A stretch of 64,000 nucleotides of DNA. Source: Carcharhinus amblyrhynchos (taxonomy: Eukaryota). The notes below the pieces were generated by a model. That model saw only the letters and a list, made by a program, of their open reading frames with translations, was not told where the DNA came from and did not search any database. Position numbers and translations under genes: made by a program. The number at the start of each line of letters is the position of its first letter. Position 1 is the first letter of the stretch. The DNA is taken from the NCBI GenBank assembly GCA_965287045.1, contig OZ336874.1, forward strand, positions 35,650,001 through 35,714,000, in the 5' to 3' direction. Below, in pieces: positions 1 through 64,000 of this stretch.

Positions 1-365
1 CGGACAGTGTGTGTGTAGGGGGGGGTGCGGACAGTGTGTGTGTGTGGGGGGCAGCAGAGAGTGTGTGTTTAGGGGGCGGCTGAGAGTGTGTGGGGTGAGG
101 GTGATGAAGTGTGTTTGTGGGGCGGCGGCGGCGGCGGAGTGTGTGGGTGTGTGTGGGGGGGGGGTCGCGCGAAATGTGTACGTGGGTGGGCAGTGGAATG
201 TGTATGTGGGGTGCGGCGGACAGTGTGTGTGGAAGTACAATGACAGAGAGTGTGTGTGAAGGGGGGCATCAGAGAATGCGAGTATGTGTGTGGGGGGTAT
301 CAGAGAATGTATATGTGTGGGTAGAATGACAGCAAGTGAGTGTATGTGCGGTTGGCCAAGAGTGT
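1..365. repeat. GT-rich low-complexity, degenerate tandem repeat
   Basis: Recurring CGGACAGTGTGTGTG and AGAGTGTGTG units with G runs; it resumes briefly at about 672-712 after a SINE. It explains the Cys/Val/Gly ORFs. Confidence 0.85.
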
Positions 366-370
366 TACGT

Positions 371-667
371 AAAGTTTATCTGTGTCCCAAGTAGGCTTAC
401 ATTAACACTGCAATTAAGTTACTGTGAAAAACCCGTAGTCGCCACCCTCCTGTGCCTGTTTGGATACACTGAGGGAGAATTTAGCATGGCCAATGCACTT
501 AACCAGCATGTTTTTTGGATTGTGGAAGGAAACCGGAGTGCCCAGAGGAAACTCATATGGACACGGGGGAACGTACAGAATCCACACGGACACCAAAGCC
601 GGGAACCGAATTCAGGTCCCTGATTCTGTGAGGCAGCAGTGCTAACCACTGTACCATCATGGTGCCC
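371..667 (-). mobile_element. tRNA-derived shark SINE (HE1/V-SINE-like), tail type A
   Basis: The minus strand starts GG..GGTACAGTGGTTAGCACTGCTGCCTCACAG (Pol III A box) with a B-box-like motif. It has the central ATTGGCCATGCTAAATT and the tail ACAGTAACTTAATTGCAGTGTTAATGTAAGCCTACTTG. Near-identical copies lie at 15660 and 62750. Family name is from recall. Confidence 0.85.
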
Positions 668-3600
668 AACCGAGTGTATGTGGAGGTTAGCAAAGAGTAA
701 GTGTGTGTGGGGGTTTATTATAGAATGATTACAAGGAGGCAGGATTTAAAAACCTCTCCTCATACAATACAAATTGCAAACATAAACATAAGGGCAGTTG
801 CTTCAAGTTTCCCTTTTGGGATTTGAACAGCTTGGCATTTGCCATTAGCTGTGCGCTTTAACACATTGCCTATTCCATTCAAGCTATGGTCTCTACTTCC
901 ATTTTTATTTCTGTCATGATTATGACTGAGAGATCTCCCTCATGAACAGAGGGAGTTTGTGATCACTTTATGATGCAAGCGCCATTTCTGGACTCACTGT
1001 CACCAGTTGCACTCAATTCCCTTACTTCCATCTTCCATCCCATTCTGCCAGTCGATGAACCTTGCTTCTTGGCTATTATCCTAAGCATTCGATAGATATT
1101 TGATCTTACCAGTGTATTTTCCTGCATGTCCCTAACTGTTGCATGCTGCTATTCACTAGATCACTCTGCAGTATAAGTCACCTGAGTTCCACCTCTGGGC
1201 AATTGGCCTATGAATGTGATAACTCTCCCCGCATGTCAAATTACCGCTGTCCAGCCCTTTATTGATTGTATTTTGTTCCTGAAAATCTTCAACATATGAC
1301 ACATGAATCCCATTTGAGGTACTAGGTGCCATATTTACTTCCATTAGATGCTTGGTCTAAACCAAATCACTTGGAAGCAGAATGTATGGCTTTGAGGGAA
1401 CAGATTTGTATTGAACCCTCTTTAGCTCTTTCTAAGATACCTCCTACTGCTCTGACATAGATTTATCTACAGGTAGCTGTTTCCATTCTGCTTTTACCAA
1501 ATTATATCTGAAATAGGTGAATTGGACTTAATGCAAATAATAAAGTTAATATCAAATGTTCAAGTTTGGTTTTAATTTGTATAAATAAATTTCATCAGGC
1601 TTATAAGCTGACATGTATCTTGACAAACTTCATACTCTTATATTTGCTCAATATTCATTGAATATGCCTTCATGGAACTGTATGGAAACTTTCAGTCATC
1701 AACGTCTCATATGTTCCTTCATTAGCAATAAAGAAGGAACAAAAATTAAACAAAGCTTCCTCCACTAACTCCACCATATATAGATGTTTAAAAAATGATT
1801 ACACAAACATTCTTTCGAGAACCTAAACTTACATTAGATGTCAGGTTTGTGAACTGCTCATGTTTAGCTGCTGTGATTAGTGGCATCAATTAACCTGGAG
1901 TGAGCCTTTAGCTTCACACCCTTTTCATCTGGAGTAGAAGATACACACTGGAGCTCTTGCTCTGAATTCTGTGTGGCATTGCATTTGGTAGGTGTTGGTA
2001 CCCACCCCCTAACAACACCCACGTCATTGTATAGGTTGTGAGTGCGCATAAAAACCTCCTACTATGTAGGGCTAAGCATCTTATTAACTGGTATAAAGAT
2101 GATTATAGTGATGGGAGGTGCATTCATGTTGAAGCCTGTCAGACTGTTAATCATCCTGTGAATCCTCTGCCACGTTGTTATTCTCCAAGTTAAGAATGGT
2201 AGAAAATGAAAACAATAACATAACCCCTTTAATAAAGTTATGACATTGTTATCACATCCAGTATGAATTGTTCTTTGTCTTCCAATGTGCAAAACAGGGA
2301 TGATCAGCTTAGGTTGGCAATTTGTTCAACAGTCAATAGTAGCATTAGGTTTATAAATGGCTGCCTGTATCGAGCAAAAAATACTGTGTTTCACTCACAG
2401 GTCAAAAGTCAACCACTGGAACTATTTTGATTTAGTTTCCCAGCCAATTGTGACATAAACCAAATCGTGTACAGAATATGCTGGGAAGTTAACAAAATAC
2501 TTTTCCCAAAATAAATTCAAATCGATTACATAATAAATATTTGTGGAATATACTTTCTGTGCTCATTGAAGCTTATAGGCTTGGGATGAATTCATAGCAC
2601 ACTCCACTGAAATTCCTTGGTCGGTAAGATTTCAAAATGTTTATTTATTGGACTTTTTGTATAGGGCAGAGACACTGGTCATACAGGATGATCTTTTGCG
2701 TACATGTGTGAATATTAATGACTTTACTGCTGAACTCAAAAAATGTTAGCTTTGTTCATTTCTCGTTACTTCTTTTTTATTAAGATGTTATCATGTTGAA
2801 ACTACCGACAGTGGAGCACCAATACCAATGCATTGAAGTGGTGGTCTGTTAGTTTGAACCCACCATCCCCAATGTACTGACTCACCATAATTTGACAGAG
2901 ATGGTAGGCTACTTCATGCATGAAAGGAGAGAAAAATCAGAGGGAGGCAAGCTTTGGGGCATCTTGAGTTTTGACCATCTCCTATAAGCCGATTTAGGAT
3001 GGCTTTGGGATTTGCCTGGAAAAGAATTGTCTTTGTGTTTTGGCCTTAGCGATGGGATAGATGGGGAAGTCATGGAAGAAGCGAAATAACTGAGAAAACA
3101 GAGTTATTGTCACATGATGTAAATAGAATAAACCTTACTGTTCTTGTATTCTGCATGCATGACCATTATATCAAATGTGCAATAGTAAAGGTGCACGATA
3201 TAATTTATTTGCTACTGCTGTAGTCATAAAATACTGACTATTTTACTGATCGTCATTCCAACAAATTGCTAATGAGATATAATTTAGACCAAGTCTAAGA
3301 AAGACTAACAAATTGTCCTGTATGCAATGTTCAAGTAAAAAATATCTTTTGTACTTTGCTTGTTTCAGCTTTCCAGATCATGGACATTTTTCTGTGGTGT
3401 CAAATGTGCTTGAACATCTAATAGATATTGATCAGAAATTCAACAGGGAAGTGATCATCCTGTGAGAGATAGCTTTGGGAACTCATATTATGAAACAAAG
3501 TAAACAAAGTAGGAAAAGTATTATGATTTATTTAGTGTATTTTTATGGTGTAACTATTGCACTGCTCCAAGAAAAAGGAGAAAACTCCATGCTTGCTCTC

Positions 3601-4764
3601 ACAATACATTTTAGCCTGTGACTACAAGGAGATACTGAGCAGAGTTCATGTGATTCTGCACAAGACAGGAGTAAATGAAAGAAACAGGCATTATGGGACA
3701 GTTTCAGGTAGCTCCTCAGTATGGGCTTATATTCCACAGTGAACGGGATTCAAATTTTTGTGTTGAAAATGTTCATTTTTTTAATTACATTTTGAATAGA
3801 TGGTTAATTTTCCTATCTGAAAATTTACATTACAAAATTAAAACTCCTCTTCCATCATCATATCTATTGATTTAAAGTCACGTTTTTTTCTAGTCTATGG
3901 CATTATGCTGTTTGATGACTGCTGGATATCTCCAAGCCCATAATCTTAATTTGAATATTCTTGTACTAGTATATTTATGTTTAATCTTATTATTTGTCCA
4001 TCTACTTTATTTCTATGTAATTTCCTTTAATATTTTGCAGAAATGTAATTTAAGAACGAATGACACTTACTCAACATTTTACACAAGAATTATGTTTGTT
4101 GCATATTTAATCTCTTGTCAGATAGCTTTTTTTTACTGTGATGGACAGGCAAATTTTTTTTAAACATTGTATTTGAATCTGAATTAATAGTTTTTGTCAG
4201 AGGACAAATTAATCCCATTTGTTGTCTTACTATAGAGTGCAAGGTTTTCAGAATCATTTGTAGAAGGTCAGTCCACTCTTTCATACTGTTACATCATGAC
4301 ACGTCAAAGAAGTCAGTGATTAGCCACTGTATGCATGTTAATTAGTGTTACCATGGAAAAGCAAGAAATTCAAACAAAAACATATGATTTGGCTCTTCTC
4401 CATTGACTTCTACATAATGAGTTATTAGCTCCAGTTAGGCTAACTAAGGGATGCATAATTCCTGAAAGCCAACTCCAGTCTTGCATCAGCAAAGGCCATG
4501 AATAGGATATCTAAATGGCCTCGTTTTTAATGTGGAGAGAACATAACCAATAATATGTGTATCAGAACCAAAGATTTAAAAATGTAATTTTATGTTTGAA
4601 AGTACGTTATTCTGTTAATGAAATCATAAATAGATATAATTGATCTTGGATCTGCTACTTATTGGAAATAACTGAGATGTTCTGAGCTTAATTGTTAGTT
4701 TTTGGAATTCCAATCCAGTTCTGGCCCCAAAGATTGCTTGGTGCAATGTCTTGATCATAATGAA

Positions 4765-5130
4765 ACAACAATTTACATTTATATAGCATGTTTAACATAG
4801 CAAACATCCAGTTACACAATAAGATTAATATTAATACATATGAATTTTTTTCACCAGCCATAGATGATTTCAAAAGTATGACTTATCAGGATGACCAGGA
4901 ATTGGCCAAAGTAGCTTTTAAGTAGAAAGTTAAAAAAGGAGAAATGGGTAGAAAGGCAGGGTGGGTTAGAAAGTGAATTTGGAACATAGGGCCAAAGGAT
5001 GGTTATTAATATTGAAGCAATAAAAATTGAGGGTGCACAGGAGGCCAGCATTGGGGGAGCCCAAAGGCTTGTAGGACTAGAAGAGGTGGCAAAGAGGGAG
5101 GCCATGAAGGAATTTGAAAACAACTTTGAG
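4765..5130 (-). mobile_element. Old LINE (L2-like) 3' fragment
   Basis: AACAATTTACATTTATATAGC is the reverse complement of an L2-type tail. The purine-rich sequence after it resembles the antisense L2 3' region and mirrors the + strand copy at 52960-53195. Confidence 0.45.
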
Positions 5131-8100
5131 GATAACTAAGGTACTGTCAGAGTCACAGCTGGGGTAGGTCAGCAATATAGGAAATACATTTTAAAATGAA
5201 GTAAATTAAGGATAATGAAACATATCACACCATAAGTGCAAGTGCACTGAAATATTGTGGGTGAAAGTATTGTGGGATGGTCAGGTTGCAGACATAATAT
5301 GTAGAAAAATGAATTTTAACGTTTTCCACAGCATCTTAATCTGGCCAAAGTAAAGCATTTAAACCGTCGGTAGTATATTTATTAATGTTCGATGTTTATA
5401 TATATTTTGTTGTGAATCTGAGATAATGGAACTATAACAACTGTAACTATCTAGCACAAATTGCTTACAGCGACATGAAGACATTCCAATATCGACACAT
5501 ACAGGACGTGAAATTAAAACACACTGAGCGGGGTATCCCGCTAGTTTTGTCTTCACGCTACTAGAAATTACTACTAAGAATGTGACTATCATGTTTATCT
5601 TGCAATTTATTGACTAGGTGTAAGAGGTTATCCCAAATATGCTCTCCAGGTGACTCGGGTTCATTATTCTTCTTTTTCAGGGCGATGTAAATCTATATAT
5701 TTCAGTTACAATCATCACCTCTGGTACTGTTCCTAGTCCCCCGTCAAGAAAATTCCCAATGGAAACACTGCAGCAGACCAAAAGTCACATTAGCGCCTGA
5801 ATCATTGGTCCAGTTATCTTTTTTGAAATTGAGTTTTCTCCTGAAAGTTTCACTAAAGCTAGCGGAGTAGAGGTCGGTGCAATCTTGTAGAAACAGTGAT
5901 AGGTTTGTGTGATAGATGGGCATTCGGGGCAAATTCCACGTGAACGATAACGATTGTCAACCCTTGAATTTAGGACTTCACACATTACCTCTCTGGCTCC
6001 AAATTAACTGTCCTGAAATTTTCAGTTACCTTTCCCAAACCTCCCACCGAGGTCATTGAATCATCAACATTTGAACTAACGAACTCCATCAGATAAATGT
6101 AAAATTTGCTGTCACTTAAGTTTTTGGTTTCATCAACCACAAAACGGCAAAACATGAATGTAGACACATTTTGGAAAGGAATAAGAGATCAGTGCATTTT
6201 TATATCCCTGCGCTAACTGGGCCATTCTAGAGGAACTGGTGGCCAAACTCACACGGCTGAGAGAGTCTGGACAGCTGATTAAAACCGACGGCCTGACTGG
6301 CTCCAAATTCTTCACAAATTTAAACATCTTGTTGAAAATTATAATTCTTCGAATGACTGCTTGTGAAACTTCTAATCTAGCCAAATTGTCAGTCGGGTCA
6401 TTTTTTTTAGCGATTCCCGTTTAAAGTTTTGAACAAACAGTTAAGACTATGAACGCTGTAAACGGTGAGGTGCAGTGTAAAAACGCTGGTCAGCTAAAAA
6501 CAGGAAAAAAAGATTATTTTTTATATTGATAGCCGAACAATTGATATGCGAGACAGAGACAACACGAGTTTCACTTCAGTGTCATTGAGCTGATAAATGT
6601 TGATTTTAAAGGTAAATTCTGGGCACAGTTAAGTATGCTAACCGTTTTGTCCCGCTTCATAACAATTGCTTGTTGAGGAATGAAAAGAAACAGTGAGGGT
6701 AGTGATTTAATGTAATTATCGTGGGCTGATTTCAGTAAGAAAATAAAACATAATACATTTTAACGTGGAGTGTACTAATGATGCACAACTCATTATTAAG
6801 CACATTCCAGATATTTATAACCCATTCATATATTTTGAATACTCGTTTAAAACAGTATTTCACAGTTTATAGCGGGAGACATTTGTCCTCGCACATTGTA
6901 TCAAAATACAAATGGATTGCAAGGATCTTGGGGTTGAGTACCTTCGTAAAACCCTGGTTTTTAACCATATTCGTATGAATTGTGCACATAGAATATTCCC
7001 CATGTGTTCACTATGTCGAGTAATTTCCATGTTTTGTGACCTTGGGCACAACCGAAAATCTAGGAGCCGTTCGGAGCCAGGATTATTTGTGAGAATGTCA
7101 AAGAGTGGGAAAAATGAAATTGATTCGCAAATAAAATGACAGCAGACCTAGTCACATATTTCTTGTGTTGGGAATTAGCTTGGAAGGTTACAATGCAACT
7201 TGTATGTTTTTACCCTCCATTAAATTGCTCTTTCACTTGTCAGGGAGCAAACTCCCGGCCGTCTTCGGCAATTATGTTGGTTTTATGCTATTAACGTGAA
7301 TGACCGCAAGATAAAGGGCAGGTATCTCCCTTCAAATTTTTTAGAAAGAATTATTTTCAACTTCTTAACAGTATTAACTTTATAAAGTTTAGCCGCACCT
7401 TCCCATTTGCCTGATCAGATCATTTCAAACAAGCAGCGGCCAGCAAATGAGAGTTCGATTTAATGTGTTACAATTAATATCTGATCGGTTCTGAAACTTG
7501 CAAATACCATGTTTCCGTGGCAATTGCCTAATAACTGTTTTCGATTATTCGATGAAGAGTGTAATAATTTTATCTAAATGAAACAAATTGTTTTAGGTAA
7601 CCCAGATTTAAGCGGCGATCCTGCCGAGCCTCACCTGTTTCAGTTTATTGATAAATATCAACATTTAAATTCACTATTGAGACACATCACCTGAAGTGTT
7701 TTAAGTGGAATAATAATAGATATAAACGCAGACATATAGGGGACACTGTCCTCTCTGTTTTAAATCCCCTGGATTTCACCTAAAAAAAACCGATTTGACT
7801 TAATAGAACGCGCGCTAGAATCGAGGAATAGAGCCTACCGGCAAACCTTTGAATAAAACAGAGCACACATGTTCTGAACTACAGCACTTTAGGCTTGTGC
7901 AACTATTTTTAAAAGTGCCATTTTTGTACATAAACATTCCTGGCGGGCTACCTGGCCCTTTCCAACATGAATATATTAACTGTCAGAGACTTGAAGAACA
8001 TTGGTTGATTTAGCCTATAAAAGCGTTTTCCGCTTTCCATCAAACTATATCCAGCTATAGTATTGTCCATATGTAGCGAGTTTGCTTTGGGCAGTGTTGT

Positions 8101-8859
8101 AGGTAAAATATAGCGAACACGGGACAGTTGCAAGCAGTGCCAATCTGACCCAGGTGCTAGTCATTTAAGTTTGTATTTAATTCAAATCACTGCCATGCAA
8201 ACAGTTAGAAACCCACATTTGTTATATAACAGACGGGACTGTGATAAAGTTATGCTGGGGTCATCGGGTTGACGGTGAAGTGCGGTGGGAGCTGTGCATC
8301 TGTGGTACCAATGTGTGTGATTACCTGTCTGGAAGCAAGTGCTGCAACCCACTCACCCCCGCACCCCAGCATTGGCACAGTTACAGAATAAAAAGGCTGG
8401 AGAGAGACAAACGGCGAATTTGTTTCTCTCTCTTTCTGTAAGGACAGTAATCAGTTAGGAGTTTCCTCATAGAATGTGGTCATACCCAGAAAAGCGTTTG
8501 TTTAACATTAAGAACGTATCTTATTTGCACATTTCACTACTTGTGTGAGAAATGGGAAGGGGGAGGGGCATTCCGTTTATAACATAACTCCCCTCCAATG
8601 AAAAGACAATCAATTCGATACAATTTGTAAACATCCTTGGCCGCTGCGTTTGAGGAATAAACAGAGAGCAAGCAAATGAGAGCACTGAACTTACTTATTT
8701 CAGGGGGTGGGGGTACTGACTTGGTTTTTGTTTCATTACTGCTCCTGAGCTGTAATTAAAACTATTTGGTACATTTCTGGAGGCAGACTGAGGAGGGAGG
8801 GGTAAACAGAGGGTGAAGCGATGGGAAAAGGCTTTAATTATTCAGAATGTTAGAGAGTA

Positions 8860-9353
8860 ATGCTTTGGCCGGCATGTGATGCAGTGTTTCCGAATCCCCC
8901 CTCCTCGCACTGTGTAAATTATTTGCAGACGGCCAAGCATTGTAATCGGACAGATTCGCAAGCTAAAATCAGGGGGTTTGGAGGCGAGAAAGATAACGCC
9001 AAAGTTACCAAGACTCATAGGTGGGGGTGGTTAGTCCGGCAGCTGTAAGAGTTTCACTTTCTTTTCGCTGTGTCGCAGGGGGACTTGGCGATTTTTTTCT
9101 CTCTCTCTAAAGGCGAACAGGACATGATCTCACATGTAGCGAGCTCTTTTAGTTCCTTAATCATTTCACGGTTTGTTCAGAGCCTTTTCTCCACCTAAAA
9201 CGTTTAGTTTCGGATCAATGGGCAGCACCAAAGACGCGGCGGGATAGCGGAAGAGTCAAATTATTCGAAGCCGACAAAACACGCACACACACCGAAAAGG
9301 GGGAAACTTTTCTTCCAATCTCTTCACAAAGGACTCGAAATCCCAGAACCAGT
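8860..9353 (+). promoter_or_regulatory. pax5: Pax5 exon 1A proximal promoter and 5' UTR (TSS not determinable)
   Basis: 9117-9210 (ACAGGACATGATCTCACATG...TTTAGTTCCTTAATCATTTC...CCACCTAAAACGTTTAGTTTC) matches the mammalian PAX5 exon 1A leader as I recall it. The region is CpG-rich, with E-box CAGCTG at 9040-9045 and an IRF/PRDM1-type motif at 9051-9066. Confidence 0.75.
9124..9198 (+). CDS. Putative upstream ORF, 24 aa: MISHVASSFSSLIISRFVQSLFST
   Basis: Open from ATG 9124 to TAA 9196-9198 and coincides with the block resembling the mammalian leader. Translation is not shown. Confidence 0.5.
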   Translation: MISHVASSFSSLIISRFVQSLFST

Positions 9354-9393
9354 ATGGAAAAAAACGGCAGCGCGCTCAGGAGTGTCCGATCAG
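9354..9393 (+). CDS. pax5: Pax5 alternative first coding exon 1A (MEKNGSALRSVRS-G)
   Basis: Strong Kozak context (AGTATGG), 40 nt, donor CAG|GTAGGT. Phase 1 joins exon 2 in frame (G+GG = Gly). The peptide resembles mammalian MDLEKNYPTPRTSRTG (EKN...R..R.G). Confidence 0.85.
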
Positions 9394-11949
9394 GTAGGTT
9401 TAAAAACGTTTCTGTGAAGAAGAAAAATATATAAATAATTAGAAAGCATGAAGCGACTGCATTGGTGACAGCCTCATACTTAACAGTACAGAAACATCAT
9501 TCATTCTATAAAAATGCATAGGAAATGTTCAGACACTTGCTTTAAAAAACAAAGGAATTTTAAATAATCAAGCGGGGTTCAATGACCGTTCAAGTCCTGG
9601 GGAATATTTGAAGCGAATTTAGTGAACTTTGAAAACTTAAAATAAACGCTAAGCATAAACAAAGGGTAGATGTATCTCCGGGCGTGAATATGGGCACTTG
9701 TGCTGTTTGTCTGAAATGAGCAGGTTAGGGGAAGACATCTTGGTGCTGATTTTTAGAGTTGTTTCCCCGTCAGAACTGAGCGTGATAACTTTTTCACGCG
9801 TTGCGGCAAATTCGGATTGCAGTAAAGCCCCCTCCAGCGATCACTTCAGATCGATAAGATAATCAATGGTCGTTCCTGAGGTTCAACAGTTTAAATAATT
9901 TAAAACACACGTTTAGTTCATGTTTAAGTTCAAAGTCGTTTGGTTTCCACTTAATATTTACAAAGTGATGGTTGTCATCAATCTGCGCAAGGCGAAACTG
10001 TTGAAGTGAGATCTGCAGCTGGGGGAGGGGGTGACAAAAAAAACAGTTCGCCGCAAACCTCTGCTTTCATGTGCGAAGGGGTGAGGTTGATCATCGCTCC
10101 TGCTTGCCTGTGGGTGTGTGTGAGTTGATCGGGATTGCTTCCAGGGTTTTTTTGTTTGCAGTTTTGCAGAATTAAAATATGTACAGTGGCTGGATTCGGT
10201 GTCACCTAAGTGTTTGCTTTGCTTTTTGCATATCGTTTGTTTTTAAGTGTCTAGATGGTTCGATAGACGCGCTGCAGATGTGGGCGATGCCGGGCACTCC
10301 ATATTTTGGTTTCTGGTTCGGAGATTAATACAAAATGTTTGTGATTGACTTGTTGATGAAAATCTCCCCCTCTCCCACCACCCGAACTGTTTTCAAATAA
10401 CCCTCTCCAGTAACTGCTTTAACATGAACTCCAAAGGTGAAACGAGCGTACGGAGGCCTCAATAATAAACATAAATTAACCCACACCGTTCACTTTGTTG
10501 ATAAACATTGATTTCAAACTTCAAAAAGTAAAGAAAAGCGAAACAGTAAAATGACCCTACCGACATCGGCTTTGGGGATCTGCGGCAGCAGCTGTTCTGA
10601 ACCTTTGACTGTTTTACTGTCTTTTAGTGCGGGACAGGTGCCGCTATAGTCAAATGGAATGAAGTTAAAATCTCTTTTGGATTTTTGTCCCGATTCTCGG
10701 ACACCCACTGTTTGACTAATTCTGACAAAAATAATTGAACAAAGCATTTCATCACATTAAAATAATTTTTTACACATTTACTTGTGAATACCCAGTGAAT
10801 TTCAATCGAGGGCTGAGGGCATGTACTTTATAACTGCAAATAAAATGTCTCCGATTGGGTTTGCCGGTCATAATGGCCACGCGTACTGAATCTTCAGCGG
10901 CAAGGCACGCTCCTTAACTCTTCTGCACTCAGTACGTCAACTCAAAACTCAGGCAATCCTTCCAATGAATCCGCACGACTTTGTTCGATTTTGCCCATAT
11001 TTCAGATTAGGAAGGCAAAGGTGGCGAACCCCTGATTTGAAAGGAGCGGTTTCAAAGTTGTTTTTGATCTCTGGTATCTTGACATGGTGTAGGGACTGAG
11101 AAGTATCTTCCTCCTGTGCTTTACAGTGTGAAATGTGGCTCCGTGTTGTCTTATACCTTCCTGCATTTCACAATACGTGCGTATCCGCTGATTATAAACA
11201 ACACTATTTTTGCTCATTTCTCAAACTGTAGGACCTCAATCGCCGTGATTCACCCAACATGGTGGAACCAGACACTGAGACCTTGCTTTTGAGAGCAGTG
11301 ATGGGGGGGGGGGGGGGGGGGGGGGGAATGGTTACAGGGTGAACGGTGAATATCGGGGATGTCTCGCCGTGCGAAGTGCCATCTGATTTTCTAGGGATTG
11401 TAAGACATTGCTATTTTCTTATCTGAAATTAATTCAACAGGTTTGCCCAGCAGCCTGTTCGCCAATACCAGTTGGACTGACAGTGATGGTTCAGGTCGCC
11501 GGCCTGTGTTTAACGTGCCCAGTTCTGTACTCAGGACCTCCACCACTTCCGCACGGCTCTGATAAAATAACAAATCAAACCCGGTTATGGGTAATGGTTC
11601 ACATCGCAAGAAATAAATCATTCAATGAAACGCAACTCCCAGCTTCCAAAAGCAGAGCGCTTAATAACCACACGACTCGGCAAAAGAATGTATTTTGTGG
11701 ATCCAGGTTTTGCCCATTACCTCTCCTGCTATTTAGAATAACACAGAGCCGTCTGCAATCCGGTTCCATTCACCACGCTCTCTTTAACCAGGGCCCTTTG
11801 CTGTTCCTTTCAATGGCAGCGTGTTAAAAATGAAAGAAACAAGAAAACGAATAGGATCTCGAAAAGGTTTAGTTAAAAAAAACAGGCCGCATTTGGCCTC
11901 AAGTATTCTTCAGCGTATTAATTTGAAATCCGTCACATAATTCACGTGG

Positions 11950-12330
11950 AATCACTGGAAACAAAGAGTGGGTTCCTGTGCCCTTCAGTCCCTGACAGAT
12001 TAACTGACCCCTCCACCCTTCCCCAGTTCAGCTTGCGAAAGGATCCTGCCCAGTTATTGATCATAAAGGGCTCCAGTTGCCGAGCTTGACACTAGAATGA
12101 ATTTGTGCCATTCTGGGACATTAACTGCTTTTCCTGTCTGTGACCCGTGAAATAATCTATATCATTGTTTACTTTCAGCTTCCGAGCTGACAGATGACAG
12201 TGTCGAAATCCTTTGTATCAGCACGTGCGAGCCACGCTTGTTGGGTATGGTGGGACCTGTTTTAAAGTGCTGCCTCTTTGTTAATTAGCTGGCCTTCTGG
12301 TGATGAACTTTACATTGTCTGCCTGTATAT
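11950..12330. promoter_or_regulatory. Candidate conserved enhancer between exons 1A and 1B
   Basis: Non-repetitive, motif-dense block: paired-domain-like GCCACGCTTG (~12233), homeodomain TTAATTAG (~12281), Sox CATTGT (~12164) and two TGACAG (Meis/TALE) at about 12188-12201. Confidence 0.45.
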
Positions 12331-15300
12331 TCATGTTAAATAAACCTTCCCCACTCTGTGCCACGCACTATTTATACACACACAGTTTGAACAGTGCAGG
12401 CTTTCAAGGGAACTACGCTTCCTGGGTCAAAAAAAAACCACTCGAAAGCAATTTAGCACAGTTAAAATTCACATTTACTGCATTCCATTGGTGCATTCTG
12501 GTCTTAAAACTTTCAGGACATTTTTGAAAAATAAAGCCCAAAATCTAAGCCTAAGGAGCAACTTTTGAAAGCTTCACTTAACAGGGCAAAATGCCTTTTC
12601 ACTGAATGGAGATAGTCTACTTTTATAATGATACATTTTAAATACATGTTGCTGTGTGATTGAGAGCCCCACAAGACCCATTGGAGATCAATTCCTATTA
12701 GAAGGATAGTGGGCGGGTGGGGAGACACAGAGCTCACATCTCTGTCAGAGTAGATTCACTGGGATGCCGACTGCCACGTTTCCGGTTCAAAAAACTTGCA
12801 GCAGGAATGTTCTCCAGAGGCTGTGAGGAGAAAAGTCATTTTAAGCGCAAGAGGCTGCCTAAACGCTAGAAAAGAAACTTCAGCAATTACTGAAGATAGG
12901 AACGTCCTGACCTTCCCCTCACCCCATCGAAGAGTGCGATTTTACTTTCTGCACCTGCAAGACTTAATGCAGCCAAGTAGGGCGAGGGGAGGAGCGCAGG
13001 AAGCAGGGCACTTTCCTTCAAGTGGAAATTATGGCGCAAATCAGAAATTGTTCTGTATCTTTTTAGATTAAGACAGTATAAACTGTGGTGAAGGGAAGTG
13101 AGAGAAGAAAGTGGAAGACACTGTTATGTTTAGAGTTGGGCATTCCAGCAGGGCACAGCCTCTCTCGGTCTTCCTGACGACGACGATCGCATTTCCCCCA
13201 CCTTCACATTCACGGATAATTTCTGAAATGTCACACTTAAATCAATGGCCTTATATGTTTCATGATGTAGAAAGATTAGATTTGCCAGGTCACAAGTGTC
13301 AGTCACCTGTCAGACTACAGGAAAACACAAGAGTAAGCCAGACCTTTAGAAGTACGCTGTGTATTATACAAGGAGAATCGATAGATGTATTATCTTCCGT
13401 CACAATTCTTTCCATAATTCATCCTCTGTATCTGTTCCACTGAAGCCCAATTTGAAATATTGTAACTAGTAGGTGACTGACACCACAGTAGATGAGAGAT
13501 CTGATATCAGAGCCATACAGTGCGGTGATTACAGCGGCGTGCAAAGTTACACATTGGTGATTGATACAACCCATCCTTCTCATCGTGTTTCCCGTGTAGA
13601 TCTGAGTGAATTACAGGACTACTAGGGCCAAATCGCACTGCCAGACCAGAACAACCAGTCACTTGCAAAACGACTTCTGTCGTTTACACGGGTAAAGCTG
13701 GGAGAATTACTGTTTAATGCTGATTACGTTGCAACGCAATCATTGTTCACGGGCACATTCCAAACTTGGACCCGAGTTCTAGGATTGCCAGCCATATCTG
13801 ATTACCACAGCTTTTTATTTCTAGGTGCATTTTACCGGCAGCATCCCCTCCCCCCATACATACACACACCCTTTGACGCTGGGATTCTTTCAATGAAAAT
13901 AAAGTCTCTCGATTAATTTTACAGACTATGTTTCATTTAAAGAGAGTTGCAGGAAGGAAAAGAACATGCTGATTGGACAGTATTAGTTATATTGGACAGT
14001 GAGACTCACAACCCACCTTGGAATTGCACTGCTGAAATACTCCGTGCTTTTAGTTTGGTTCCAGCATCGTTTCAGTTAGGTGCTGTCAATAGACATCACA
14101 GTTAAAACCTAATAGTTTGCGTTTGTGGTCGCTTCTGTAAATAATGCATTTAGCAATGCTAATAACTAAAATTTAACATTTTGCTTCTGCACAGAATTTA
14201 CATTTGACTATTACTTGCCCCATTCATTTGATTTCAAACTTTTCGTAGACGTAAATTATTTCAAAATTATTGTGACTCTAGTTAGTTGACAGTAAACCAT
14301 AACTGTTTAATCCGAATGTTGCCATCACTAATCTTTGAACAGTTTGGTAGTGCAAAAAGGGATTAATATTTCTTAATTAGGGGTTAAAAATTCACCTCCA
14401 GGGCACTAATGCGGCCGAGCAATCCATTAAAAAGTTAAAAAAACAAATTTAATAAATTCAACTATTAGAGATATGGACATCAATATGTTGAGAAATACGA
14501 AATCACGGAAGCAATAGGTGAATGGAAATTTGAGAAAAACGCCCGAAAAATGGACTTGAGGAATAGCGGGAAGTGTCCGAAGAAATAAAAAGTAGGAAGT
14601 GGAGCTGGAGGACAAGTGGCGAGCAATAGTTCGCGAGAGTTAGTGCCCTCTGTCGAAGCTTTCAATGTACAGCTCCACACAAAAGCTGTAATCTTCGCAA
14701 TGATCTCGGTCTGCGGTTGCCTCCCTCCATTGTGGGCGATCGCCTGAGACTTTCAAGGAAAATTCGAGAGGATGCGTTCGATCCACAATCCAAACTGGAA
14801 GCGGAAGTGGCGCAAGAACCACCCCTCACATTCTGCGGGATAGTCACTGCTAAGGGTGCACTTGTACTGAAACAGGTTCAGAGGAGGGAGGGGCTGCAGT
14901 TTCCTTGTGCGAGCAGAGTGCATTTAAACAAGTTTCTACAGCACCGCAGAGAGAAATTTTGTTTATACAGCTTGTATTATAATTTGAGGGTGCAGCTATA
15001 TTATAGGGATGTTGTCAGACCAGCATGTTTAAGAGTACAATTTCCATATTATCGACCTCAGTTACATTGCAGCTGGTGATGAGTTTAGGGACAAAGGTGG
15101 TGTAAGGGCTTTTTGGACACACACATGAGTTTCACAGAGAGCTCATCTCATTACCATGTGAGCCCACGGGAGAATGACTACGTTAAAACCAATGATACGT
15201 TTGCGAAGTTAACACTGACTTCAACTGGCCGCAAGAACTTTGAAAATGTGGCTTGCCATTGAGCTGGGGCAATACTTCCTCTGTGCCTAATCTTGAGTGG

Positions 15301-15384
15301 GTCTCACAAATCCTCAGAAGAAATGCATGTGTTTAACATATCAAGAAAATGGCCAGATCTCTGCTCTCAAGAAAAAAGCAGGTT

Positions 15385-16075
15385 GAGGAGTGATCGAACA
15401 GAACGGTACTTAAAATGATGAAAGGTTTAGTGGGGTGGATACAGAGAGAATACTTCCACTGTGTGGAGCAGCATAACTAGAGGACATTGATATAAGGTAG
15501 TCACCAAGAAATCCAATGGGAATTCAGAAAAAAAAACCTCATTACCAAAGAATGATGAGAAGGCGGAACTTGCTGCCAGAAAGTGGATGGGGCGAATAGC
15601 ATAGATGCATTTCAGGGAAACACGAAGAAACCAGTGAGAGAAAAGGGAAAAAATAGATTTAAAGTTTTTTTAAGTTCATTTATTAGTCACAAGTAGGTTT
15701 ACATTAACACTGCAATGAAATTACTCTGAAAATCTCCTAGTTGTCACACTCAGGCGCCTGTTCGAGTACATTGAGGGACAATTTAACATGGTCAACGCAC
15801 CTAGCCAACACATCTTTTAGACTGTGGGATGAAACCGGAGCACCGGAGGAAACCCAGGCAGACATGGAGGGGACGTGCAGACTCTGCACAGACGATTATC
15901 GGAGCCAGGGCACGAATGAGGACTCGAACCTGGGGCTGTGAGGCTGCAGTGCTAACCACTGTGCCGCCACGCTGCCTACCATGGTTTCCATGGTAGATTT
16001 CGTTAAGAGAAGACTCGAGTGGAGCCTATTCACCTGTATGGCCGAATGGCCTGTTCCTGTGCAGTACATCTCACA
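15385..16075 (+). mobile_element. CR1-type LINE 3' end interrupted by a SINE
   Basis: Degenerate CR1 ORF2 C-terminus (AAAATGATGAAAGGTTT...AACTAGAGGACAT...GAATAGCATAGATGCATTT). The tail GGCCGAATGGCCTGTTCCTGTGC at 16040-16062 follows the SINE. Confidence 0.7.
15660..15976 (-). mobile_element. HE1/V-SINE-like SINE, tail type A
   Basis: Same head (GCAGTGCTAACCACTGTGCCGCC on +) and tail (CACAAGTAGGTTTACATTAACACTGCAATGAA on +) as the copies at 371 and 62750. Confidence 0.85.
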
Positions 16076-16089
16076 TAATGCTATATAGT

Positions 16090-16632
16090 GCGGGAAATGT
16101 TCAGCAGATCAGGCAGCATCTGTGGAGAGAGAAACAAAGTTGACCTTTCAGCTCTTTATGATTGTGCTAGTTAGACACACCTTTTGTTTCTTCAGTCAGT
16201 CTTCACTCCCTTCGACCTTGCCACATTATCCTTTTGCCATTTAACCTCCCCCGCTGTCCACACTATCGCAGACCTTTCCTTTGGTTCTTTTTCTTAACAA
16301 TCCCACCCCGCCCTCAGCTCCGCCATTTTCACTTGCTGAAAACGGTTTACATTTGCCCTTTCTAAGGAAAGTCAAAGCAAAATACTGGGAATCTGAAACT
16401 GAAAATTCTGGACAATCACAACAGGTCTGACAGCATCGTTAGAGAGAGAACAGAGCCAATGTTTTGAGTGTTGACTCTATTCTCTCTCCACAGATGCTGT
16501 CAGACCTGCTGAGATTTTACAGCATTTTCTGTTTCTGTCTGAGGAACGGTTATCGACCTGAAACATAAATTCTCTTTCTTTCTCCACAGATGCTGCCAGA
16601 CCGGCTAAGCGTTTCCAGCATTTTCTGCTTTC
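16090..16632. repeat. Nested inverted-repeat (palindromic) interspersed elements
   Basis: The GGCAGCATCTGTGGAGAGAGAAAC motif occurs forward at about 16112 and 16425, and inverted (TCTCCACAGATGCTG) at about 16485 and 16581. Confidence 0.8.
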
Positions 16633-17079
16633 TTTGCAACTTTTAAATTATTTTGCTTTTTGAGTCACTTTAGCACTTTTTTGGGAGTCAGATAATCGAC
16701 CTGGCTCCTGAGTTCTGCTATTCTTTGGCACTATGTCCAACTGACTCTACTTCCCAATGTGATAGCATTACTGCGGGCTAGGATTCTTTTGATTTTATTG
16801 CTAATCTGGCAATGCGGTTGCACCAAGCTGTCATTGGAAGAAAGTTAAGACGCAAGGAGACTGAAATTGTTTTATCTATTCGTTAAAGCAAGACAGTTCT
16901 CTCTGCCGAACTCAGGTTTGGCTTTATACTACACCTTTAGAAACAAAAATGGGTCTGTGTTCTCAGTTATACCTTTGTAGACCCAAACCATAATGAAACA
17001 TTTTTCGCTTTAGACGCAGTAAACCTGTACCCTTTAATTGTGAGCTTTAAGAATTACCATGTGTTTATAGGCGGACAGT

Positions 17080-17390
17080 AGGTAGTGTAGTGGCTAAACT
17101 AATTACAGATGTCTGGAGAAATAATCCAACACGTTTCAGCCCAGTTTTAAATAAAATCTAAAAATGAAAGTATCAGTAAAAGTTAGTCAATAAGTTGTTG
17201 GATTGTCGTAAAACCCCAACTGGTTTGCTAATATTGTCGAAAGGAGGAAAGCTAACATCCTTACCCGTATGACTCCAGTCCCACACCAAAATGGCTGATC
17301 CTTAACTGCGGTGTGAAGTGGTCGAACAAGTCACTGTGTTGTTATGGATGAGCCTTGTCAGCAACACCCACATCATGAGAATGAATACAA
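17080..17390 (+). mobile_element. Degraded tRNA-derived SINE, same family as 56598-56970
   Basis: Shares GTAAAACCC..CTGGTTT.CTAAT, ATCCTTACC, GACTCCAG and the CCTTGTCAG...CACATC.TG..AATGAAT tail with the 56598 copy. Confidence 0.65.
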
Positions 17391-20300
17391 ACCTAACTTC
17401 CCAAAAGCAGATATCTTAACACGTGATTTGTGCACTGACCTTTCAGGAACAAATCTAATCCCAAGCCCCAAGCTCATATATTTATAGACCAGAATGTTTC
17501 TACAGTTGTGTGTCCAGGCTGTGCTTTCTGCCTACTCCTTCTATCCTTCGCGGTGAGTATTCGCCGCCACCATCTTCCCGCAAAACCCGGACCGTAATCC
17601 GGGTTAAACCCATTCCCCCCCCCCCCGCAGATTTCTGTGTACACCTGGATTTAGTGCGACCTCCCCCTTTTTGCCAGCCCCCTCTGGCGCGTCTTCAGAA
17701 TCAATATTCCAAACTTGTTCGCCAGAGTTTCAATTGAAATTAGGCATTTTTCGTTAAATTAAGTTTTGTGAAAGTTCTCTGATCGTCTTTGGTGTGAATT
17801 AGCTATTGTATTAGAGCGGGTAATTTAAAAAAAAGGCAGATTGGGGTCAGAGAGTAACTTTCTCTTCTGTTGACGTTGTGATTGGCAATGAAGAGGCGAA
17901 ATGATCCTTCGGCTGTTAGCACGACTCCCCACAATGATCCAACATCCGAGGTTTATTGTTCGAGATGTTTATACATCGGAAAGGAAAGATTAGAATTCAG
18001 TTAATTAACGTTCCCAATTAATGATTCTTGTAGCTTGGACTCAAACGTGTTCATTACATTTAATAGGTCACTTTAAGCAGATTGTTTAAACACAGCATGA
18101 AAATGGGAATTAGTTCGATGAACTAAACGGCATTTTTAGACATTCTTTAACCGTTAAATATTTTCCAACATGTAAATAAGTCAATAATGTTCAAAGAAAA
18201 ATTTTGACCTTGCCTCTTATGACGACGTAATCTGCTCAGAAATATTGTAAAATGGACCAGTAGAACGACAAGGAATTTCTAGAGTATTCTAAACCTGTAT
18301 CATTGCAATGTGTCTTGGGAAAGGGGTCTCCAATAATGCTCTCACACAATCTATTTCAATTGAAAGATACAAATAAGAAGTAAGACTAAATCATACTTTT
18401 GTATGATTAAGTTCCCCCATCCATTACAAAGTTGCCCACAGATCGCGGGACACTTCTGTTACCTATTGGTACCGTGTTGGCACCACAGAAACATCAATAT
18501 ACTGCGGGGCGGGGCGGGGCGGGGGTGGGGGGTGGGGAGGGGGAAGGACAAGACAGTAGGAAGCAGGGAGACCCTCCCGGTGGATCTGGCGCACTCTGAT
18601 CCTATGGATGGAGGCTTGGGCCTGACCTAAGGTTAGTCCCGTGAGATGATCCTCTTTCCTGCCCCCTCCCCACTCTGCACAGGTTGGCCAAAGAACATGA
18701 GCACGAATCAGAAAGTGAAGGGCTGCCTCTTTCTCTGCTCGGGGCCATCACCAAGGGCATTGTGACAGGAAAGGCAAGGCTTGGTTACTTGTTTTTCTAT
18801 CATGTAGAATTTTACAGACAATATTTCCCACCGTATTTGGAGACAGATATGTCGCCATTACTAGCTTGCAGTATGAGGACACCACAGATGCGGAGAGGTG
18901 TGGGCCGCTGTGAGCAGATCTTTGCAGTGTCCTTACATGAAAAGTTTACAGTATGACAGTAAACACCTCCGGGGTGTAAATGTCAAAAAATGAATAGGTA
19001 CTTTTTATAGAGCCAATTAGAGCACTGCCTTAGCGGGCAAGTTTAAATCTCATCTAATTCCAAATTCTATTGTGGGCTAGTTGGAAGAATTTGAAAACTG
19101 CATTTCACTTCTCTCTAGAAATAATTATTTCAATTGACAAGTTTATATCCAAAGGTAGAGAAGGGTTATTTAGTCCTTCTAAAGGTATAACTTTAGAGAA
19201 GTTCAAGCTATCATCGACTGTCGCAGTACGTCACCCCGAGAGGTAACGCGTTATCTCGTCAGAAAACTCCTAGACAGGAAACGGCGAGCTTGCTGATGTG
19301 AAAACAAATTCGAAACTTAGAAATCATTTAGGCACATCCGCAGGTGATAACTGTAAACAGCGGGTTCCGAGAAAGCTCTGAAATTGGGGGAGGGCGGTAT
19401 CAGAGGATTGAAATTTCTTCAAAATCTAGGCTCGGAAACGCTGGGCCAGATCAAGGGAAAGACGCTGAATTGTGCCAGCAGGTTTGCAGTTCCTGGGTTC
19501 TTGTTGTCAATGCCTCAGTAAAGGCATTTTATTCACATTTTAAAAGTGCACCCAGCTATCACTTGTTCTCAATTCAGCAACACGCAGCTTCAAAAATTCC
19601 CAACCCTAACAATTCTAATTAGACATCCATGAAAATCAGCCTTCTGACCAAACCCCTCTCTCGTTAATATTTCTTATAATTCCGTTGGAATAATACAATT
19701 CGGATTTGGATTCTCCTTTATTAAAATATTATCCCAAGTTTTTTTGCAATGAGTTAAAAAGTAATTGATCAAACAGGTCACAGATCGGCAAAAACAAGGA
19801 CTAAAAAGTGGAAGTTTATTGTGTTATTAAAACACGATTATCCATGGAAATTGATAATGACATTTTATTTCTGTTGCATTAATATTGTCATATTCTTATA
19901 CAATTCAGACAATATCTGTGGATTTTTCAATATAGACAGACATATTGTATGTCAAAAATATACCATTGTTTTCGCAGCATTTGGAATTCAAATTAAATTC
20001 TGACTTGGATTTTCGATTGCGTTTTTGATTTGTTATTTTTGGCAAATTTAACTTTTAAAACTTGTTTCCAACTCTTTACTAATTGTCGGGATAAAACAGC
20101 GGGTCAATTTGTTTCCATGATAGTGGGAAGCGAGCTATTCTCAAGTTACGTAATTGAATAGTACGCTATCTCTGTTGTGTTATTGTGATTGTCTATTTGA
20201 ATTGTTGAATTTAATACATATACTTACCCAGTGTTAAATAAAATGTCATGGAGGTTTATTGTGTTATTGATTAAAACACGATTGTTCGTGGAAATTTATA

Positions 20301-21279
20301 GGTAGTTCCTTTGCAAATACAGCATGAAGTCAACACCTTAAACGCGTGTGTGTGCACGCAAATACCCTTGTTTAAATGCGTGCAAGCACTTTGAAGTCGA
20401 ATAGAAAATTTAGTTTTCAGCACCAGGATGGTCCAAAATAGCAGGTGGAGATTTAGCAATGTAAATGGGACGAAATGAGACTTACCCTTTACAGTAGGTT
20501 TGGCCACGATTACATTTCAACCTATGTAAAAAATGACCACTGAGATTCTTTCACATTACCAATACGTTAGTTGAAGGACGAAATCGTAGTGGGTTGATTT
20601 TGTCTTTCATTATTTCAATATCGACTGGATTGAAATGTTAACGTTTCCCCTCACACGCTAAGTATTTAACCTCAATTATTGTCAAACATTTATCATATTA
20701 TTTAATCCACAACTTTCCTCCACAGTAAAGCTAAATAAAATGTAAAATCAAATTTAATGGTTAGCAAGTTGTGAACATTTGACACCTGTTAGTTGTGTAA
20801 AAGGTGATCAGTCTCTGACTTCATGATTAGTTAATGTTGCAGCTGACCACTCCTAAAATCATGTTTTTCTAAAAGAAACTCCTCGATCCTTTATGTATAG
20901 TTAATCTGCACTGATATACGAATCGACCCGTCCCTATAACAGCTTTGTATTTAGTCTTTCCCGGCAACTGTTTAGAAATAAAATTCGAACAATGTCTTAA
21001 TTTTGCTGTATTGTAATGCACTTTCGAACAAACTGATATCATTCAGTGGTTAATGCATCTGCATTTAAAAATAATATTTGCACTAAAGTCGGACACTAGG
21101 ATGTTATATAGCTCCTTTAAGTTAGCGCAAAAGCGAAGGATTTATTTATATATTCAAAAAACCAAAGGATTTTCTGTGGATGAAAATTATTGTTTAAAAT
21201 TATTCAAATGAAAAATTAAATTCATTTTGAACATGTGAATGAATTCCCTTTAATAAAGAGGCCCGCCTCGAGAATTTAG

Positions 21280-22082
21280 CAGTATGAGCCAATCAGGGTG
21301 CTGTATTAAATAGCCAATTAGCAGCGAGACCACCTCTGCTCTCTATAAAAGCTGCAGCTTATTGGTGAATGTTTTGGTGAATGCAGACCTTGCGATTGGC
21401 CATTTCTCTCAGACAGGAGTGTCATTGGTGAATAAGTCAGCAGCTCGCCCGGGGATTGGTCAAAAAGCTGGGCTGCTTTGTGCGATTGGTCGGCAGGAAG
21501 GAAGACTGTTCCTCGATTGGCTGACGGTGCTGTGATTGACAGAGACTGGGGCCGAGCGCCGTCCCAGCAGGGCTGAGCCTCGGGCGAATCAGCGCCGAAT
21601 CACCGCGGGCTCAGCCACATTTAAACACTATGGAGGAGAGTGAGCGCGACTGAATACAGAGCAGGGGGCCAGCGCACTCCGGGGAAACGGGAACCCGCCT
21701 TCACACACACACAGCGGACAAATTGCATAGGAAAACGCCAAAAAAAGAAGCTGGAATTCATAAAAGGATTTTTTCTGGTTTCGAACGATTTCGAAGTTAA
21801 AATCCCCTGCTGTCACTAGGTAGCAATTGGATCTTTTTTGGGGGGCAATGCATTGCATTTGTCAAACTTAACTTTTACGTTCCTTGTGCAATCCGTCCGA
21901 AACCTTGTGGATCACAAAGACGTAGGAGCTGCAATTAGTGGCTGGCATCGAGATCTTCTTCTGGGTTTGCGTGGGGTGCTGCTCACCCCTCTCTTGTTTT
22001 TTTTGGGAGTATAGGTGAAGGGGTTAAATCCAGACCAGGAAATCGAGGTTTTCTCCGAGTTGAAGACCGGCTGCGCCTTTTC
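21280..22082 (+). promoter_or_regulatory. pax5: Pax5 exon 1B promoter / CpG island / 5' UTR
   Basis: CCAAT at 21289 and 21314, six ATTGG at 21361-21520, TATAAAA near 21344 and a CpG-dense stretch at 21540-21700, directly upstream of the exon 1B ATG. Confidence 0.75.
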
Positions 22083-22125
22083 ATGGAAATCCACTGTAAG
22101 CACGACCCGTTTGCAGCAATGCATA
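22083..22125 (+). CDS. pax5: Pax5 alternative first coding exon 1B (MEIHCKHDPFAAMH-R)
   Basis: ATG at 22083, 43 nt, donor A|GTAAGT, phase 1 (A+GG = Arg). The peptide matches the Pax5 exon 1B type MEIHCKHDPF, not the Pax2 type MDMHCKADPF. Confidence 0.95.
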
Positions 22126-24705
22126 GTAAGTAGGCAGCTCCTTCCCTGGCTTGTCTGGCGGTTCCTAGTGAGTGATAGCGTGTAAGGAGTGCTTGGGGCA
22201 CCCGGATCCAGAAGCTGACCAGGGGTCTTCCCCCCTCCCTCTCCCCCCCCCCCCCCCCCCCGCCCCCGGACCCGGAGCAAGTCTCTTTTTGCAGAGAAGC
22301 ACGATGGAGTCACACGTGCACAACTAATTTTAATATCGTCCCCGATTTCCCCCCAATTTTAAAAAACAAGTTATTGCAAATGTTTCTTAATTCCCACAAT
22401 TAAACAGAAAGCGACAATATTTGCGGACACAGTTGCAATATTGTGTTAATTACTAATAGATTTTACTACGAAATGAAATGCGATATTCCTGGTTTCTGTG
22501 ATGAACACCGTTGGTAAAAGTCAGTTGCATTAAGAGAGGAATTATTAAAATTCGCGAACAAAACAAAGATAATATATCTGTAAAATTGCAAGCGCGCTTA
22601 ACCGGCAGATTAAACAAGGCCGACGTGTAACTGTTTAATTTTTCTTTCTCCGACTGCATTGACTTTTGAATGTAAACGGCGAGGATTAAGTTGATGTAAA
22701 GCAGTGGAAGTCCGCTCTGATAGCATGGACCATGCAGAAATCTCCAGCACGTTAGTTTTGCTTGACAGCGTTGGCTGGGGCTTGTCCATTTGGTCGGTGT
22801 TATATGAAATGACACATCCTATCACGGTGTGTTAAGAGTTATTATACCTACAGCTTGTAAACAGATGCTTTATCAACTCGAACTAATCATATTGTAGTGG
22901 GGACTAAACACACTTTAAGAATCGCACCTCGTTGAACAGGTTTACTGAGTATAAATCAGGCTGGAGTCTCTTCCTCCTTCAAAAACATGTATCGATTAAA
23001 GATTGTTACCACATAGTGATGTGGAGTAAAGGCGCTCGTACAAACTTCCAGATCGAAACAAACATCATCGATTTTTAAAAAGAAAGCTGTTCTTGTTATC
23101 GAAGTCGTGTATTTTTATAATTCCACTCCGTATTTACCCATTCCCGCTTTGAATTGTACCTATACTTATCAGTGCTCAGTCGCATTAAACAATCGCGGCT
23201 TTTTTTAAAATTAAGTGTACCAAAATCTCAAAATCATACTTGGAAATGAAAAAGAATTTAAACGGATCCAGGGTGAAAGCTAACGACATGTATGGGGGGA
23301 GGGCAAATACCCTTTCAGTTATCAATTTTCTGCTCCATAGACTGAAATGAGATACCAATTACTGATATCAATTCACTGCAAAAAAAGAGGAAGTAATGCA
23401 TCATTTTTGACTCACTTACAAAACGTCAATTTCACGCCAAAACCAATAAAAGTAGCATCGAAGGAGACCAAGTACCTCGCGGCGCCGATTACCCCTCTGT
23501 GCAGGTGTTAATCCATTCCCGTTTTAACTTTCTTTCCCTCTGGCTGAGAGTAGTCTAATAAACAAAAAACGGAGATTTAAACAGGTCGATTTATCTCAAA
23601 CACTCCCAGGTTTTGCAGTATTAGCATTTAGTAACCGACCTGCATTCATTAAACACTTGTCATGCCGAGGGGCTTTATTTTATTTTTGAAAATGGATCTG
23701 CAGATAGATTCCTTTGATTCCGAATTTAAATGATGTTGGGAAAAAGGGTCTGACTATCGTTTTGAATTAGGATTTTGCATTCGCTTTCCCATTGCTGTTC
23801 TTGAAAGACTTTGTAGAGGTTGACCAACGCATTAGGACAAAAAAAAGATACTCTTGTGATTTTCGTCAGATGAACCGCGAGCTGTAGCGTAAAGTCTGGG
23901 AAACATCTCAAAATCCTGTTCCATTCGGTGTGAGAATGGAGCTGTTTGCAATTCTGCAGCCTATTACTCAAAAGAAACACGTCGTAGTCCCAGAGGTTGA
24001 GTGCAACTAAAAACTGTCCTCAAATCTCCGAGCGGCCACTTTTTTTAAAACACAGGAAGCTAAAGTTTCACCGAAAGGGGCCAATTTTCTGTTCCGAATT
24101 CAGTGAATCACTTTCGCTTTCAGTGAATGACTCATATGTGTGTCTGTACCGCAGAACAATAAACATTCATTTTTTAAAAAGCTGCTAACCGAAGCTAGTG
24201 TTGGTCCATTTTATATTAATGTTACAATACACTGAAGTGTGTATATATGTGTATATAGATAGATATCCTTGTTCCTAGCCGGAGGTCCAGTTGCTGGCGG
24301 AGAGCGTGTGGCTGTGATCGCCTGAAAAGAGAAGCTGCTGTGCTCCTGTGTTCCTCTACATGCTAATACGGGAGCCCATGTTAGAAAAAGTGTTTCCCTC
24401 TTTAACACATTGCCCCTCATTCTCCTGGTTGTCTCTTCATTGTCCAATGTGCTGCAGCATATTCCCACCCCCTTGTCCCCCCCACCCCCGTCTTCCCATG
24501 CCTGTGGACAGCCACTTATTGCAAGGAGGGGGGGGGGGGGAGGAGGAAGGAGGGGGGTGTCTGTCCTCCACTTCCCCATGTTTCTGCTGGCCCCTGTGTG
24601 TTGTCAATAAATCCTAGCTCGGAGATACAGACTTAGTATTGGAATTCTACTGGCTAGCTGCAGTGTTTCTTTTCTCTCTCTCTCTGTTTTGTATGTTGTA
24701 TACAG

Positions 24706-24871
24706 GGCATGGCGGGGTGAATCAGCTCGGAGGGGTCTTTGTGAATGGTCGCCCCCTCCCCGATGTTGTCCGACAGCGGATCGTGGAGCTGGCCCACCAA
24801 GGGGTGCGACCCTGTGACATTTCCAGGCAGCTCAGGGTGAGCCACGGCTGCGTCAGCAAGATTCTGGGCAG
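24706..24871 (+). CDS. pax5: Pax5 exon 2, paired domain N-terminal (PAI) subdomain
   Basis: Polypyrimidine tract and TACAG| acceptor, 166 nt, donor AG|GTAAGA. Encodes [55 protein letters not shown]. Confidence 0.98.
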
Positions 24872-27800
24872 GTAAGAAGCGAGAAACATCACACAGGATA
24901 ACTATGTGGAACCAACCCGAGTCCAAACTGACACTTTCCAGATCATTTTTTAGTTAATCGTCAACCTCGAATGAAAGGCAGTAATAGAATAATGGAAAGT
25001 AAAAATTAGAAACTGATTTGCAAAACCAAATCCCAAGCAGGTATCAAAAAGTCGAAATAAATCAGAAATTACATTGTAATCAGCAACTTCGATTGCGGGG
25101 CCGTGTGCTTCAGCGGAATAGTGATAATAGAAACCATATTCTAGACCAAGAGCGTAATAATGGGAAATAGTGTTAGAGGCAAGAGAATCGGAAGTAATTC
25201 AAACCTAACATTACAGATATGAGGAGCAGAAATAATCCAAGAGCGACATATCCCAGACAAAGCCTTTCCTGCAGGTAATCCATCAGAAAGGATATGACAA
25301 CAGGGTAATCCTTAAATTAAGAGAATCAGATATCAGAGAATAGCAGAAAACGGTTCACCACAACCCCAGCTAATAAAAGCCACGCATAATACAGAAAACA
25401 TCCTTAGGTTATAAGAAAGCAAAATAATCCTTTAATATATGTGAACTCTCCCGGTATAGTCAGCAAACACCTGGTGGGCATACAGATAAACAGCCAGAAA
25501 GGCAGTGACTGTAGGCACGGCTGCTGTTTCAGTGTCATCCTCAGTTTTTTTAAAACAGTGACTGTTCTATTTGGGGGCAGAGCGAGGCAGCCTGGGCACT
25601 TGGGACATTCTTATCCTTAACGTCAGCCTTGACCGTTGTTTTGCCTTTACACAGACCGACATCCTTACAGTCTGCTCACACGGACGAGGGTAAAGAATAC
25701 AGGTGTCTGAGCATTTAGAACCGTGGCGCACAAGGGCACACGAACATGTAACATTACAAAACGCATAGGCATTTTTAACTGGGCTCAATGCCTTCCCAAG
25801 TACACTCAAAGTAAACTATTCCGAAACGTGAACATCTGCACATACACGACTGGTACAGGCCGTACCCAACTCCACGTGAACATCAGCAAGCTAAACGCTG
25901 TATATTTACACAGGTATAAAGGAAACTTGCAAAAGTTCACAACTAAAAGGAATCTAGCTAATCAAGGTGCTTTTATTTCCCTTACACCCTTAGCACTCGG
26001 TTTGATTAGACATGTTTATATCCACATTTCACATATTTTTGTGATGTCGCATTTTGTGACCGAAAATCGTCTACATTAAGGTGTTTCGGAAATTAAATTG
26101 CCCGACTATTAATGTTGGGAAATCAAATTGGCAGAATTTATAGTTCCTCCTCCTGGGATGGGAGGTGGAGTTTAGCTGCAGGAGTTGCGTGAGACGGTGA
26201 AATTTGGATAGATTAAACCCTTCTATTAGGTTATAGCAGCAAGATTTATTATAGCAATTACATGTGCATGAAGATTGGGGCTGGGGTACAGGGGTACCAT
26301 TATCCGCGTCAGATATATTTATCAAAACACAGGCAGAGAATGAACTTTATTGATACTTGGCCAGCCGTCGGTCCACTGAAGATCCAAAAAAACATTTTAT
26401 TTGGTTAAGTGAATTTTTATTTCTCTTGTGCATCGACGTTATTTTAGAGGATTCTCCATATACATATTCTGCAGACAAGGCCTCTGTACTAAATAATGGT
26501 GTCCCGAGCTGCCTTTGGATTTACTTCACCAGACCTAACGCGTCTGCTCCACGAGAATAAGAAAACCAGGCCTGTTCAAACAGCCATGCACTATATTTCA
26601 AATCTGTAAAACAGCAGCGGAAGGGAAGTCCCCCCCCCCCCCCCCACCCCCAGTCCACCCCACCCCGTCCCAAAAATAAACACAAGCCGGGACGAGCCAT
26701 CTCAGTCCCATGACGGAGAAACATTTAGTTTTAACATTAATGGGAAATGCTGGAGATTCGACGATCGAAGGCTTTGGGGGTTAAAATCGCAATTTTTCTG
26801 GTGATAAAATGGTCAAATTTGTAACAAAGTAAACGAAATATTGGCGAAATCTGTGCCAGTCGTTATTGGAAGTGGTGAGAGTTGATGAATGGCGGTGGGT
26901 CCAAACTCTGATTGCTGCTCAGATCCAGGCCAGTTGATCACAGTTGGCGAACGCGACAGCTTCTGCGCCATCAGACCAGGTTGCAGTGTCCATTGTGCCG
27001 AACAGCCTTTTTCTTTTGTATGTTTTCTTTCTTGTATCATTTACAACAGGTCAGTCGCTAGCTAGATTGCAGATGCTTCATTTGAATCCCGTGCCAACTT
27101 GAAAGTTGGACAAACGAATAACGAAACAGCTTCCAAACAAGATTACAAAGTCAGGGCAGAGCAGTGCTGGTTTGTAGGTATGGTGCCGGAAAGCCTTTAA
27201 CCACACATACGCTAGAATGAACTCCAATTACACTGACAAATCATTACAACATCGCAATAGCTCTGACTTCCCTTGCCTTTCCTATCGGCTTCATTTAAGT
27301 TATTAATTTCAATGAATCTGACACGACTTTAGAAAGGCTGTCATTTGCTAATTAATTTAATAATTAACTAAGAGTCACCGATTGCCTTCCGTGGTAATAA
27401 AAACCTGACATCATTCATAGCCAAATTTCACGGTTCATCTGCAAGCAAAAATAATCCGTTTGGACAAAACCTTGGCCAATTCACTTATTTTTCCGGCCCG
27501 TCGCCGCCACTAACTTTTTCCAACCGGACTGTGAGCAATAATGTTGGGTTCGGTTCCGTGTCCGCGCCCAGTCGCACATTCAGGGTGGTGGGGTGGGCTG
27601 GGGGGCGGGGGGTGGGGGGAGTTGGGTGGTGGTTAAAGAGAGGAAATGTAAAGGGAAAAGAGTGTGAAGGAGGGAAGGCGGTCGGAGCGCAGTGAAGCAG
27701 GGATTAACATTCAGCTCCCCACTGACCGACCTCTCTCACACATCCAGCAGCCAGTCCACGGTTTCCACCAGTTCCCCCCTCTCTACCTCCCACAACACTC

Positions 27801-28489
27801 GCATTTATTCCCCGCAAGACTTAATTAATAGGGAGATTCATGATGCCACTGCATTCAGTTCCACTCCACTTAAAACCGATGGGAAGAGGCACTCCAGTGG
27901 TACCTTACAGAAACAAGAGCAGTTTTACATGTAAGTGCTGTTGCTGTTGGTGTCTGTTTAGGCGGGATACATCAGTTGGAATTAAACCATTGTAATTGTT
28001 CTTTGATCTGAAATCTCTGGTGATTTATTGATCTGTTTCCAGTGTAGGTGCATTATCCCATGCGAAGGGCACTGTAGGTAACCGGTTTAGTAACACAAAC
28101 TCTTTTCAAACGCTCTCGCTGTTGAAAGCCTGGCCTCAGGAAGTTTTCACTTTGTTTGGATTCATCCAGCGGTTTTGGCGCTCGCCTCGCCATGTCTTTC
28201 AGTCTCTAACGTCTTTCCTTTTTTATATTTATATTGCTGACGTTTCCAGGAGAGGGCTCCTTAAAGTTAAATTTATTCTGAATTATCTTGCTTACCATCT
28301 ATAGGTCACTCATTCAGAACTAATTTGTTTCATGTTGGACTCTGCCAGCGGGGCTTGGGAGTTTCAAAGGGTATCTTTCCCCACCTCCTCCCATTACACA
28401 GCAGGGCTTTCGGTTTAAGATAAGCCCCACTAGCCTCCCACCCACCCATTATCGACCTATTGCAACCAGTAATGCAGAAACTCGCACAA

Positions 28490-28697
28490 AAAAATAAAAC
28501 GCTACTGATGCTGGAAATCTGAAATAAAAATAGGAAAGTTCTGGAAATTTTCAGCAAGGCTTGCAGCATTTGCGAAAACAGATACTATAGCGAGATCAGG
28601 CTATGGTGAAAGGTCACAGATCCTGAAAGATTAAACTCTGTTCCTCTCTCCAAAGATGCTGCCAGAGTTGCTGAGTTTTCCCAGCATTTTCTGTTTT
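28490..28697. repeat. Palindromic interspersed element, same family as 16090-16632
   Basis: Left arm GATGCTGGAAATCTGAAAT...TTCTGGAAATTTTCAGCAAG.CTTGCAGCAT; inverted right arm ATGCTGCCAGAGTTGCTGAGTTTTCCCAGCATTTTCTG. Confidence 0.75.
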
Positions 28698-31600
28698 ACC
28701 ATCATCCTTGTGACACTGCTTCACAGGGAATTAGCCTGATCTTGAAGTAAGAGAGAAAGGGGGAGACAGAACGCGACTTGGAAAAAAAAAGAATGAGATA
28801 AGAGGCAGAGAGACAATAAAAGAGTCGGAGTGAGAGAATGAGCAAAATGTGGCGAGCAAACATTGAACCAACTTTTCTCATCCCGGTTTGAAAAGTGTGT
28901 TTGGAAGGAAAAGGTTTTTTTTTGCCGGAAGTGATTGGATCGATGCCCTGCGCTGTCCTACAGGACAGACCCAGCTCCTCCCTGTACGGGTCGGCAAGCC
29001 AAGGCCCGTGTTTGCAAAAGACACCTGGTTTGGTTTTGAGAAGCAAATCGCACAGCATAGTCAGTAATAAGAGCATCCTGAAGGTGTCTCTGTTTGGTGG
29101 GTTGTCTCTTCAAGCAGCCTCGTCTGGAGGTTTAGCCCCTTGTGGAGGTTCACAGCTGCTTCCACCGTCAGGAATTGACAAAAACCCAGGGAAAATACAC
29201 AGGTTTTCTGGGCACCAAAGTAACTGCCATGCACTTTTAGGTACAATGATATAGGTAACTCTACGTTTTGTATTTCGTACTAAAAGATATCAAACAATGT
29301 ATTTCCCACCCATTGCCCCCATGTTTAATCTCCAGTGCTGATATGGGAAGGTGTAAATGGCAGTTTTCATTGATTCATTTTTACCTTTACCTCTCCCCTC
29401 CCTGTCTATCTCCCTGTCTGCCTTTCTTTGTCTCCTTCTCTGTCTTCTTTTCGCTCAATTTGTGTGTTTCACTCTCCATTTCTGTTTCTCTCTCTCCCTC
29501 TTGATCTGGCGATCTCTCTCTTTTATTCCTCTCGCTCTCTTTTTCTAGGTCTGCGTCTCTTTGAGTTTTTCTATCTGCGCCACTCTGCCTCTCTAGCTAC
29601 CTCACCTCATTCAGCACCACGGACAGAGACTCTTTTTTGGCCGCTATTCCTGATTTCTCGGACTTGGGCAACTTGTCCTAAAGCTGCGAGACTGTCGAGT
29701 GCACACCAATGGGCAAGAGGGGGCCAGATTAACAGGATCTTCCGGGCAGCCAGTGAGATTGGCGCCACATCCCTGTCCACAGCGCCGCCAAATCTCCACA
29801 ACATGCAGAATCCAAAGAGTAAATTTGAAATTAAATCAGAGACGAAACTGATCAGAGCTGACCGGGTCCGGCGCGGGTGATTATCTGATGAAAGTGAGGG
29901 CGGAAAGGGAGAGGAACAAAACTGGAGGGAAAGACCCAGGAAAGAAAACTGGGGGGGGGGGGGGGGGGGGTGGAAGCCAAAAAGATTGGCACTGATTATT
30001 ATAATTTTTGCTCTCGCAGTAAATACTGCAGAGAAAGAATTTGCACATAATTTACTGGTGGTGTTTGTTTCTCATTTTTCGTTTCTTTCTTTGTTTCTTT
30101 TCACCCATTTACGATCTTCGGGGAAATATTCCTCACTTTCTTATTCACCAGATTTTCCATTTGATTTCAGTCCTTTTACCTTTGACGCTTTGAAATTTCG
30201 GGATGGGACAGCAAAGTAGGGATGAGATGTGACGGGGAGAGAAAATCTATAATAACATCTTACATTTATATAGATCACAAGTATAAGACAACTCTAAAAC
30301 TTCATTAATAAATTCTTTCAAGAAAATAAAACACTTAGCCCATCTACGCAATGAGTCAAGGGAGCCAAGAGCAAACGAGAAGATCAGTAGGGAGTCAATA
30401 CCTTTATTTGCTTTTCAATGCGAGTAAGAGTGACCTGACCTTCTTAGATATGGAATATTTTTAGAGTTTGCTAGCGAAGTCTCCATCCCCTATTGATTCC
30501 AGAAGAACAACATTTTTAAAATGCAGCTCCTGTCCCAATTTTGGATCCTTGGATCAGAACAGCAAGATGTCTCTTCCATTCTTTGTCTCCTTTCGTGTTC
30601 TCTATACCCTTTGTTTCCGCCTCTTCTTCCCACTTTAACTGCCATGAAAAATATCAGGGTGTAAAATTAAATCGTAGAAAAAGCCGGTCTCGCTTTTTCC
30701 TATTCACCTCGACAATGGAGGGCTGTGTTTGCAGGAACTCTCGAACTGAGATCTGCCCATTTGAGGCTGGATGGTCAGTCGACCAGTGGCACCTGGGGGT
30801 GAACCTTCATATGTGCCTTGTTTCCATACTTTCTACCAGTTACATGGGATACATTTCTCCGATGATTTGAAGCTGAAACAGCAATTAATGTGAATGGATC
30901 CACGGCTTTTTCGGTTATAGAATTTTAAAAATTAGAATAAAGTTCTTCTCCTTCTGCCTCTCTTCAGGATTTGGGTCGTTTTCTGTTTGACCCAATAAGT
31001 TAAAACAGAAGCTGTACAAGAATAAATCTTGCGTTTGGCCATGTCTTTTCAAAGGCACAGTACTCCATGTATTTGACGGATGTAACAGTCTGTAAAGGAT
31101 GCCTGCAATTGGGAGATTCATTTTCACAATTTTAATTAAGCAAATAAATTAAATATACAAAACAAATTTGAACAGTTAAAGGTCTATGTAGACGTTTCCA
31201 TTTTAAGATTAAGTTGGAGTTTAGAAAGGAACACACTGATACTACAGGGGTTAATTGTCAGAATTAGCCTATGTATATTGACAAGGGATTGTAGCAATAT
31301 TATTTTTGATATTCTCAATTTTTTAAAAATAAACTGACAGACAAAAACTGCATTACATTCACTGAAATTGAGGCCAAGCGTGCAACCTCCTGAGAGTCAA
31401 TTGGCACAGTGTCTTCGACAAATCTACAGAAAAAAAATTGAAGTGAATCCCTGCATTTATAAAGCATCATATATCTCAAAAATATTCCAAAATACTTCAC
31501 AGACAATAAATTACTTTGAAGTTTATTTACTATTGTTATGGAGATAATTTTAATGCACCCAAGTTAACTCAATGTTAGAAAAATGAACATCTCTTGTGTC

Positions 31601-32930
31601 TGTCCATCTATTACTTTTTTGGTGTACTGACACAAGACATTTATTAGAACTTTGCTGCCTGCCACTTTATGCTATTCTGATTTCTTCCCACATTCTTCCC
31701 TGGAACATATTTGTGCCTTGTCCCTCTTTCGTGGCCTCATTCTCCCTCTCCATTCAATCTTAGTATAAGCTGCTTTCCCTTTTCCTTCAGGCTTTATTGT
31801 ATCTTCTTCCTTCATCTCCCCTGACTTCTGTCCGAGCTGCTTTCTTTCTCTTTTCCTTTCCCTTTGTTGCACATGCAGCTTAGTTTCTCCTGACAGCACA
31901 GAATTCTGTATCCCTTTTTCTAATTCTTTTTGGTCTCTGATACTTGTTGCATTAGAGATGTGCAAGAAAAGATTAAAATATCTGGAAAGGTTGGCTACAA
32001 ACAAAATAAATAAATGCATTAGACGTCTTAAAAGAAACACTTTAAGTAAAATATGAGGTCCAGAATGATTACAAAATAGAAATAACTGCCAATGGAAAAG
32101 CTACTGGAAATAATTGATGCCTGATGAAAAGTAGAAGCTAAGTCAAATTGCAGCATAAAGATTATTGTACTGCCTGTAATTTATTTAAGGCACTCCAGGC
32201 AAAACACTTCACGATGAGCTGGATCTGAATGTTCATCCCTTTGACTAACTGCCTCCATAATTTCATAAGGCACAAAAAAAAGCTATCAAAGTAAAATTGC
32301 ATTTTGTTGCCCTTGAACATTTGTGGTGAAGATTCAGAGGGAAAAATGGTGTATTAAAGTTAAGATCATAGACCATCCCGTACACTCATGAGTCATGAGA
32401 TTGCTGTCTGGCAATGTGTTAAATAATAAAGTCTTTTTTCACCCTGAAGAAACCTACTGCATACTGTAAGTGGGCACTTTGTAAATGATTAATTTGTAAT
32501 TTCATTAGTAAGGAAACCATTAGGTCAAACAGTTTCTTTGTCATGCAACATGGATGCATAAATTCATGTGTGTATAAACCTATATTTACAGACACGATAG
32601 GCACACACATATGTATCCACAAACACTTATGTACATATAAGCATATATGTTTAAATATTCAATAACATGTATACTCCACACATAATATTAATCAGTTCTG
32701 TTCATCTAAACATTCCCTTTCAAGACAACAAAATGTTTTATTACATTTATAATTAGAGAAGTTATTATACTGCTTCATCATTGATGTGACATGCGTCAGC
32801 CACATGTACCAGGCAAGAATGATTGGCATTAACCATTTAAGTGAATTCTGTTTGTCGATTATTTTGTTTTATCAGGATTGTGTCTGATCTTAAGTAATGG
32901 CCTGAAATGTTCTTCTGCTTTTCTTTTTAA

Positions 32931-33134
<204 letters not shown>

Positions 33135-34229
33135 TGACCCATAGGGGGTGCACTGTCCAACATTAACCTACATTATCATCCTAACGCTACACAGCAGTTT
33201 CATTCTGTCTTTGCAGTTTGTAACTAGTATCTAGATTGACAAGAGAACCAGAAAAAAAGCTCATTGTACTAATACTTTGAGAGATTTGGTCGATGAAATA
33301 TATTCATATATAATTTTAAAAGTTACATTTAATTTTCACAGATTCCCATCTCTTCTAAAGAATTAGATCCTAACTGAGACACAGCTGTACTGGTACTGGG
33401 CCAGTCTGATAACTCATCCATGTGGTTATTCCTTATCCTGCAATGCAATGGCTTTCTATGGCATTGTTCTCTTATACTCTGTTCGTTCTTCATATTAGTA
33501 ACTTCTTTCTCTCAGCTTGCAATCTTGTTAGCTCCTTTCTTCCTACATTAATCTGCCTCCTTTTGATTGATCACTCTTATCATTAACAGCTGTCTTCCCT
33601 TCATTGAATAACATCTGGATCATCATAGCTTAATGTTTCTCATGCCTTTCTATATGAGTCCTTAAAATATAGTTTCTTTTAATTCTTCCACAAAAGGTTC
33701 TTCATATTTGCACAAAATTTACCAGCAGTTCCAATTTTTGATTCTTTTCTTAGTTCTTCACATTAATGGCCAAATTATCTGCGATAGCCTCACTTCTTCA
33801 TGGTTGATGTTGCCTTCCAGAACCTTGTTTTTCCTTACACAACAAAAAGCCATTCATCAACAATTTTTTACTCTCAGCTACTCAAGTTTGTTCAAAGACT
33901 TGAATACTGCTGCAAAGCCTCTTTCTTGCATTCCTTGATAGGATACTATCCCTCGTTTGCCTTTAGCCTTCAACTTTTCTCTGTATTTTATCCATAATAC
34001 TATGGCCCATTCTCCTGTGAGCTTTTTTCTGTACATTTTTTTCCATGTCACAAATAGGCCATCCTAAAAGCTCTTCTACCTGTTTACATCTGCACTGCAT
34101 TACAATTAAATAGGTATTGAATATCTTACTTCTACAACTGGTTCTACGGAGTCTACTTTAAATGAACTTTCTGGGGTCCTCAAAACTGTGAAATAGAATC
34201 TTAGAATGGTTACAGTTTGGAAGGAGGCT

Positions 34230-34680
34230 CTTAAGCACATCGAGATGCAGGACTTTACAAGAGCAAAAATCCAGTACTTCATCCTTTTCCCATACACTTC
34301 CAAAAGTTTTTCCTTTGAATTTTATTTCCTTTTAAACACCATGATTGAATCTGCCTGCACCAACCTTGCTGCCAGTGCATTTCAGATGATAGTTATTCAC
34401 TGTATAGAAAAGATTTTCCTCTTGTTTGGTTCTTTTGCTGGTAATCTTAATTCTGCATCCTCATGATTTTGAATACCTTTATCAGAGCTCCTTTCAACCT
34501 CCTCCACTCCAAAGAGAACAAACCTTGGTCCTCAGTTGTCCTTCATCCTTGGAACCATTCTCATCAATATTACTGCTCCCTCTCTCAGGTCACACATTGC
34601 ATTAAAGACTTGGACGCAATACTTCAGTTGTTGCTGAACCAGTTTTTTATATTTAAACCTTATGATCGCTTTTTTTTATA
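34230..34680 (-). mobile_element. Degraded CR1-type LINE 3' fragment
   Basis: GATTGAATCTGCCTGCACCAACC...GTGCATTTCAGAT, CTCCACTCCAAAGAGAACAAACC and CATCCTTGGAACCATTCT are typical antisense CR1 3' sequence. A similar fragment lies at 63060-63270. Confidence 0.55.
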
Positions 34681-35214
34681 GGTATTCCTCCATTGACATT
34701 TACTCCACTTGACCACTTCATTCCCCAGAAACAGATACAGCAAATTCTTTATGCACTTTTAATAAAGTAACAATTTGCACTAATATGGAGCCTCTTAACG
34801 TTACTGAAATTTTAAAATTTGTATTATTATAATACTTGATATAGAAATCTCAGCCACTAAAATCTTACCAGGTTAGACACATTCTGACGACCAAGAACTT
34901 GAGGAAAGGTGGAAATGATTAAAAGCTTAAAGCAAATTTATATCAGTTGAAAAAAAATTATATTAAAGCAGTTGTATTTGAAGAAGTAGAATACACATTA
35001 AATGTGAGCCTCATACTTGGACCATTGATGAAGACAAGGATGGGATTGTAATTCTCCTTTAAGAGTTTAAAAACTATCAACATGTGCAATAATAGTTGTT
35101 TAAAACTGGCTGTGTACTAACTTCCAGAAACAAAGCAGGAGCAATATTGCATAGCAAGCCTTGTGTTGCATTGATTTTAAAACCTGATTATTTATATGAG
35201 CTTCACATTATGAT

Positions 35215-35625
35215 GTCAGCCATGTCTCAGTTTGTAGCACTGTTGCCCACTGCATTGCGAGGCTGTGGATTCAAGCCTCACTCCTGTACTTAAGCACAGA
35301 AATCTAGACTGATACTGCAGTGTAATGCTGAGGAGACTTGTGGGACATTAAACCCTGTCTGCTCTCTAAGGTAGAAATGAAAGATCTCATAGCACTATTT
35401 TGAAGAGATTATCCCTGGGGTACTGGCCAATATTCATCACACAATTAACATTGCTGAAACAGATTATCTGGTCATTGTTTCATTGCTCTTTGTGGGACCT
35501 TGCTGTGTATACGTTGGCAATCACATTTCCTACACTACAATAGGAAATACATTTCAGAAGTTTTTCATTGCTTTTAAAGTGCTTTGGGATGTATTTGACA
35601 TACACATTATAAATGCAACTCTTTT
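35215..35625 (+). mobile_element. Deu-domain SINE (SacSINE1/AmnSINE1-like)
   Basis: tRNA-like head, Deu-type core (AAAGATCTCATAGCACTATTTTGAAGAG...CTGGCCAATATT...AAACAGATTATCTGGTCATT..CATTGCT.TTTGTGGGA.CTTGCTGTG) and L2-like tail (AAAGTGCTTTGGGATG...TATAAATGCAA). Family from recall. Confidence 0.75.
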
Positions 35626-35937
35626 TATAACTAAAACCCTTATTATTAAAGAAAAGTAACACCAGAAAGCATCTGTATGTTAAAGGCAAAGTGTACCTTT
35701 TGTAATCCTGTATTTTGAACAAAGTACCCCCAAAACCTCTTGAAAGAGTGGATTCAGAGAGCAGAGATCTGGCTATCTCACCAGTATGATGTAGTTTTAC
35801 ACGCACCATTAATAGTTCATAAGAAAAATATGATATTGAGAAAGTTAGTAGAAATGTCGAATTATGGATTAATGATTGATTTTTCTTCTATATGTTCTAA
35901 AAATTGATTTTCTTTCATTAATTTTACTTTTATTCAG

Positions 35938-36002
35938 AATTATTCGAACAAAGGTGCAACAGCCTCCAAACCAGCAATCGCCGGTCACATCCCATACTAT
36001 AG
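35938..36002 (+). CDS. pax5: Pax5 exon 4 (IIRTKVQQPPNQQSPVTSHTI)
   Basis: Acceptor TATTCAG|, 65 nt, donor G|GTGAGA. In frame with exons 3 and 5; KVQQPPNQ is Pax5-type. Confidence 0.96.
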
Positions 36003-36617
36003 GTGAGAGTCATTGCTACTGTGCCACTTAACCTCTGTTAGATATTGCTTTGGATCTTGAAAAAAATATGATTTTCTATCTGGGAACTAAATTATATGTA
36101 GAACAACTCCTTAACTCTGTAGGAATTCATTATTGCTCTCTGTCCTATCTCTTCCTGTACTGTTCTTTTGTGACTACCTCCACCTATCCCCAAATTCCCC
36201 CTGCTTTCCTGATGACAGCAAGTCATGCTGGAGTAAAGGTTCCACAGAGAATGTCTATCCTTGACATGTGAGCTAGGCTATGCTTCAGGATTAGGAGCTG
36301 TTCTGGGAGCATCAATAATGATTTTGCAGGCACTCAGAATTTACAAGTGCTCCCAAAACCACTGACATTGTGCCCTTCTTTCAATTGGATGAAGAGTATA
36401 CTGAATATGATCGGTTTTTACTGAATTGATCCTGGTGCCTGATTCTCCCTGTGTACAATCCAAGACTTCAGGTGGACTAATATCATTATTTCACTGTGCT
36501 TAAACATTATGCTGACACCTTTCTTAAGTTTAGTAAGTTTGTATGTCCATATGTCAAAGGGTCATATCTTTTATCTATTTATTGAACAAAAAGAGTAAGA
36601 ATTAATTTGGTTAAATT

Positions 36618-38530
36618 GTTTCTTTCATTCGTTCATGGAATGTTACTGTCACTGTCACAATTTATACCTCATCCCTAATTGTCCTTGAGAAGGTGATAAT
36701 AAACTTCCTTCTTGAACTACTGCAGTCCATTTGGTGAAGATCTATCTATAACGAGGTAGGGGAGAGTCCATTTTGACCCAGCAACAGGGAAGAAAGGAAT
36801 GATGATATATTTTCGAGTCAGAATGGTGTGTGACTTAGAGGGGACTTACAGGTAGAGGTGTTTCCAAGTGCCTATAGTCCCTTTATTCAGGATTTGCTAG
36901 GTGGTAGGGGCCGGTGGTTTGGGTGATGCTCTTGAAAAGGCTTTGATGAATTGCTCCAGCACATCTTATAGATGGTATACACTTCAGCCACTGGCCTGTA
37001 ACAACCAAAATCATCTGACTTTGTGCTAGGTATGATCCAGTTAGTGCAGAATTTTTTGCCTGATTCCCATGGGCTTTAATTTTACAGGGGCTCCTTGATG
37101 CCATACTCCGTCAAATACTGTATTGTTGTCAAGGGCAGTCACTCTCATATCACCTCTGGAACTTAGCTCTTCTGTCCATGATTGGACTAAGTGGTCCTGG
37201 CAGAATCCAAACACAGCACAAGTGAGAAGGTTATTGCTGAGTAAATGACTCTTGATAGCACTATTGATAAAATCCTCTATCATTTCACTAATGATTGAGA
37301 GTGGACTAATGCACCAGTAATTGGGTGGTTTGGATTTGTTCTTTCTGTGGACATACTTTAGCAATTTTCCATATTGCCAGGTAGACAAAATGCTTATATT
37401 GTAACTACCAGAACATCTTGCCTAGAAGCGTCACTAATTTTGGAGCGTATGTTTTTAGTAATACAGCTGTTATGTTGTTAGGGTGCATAGACTTTGCTGT
37501 AACCACTGTGCTAAGCTGATTCTTGGTATCACATGGAGGGAATCGATTTGTCTGAAGACTGGCTTTGATAAATGGTAGGGTCCTCAGGGAGAGTCTGAGA
37601 TGGATCATCTATGACACTTCTGGCTGAAGATTGTTACAAATGCCTCAGTATTGTCTTTTGCACTCAGTGCTGGGCTCTTCCAACTTGGAGGATGTGAACT
37701 TTCCTTGAACCTCCTCCTCTTGTTAGCTAATTGTCCACCACCATTCACAATTGGAAGTGGTAGGATTTCAGAGCTTTGATCTGTTCCATTAGTAGGGAAA
37801 TCCCCTAACTGTCTATAGAATGCTACTTCTGCTATTTGTGCTGTAATTTTGTTAGGTTTGTGTCTCATTTTTAGGCATGTCTAGTACTGTTCCTGGCATG
37901 CTGTTCTACACTGATGATTGAACCACATTTGGTTCCCTGGCTTAAAATTAATTTTATTTTCCAAAATGATGCTTCTTTCATAAAATTTGTAAAAGTGCAT
38001 CATATAACTGTTCAACTTTGACATTATGTGAAGTGCAATACAGCTAAATTTCTTTCAGCACTGTGCATGAGGTGCCTCACTACACTTGCCATTAAAGATT
38101 ATATTTGCAATGTACATTTACATTTCATGTCAAACTTTCACTGGTGTGTACAGCCTGAAGGGTTTTACATGGGTTCCAATCCCTTGGTATATTGTGATGG
38201 GAAGGCTTTTTGACTTTTTCCCATTTAGCCTTCGCAGTAGCCCCAAACTTCTGGTGTGTCCATCAGCATGTGGTCCTTCACCTTGGAATATGCCAGTTTG
38301 CAATATTTGGTTGTCACAGCTCTTTGCACTGGAAGATCAATACGTTTCTGACAAACAAAAGAATATCTTCCATTGAGTTGATTATCCTCCAGTAGCAGTT
38401 GATACTGATCTTTATATGTGCCTCTGGGAATATCCCTGGTTTGGTAGTAATGGTAGAGTGAGGAATATGCTGTTTACTGATTGTGGTGGAATACCATTCG
38501 GACTACTGCTAATCCACAGTAGCTCATGGA
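36618..38530 (-). mobile_element. Decayed non-LTR retrotransposon (CR1/L2/Crack group) with RT remnants
   Basis: The minus ORF at 37041-37388 reads NYWCISPLSIISEMIE..FGFCQDH..ALDNNTVFDGVWHQG, a degenerate NYRPISLLS..FGFR..ALD...FDRVWH. The 3' tail is at 36618-36690. Interrupted at 37944-38432. Confidence 0.85.
37944..38432 (-). mobile_element. L1/Tx1-like LINE 3' fragment inserted in the older LINE
   Basis: Flanked by TCCCTGGCTT (37934-37943) and TCCCTGGTTT (38433-38442). The minus strand has a degenerate 'GATAKAKW' C-terminal motif and an A-rich tail. Clade assignment from recall. Confidence 0.6.
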
Positions 38531-40615
38531 AAACTCATCTCCTGCACCTGGCCATGCCTAGCCTTTATACGAATATATATTAGACCACTATTGTATTCAT
38601 CCTTGATCAGATTGCAGTTGATCTCAAAACATGATAGGAAGATTAACCTCTAATTAGTTACTACTCGTTTGGGTAAAACTGAAATGTAACCTGATTGTTA
38701 TTATGGTTGGGTTTTTCTGTTTAACAATCAGAATGCTCAAATTCTTCACTGCATCTGTATTTCTAAGCAACTTAATACTTGATGAAATTCACCAATATAA
38801 CTTGGGTTCTGAAGTCTGACGATTATTATGATAAAAAGATTTCACATTGTAATACAAAATTGAAATCTAAAATTTAAAGTGGCAATAGAATGGCCATTGA
38901 ATGTGATGTAATTAAAGTAATAAATCCACAAAGGGGACTATTCATTACATTTTCTGCATCATTAGGTACTAAGGAGTTGTGAAAGTTTTTTTCTTTTCTT
39001 TTAATTCCCGTTCTTCGATAACTCCTATGTTGATTGTGTCTTTGCAGTTTGCAGCATTAGATTCAGTTTTCTATTAAAATTGAGCTTTTTTCAGAATTTG
39101 TAATTTTCAAGCAATATTCTCTGTGCTTCTGTATGTTTGTGATTTACGGCATTGGTGGATTATCGATTGTTGGGCTCTGAACTGATTCCCACTTTTACAG
39201 CACTATTGTACGTTTCAAGATTGAAAGCAGTGACGTTTTCATTGAATTTTTTTCTTTGTAATTGGGCTATTAACAAAACACAACACAAAATAATTGGGTT
39301 TGTAGCCTCTTTGGTAAAGACATGAGGAAATGCATTATTTCCTGTCCCTTCTTGTACCCCTTAATTGTGTTTAACCGACTCCTCCACCCAACCGGCAGCT
39401 CCATTCTCACTGCCTTTCCTGAAGACAGTGCCTCATGTGGTGGTACAGTTCCATGGGTGATTAGATCTCCAGTGCCTCAATTGAAGTTCATGTGTCAGGT
39501 TGGGCAGTGAGCTTAGCCAGATAATTTGCCTGTTGGCAGTATCACACTGTATTATTAACTGATGTAAATTATTAAGTGTAGTTAATTTCTTTCAGTAGAA
39601 TGACTTTCATCTATCCGCTACTTATCTAGTGACCTATCTGGTGACCAAGCCAAGCAAAGAGGCTGCTTCAATTGACTAGTATCCATCAACTTCTAGTGAG
39701 TTCTATGGACCAATATCCACAGGCATCAAATGGGTTCAATTGATCAATACAGAAACATAGAAACTAGGAACAGATGTAGGCAAATCGGCCTTTTGAGCCT
39801 GCTTCACTATTCAATACATTTAAGGCTGATCCTCCATCTGATCACCATACTTCTGCTCTTTCCCCATACCCCAACAATCTACTGGCTTCTGATTAATTCA
39901 ACAAGCTAATATTCATAGGCTTCTAATAGGCTCAATGGATGAATATTTATAGGTTTCTAATGAGCTGAATGGACCAAGGTATGTATGTCTTCAAATCAAG
40001 ACCCTGAAATTAGGAGTTAAGTGTTCAACTAAATGAGGCAACATAACAGAGATTGCTGTACCAAGCAGAACCAGTGAGACTACAGTAAGACGATTTCAGG
40101 CTTTGGCTCCAAAATCAATTGTGCAGGGGCTGTAGAGCCAGTAATGTTGAACATTTGACTTTCAGGTGTTTTCCTGAGTGGTCTGGTTGAACTTTCATTG
40201 AGGTAAGAAAAGTGGGCTCTGAAAATCCATGTGCCATCATACCTGTCATTAGTGTTGGGATCTACCTGTGCTCTTTGGTGATGAATAGAGAAAACATTAC
40301 TCATTATTGTCTACTTAATGTGTAAGGAAAAGCAAATACATAAATTGAAAGGCTTTGCCGAACCAAAGCAAATTTTTGTTTGAGCTAAAATTGCCTCCGT
40401 GCCTGCGACTTGGGTTCACTTCTCTCCTAATCAAGAATTAATTACTTTCACTCTAAGTGTAGCAGGTGGCTATGTGTGGTGATCATTCTTGAAACTCAAC
40501 CTTGGTTGAAAAGTAAGCATTGAGTGTGCTGAATTGAATCCACATAGGAGGATGTTGCAGATCTTGGTGTGCTATTTTTCTCTACTGACTAAAACTTGCT
40601 GTCGTTTCTGCACAG

Positions 40616-40747
40616 CACCAAGCACAGTGGCAGTAACTCCAGTTCCTTCAGCCGCCACAGACCCTGCAGGATCTTCCTATTCCATCAGTGGCATTCTGGG
40701 GATTACACCTTCCAGCGCTGAGAATAATAAGAGAAAACGTGATGAAG
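40616..40747 (+). CDS. pax5: Pax5 exon 5 with octapeptide and NLS
   Basis: Acceptor GCACAG|, 132 nt, donor G|GTAAGT. Encodes [52 protein letters not shown] is the Pax5 octapeptide (Pax2/8 have YSINGILG/YSINGLLG). Confidence 0.97.
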
Positions 40748-43489
40748 GTAAGTGCAAGAACACCTTGCATGTGCAGAAAGATATGCTTTTGCCATTAAGT
40801 TCAAAGTCTTCACTTGTATGAAGTAAAGGGGCATGTTCAGAATTGGAATAATAATTTCTGGAATTGGTTAGCGCTATGAATGATGGAACATGATCTGTGT
40901 GATATTACAAAAACATGTCTTCAAGTGGAACTAAATAAATTCAAATTTATTATAATTTATATTAGATAAGCACATTTGTGTAAGGGAGTGTTTTTCAATT
41001 GCAGGAAAAGGGTCAGGCTGTTACGTTACTTTTGCAGAAAGTAATAGCTGTTTTGAAGTGTAAAGTATCTTCTGCTAATCAATATTTTGCAATTGAATTA
41101 AATTGCCTAATTCTTTTTAATGATTTATTTGCATTGTGTTGAAGTAGTCAATGTGTTGCACAAATTGCCCTGAATGAAAGTTTGTTGATATTCTTGATAA
41201 TTCTATGTTTAGTTGTGCATAGAAGGGAGGATGAAATGTAAATGTTTTTCATTGTCTTGTTTCATTACCTATGTATGAAATCAAGCACTTTACCAGACCC
41301 TCTCTTTTACCGTCTGTGGTTGTGCTGTGCAAACTTTTATAGTGTGTAAAGTTTTAAAAGTATTTCGCCAGAACAAAGGTGTGTGTCCACATTCAGCAAA
41401 ACGTTGTTTGCGCTGCCAGTTAATTGAAAGATTGCTGTAGGCAGGAGTTAATAGAGTGACAGTGGTCAGAGGACAGCGTACTCCAGCTCTGGTCCTATTT
41501 ACTGAAATGTGAATACTGGGAAAGGGAAGATGATACACAGTTCAATTCTGAACAATATTGGCAGGCTGCATGCTTTGTATGTGCTTGTTGTGCACAGTGT
41601 TTTTCTGAAATGCTGCTTTTGCAGTTTTTCATGCTGTGGAACCTTATTTGGGTTGTTGTGTGATGTGCCCTGTACCCTTCACGAAGACCCTGATGAATAT
41701 GGAGTATTGTCCAGCTCATGATCCGTAACAAAATTTGGTAGATTATTTCCAATAACATTCCAACTATACCCCAAGAGCCTGCTTGCCAATGTATCCTCTC
41801 CCAACTGATTTAGCTAACTTTAATTTGTTGTTTAAAAAATGCAAGTTTTCATAACATTAAAATTACAGCATATCACAAGCTCATTGGTTAAGAATGCAGC
41901 TTCCCAGTGGCTTTGTAGGAATATTGAAAACGTTCGTTTTTGTGTGATTAAGCAGCCTATAATCCTTCGCTAACAATTAGTTGACAATATGTTGCTGTGT
42001 GGGCAAGGAGCTTTGCTCCATCCCCTGTATCCTTTTTATTTTCACTAGTGATTAGGATTCTAACCAATCTGTTAGCTGTAACTTTATTTGCAGACAATAC
42101 CATACAAAATGTTTTTCTACATTGCTGGAAATAGTACTAAGCATTCAGAGAATGTTTTACTTCTTAATTGCTTTTTCTCTGACCTTTTGGCACCTCACAC
42201 GCGATGCATCCTCTTTCAGGTCAGTGGATGTTTGATTGGTATTGGTTAGATCAGGAATTCCAACTAGATTGTAGGAATCAATGTGAAGAATGGATATAAT
42301 TTATTTTCTTGCTACAAATCCAAGTTATTTTTCCAATTTGTCACGCACTCCTTGTCCCAAAATATTGACCGCTGTGAGAGAAGACTTCCCCAGCTGCTGT
42401 TTACTATCTTGCAGCTCACTAAAGTGGCCATTCTTTGCTCATACGCACCCAGACAGTGGCTGACTCTGCCTTTCCCTTGCCTGTGGACTTTGCAGCAATG
42501 CTCGCCAACTAGATACATTCTGCCTACTTTGCAAAGGATGTTAGGGGCATGTGATATCTCGTTCAAGCTGATAAGCCCATTTAGGCTTAATAATGTAACC
42601 ATCTCTAAAATTCAGTTACACCCTGCATTTACTTGCTGAACTTTGTTTATTATGCATGTAAACATGCACATTTTTATAGAGATTCTAAGCCATAGAGGAT
42701 ACACTCTGAATTGGTTTTCTTAGATCCAAAGTTTCTCATAGTGAATTCCATCTACAATAGTTCTGCCCGCTTGTTTAAGTACCTACATATCTTCTTGCAT
42801 TCCTAAACACAGCCTAATGTCCTTCTAACTTAGTGCCATTTGTAAACTTAGATATCCAATTCTTTAGGTGTGTTCTGTCTGAAAAGGAACATATCTAGCA
42901 ATCCAGCACATCCTCAGCTTTGTTCTGGATGTCAGCCTAACTGCCTAAGTTCTTTTGTGGGGTTCAAACCTACAACCTTTTGATCAAGAGGGAAGACACT
43001 ATGGTCTGGATTTTAAGGTTGTAATGATGGCAAAACTGTCAGTGTTCACTGTCACCACAACTGACGACAACTAAACGTGACAGCATTCTGGTGTCTGTAC
43101 ATATGCAGTCAGATGACTATTTCCCTGAGAAAGTAATAGCACACAAATTGAGACTATAAACTCTCCCTACATTATAACAGTGATTATTGTCTGCAAAATG
43201 CTTTGGGATTTAATAAGGTAACCTAAGTGCTATAAAAATGCAAGACATTCTTTATAATAAAACAGAGTTTGTGATTGAGTTATGTTCTCTGATTGAGCTT
43301 GGTTTGGTAAATAAAATGTGTGTCTATGCGTGCATATGTGTACGTGGCTACTGGAAGAGGTTGAAATAGGGCTCAGTTGTGATGCTATATGCAAACAACA
43401 AATTGTCTGAAAACACTTACTGATGGTTGAAGTATGGTAAACTGCATTATGTCAGGGATTTGTGGTCACCTTTGGAGTTTCACCCATAA

Positions 43490-44510
43490 AAGGTGTCTGC
43501 ACCTTCTAGGAAGGGAAAAGAGAATTAGTACTTTCAGAAGTGTGGGAAAAGATCTGCACCTTCAGGGAAGATGGGCGAGAGCCAGTGTTTTCAGGAGAGA
43601 TAGAGAGAGAGAGAGACAGTCAGCAGCTTCAGGAGAAACAGAAAGAGTCTGCAATTTCAGGAGAGAGAGAGGGAGGGAAAGAGAGAGAGTCAGTACCTTC
43701 AGGAGAGACAGAGAGAGTCAGGAGTTTCATGAGAGAGAGAGAAAATCAGCAGCTTCAGGAGAGAGAGAGTTGGAAGCTTCAGGAAAGAGAGAGTCAGCAG
43801 CTTCAAGAGAGACAGAGAGAGAGAGAGAGAGTCAGCAGCTTCAGGAGAGAGAGAGAAAAAGTCAGTACCTTCAGGAGAGAGAGAGAGAGTCTGCAGCTAG
43901 GGGAGAGAGAGAGAGACAGAGAGAGAGAGTCAGCAGCTTCAGGAGAGACAGAGGGAGAGAGTGTCGGCAGCTTCAGGAGAGAGAGAGAGAAAAAGTCAAT
44001 ATCTTCAGGAGAGAAAGAAAGAGAGAGAGTTGGAAACTTCAGGAGAGAAAGAAAGAGAGAGAGTTGGAAACTTCAGGAGAGAGAGAGTCAGCAGCTTCAG
44101 GAGAGAGAGAAAGAGAGAGAGTTGGAAACTACAGGAGAGAGAGAGTCAGCAGCTTCAGGAGAGAGAGAAAGAGAGAGAGTTGGAAACTACAGGAGAGAGA
44201 GAGTCGGCAGCTTCAGGAGCGACAGACAGACAGAGAGAGAGAGAGACAGAGAATCAACAGCTTCGAAAGAGAGAGAAAAAGTCAGTACCTTCAGAAGAGA
44301 GAGAGTCTGCAGCTTTAGGAAAGAGAGAGAGAGAGAGTCAGCACCTTCAGGGAGGGGAGAAAGAATCAGCAGCCATAGGGAGGGGAGAGGGTGTCTGCAC
44401 CTTCAGAGGAGTATTCTGAGTAAGTAGCTTATATGAAGGATAGAGAGTCAGTGTCCTCTGAGGAGGAGAGAGAAATTCAGCATCTTCAAGAGAGGGGGGA
44501 GAGAAAAATC
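43490..44510. repeat. GA-rich minisatellite, unit approximately (GA)nGTCAGCAGCTTCAGGA with variants GTTGGAAACT(T/A)CAGGA and GTCAGTACCTTCAGGA
   Basis: Directly visible tandem units with variable GA spacers, degenerate at both ends. Confidence 0.95.
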
Positions 44511-44949
44511 AGATGTTGACATAGAATAACTAGCTTGCTGGTTGGAAATTTGAATGGCCTCTGGTTGATGAGCAGTGAGAATTAAAACTTATGTTTGACC
44601 AAACGAGACGGTCTCGATTTATCCCAACTCTGCTTTTCATATTAGAATTTCTTACTGCCAACTTTCCTCATATGCACTTGACTTTATCAGAAAGAGCATA
44701 AGATTTTAATGAACTTTGTTATCACTGGCTGAGACAGCTTTACAGTATCAGTAAGTAACATTTACAAACAGTGCAGGCGTTTTGAGTCCAGGGTATTGTA
44801 AAAGCAGGCTGTAATCTAAATAACCTCAGGGACTCTGAAACTCCCGTACAATCTAATGAGCTCATAGCTCATTAACCACCACATATAAAATCTTCTCTTA
44901 AATTTGTTAAATGTGGACTCCAAGTGCCTATTTTCGAAAGAAGATGCAC

Positions 44950-46100
44950 AGGGACAGGAGTAGGCCATTCAGCCCCTTGGGCCCGTTTCTTCATTCAATT
45001 AGATCATTGCTGATATGTACCTCATTCCAGGTCCCTTGATAACCTTTACCCAACAAAAATCTATCAATCTCAGTCTTATAAGTTCCAATTGTCTTAGTGT
45101 CCAAAGCCTTTTAGCACAGAGAATTCCAGATATCTACTGTCTCTACTGTATGGAAAAAGTGCTTCCACAGTTCCCTCTTAAATGGTCTGGCTGTCATTTT
45201 TAAGTTATATCTGTTCGTTATTGACTCCTTCATCAGAGAAAATGATTTCCCTTTATCTCTCTTACAGTCTCCTTTTAATATTTTAAACACTTCAATATAC
45301 TTAAAGGAATACATGTCTTTAAGAAGCATTTAGATGGGCACATGAAACACCATAGCATACAGAGCTATGGACCAAGTGTTGGAAAAGGGAATAGAATAGA
45401 TGGGTACTTATTTGATGGCTGGTGTAGACATGATGGGCTGAAAGGTCTCAGTCATAGTCATTTTACAGCATAGAACTTAGTCATACTCATTTTACAGCAT
45501 AGAAAAAGTTCTGGTATCATTCTGAGTTTGCGCAGCACCTGCTGTGAAGCTAATAGATACATCCTTAGGTATGATGTCCAAAACTGAACTGAATTCCAGA
45601 TGGAATCTGATGAAAGCTTTATGCCCCTGAAGCTTTCATCCTTTAGTATTGCAGCTGCCTTGAGATAGAGACCAACATTCCATTAGCTTGTTTGACTGCC
45701 GTTTTGTACCTGTCGTCTAGCTTTAAATGATTTGAGTACTTGAACTTCCAAATCTCATTGCTCTTCTCAAGTCCCCAGTCTCACACAGAGAGTATTCCAA
45801 TTTTCTTTCTCAGGTCCAAAATGATGATCTCTCACATGCCAATATTAAACTCTATCTGTCATTGTTTTGCCGACTCATTTAAATCGGCCTATGTTGTTTT
45901 GCAACTTCCTGCTCCTGTCTGCACTTTGCAATGGCCTCCAAACTTATGTCAGAAGTAAACTGGATATTCATCTCTCCATTCCTACATTTGAGCAATTAAT
46001 AAATATGGTGAAGAGGCCTCAGAATACTTATCACAGCCTGACACTTAGAATACTTGCCTCTTTATCCCCACGCTGTCACCAACCTTCCAAGTAATTTTCA
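44950..46100 (-). mobile_element. CR1-type LINE fragments, with a short sense-oriented CR1 tail at about 45315-45450
   Basis: Tail CAGGAGTAGGCCATTCAGCCCCT on +. The minus ORF 45111-45329 (IEVFKILKG...FFHTVETVDIWNSL) is the CR1 ORF2 C-terminus. Confidence 0.8.
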
Positions 46101-47139
46101 ACCTAGTAAAAAGGCCACCTTCATTTATGCTCTTTCATTTATTCCAAAAGGTATGAACTGTATAATGATCTATACAAGCCAGCATAATGGACATATTGTA
46201 GAAATGAACGAATGTACAAAATAAAAGTTTATTTATAAATACAAATGGTTAAGATAGAAAAATTTGGAAGACTTGTGTTTATGTAATGCCTGGCATAACC
46301 TTTGGACTTCCCAAAATGTTTCGGACAATTAAACATCTTTGAACTGTAGTCACATTGAAAAAGCGACACAGTTGGATACTAAATAGAATTAAGTGCTCTG
46401 AGTTAGTTGATTTCGGTCAGGGCAATGAAAAAGCTAGTATATTTTAACCTGACACGGAATGGGAAGCACTCAGTTGCATTTTCATTCCCAGTTCTCTTTC
46501 CAGTCACTTTCTCCTGGAAAATGCACACTTGCAGATATCATATGAGGACCAGGTTTTGGTGGGGCTGTGATGCTTTCGTGGTCAAAATAGGCTGCCAGCA
46601 CTCGCTTCAGGAATAGCTGCCCTGAAGAATGCTAGTGGGGTAGCTCAGCAGGAGAAGAGAGAAAGGCAGTAGGCGAGTGAATGGATATCTGTGAGTGAGG
46701 AGGTTTTAGTTTAGAGGTTGATGTGTCTGAGCTCTTAGATTATTGCTTAAAACTCCTTGGTTTTTCATTCTTTCTTGGACATCCAGCATATGTACATTTA
46801 TTGTTTAATATTAGCCCTGCTTTCCCTGTGTGCTTGCAGCAGCTGTCAGTGTGCACGCCATATCCTTGATGTGTAGTGACATTCACAAAAGGTTAATAAT
46901 GTCTTGTGATGCCAGTACTGTAGATTTATCAAGGAATAATCTGCAGCTGACTGCAAAGAAATTCAACATCCCTTGTAGATGTTCATTTGCTCTATATTGC
47001 AAAAAAATAAAAATGCAGAGCCTAAACTTCTGAATCCTGATTATTTGCTTGAATGCCAAAGGAAGTGAACATTTTGTAGTGGGATACTTGTAAGTGTTTG
47101 ATTTTGCATAGTGCAGAATAGTCTTAGTCCTATAACAAT

Positions 47140-48435
47140 TATAGTTAGCAATGTTCACCTCAGAATCAGAAGACTGTGGATTCAAATTCCACTCCAGGAT
47201 TTGAGCACACAATCAAGGCTGATACTTAAGTGCCATACTGAGGGAATGCTACAGTACCAGAAGTGCAGCATTTCAATGAGATGTTCCCTTTGATTAGAGG
47301 TAAAAGGTCCCATAGTAGTATTTGAAGAAGGACAGACCATTTCTTTTTTGTATTCCGGACAATATTTTCCCCTTACCCAATATTGCATCACTAAATCAAA
47401 TTATCTGGCCATCATATCATAGTTGTTTATACACACATTGGCTTCCTATATTATAATAGCTACTGTGGCTGGAATCTTCTGCCCCTGCCCCGAGCAAAGA
47501 GGCAGGCAGACGGGCCTGAAACTTTGGTGGGTTGGCACCAGGACTGATACCCGATGCCTTTCTGCCTCCTCTGGAAGCAAAAAGCAGTCTGAACCAGTAT
47601 TCTTATTTCCCCATGTTATTGCTTTTTTTCCTTCTGGGATGTTTTGGGTGAGAAGACTTAGTGCTCGATCTTTCTGCTCCTACCTCTACTTGAACCACTT
47701 AAGTGGCCAATTTATGGCTTCTTAAGGGCCTCTTCCCGTTTTTGCTGCAACCTCCACGGCTCCAAGGGGGCCTGCCGACATGTGGCCTGTGTGCTTGGTA
47801 AACTGTGGGGGCTACACGTCAGCTTAAGGGGGATGGCACCTTGATCTGCACTAATCTGAGATGGGGCATGGGGATGGCCACTGATGACCTGCCCCTTCCC
47901 TAGCTGCAATTCCCTTACCCACACACCCTCCCTCCCCATTCCCAACTTCTTTAAAAAAATTCTTGAAGTTACAAAGCCATCTCTTTGCTTGCTCCAAAAG
48001 ACAAATTGAACCCAATTCACTGTCTCTACTCAAGAGAAAATCATGATCCAAGCTGACAAGAAAAGGCCAGCAGCATTTATCTTTCTCCTAGGACTCTCCA
48101 CTGCCCTGGGACTGGGTATTCTGGCAGCAGCCCTGCTGTCCTCTGTGGCGCTGCCGGGTGCAGGAGCTGCTAGCCTCTCAATTGTTGGCAGCTCTTGGCG
48201 GGCAGTTGTCTCCCAGGGTCTGGAGTCTGGAGGATGGCTCACTGCTGTTCTGGTGGGTGGAAGATATGGCAAGCCTTTGCCTGCTGCCTCAGAGTCAGCC
48301 TGGGTGTCTCACAGCTTTCCCAGGCAGCAGGTCAGGCACACAAGATTCCGTCCAATGAAAATGCAGATAATGGCTATAAAGCATTTTGGAAATCCTAAGT
48401 TTGTGAAAGGAAATATATAACTGCAAGGCTCCTTT
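47140..48435 (+). mobile_element. Deu-domain SINE split by a TIR element
   Basis: Head and core at 47140-47465 (TCAGAAGACTGTGGATTCAAATTCCACTCCAG..ACTGAGGGAATGCT..TTATCTGGCCAT). The tail resumes at about 48370 (GGCTATAAAGCATTTTGG..GTGAAAGG..TATATAACTGCAAG). Confidence 0.7.
47466..48354. mobile_element. GC-rich non-autonomous DNA element (MITE-like)
   Basis: Ends TGGCTGGAATCTT and AAGATTCCGTCCA are 11/13 complementary; GC content shifts abruptly; the element interrupts a SINE. Confidence 0.6.
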
Positions 48436-48879
48436 TCTAATTGGATGTAAAACTGAAGTCGCACCTGCTCTTTCAGGTGGACAAACAATCCATGGCAATT
48501 TGGACCACCAGCTGGTCATTTATCTGTTTGTTGTTTGTCACATCTTGCTATGTGTAATTGATTGATACATTTGTCTACAAAACACTTAAAAAACAAGCAA
48601 TTCGGTGGCTGTGAAGGCGTTGTGACTGTGAAGGTGAATAGTGTAAATGGAAAGTCTTTCTATTTCAGACCTGGAATATAGTGCAGGAATTAATATGTCT
48701 TACAGCAGGACAGCAGTTGTCTTGATTCTGGTCTTTGTACTTGTGACCCCTGTAATAGTGCTGCTCTTTTACAGTCGCCTGCAGTGGTGCTGGTCCTGTA
48801 TTCCTAGAATATTCATATCCACCAGTTCCATCTGACCTGTACAATCTCACTTTGTTTTTGCCCCATGAGGCAATTGACC

Positions 48880-50040
48880 TGGAGGAACTGGGCTGATTAA
48901 AAAAAAAACCATTGTTACTCTTTCTGTATTTACTTGCACTTGATTGTTCTCAGATTAGCTTCGCGCTTAACCCAGTGGGTCACAGAACATTGGTTGACAG
49001 GGATAAACGGAAGGCAATGTCTGTAGGGCTTTTGCATGAATTAAAGAGCAATTTTCCCTTCTCTGTTTCCTGGAGTAAATGGACTTGGAGCAGATGTTGT
49101 GCCTTGGTGGGAGAGCTGTTGCTGTGTCTCAGCACAAGGACATCTGTCGTGGATTGCTATACAAAAGAGGGGGCCTTCATTCCTCATCTAAGTTTAAAGG
49201 GAGGAGGGCCTTTATAAAGGAGTTATCTGCTGATTAATGCAGGCCATTTACCCCTGACAATCTAAGTGACCATAGGAGTTCTCTCTTCTACATTTCACTG
49301 TAATTAATGTAGCAGCAGGACTAGAAACGCTTTGCTTCAATAAAGCAGCCTCAGTTGCACAGTCCATCAACGGAGCCTGCACACCCGATCGAAAGTTTAT
49401 TTTTGCACAACTGAGGCAAAGTGCCTTTGACTTAGTGTAGGATCTCTGCGGCACAGGCGAAGCTGTCACAGCTCCACACCTTATCGTGTCCGCCCTTTAT
49501 CATTCTTAGGTTGCAGTCACCAGATGGCTCGAGGTGGAAGCTTTTATTTGTCGTTAATCGCTTAATGAAATTTCGGTGCTATGAACGTTGTTGGAGATTC
49601 ATTCATTATTAAAGGAGCTTGGTTGCATGAAGAACCGCCTGGTGAACCAATCCCTCCCAGAGAGTTCGCTGCTGTTGCTTTGATCTCCCCGAGTGTTTCC
49701 GCTCACTGACCCTGCCGGGCTAGACAATGACAATCCGTCCTGTGAATATTTTCCTGAGAGACCAATTGAAGCCACTACCCTGAGGAATTGGCAAAAGCGT
49801 ATGTTTGAGGCCAAATCTATTATGAACTAACACTTGAAATATTTAACCGCAGAGAGCCTCCCTGTGCTCGATGCGAGAACCCCACTCTGCCAGAGCAGCA
49901 CAATTCCTGCTTTTTTATTGAATAAATATCAAGTCTCTTTAAAAACCTGAGTGTTATTTTGGCCATTTATTGATAAGAAGGACGGATTGATAGGAATTGC
50001 TTGTTAAAGGTATGAAGGCGAGTGACAAAGATCATAAGGA
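48880..50040. promoter_or_regulatory. Candidate intron 5 enhancer block
   Basis: Repeat-free, locally CpG-retaining (49350-49900) and rich in TAAT motifs, bounded by SINEs on both sides. Confidence 0.4.
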
Positions 50041-50044
50041 AAGA

Positions 50045-50425
50045 TTATCACAACCTCAGACATCGCAAAGTGCTTTATTTCCTATTAAACACTTAATTGA
50101 AGTGGAGTTACTGTTAATAATGTAAATAACGGCTATAAACAATTTGTGCAAAGGAATGCCCCACAAACAGCAAATGAGATAAAGACCAGATAGTGATGGT
50201 GGTGAAGGGATATATATTGGCTCTGACACCAAAGCGAATTCCTCAGCTCTCATCAGAACCTTTACGCTGCCCTGGGAGAGCAGGCCCATGGTTTAATTTC
50301 TGATCTGAAAAGCAGCACACATGACACTACAGCATTCCCCCAGTAATGCTATGAAGTGAAAGACTGGACTCAGACCTTCTGGAGGAACCCACATCCTTCT
50401 GACCCAGAGGTGAGAGCTACTACAG
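50045..50425 (-). mobile_element. Deu-domain SINE
   Basis: Reverse complement of the 35215 family: CACAACCTCAGACATCGCAAAGTGCTTT...CCCACAAACAGCAAATGAGATAAAGACCAGATA...CCTTCTGACCCAGAGG. Confidence 0.7.
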
Positions 50426-52959
50426 AGGCAAGGAATGTGAAGAAAATTTAACTACTTCTGTTTAGAAATGAAGAGACTTCAAGATTATAAAAGGAACGAA
50501 CAAAACAAATTCTCACAAACTGTTGATGAATACTAATAATAAGAGATGAGAGTTAAGAATGAGGCATTTGGAATTCAGGGATAAATTTTCACTCTAGGTT
50601 GTAGGAATGACCATTAAACAGTATATGCAGGCTCAATACACAATTGGATACATTTCTGGAGAAATAAGAGATTGGGATAAGGTGACAAGTTAGGTAAGGA
50701 AATGGGCTGTAGTCATACATCAGAAAAGAAGGCCATTTGACCCTTCATTCTTTTGCTGGCTCTTAGAGTCCAAATTCTCCCACCCCACCTTTTCCCTATA
50801 AGTAGCACCATTCGTACAAACACCTTTGGCATTGTATGTTGTTTAGCATTCACAACAGATTTGAGAGGGCCTAACCTACTATGGACCATAACTGTTTTTC
50901 TGGGTTTGTAGGGAGTGCTGTGCTTCAGATGTGATGCGGAGAAAATTATCACCTCTTACAGCAGCTAGGCCTCTTGATGAGCCACTCCCTATTTCTGATG
51001 GTCGGGATCAGGAACAAGGGAAAAGTCTTGAATGAGCTGCAGGCTCCTTTTCCCGATGTTATCAGCGATAGTTCTGTTTGTGATACTACTGGCCCTTCAA
51101 TGAAATGGGGCTAAGCACATCAGATGTTACAAACTAATGCAAGTATTTCAGACATTATTTTACAGGCACATCATCTCCACACTGATAGTACAATAAGAGC
51201 ATGTAAAAAGCTGCAGATCTGGAATCACAACAGTGGCATGCTGCGCTGTAACACTGAGGTGTGGTGGGACAGGACCAGTTCCATTAATGGGTTATGTCAA
51301 GTGGCAGCAAATTAAAAAAAGTAATTGGCACTGCATTCAGCTCCATCTGAATTGGCACTGTGGTCGGCAGCCAATAACTCCACTCTAGAGACAGTGTAGT
51401 AATGGCAGGATGCCACACTTCACAGATTATTTTACTAAAGCGTGCACTTCTGTTCCTGAGATGTCAGGGAGCTGAACAGTCTATTCCACTATAAGCTTTA
51501 AAAGTATATTGTGGAATTGCTCATATGAGGGGATGTCTTCTTAAACTCCGTGTCATATGTGGCAATTCCATCCAAGCATGCAACAAAAAATATGTCACAG
51601 AGACACTTAAGCTAAAGACCTTCAGTATTAGTATCATTTGAGCCTTCACACAATGGTGCATATTTCCAATTTGTGCCTAATATTCAGTGTAAGTCTTCTG
51701 CTGTTCACAATTGCTTTTACAAATATTACTAGCATTGATTCTAATATTGGATCTGGAAATCTAACACCATATTTTTCTCATTACTTTAATATAATGGACT
51801 TAATTAGACAGAAGCTGCACCATTTTGTCTTCAAAGAAATAAATCAACAGATACTGATAATCTATTGTAGATTGAACATGGGAAGCAAAGTAGTGTACAT
51901 TTGGGGCTGATCTGTGTCTTATTCAGCACTTGTTAGCATATCATTTGAAACAAATTTCAAAAATGCTGTGAGCGTTAAATTGGCTTTTCTAAAACTGCAG
52001 GCTTAAGTGGAACGTAAGCCATTTGGTACATTTTATTCTTGAGTTGCTTCACTTCCATATGCCTGCCGTACTGCTGAGTGTGCTGAAACTGGGGCATCTG
52101 TTCAATTTTGTACCTCTATGTAAACCAAGCACTTTCTGAATGTATTACATCATTGGGTTTGGTGCTTGTCAGCCCCTTCATGTAAATGCCAGAAATAAAA
52201 AAAAAACACATCCTTGATCTAAAAGTTCAGAAAATGACTAGTCATAAGAAAAATAACAAAGGTTTTTTTTCTTTGTTATTTGTTTATACAAATCTTCCCT
52301 AGTTTGTAAAAATATATGATTCACAATTGTGTGCAACAAGTGTTCTATTTCTTTCTGAGAACCACACTGTAAAAAATGCAAATTTGCCAACACATGTACA
52401 CATTTTATAATTTTTGGTCTATTATCTTTATCAAGGCTGTAAATCAATGTCAATTTTCTTCCACATTAGTTAAATATTTAAATCTCTTTTTTTAACTGTT
52501 TATTCCCTGTTCGCTTATTCATCTATCATGTTGCACAAACCTTTCTCTTGATTCTCTATGATTCTCTTTCCACATTGTACATTGCCAAAAATATGCCACA
52601 GTTGTATTCCAACAGGAAGTATTTTTCAAGATTGAGGCACTCCAGTACAATTTTCAAAACAATCAGCAGCAATACAATAAAATATTACACTTGTCTATGA
52701 ACTTAGTTCCATTGGCCTCCTTGTCTCATATCAACAGCAAGCTGCACCATATAGCAACTCCGAAAATCTTTAATTTTCCTAATCTGCAATCGCCTTCCTC
52801 TTTATCAGGCTAGTAGAGCCCTTATTTTTGTAAGCTTTCTGATGCAAACTAAAAATTTTGCATGCGCAAAGGCCTGGCACCTATGTAAAGCATTACAATT
52901 CTAATGAGTTGACATGCAGTCTTCCCATCTGTGCTCTTGGACTGTTGCTCAATTGTGAA

Positions 52960-53195
52960 ATCACTTGACTTGATGTTTAGCTGCTAAGACCTTCAATTCT
53001 GGAATTCCCTCCCTAAATCTCTTTTCTCTTCTCCTTTAAGAGACTCCTTCAGTCCTGGTTCATTGACAAAGTATCTGTGCTAATAATTCTTTATGTGGCT
53101 CACTGTCATTTTTTTTATTTGATAATGCTCCCGAGAAGCACCTTGGGCTGATTTTGTATGTTAAAGTGCTATAGAAATGCAAGTTGTTGTTGCTA
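52960..53195 (+). mobile_element. L2-like LINE 3' end
   Basis: CTGGAATTCCCTCCCTAAA...CCTTTAAGAGACTCCTT...GAAGCACCTTGGG...GTGCTATAGAAATGCAAGTTGTTGTTG. Confidence 0.6.
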
Positions 53196-56100
53196 TTCTG
53201 TTGCCTGCTGTCTGATTGTTAATCCGTTTTCCTTGATCTGATTGTTTGTTCTGTCGCTTGCTCTCTCTGATCATTGCAGCATTGCTTGCTCTTTCTCTGA
53301 TTGTTGATTTGTTGCCTGCGATCTGATTGTTTGCTTTGCTGCCTAACCCCTCGGTCTGTTGATCCTTTGTCTGCTCTGGTGGGCTGTTTCCCTAATGCCC
53401 TCTCCAATTGTTACTGTATTTCACACTCAATTCTGTTGACCTTTTATGCTTGCTGAAGAAAAAAGGAAAAAATAGCAAAATAAAATTTAGAGGAAAAAAC
53501 AGTGAACATAGAGCAAAGAGGGAAAGAGAAAAGGACAACAAGCACGAGAAAAATACAGAAGGGTGACAAAGTATAAGAGTCGAAAAGTAAAAAGAATTGA
53601 AAGGCCAGACAGAAAAAAAAGGACTTCAAGTAGGAAAAGAGAAATGAGGTAAACAGAAACTGAGGCGATGCAGGGAGCACAGGAAGATAATGGAAAAGTG
53701 AATAAAAATTAAGGATGAACAAAAGACGTAAATATAAGTGATGGAACATGCAACAAACAAAGCAGAGAAAGGAAATTGGAAAAAAGAAGTGAAAACAAAA
53801 AGTCATGTTTTTCAGACTAACCTGTAGCAGTTATCTTGAATAATGGAGCAGGAGTGAAGTGTGGGCCACTGTAACTATGCAGCTCTATTCAAAACACTGT
53901 AGAAGATTGATGTAACCAGCAGTGGCCTGGATATTCATGATCAGTGGAGAAAAAGAAGTGGCTTTCAAGTGAAGGCTGAAGATACCAAGAGCTTTTTGTC
54001 TAAGATGTTGCTTTCACTGCAGCAGAACAAAATAGCGGGTGGGTATCAGAAAGATAGAGGGAATCTTTTTGTTTGTTTTAGTTTAATTAACATTAAATTG
54101 TGGAGTGGTAGAGTTGGTATGAAAGAGTCTGCAAGGGAGGAAAGGTGACAAAACTTAGCAAAAGGTTGAATCTGAGAGAATAAGCAGATCCTGGGAGTGA
54201 GCACACAGGCTAATATGGATTTGAAAAAAATAGGGGAACAAGAGATGGAGATTGAAGATATTGTAAAAAAAAATCATGCAGCACAACCAGACAAGAACAA
54301 TGAGAAAATATCAAAAAAATTGTTGAAATAGAAAAACAAAAATATACAAATCAGAGATATATTGCAGACACAATAAAAAGAATTTATTAACTGGTAAGAA
54401 AATGAATTCAGGAGCTACTTTCCAGTATTTGACTAGACAATATTAAGTAAATTTGTATTACACAAGACGTGTTTAGCTAGTCAGTTGTAGGCTTAAACCG
54501 TGTTATCATAATGACCATGGATGGTGAGCTACCTGAGAATGGTAAACACTAAGTGCTACTGGTGGATGAGTAACCTGGCCTCCTCCAGAAAATGTCAACA
54601 ACTTCGGGCAGATGAGTTCCCAGAGAGCGTGAGTTAGAATCTCAATGGGCAAAACATCATCAGAAGATGCCATCAAATGATGGATAGGCTAATCCTTGAA
54701 TTAGCAGCAAGCCATGATGCAGTGATAGTACAGAACAAGTCAATGAAAGAAAGACTGTGTGCGGACCGTCTAACACACACCAGGGTTTCTTGCTTTAAAA
54801 AGCAACAGGAGCTCCAAAAGTGTCGATTGATGTTTGTAATGCCGATAATGATATTTTGATAAATATTTTCTTGATCTAATTTAAATGACAGAAATATTTG
54901 ATTACTTTAGGGGATGGCTTTGCTCAGAACAACTCAAAAATAGTACTTTGAAAATCAGGAAATCAATTATTCCAGCAGCGCTTCATCACAAAGAATGGGG
55001 AAAGAGAGACAAAGAAAGAGAAACCAGGGAAATGGATAAAGTTCCCTGAATTGATGGAATTCTCTGAATCAGGAGAACATGTTAAACCTAGCTTATGTAG
55101 AGAGATGAATCTTGTAGTCCTCAAGGTGTTTAATATAGAATAATGCAGAAATGTTTCACTACAGTTAAAAGAACAGTGCATATTTCTGTCCTGATTTCAT
55201 TGTATGTGAACAATGATGTCAGCAAACATGGTTTATTCACCCTGTAATATGCTCTCACAAGAAGCTATCTCAGTGACTATTGATTACTGTGACTATAGAA
55301 TAAGAGATATGAGCAAAGGAATTACAAGCAATAATCTAATCACAGGATCAAAGGACTTTGATAAACTACAATTATGAAGTGAGACCTGTTCATGAACATA
55401 ATCTACATTTGTGGATTGGATTACACTCTTGACCTGTAATGTGTTGGGTGTTTCTGAATTATACATCTACTAATGTTTAAAATGGCTACAGTTTGTTTGC
55501 TTAAGGCTTTGTATTAATGGATGCGTGAGGCTATGTGAAGGAGAGGCTAAGGCAAGCCTTTGACTTCGATTGAAGATACTCTGTGTGATTAGAACATTGC
55601 TGTCTTGTAGCCTTATGGAAGTTTGTATCCAATGTTGTGTATATTGTGATTAATGCATTTTCACAAGTAACAGGATGAATTATTTAATGGAAGGTAGGTG
55701 CTGAGCCTAGGGGAAGCAAAGGTGAAAAAAGGATAGGAGAGAACATGACATCGACATTAAGAAATTGCAAGTGTGGGTTTAAAAGCCTGTAGACAATGCA
55801 TTGCACAGATTCAGAGGCCTAAGTTGGTGAAATATATGACCAATATTGTATTTAGCCCTGGAAAAACTCACAAAAGGAATAATACTGTTGAGATATTTAG
55901 AGACAGACTTGTGTTTGAAATTATGGATGTGAGAGAAAGGGCTTCAAGAGGCCAGTGTTGAAGATGGCTTCGTTGAAGACGGATGAGGTTCAAACACATG
56001 TTGGAATACCTTAAAATTACTGAGAAGCCAAAAGAGTATAATGTGATTGTGATACTTAAAGCCAAGGAAATCTCAAGACATGAGAGAGGAAAACTTTGGG

Positions 56101-56597
56101 CCAATGCTAAAAAAACCCAAAGACAAGGGAGTGCTGCAGCTCTGAGGAGAAGCACAGGTTCCACAAAAGAGAACTGTACCCAACTGTTCGATAGATTTGC
56201 AAAAAATGCGAAAAACTTTCTCAGAAAAATGCCATAGAAAAGCATCACGTGCATACAGAGAGACAGCGAGGGCAGTAGATGAAGAATCAAGAGCAACAGA
56301 ATTATTTGTCATTCGTGTGTTCTGTTGATTTTGGATAACTCAAGGAGTGTTACAATTAAGTCTGGAAATTATCTAAGATTCCAAATAAACCTGGGTGCAC
56401 AACATAACATAATTCTGCTCTATCTATATTAAAAAGCAACAGGAAATTTTATGCTTGCAAAGAAGGAACCGTTTAATTCATCGATTGTAAAATATGGAGG
56501 AACAAGTCTCTCATTATTAGACAAGTATGAACTCTGGTTCAACATATTGACTGTATGAACTGGCTGGGTTATTAATGAGCACATCTATTGATGAGCT

Positions 56598-56970
56598 TCG
56601 TGGTGTATTGGTGATGTCACTGAACTAGTATTCCAAAGACCCAGACTAATCCTCTAGGGACGTGGGTTTAAATCCCACCACTGCAGCTGGTGGAATTTAA
56701 ATTCAATTAATAAATTTGGAGTCTCAGTAATAGTAACCATGAAAATATCATTGATTATTGTAAAAACCCACTAATGCCCTTTAGGGAAGAAAATCTACCA
56801 TCCTTACCTGGTTTGGTTCAGCTTCCCTGTGATTACAAATCTGTAGTAATATGTTCGAATCCCTAATTGCCCTCTTAAATGACCTTGCAAGCCACTCAGT
56901 TCAAGGGCAATTAGGGATGAGCAACAAATCCTAGCTTTGTCAGTGACACACATACCTCATGCAAGAATAA
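56598..56970 (+). mobile_element. tRNA-derived SINE sharing its tail with the 36618 LINE
   Basis: A box TGGTGTATTGG, B box GGTTTAAATCC and tail CAAGGGCAATTAGGGATGAG...AAGAATAAA. Confidence 0.8.
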
Positions 56971-57185
56971 ATTATATTAACTATAAGATTTCTGCTGGGC
57001 AGGACATCCTGTCTGCGCATGAACATGATTACACACAAAAATAATGATGAAATCAATAGAACATCACCTACTGGAGTAATGGGATATGTAATCCATGACT
57101 ACAAGCCATTTGCAGGAGTGTTTAATACTGAAACATCCTCAGGTATTCAGTGATCGGAGGGTTAGGACAAGTTGAATGGAAGTAT

Positions 57186-57424
57186 CATAGAATCATAGAA
57201 TCCTACAGTGCAGAAGGAGGCCATTTGGCCCATCGAGTCTGCACCAACCACAACCCCAGCTGGGGTCTAATCCCATGCATTTACCCAAAGCACCCAGAGG
57301 AAACCCACGCAGACAAGGGGAGACTGTGCAAACTCCACATAGACAGTGACCTAAGCTGGAAATCGAACCCAAGTCCTTGGCACTGTGAGGCAGCAGTGCT
57401 AACTACTGTGCCACTGTGCTGCCC
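57186..57424 (-). mobile_element. HE1-like SINE, tail type B (CR1-like), internally deleted
   Basis: CATAGAATCATAGAATCCTACAGTGCAGAAGGAGGCCATTTGGCCCATC tail and GCAGCAGTGCTAACTACTGTGCCAC head on +. Confidence 0.85.
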
Positions 57425-57489
57425 CAGTATTGTACAAGTACTGTATCAAACTTGTTGAATAGATCCAGATTAACATGTCGCATCAGAAA

Positions 57490-58680
57490 TAATTACAGGA
57501 TAAGACCATATGGCAAGCCAGCTCTGCTATTCAATATGACCAAGGATGATCTTAGGCTGCAACTTTGTTTTCTTGCCTGCTCCCCATTATCACACTACTC
57601 CTTGAGAAATCAACAATCTATCTATTTCAACCTCAGATGTATTCAGTGATGGTCATCCATAATCTTATGAGGTAGAGAATTCCAAAGGTTCACAATCTGA
57701 GTGATGAACTTTCTGCTCATTTTAGCCCTAAATGATCAGCCTCCTGGTCCAAAACTGCAGTCTCTTTCTTTACATTCCCTAGCCAGGGGAAACAATGTCT
57801 CAGTATAGAAATCATAGAAATCCTACAGAAGCAGGCCATTTGGCCCATTGAGTTCTACTGACTCTTTGATGGAGTCTCCCACCAAGACCCTATCCCTGTA
57901 ACCCCACATATTTACCCCACTACTCCACCCTAACCTACACATCTTGGGACACTAAGGAGTAATTTAGCATGGCCAATCCACCTAACCTGCATATCTCTGG
58001 ACTGTGGGAGGAAAGTGGAGCACTTGGAGGAAACTCACACAGATATGGGGAGAATGTGTAAACTCCACATAAACAATCACCCAAAACTGGAATTGAACCT
58101 TGGTCCCTGGCACTGTGAGGCACTAGTGCTAACCACTGTGGCACTATATATACCCTGTCAAGCCCCTTCATAATCTTGAATGTTTTAATGAAATCCTTTC
58201 CCATTCTGTTAAACTCCAGAGGATATAGACTCAATTTATCCAGTCTACCGTGATAGTCTACTCTTTCATCTCAAGGATCAATCTAGTGTACCTATTCTGT
58301 AATGTTTTCAAAGTAAATATATCCTTCCTTAAGTTTGAAGATGAAAATTTCACGAGCCCTGTACAACTGTAGCAAGACTTCTTTATGCTTATACTCCAGT
58401 CACCTTGCAAAAAAGACCACCATGCTATTTATTTCCCTAATAGCTGGCTGTATTTTCATGCTAATTTATTGTGTTCCAATACGGGTTCACCCAAGTCTCT
58501 TTGAACATCATTTACATGTTTCACATCTTTTAAAAACAATTTTACTTTTCAAATCTTATGACAAAACACTTACACTTCCCCACTTTGTACTCCACCATGC
58601 TGCCTATTCACCAAACCTGTCTACATTTCTTTGCAACCTCTTTCTGCCTTCCAGCTTACGTTCTCACCTAGCGTTGTCTT
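57490..58680 (-). mobile_element. CR1-type LINE fragment hosting a SINE
   Basis: GGTAGAGAATTCCAAAGGTTCACAA on +. The minus ORF reads LYPLEFNRMGKDFIKTFKIMKGLDRV (CR1 ORF2 C-terminus). Confidence 0.75.
57806..58145 (-). mobile_element. HE1-like SINE, tail type B
   Basis: AATTTAGCATGGCCAATCCACCTAACC core, AGTGCTAACCACTGTG head and ATCATAGAAA tail. Confidence 0.85.
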
Positions 58681-58784
58681 GTGATGTGAGCCAGTAGTTT
58701 TAAGGGAAAAGCTGAAGGAAATCTAGGATGGGTTGGTCAGACAGGAAATCATTGCTCCTGGACAGTGCTTCTACTCTCTCATTC

Positions 58785-59642
58785 GATTTTCAAGTTTGCT
58801 GACGGCACCACCATAGTGGGTCGGATCTCAAACAATGACAACACAGAGTATAGGAATGAGATAGAGAATCTGGTGAACTGGTGCGGCAACAATAATCTCT
58901 CCAATAATCTGTCCCAGCAAAATGAAGGAGATTGTCACTGACTTCAGGAAGAGTAAAGGAGAACATGCCCCTGTGTGCATCAATGGGAACAAAGTAGAAA
59001 GGATTGAGAGCTTTAAGTTTTTAGGTGTCCAGATCACCAACAACCTGTCATGGCCCCCCATGCCAACAATATAGTTAACAAAGCCCCTACTTCCTCAGAA
59101 GACTAAGGAAATTTGGCATGTCAGTTATGACTCTCACCAGCATTTACAGGTGCACTATAGAAAGCATTATTTCTGATTGTATCACAACTTGGTATGGCTC
59201 CTGCCCTGCCCAAGACCGCAAGGAACTACAAAAGGTCGTGAATGTAGCCCAATCCATCACGCAAACCAGCCTCCCATCCATTGACCCTGTCTACACTTCC
59301 TGTTGCCTTGGCAAAACAGCCAACATAATTAAGAAATCTACTGTAAACTCCACATAGACCGGACATTCTCCCTTCCACCTTCTTCCATTGGGAAAAAGTT
59401 ACAGAAGTCTGAGGCCACATAGTAACTGACTCAAGAACAGCTTCTTCTCTGCTGCTGTCAGACTTTTGAATGGACTTACCTCGCATTAAGTTGATTTTTC
59501 TCTACACCCTAGCTATGACTGTAACACTATTCTGCACTCTCTCGTTTCCTTCACTATGAAAGGTATGCCATGTCTCTGTAGCGTGCTGGAAACAATACTT
59601 TTCACTGTATGTTAATGCACGTGACAATAAATCAAATCAAAA
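58785..59642 (+). mobile_element. Rex1/Babar-like LINE, 5'-truncated
   Basis: FKFADGTTIVGRISNND..YRNEIENLVNWCGNNNLS (FADD RT motif mutated), then YRCTIESII..CITTWYG; ends ACAATAAATCAAATCAAA. Confidence 0.85.
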
Positions 59643-60228
59643 TGCTGATTTCATGAATCAATTCAAAGGTAGCTGTACTTAAGAAGGATGGCACCCAGCC
59701 TAAAGACTTGAACAAAGTTATCAAGTCAGAGCAACATCCTTGACCAACAATTGAAGATGTAGGTACCACCTACTTGAATTCTTTACAGTTTTTGATGTCC
59801 AAAGTGGGTTTTGGCATACGTGCAGAGATGAATAGTTGTCAAATTTTACAAGATTTCTCACATCTTTTGGGTGATCCTGTGGGAAATTTGTGAATGCCTT
59901 TAGGGATTAGCTCAGTGACAGAGGTTTTCCAATGAAATATGTATGAGCTGGTGGAAGGACTACAAGGGGTAGAGGTTAGTGCAGGTGATTTTGTGACATT
60001 GAGTTTGAGAGCTTGAATTATTGAGTCAAGACCAAGATAAAAATCGAAAAGCTTTCCTACCAGCATGCAATTATCAGTGTTACGTACTGACAAAATGGAC
60101 CCCTTTGTAGGATACATTGCTAGAGGATGGAGGACGCTGTGTGGATCCAGCTAAAGTTAAAGTGGTTTTGGAGATATTGATATTGCCTAAATAGCAGGGA
60201 TCCAGTGATAGTTTGGCTTGCTTAATAA

Positions 60229-60527
60229 TAGAATAGAATCCATACAGTGCATGAGGAGGCCATTTGGAATATCAAGCCTGCACCAGCAATAATCCCACCC
60301 AGGGCCTATCCCTGTAACCCCATTTATTTACTCTGCTAGTTCCTCTGACACTTGGGAGCAATTTAGCATGGCCAATCAACCTAACCCACACATCTTTGGA
60401 GTATGGGAGGAAACCTGAGCACCCAGAGGAAACCCATGCAGATTCCACAGAAACAGTGACCAAAGGCCAGAATTGAACCAGAGTCCTTGGCACGATGAAG
60501 CAGCAGTGCTAATCTCTGTGCCACCCT
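60229..60527 (-). mobile_element. HE1-like SINE, tail type B
   Basis: Same core and head as the other copies; TAGAATAGAATCCATACAGTGCA tail. Confidence 0.85.
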
Positions 60528-62594
60528 AATATGTGGGTAAATTACTCCTGCATAAGTTAGACATAACAAAACACCAGAGACCTAATGCAGGATAAGGAAT
60601 AGTTTTCAGGTGAGTTGCAAGAATTGACACTGCAATATATAGTGGTCACCAATATTGCCAGTCCTTGGGTATTACAATCTCAAGGTAGATGTTACTTTAC
60701 AATGTGGTGCATTTTCATCTGGACTTGGAGTAGTATTGATCCAGAAGTTTTGTGTGCACCAAGCACAATTCAGTAAAAACAACAAATGTACAGGTTTAGA
60801 AAAAACTTCTGGTGATCTGATTCATTGTGCTAAACTTGGAGATGGCCACGACATGGTGAATATTGAAACAAATTGTTGTCCATTAGAATTAATAGTAACA
60901 AGCCACTAAACAGTGCACTTAAGAGCCTTGAAAGAATGATGTTAAGATGTAAAACATCTTGTCTGAAAGTAACTTATAAGAAAGGGGAGAAGGTGGTCCT
61001 AGCAGGTACATTGACAATATCTGCCAGATGTTAACTTGTGTGCTGGAAGAAATTGACTATCACAAATTACTTCCAGTTGGAGATTCATGCTGGCAACAAT
61101 TTATCACGCTGCAATGGATGACACGGCTCAGAAGTAATTCCAGATTATCATTTGGCAAAACTAGTTTGGGATCAAGGCAGAGACACCTAACTTCATACAT
61201 CTTTACTCTAGGCTTTCTAGTTGAACTAGCTGTCCAAAGCGATTTGATATTCAAAGGACAGCAATTAATGGTACTAGCTGTGTTGTAAAATGAATTAATG
61301 TCAGTAACGTATTCAGCACATACTGACACAAATATTTAGAAGATTAGGGTTGAAAAGCCTATGACTGCCTCTTCTAGCTCAGGATGTCAACAGAATATAA
61401 ACAACACACTGCAAAGTGTGATATCTGTTTTCCTCATGGGAGTTCTCCAAATAAGGAAACATTACAATGGCAGAAGATTATGGCTAGACCTTGGCCAAAT
61501 GTTGGGCTGATGTTTGTGATTTACATGGAGCTAATTGTATGTGAACATTACAGTAACTTTACCGAAGTAGGCAGTCTCCCTTCTGTTATGAAGTGCAGTG
61601 TTCTGAGAGAACCTCAGAAGATGTTTACAAGATTTGGAATACCAGGCATAGTAGTAACTCACAATTTATAGCCTCAGAATATGCAATGTTTGTCAGGGGA
61701 TTGAGACATGTGACATCATTACATCACTATCTGCAGTCCAATGGTAAATTATGACGAGAATGTCATCATAACTGTCAAATGATTCCTCATGAAATGCAAG
61801 GAGTCTGGCCAAAGTTTCTAGTTCTGGAAGATTAGTTAAACATACCAAGTGAAGGAATCCATCACAGAGATATGTGGGTCAGAGGTGGAAGGCACTATTT
61901 CCTTTAGCAGGAACATGCTGACAGTAAAGCAATTCTACTGAGGAAGACACTTTGGTGCTTGTTAGCATGAAGTAATGTCAACAGTATTTTTAAATGTTAA
62001 ATCACTTCAAGAAATGATATGGTTCAGATGAAATGACCTATCCAGAGTACTTGGGGTGCTGAAACAAGCATGTGATGGGTCCAAGAAGTTACACGGTGCA
62101 AGATAGAGAGTCATCATGCCACAGGAATTGCTGTCAGTTGATTTGAGTTACTCAGAAGCAAAGCTCCAAAGACTGAAAACTTGCCTAAAATGCAGGTCCC
62201 CACTGGTCCACTGGGTAGTCCACAGTCTCCTTGCCAACACCAAAAGGAGCACCTGAAACACCTTTTAGTCCAGCCTTAATCACCAATCACAAGGCAGCAC
62301 CAGCCTCCATTTCCACTGAAAGACTATTTGTTGTTGTACTTCCTGCTTGTAATTCCTGTATGTTTTGCTTTGGTTAAATTTTGAAGTTCCTCTGTGTGGT
62401 TTTGTTTTTTTTAAACTGAGGGGAAGGATGTGATACGAGGCACACATTTGCTATTGGCACACAGCGTTTGGGTAATCAGTGTGGGACTTATCATTTGTCA
62501 ATTCAGGTGATTTCTTTGTTTGCTCTCTCTCTATCATTTATGTGATCCGATAAGCAGTAGTACACTTGTAACTCCTGTAAATTAATTTGTTATT

Positions 62595-63057
62595 TTAGAA
62601 TAGAATATCTACAATGCAGAAAGATGCTATTTGGCCTAACAAATCTGCACCGACTCTCCAAAAAAGCATCCCTCCCAGACCATCCCCGCTGCTCTTTTCC
62701 TGTAACCTTGCACAATTACCACAGCTAATCCATTTAACCTACACACCTTTGTTTAAGTTTCTTTATTAGTGTCACAAGTAGGCTTACATTAACACTGCAA
62801 TGAAGTTACTGTGAAAATCCTCGAGTCATGCCACACTGGCACCTGTCCGGGTACACTGAGGGAGAATTTAGCATGGCCAATGCACCTAACCAGCATATCT
62901 TTTGGACTGTGAAAGGATACTGGAGCACCCGGATGAAACCCATGTAGACACAGGGAGAATGTGCAGACTCCACACAGACAGTCATCCAAGCTGGGAATCA
63001 AACCTAGGTTCTTGGCACTGTGAAGCAGCAGTGCTAGCCACTGTGCCCCGTGCTGCC
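62595..63057 (-). mobile_element. Compound HE1-like SINE: type B tail (62595-62750) abutting a full type A copy (62750-63057)
   Basis: TAGAATAGAATATCTACAATGCAGAA.. tail, then TTTATTAGTGTCACAAGTAGGCTTACATTAACACTGC.. through the GCAGTGCTAGCCACTGTGCC head. Confidence 0.8.
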
Positions 63058-64000
63058 ATTAAATGAGGAGTTATTTTATATTCATAAAGACCTACCCAAT
63101 TAGTTCCACACCCTGCTTTTTCCATAGCCTTGATTTTTCTTTCTTTTCAAATATATATGATCAATTCCTTTTTGAAAGTTACTACTGAATCTGCTTCGGG
63201 CAGTGTATTCCAAATTATGACAACAGACTGCGCAAAAGAAATTCTCTTCATCTCCCACCAGGTTCTTTAGCCACTTTCTTGCATCATATTATTTTAAAGC
63301 TACAAAGTTCCTTATTAGCAAAGACAAATTCTAGAAAAATGCCTGCAGCAACATTGTGTATTATGAATAATCTTTAATCAATAATCTTCAATAATTTGAG
63401 ACAAGTGCTTACAAACACTGGTTATTTAAAACATAGGTATTACCATTTTGAACACTTTGATTTTAGGTTAGTTCACTTTAATGGTATCCTCCCTGTTGCT
63501 CCCCCATTGCAAACTGTTAAACCAAGCAAAATAACTCTTTTTTTTCCCAGAGAATTATGATGAAACGAGAATCTTAAAGCCAACTAATGATGTTTCTAGT
63601 TTCAGGTTGAGTAGGCCATTTTTACTTGTCATATTCTGTTTTAATTGGACGACTGTTGCCAAAAAAAGAATTATGCAGTTCTTTGAAATTAAAGTCAAAT
63701 TAATTCTTGCCCCGAAAAGGACTGTGTTTGTATTTGAAAGGTCTCTTATAGATCAAATAATAATTTTGATACGTACAGCACATTGTGTTATTGTAGGAGG
63801 GGTGGGGGGAGGGCACATGGGGTGTTGGGTTGTCTCATGGGTCTGAATCCATATGTCCTTGATTGCCAGGGTGCGTTGAATATTCCAAAACTGCGATGGT
63901 CCCTTTATAGGCCAATGCTTCGACGGCCTGTTTTCAGATATTTGCTGTTCCTAGGCACAGACTAGGGAAAAGTACCTCTCATAAGTTATCACAAGACACT

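Follow-up and report, generated by a model that had tools for sequence, protein, structure and literature searches.

The 64,000-nt stretch of Carcharhinus amblyrhynchos DNA analysed here (hereafter the window) carries exons of Pax5, among them the first exon 1A with its leader and the alternative exon 1B (Table 1). Exons of the paired box were located near 24706 and near 32933; exon 4 followed near 35937 and the octapeptide exon near 40617–40747. The octapeptide exon had 100% identity with each of two named shark Pax5 proteins, and all 13 matches of a search with it were Pax5, paired-domain or hypothetical records. The peptide encoded by exon 1A matched the N-terminus of a named shark Pax5 protein (P0003) at 13 of 14 residues and resembled the 1A peptides of tetrapods and teleosts; the exon is already annotated in databases. 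The sequence-only reading had taken the region to be the leader of the B-cell-type exon 1A of Pax5, an assignment borne out by these protein matches and by a contig of a related fish (X4) in which exon 1A is spliced to exon 2. In the available text of PMC6132355, exon 1A is described as the B-cell-restricted first exon in mammals, and the Pax5A first exon is said to appear only with mammals. N-termini of the 1A type are present in named frog, reptile, bird and teleost proteins. Since the shark possesses exon 1A, its relative splices it to exon 2 and these other vertebrates share the N-terminus, the exon would be old, and from the sequences compared it looks as old as jawed vertebrates.

Two further observations were made in the window. 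Upstream of exon 1B (21300–22082), ATTGG (CCAAT-box) motifs were numerous and a TATA-like stretch was noted near 21343, although in human the accessible part of PMC2504290 calls promoter 1B TATA-less. The intron following the octapeptide exon held a GA-rich degenerate tandem array (43595–44388), and this array, which does not have the appearance of a gene, gives rise to the only stop-free frames of more than 170 codons (43431–44427).

Table 1. Positions of Pax5 exons and of leader features within the window.
Feature	Position	Strand	Basis
Likely transcription start of the long-leader exon 1A RNA	9041	+	Inferred from the 5′ end of relative X1
IRF/Blimp-1-like motif inside the long leader	9052..9061	-	Consensus scan
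Letter-level invariant block, wider than uORF1, about 140 nt	9100..9238	+	X1 alignment, shared words
Weak TATA-like sequence, 2 mismatches, 5′ edge of block	9104..9113	+	Matches at 9104 and 9106
Predicted stem enclosing the upstream AUG (9109–9120 with 9173–9187)	9109..9187	+	Folding prediction
uORF1, 24 codons	9124..9198	+	ORF reading; purine at −3, A at +4
E-box (9131–9136) overlapping an ATG-stop element (9134–9139) in another frame	9131..9139	+	Consensus scan
Initiator-like heptamer inside uORF1	9161..9167	+	Consensus scan; one of 7 such matches in 8950–9353
uORF2, 9 codons	9218..9247	+	19 nt past the uORF1 stop, 106 nt ahead of the main ATG
Pax5 exon 1A coding part, MEKNGSALRSVRS plus 1 nt	9354..9393	+	Strong start context, donor GT at 9394
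Alternative exon 1B coding part, MEIHCKHDPFAAMH	22083..22125	+	Window reading
Exon 2, start of the paired box	24706..24871	+	Spliced to exon 1A in contig X4

Upstream frames in the exon 1A leader

Translation of the leader confirmed the 24-codon upstream frame (uORF1) that had been claimed from the sequence, with its ATG at 9124, its TAA at 9196–9198 and the product MISHVASSFSSLIISRFVQSLFST*. The main ATG at 9354 follows its stop by 155 nt and its ATG by 230 nt. Having a separate reading frame and its own stop, uORF1 cannot be fused to the main protein; its peptide was absent from the N-terminus of all 124 Pax2/5 proteins read, and in the same set no leader sequence was found within the long N-termini of annotated Pax5 proteins. 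Two additional ATGs, absent from the sequence-only reading, occur in the leader, one in the ATG-stop element and one at the start of uORF2. Graded by the Kozak rule, the start context was middling at 9124, weak at 9134, limited to a G at +4 at 9218 and strong at 9354. The leader is single-copy in its own genome; five matches to a looser pattern elsewhere in that genome were judged from the matched text, without alignment, to be due to chance.

When the 313-nt leader (9041–9353) was shuffled 5000 times with its dinucleotides preserved, a contained uORF of at least 24 codons arose in 26.6% of the shuffles and three or more ATGs in 9.8%. Because an equally long frame is held by 26.6% of shuffled leaders, the mere presence of uORF1 is at chance level.

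Conservation among related fishes and the encoded peptide

Leader words were present in 24 listed sequence runs, of which 18 were guessed to be RNA and none is on record as such. Contigs from four runs of related fishes (X1, X3, X4 and X5) were aligned to positions 8500–9600. At 80% identity the X1 and X3 alignments ended soon after the exon 1A donor, so these fishes are not close kin of the shark. Over 9044–9394, X1 differed from the window by 11 listed substitutions and 5 gap events, none of which fell within 9099–9238. The longest event-free run was 141 nt (P about 0.005 under an even spread). Considered alone, uORF1 contained none of the 11 substitutions (P 0.07), and its substitution count of 0/75 differed from that of the leader further downstream, 8/115 (Fisher P 0.023). 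The invariant flanks, 24 nt on the 5′ side of the frame and 40 nt on its 3′ side (64 nt together), were improbable by themselves (P 0.010). The start and stop of uORF2 were also unchanged in X1, with two substitutions within its last codons.

The invariance appeared to extend to other runs. Exactly 12 of 49 sampled words were shared by each of X2–X7, six runs representing five organisms (A–E); five others (F–J) were more distant in the run listing. An invariant block at 9100–9238 leads to an expectation of 11.3 words and an invariant uORF1 alone to 4.7, whereas an even spread of the differences seen in X3 and X4 leads to 2.4 (P 0.003 and 0.001, respectively, with gap-event numbers in the simulation being estimates). 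Base-by-base reading covered X1 only, the invariance of X3 and X4 being derived from word counts, and the counts suggest that the same block is kept in five organisms. Conservation of this stretch among related fishes is beyond chance, and the block around uORF1 is real and conserved among cartilaginous-fish-like relatives.

The sequence-only reading had proposed uORF1 as a conserved peptide, persisting from shark to human. In X1 its start, stop, frame and all residues were indeed intact, with neither silent nor replacement changes; the peptide as the conserved unit is so far not supported, as the flanks and the silent sites were invariant too. For the 17.3 silent sites of uORF1, 1.2 changes would be expected at the rate of the downstream leader (P 0.29) and 3.5 at 20% divergence (P 0.02), and the zero silent change of X1 taken alone is weak evidence. 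Authentic Pax5 coding sequence did vary: two third-position changes of X4 fell within the opening 30 nt of exon 2, and in X1 the coding part of exon 1A differed by a silent and a replacement change. Since silent sites vary there, selection at the peptide level should have left the silent sites of uORF1 free to change. Invariance that includes these sites and reaches into the flanks points to a constraint on the letters of the DNA or RNA and not on the peptide.

A peptide conserved from shark to human, whose nascent 24-mer would stall or tune the ribosome or act in trans and thereby set the dose of Pax5A in B cells, is a doubtful explanation, although besides the intact frame in X1 one property of the product is in its favour. 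The last 11 residues of uORF1 were more amphipathic than shuffles (P 0.005–0.009), a level that 3% of 293 short ORFs from the background attained, and a 10.5-nt T periodicity was not seen as the source of this signal. This is the sole result that favours a real peptide, with which it fits; it was one among many tests, and the amphipathicity of the whole peptide was ordinary (P about 0.5). No homologue was found among proteins of 22–70 aa, an exact look-up of the peptide returned no record, and no Pfam family was assigned to it. There was no silent variation by which selection on codons could be recognised, and the invariance extends outside the frame. A single metagenome match (L002, 601–673) showed no alignment beyond the motif, was surrounded by bacterial-looking genes and was attributed to chance. 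A degenerate-pattern scan of viral and prokaryote collections gave 0 matches; these collections hold no vertebrate genomes, so that this result does not constitute evidence.

Likely transcription across the upstream AUG and motifs in the block

The upstream AUG at 9124 was covered by contigs of X1, X3 and X4, all from runs guessed to be RNA. The X1 contig starts with an adapter, which we take to be a template-switch adapter, followed by three bases and by alignment from 9044. A transcription start downstream of 9124 had been named beforehand as the observation that would speak against a translated frame; in this relative the likely cap site, at about 9041, lies 83 nt upstream of the AUG. From there the contig continues unbroken through the block into the intron and is therefore likely nascent RNA. 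The X4 contig aligned over 9082–9394, with 95 loose letters further upstream, and continued into exon 2, so that in these related fishes, with the runs guessed to be RNA, a spliced sequence places the AUG-started uORF1 within an mRNA leader. The X3 contig aligned back to 8792 at about 88% identity, plus 90 loose letters, which reflects either a start further upstream or DNA/nascent RNA; X5 is probably DNA. The contigs give no share of starts, and more starts inside the block are compatible with them. In the X3 alignment the promoter region at 8700–9040 was conserved too.

Motifs were scanned by consensus. The IRF/ISRE-type motif in the long leader was perfect and its Blimp-1-like version had one mismatch; it lies 11–20 nt after the likely start, and the loose end of X4 carries one change within it. 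Blimp-1 represses Pax5 in mammals.

The block could be purely transcriptional, consisting of the core promoter of exon 1A and factor sites, with most mRNAs starting inside the block or after the AUG and the frame being a passenger. We consider this rather unlikely, though a serious candidate. In its favour are the invariance of letters beyond the frame and the motifs of TATA, E-box and initiator type that the block holds; moreover, an equally long frame is common by chance (27%). In human, the reference leader of 237 nt has no called uORF (see below) and promoter 1A is described as TATA-containing in the accessible part of PMC2504290; there is also a precedent, in that leaders classed as hyperconserved have in many cases proved to be E-box-bearing promoter DNA, according to the passages available of Akirtava et al. 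(2022; PMC9456764). Set against this, the X1 contig was unbroken from about 9041, and X3 and the spliced X4 reached well upstream of the AUG. No TATAWAWR with 0–1 mismatch was present in 8500–9400, so that the TATA box expected some 30 nt ahead of the start in a TATA-type core promoter was lacking. The initiator-like heptamers in the block (9149, 9161 and 9204) are weak promoter evidence, and such matches were frequent (7 in 400 nt, across 8950–9353). Moreover, ribosomes generally make some use of an upstream AUG that is favourably placed.

The letter-level constraint would also fit an RNA structure or an RNA–protein site, in which the predicted stem encloses the AUG and gates scanning. The stem appeared in both the minimum-energy and the centroid fold, with pair probabilities of 0.9–0.95 over most of its length. 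However, folding was not stronger than in shuffles, being in fact worse for the leader (z +1.70; block z +0.83), and none of 13 sliding windows of 80 nt fell below z −0.9. In Rfam nothing came near threshold (the best hit, 20 bits against a 38-bit threshold, lay outside the leader), and a block that is invariant cannot show covariation. A structural role of this kind therefore seems very improbable.

Human PAX5 and comparison with known systems

For human PAX5, ORF calls from 669 Ribo-seq samples were taken from Supplementary Data 5 of PMC10908861. On the reference transcript ENST00000358127.9 all programs called the main ORF at nt 238, i.e., after a 237-nt leader, and no uORF was called in its row, the only PAX5 row among the rows listed; some genes are split across the table, and other PAX5 isoforms may stand outside the rows listed. 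Neighbouring rows do list uORFs beside their transcripts, some of them at nt 4, 5 and 9. Transferred to ENST00000358127.9, the shark spacing would put the human upstream AUG at nt 8, and a slightly longer human leader would put it outside the transcript, where transcript-based ORF tables are blind to it. No PAX5 entry was found among the 7,264 GENCODE ORFs of PMC10032668 Table S1 (searched without a positive control), and none among the human–mouse conserved uORFs of PMC1402274. Among the rows listed of the human table of PMC4568590 two were for PAX5, neither of them a uORF, and the supplements of PMC7484617 and PMC9456764 contained no PAX5 uORF. Absence from the human catalogues searched, among the rows listed, counts against a conserved peptide, and the human data, which are indirect, are unfavourable to a uORF that works from shark to human.

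In support of such a uORF, the sequence-only reading proposed a similar frame in the human leader; the human PAX5 region presumably holds such a frame, with a longer spacer to the main start, a statement not independent of that reading, and older human annotations presumably had a longer leader. At its fullest, this explanation would hold that an undescribed uORF peptide has existed since the origin of jawed vertebrates on long-leader Pax5A mRNAs only, with start choice and the nascent amphipathic peptide together setting the dose; it would have escaped notice since the reference transcript in human begins at the frame or within it. We regard this as improbable.

The explanation we favour, to which we give an even chance, is that the exon 1A leader contains a regulatory DNA/RNA block whose AUG acts as an ordinary scanning brake and whose peptide is a by-product. 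The letters of the block would be held constant for a regulatory reason, residing in the promoter or the leader. Ribosomes scanning from about 9041 would partly start at 9124, given its middling context, and stop at 9198; they would then skip the AUG at 9218, which follows after 19 nt, and some of them would reinitiate at 9354, after 155 nt. Ribosomes that leak past 9124 would encounter the ATGs at 9134 and 9218 first. By general rules, spacings of 19 and 155 nt fit leaky scanning and partial reinitiation. The brake on translation, which we infer from sequence features, would reduce the amount of Pax5A made from mRNAs whose start lies upstream of the AUG, while RNAs starting inside the block (compare the short human reference leader) would escape it, so that the choice of start site would set the dose of Pax5A.

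In human PAX5, the untranslated 5′ portion of exon 1A reportedly contains a repressor element (work of 2001 by Rahman et al. in Gene and by Hirabayashi et al. in Mol Biol Rep); it was reportedly repressive in reporters and read as transcriptional. A description of a PAX5 uORF was not found in a literature search conducted mostly outside subscription papers and the CPuORF tables of PMC7530721. The word uORF did not occur in the accessible text of a 2022 PAX5 review (PMC9456430), which covers control by the 3′ UTR, splicing and miRNAs. Pax5 is named in a different context in the text available of PMC12985389 and was not named in the passages seen of PMC12970346 and PMC13010147, nor in the hyperconserved-leader texts searched, which were available in part (10.1101/2020.06.29.165878; PMC9456764). 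The Pax5 uORF is thus probably undescribed, whereas this kind of element is common, and its interest lies in the gene, where dose matters: in the part of PMC6132355 available, lymphoma is associated with excess PAX5, and B-cell leukaemia with the loss of one copy. If the B-cell leader does carry a conserved brake, non-coding variants and hypermutation of the region would have one small, testable target there.

Among known systems, the conserved-peptide uORFs (CPuORFs) of animals, catalogued in the ESUCA screen with 1517 entries, are likewise AUG-started uORFs of suitable length, unfused, before a conserved main ORF (Takahashi et al., 2020; PMC7530721, as far as available). They require a Ka/Ks significantly below 0.5 across orders, whereas the ratio of uORF1 is undefined because neither silent nor replacement changes were seen in X1. 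A second comparison is with the hyperconserved 5′ leaders of Byeon et al. (10.1101/2020.06.29.165878), which in the accessible text require an overlap of at least 250 nt with PhastCons LOD 500 in mouse leaders; the Pax5 block spans about 140 nt and was followed in fishes only. The two nevertheless have in common that a developmental transcription factor's leader is conserved at the letter level, and the passages available of that work and of PMC9456764 indicate that hyperconserved leaders share with the Pax5 block an E-box and an uncertain start site.
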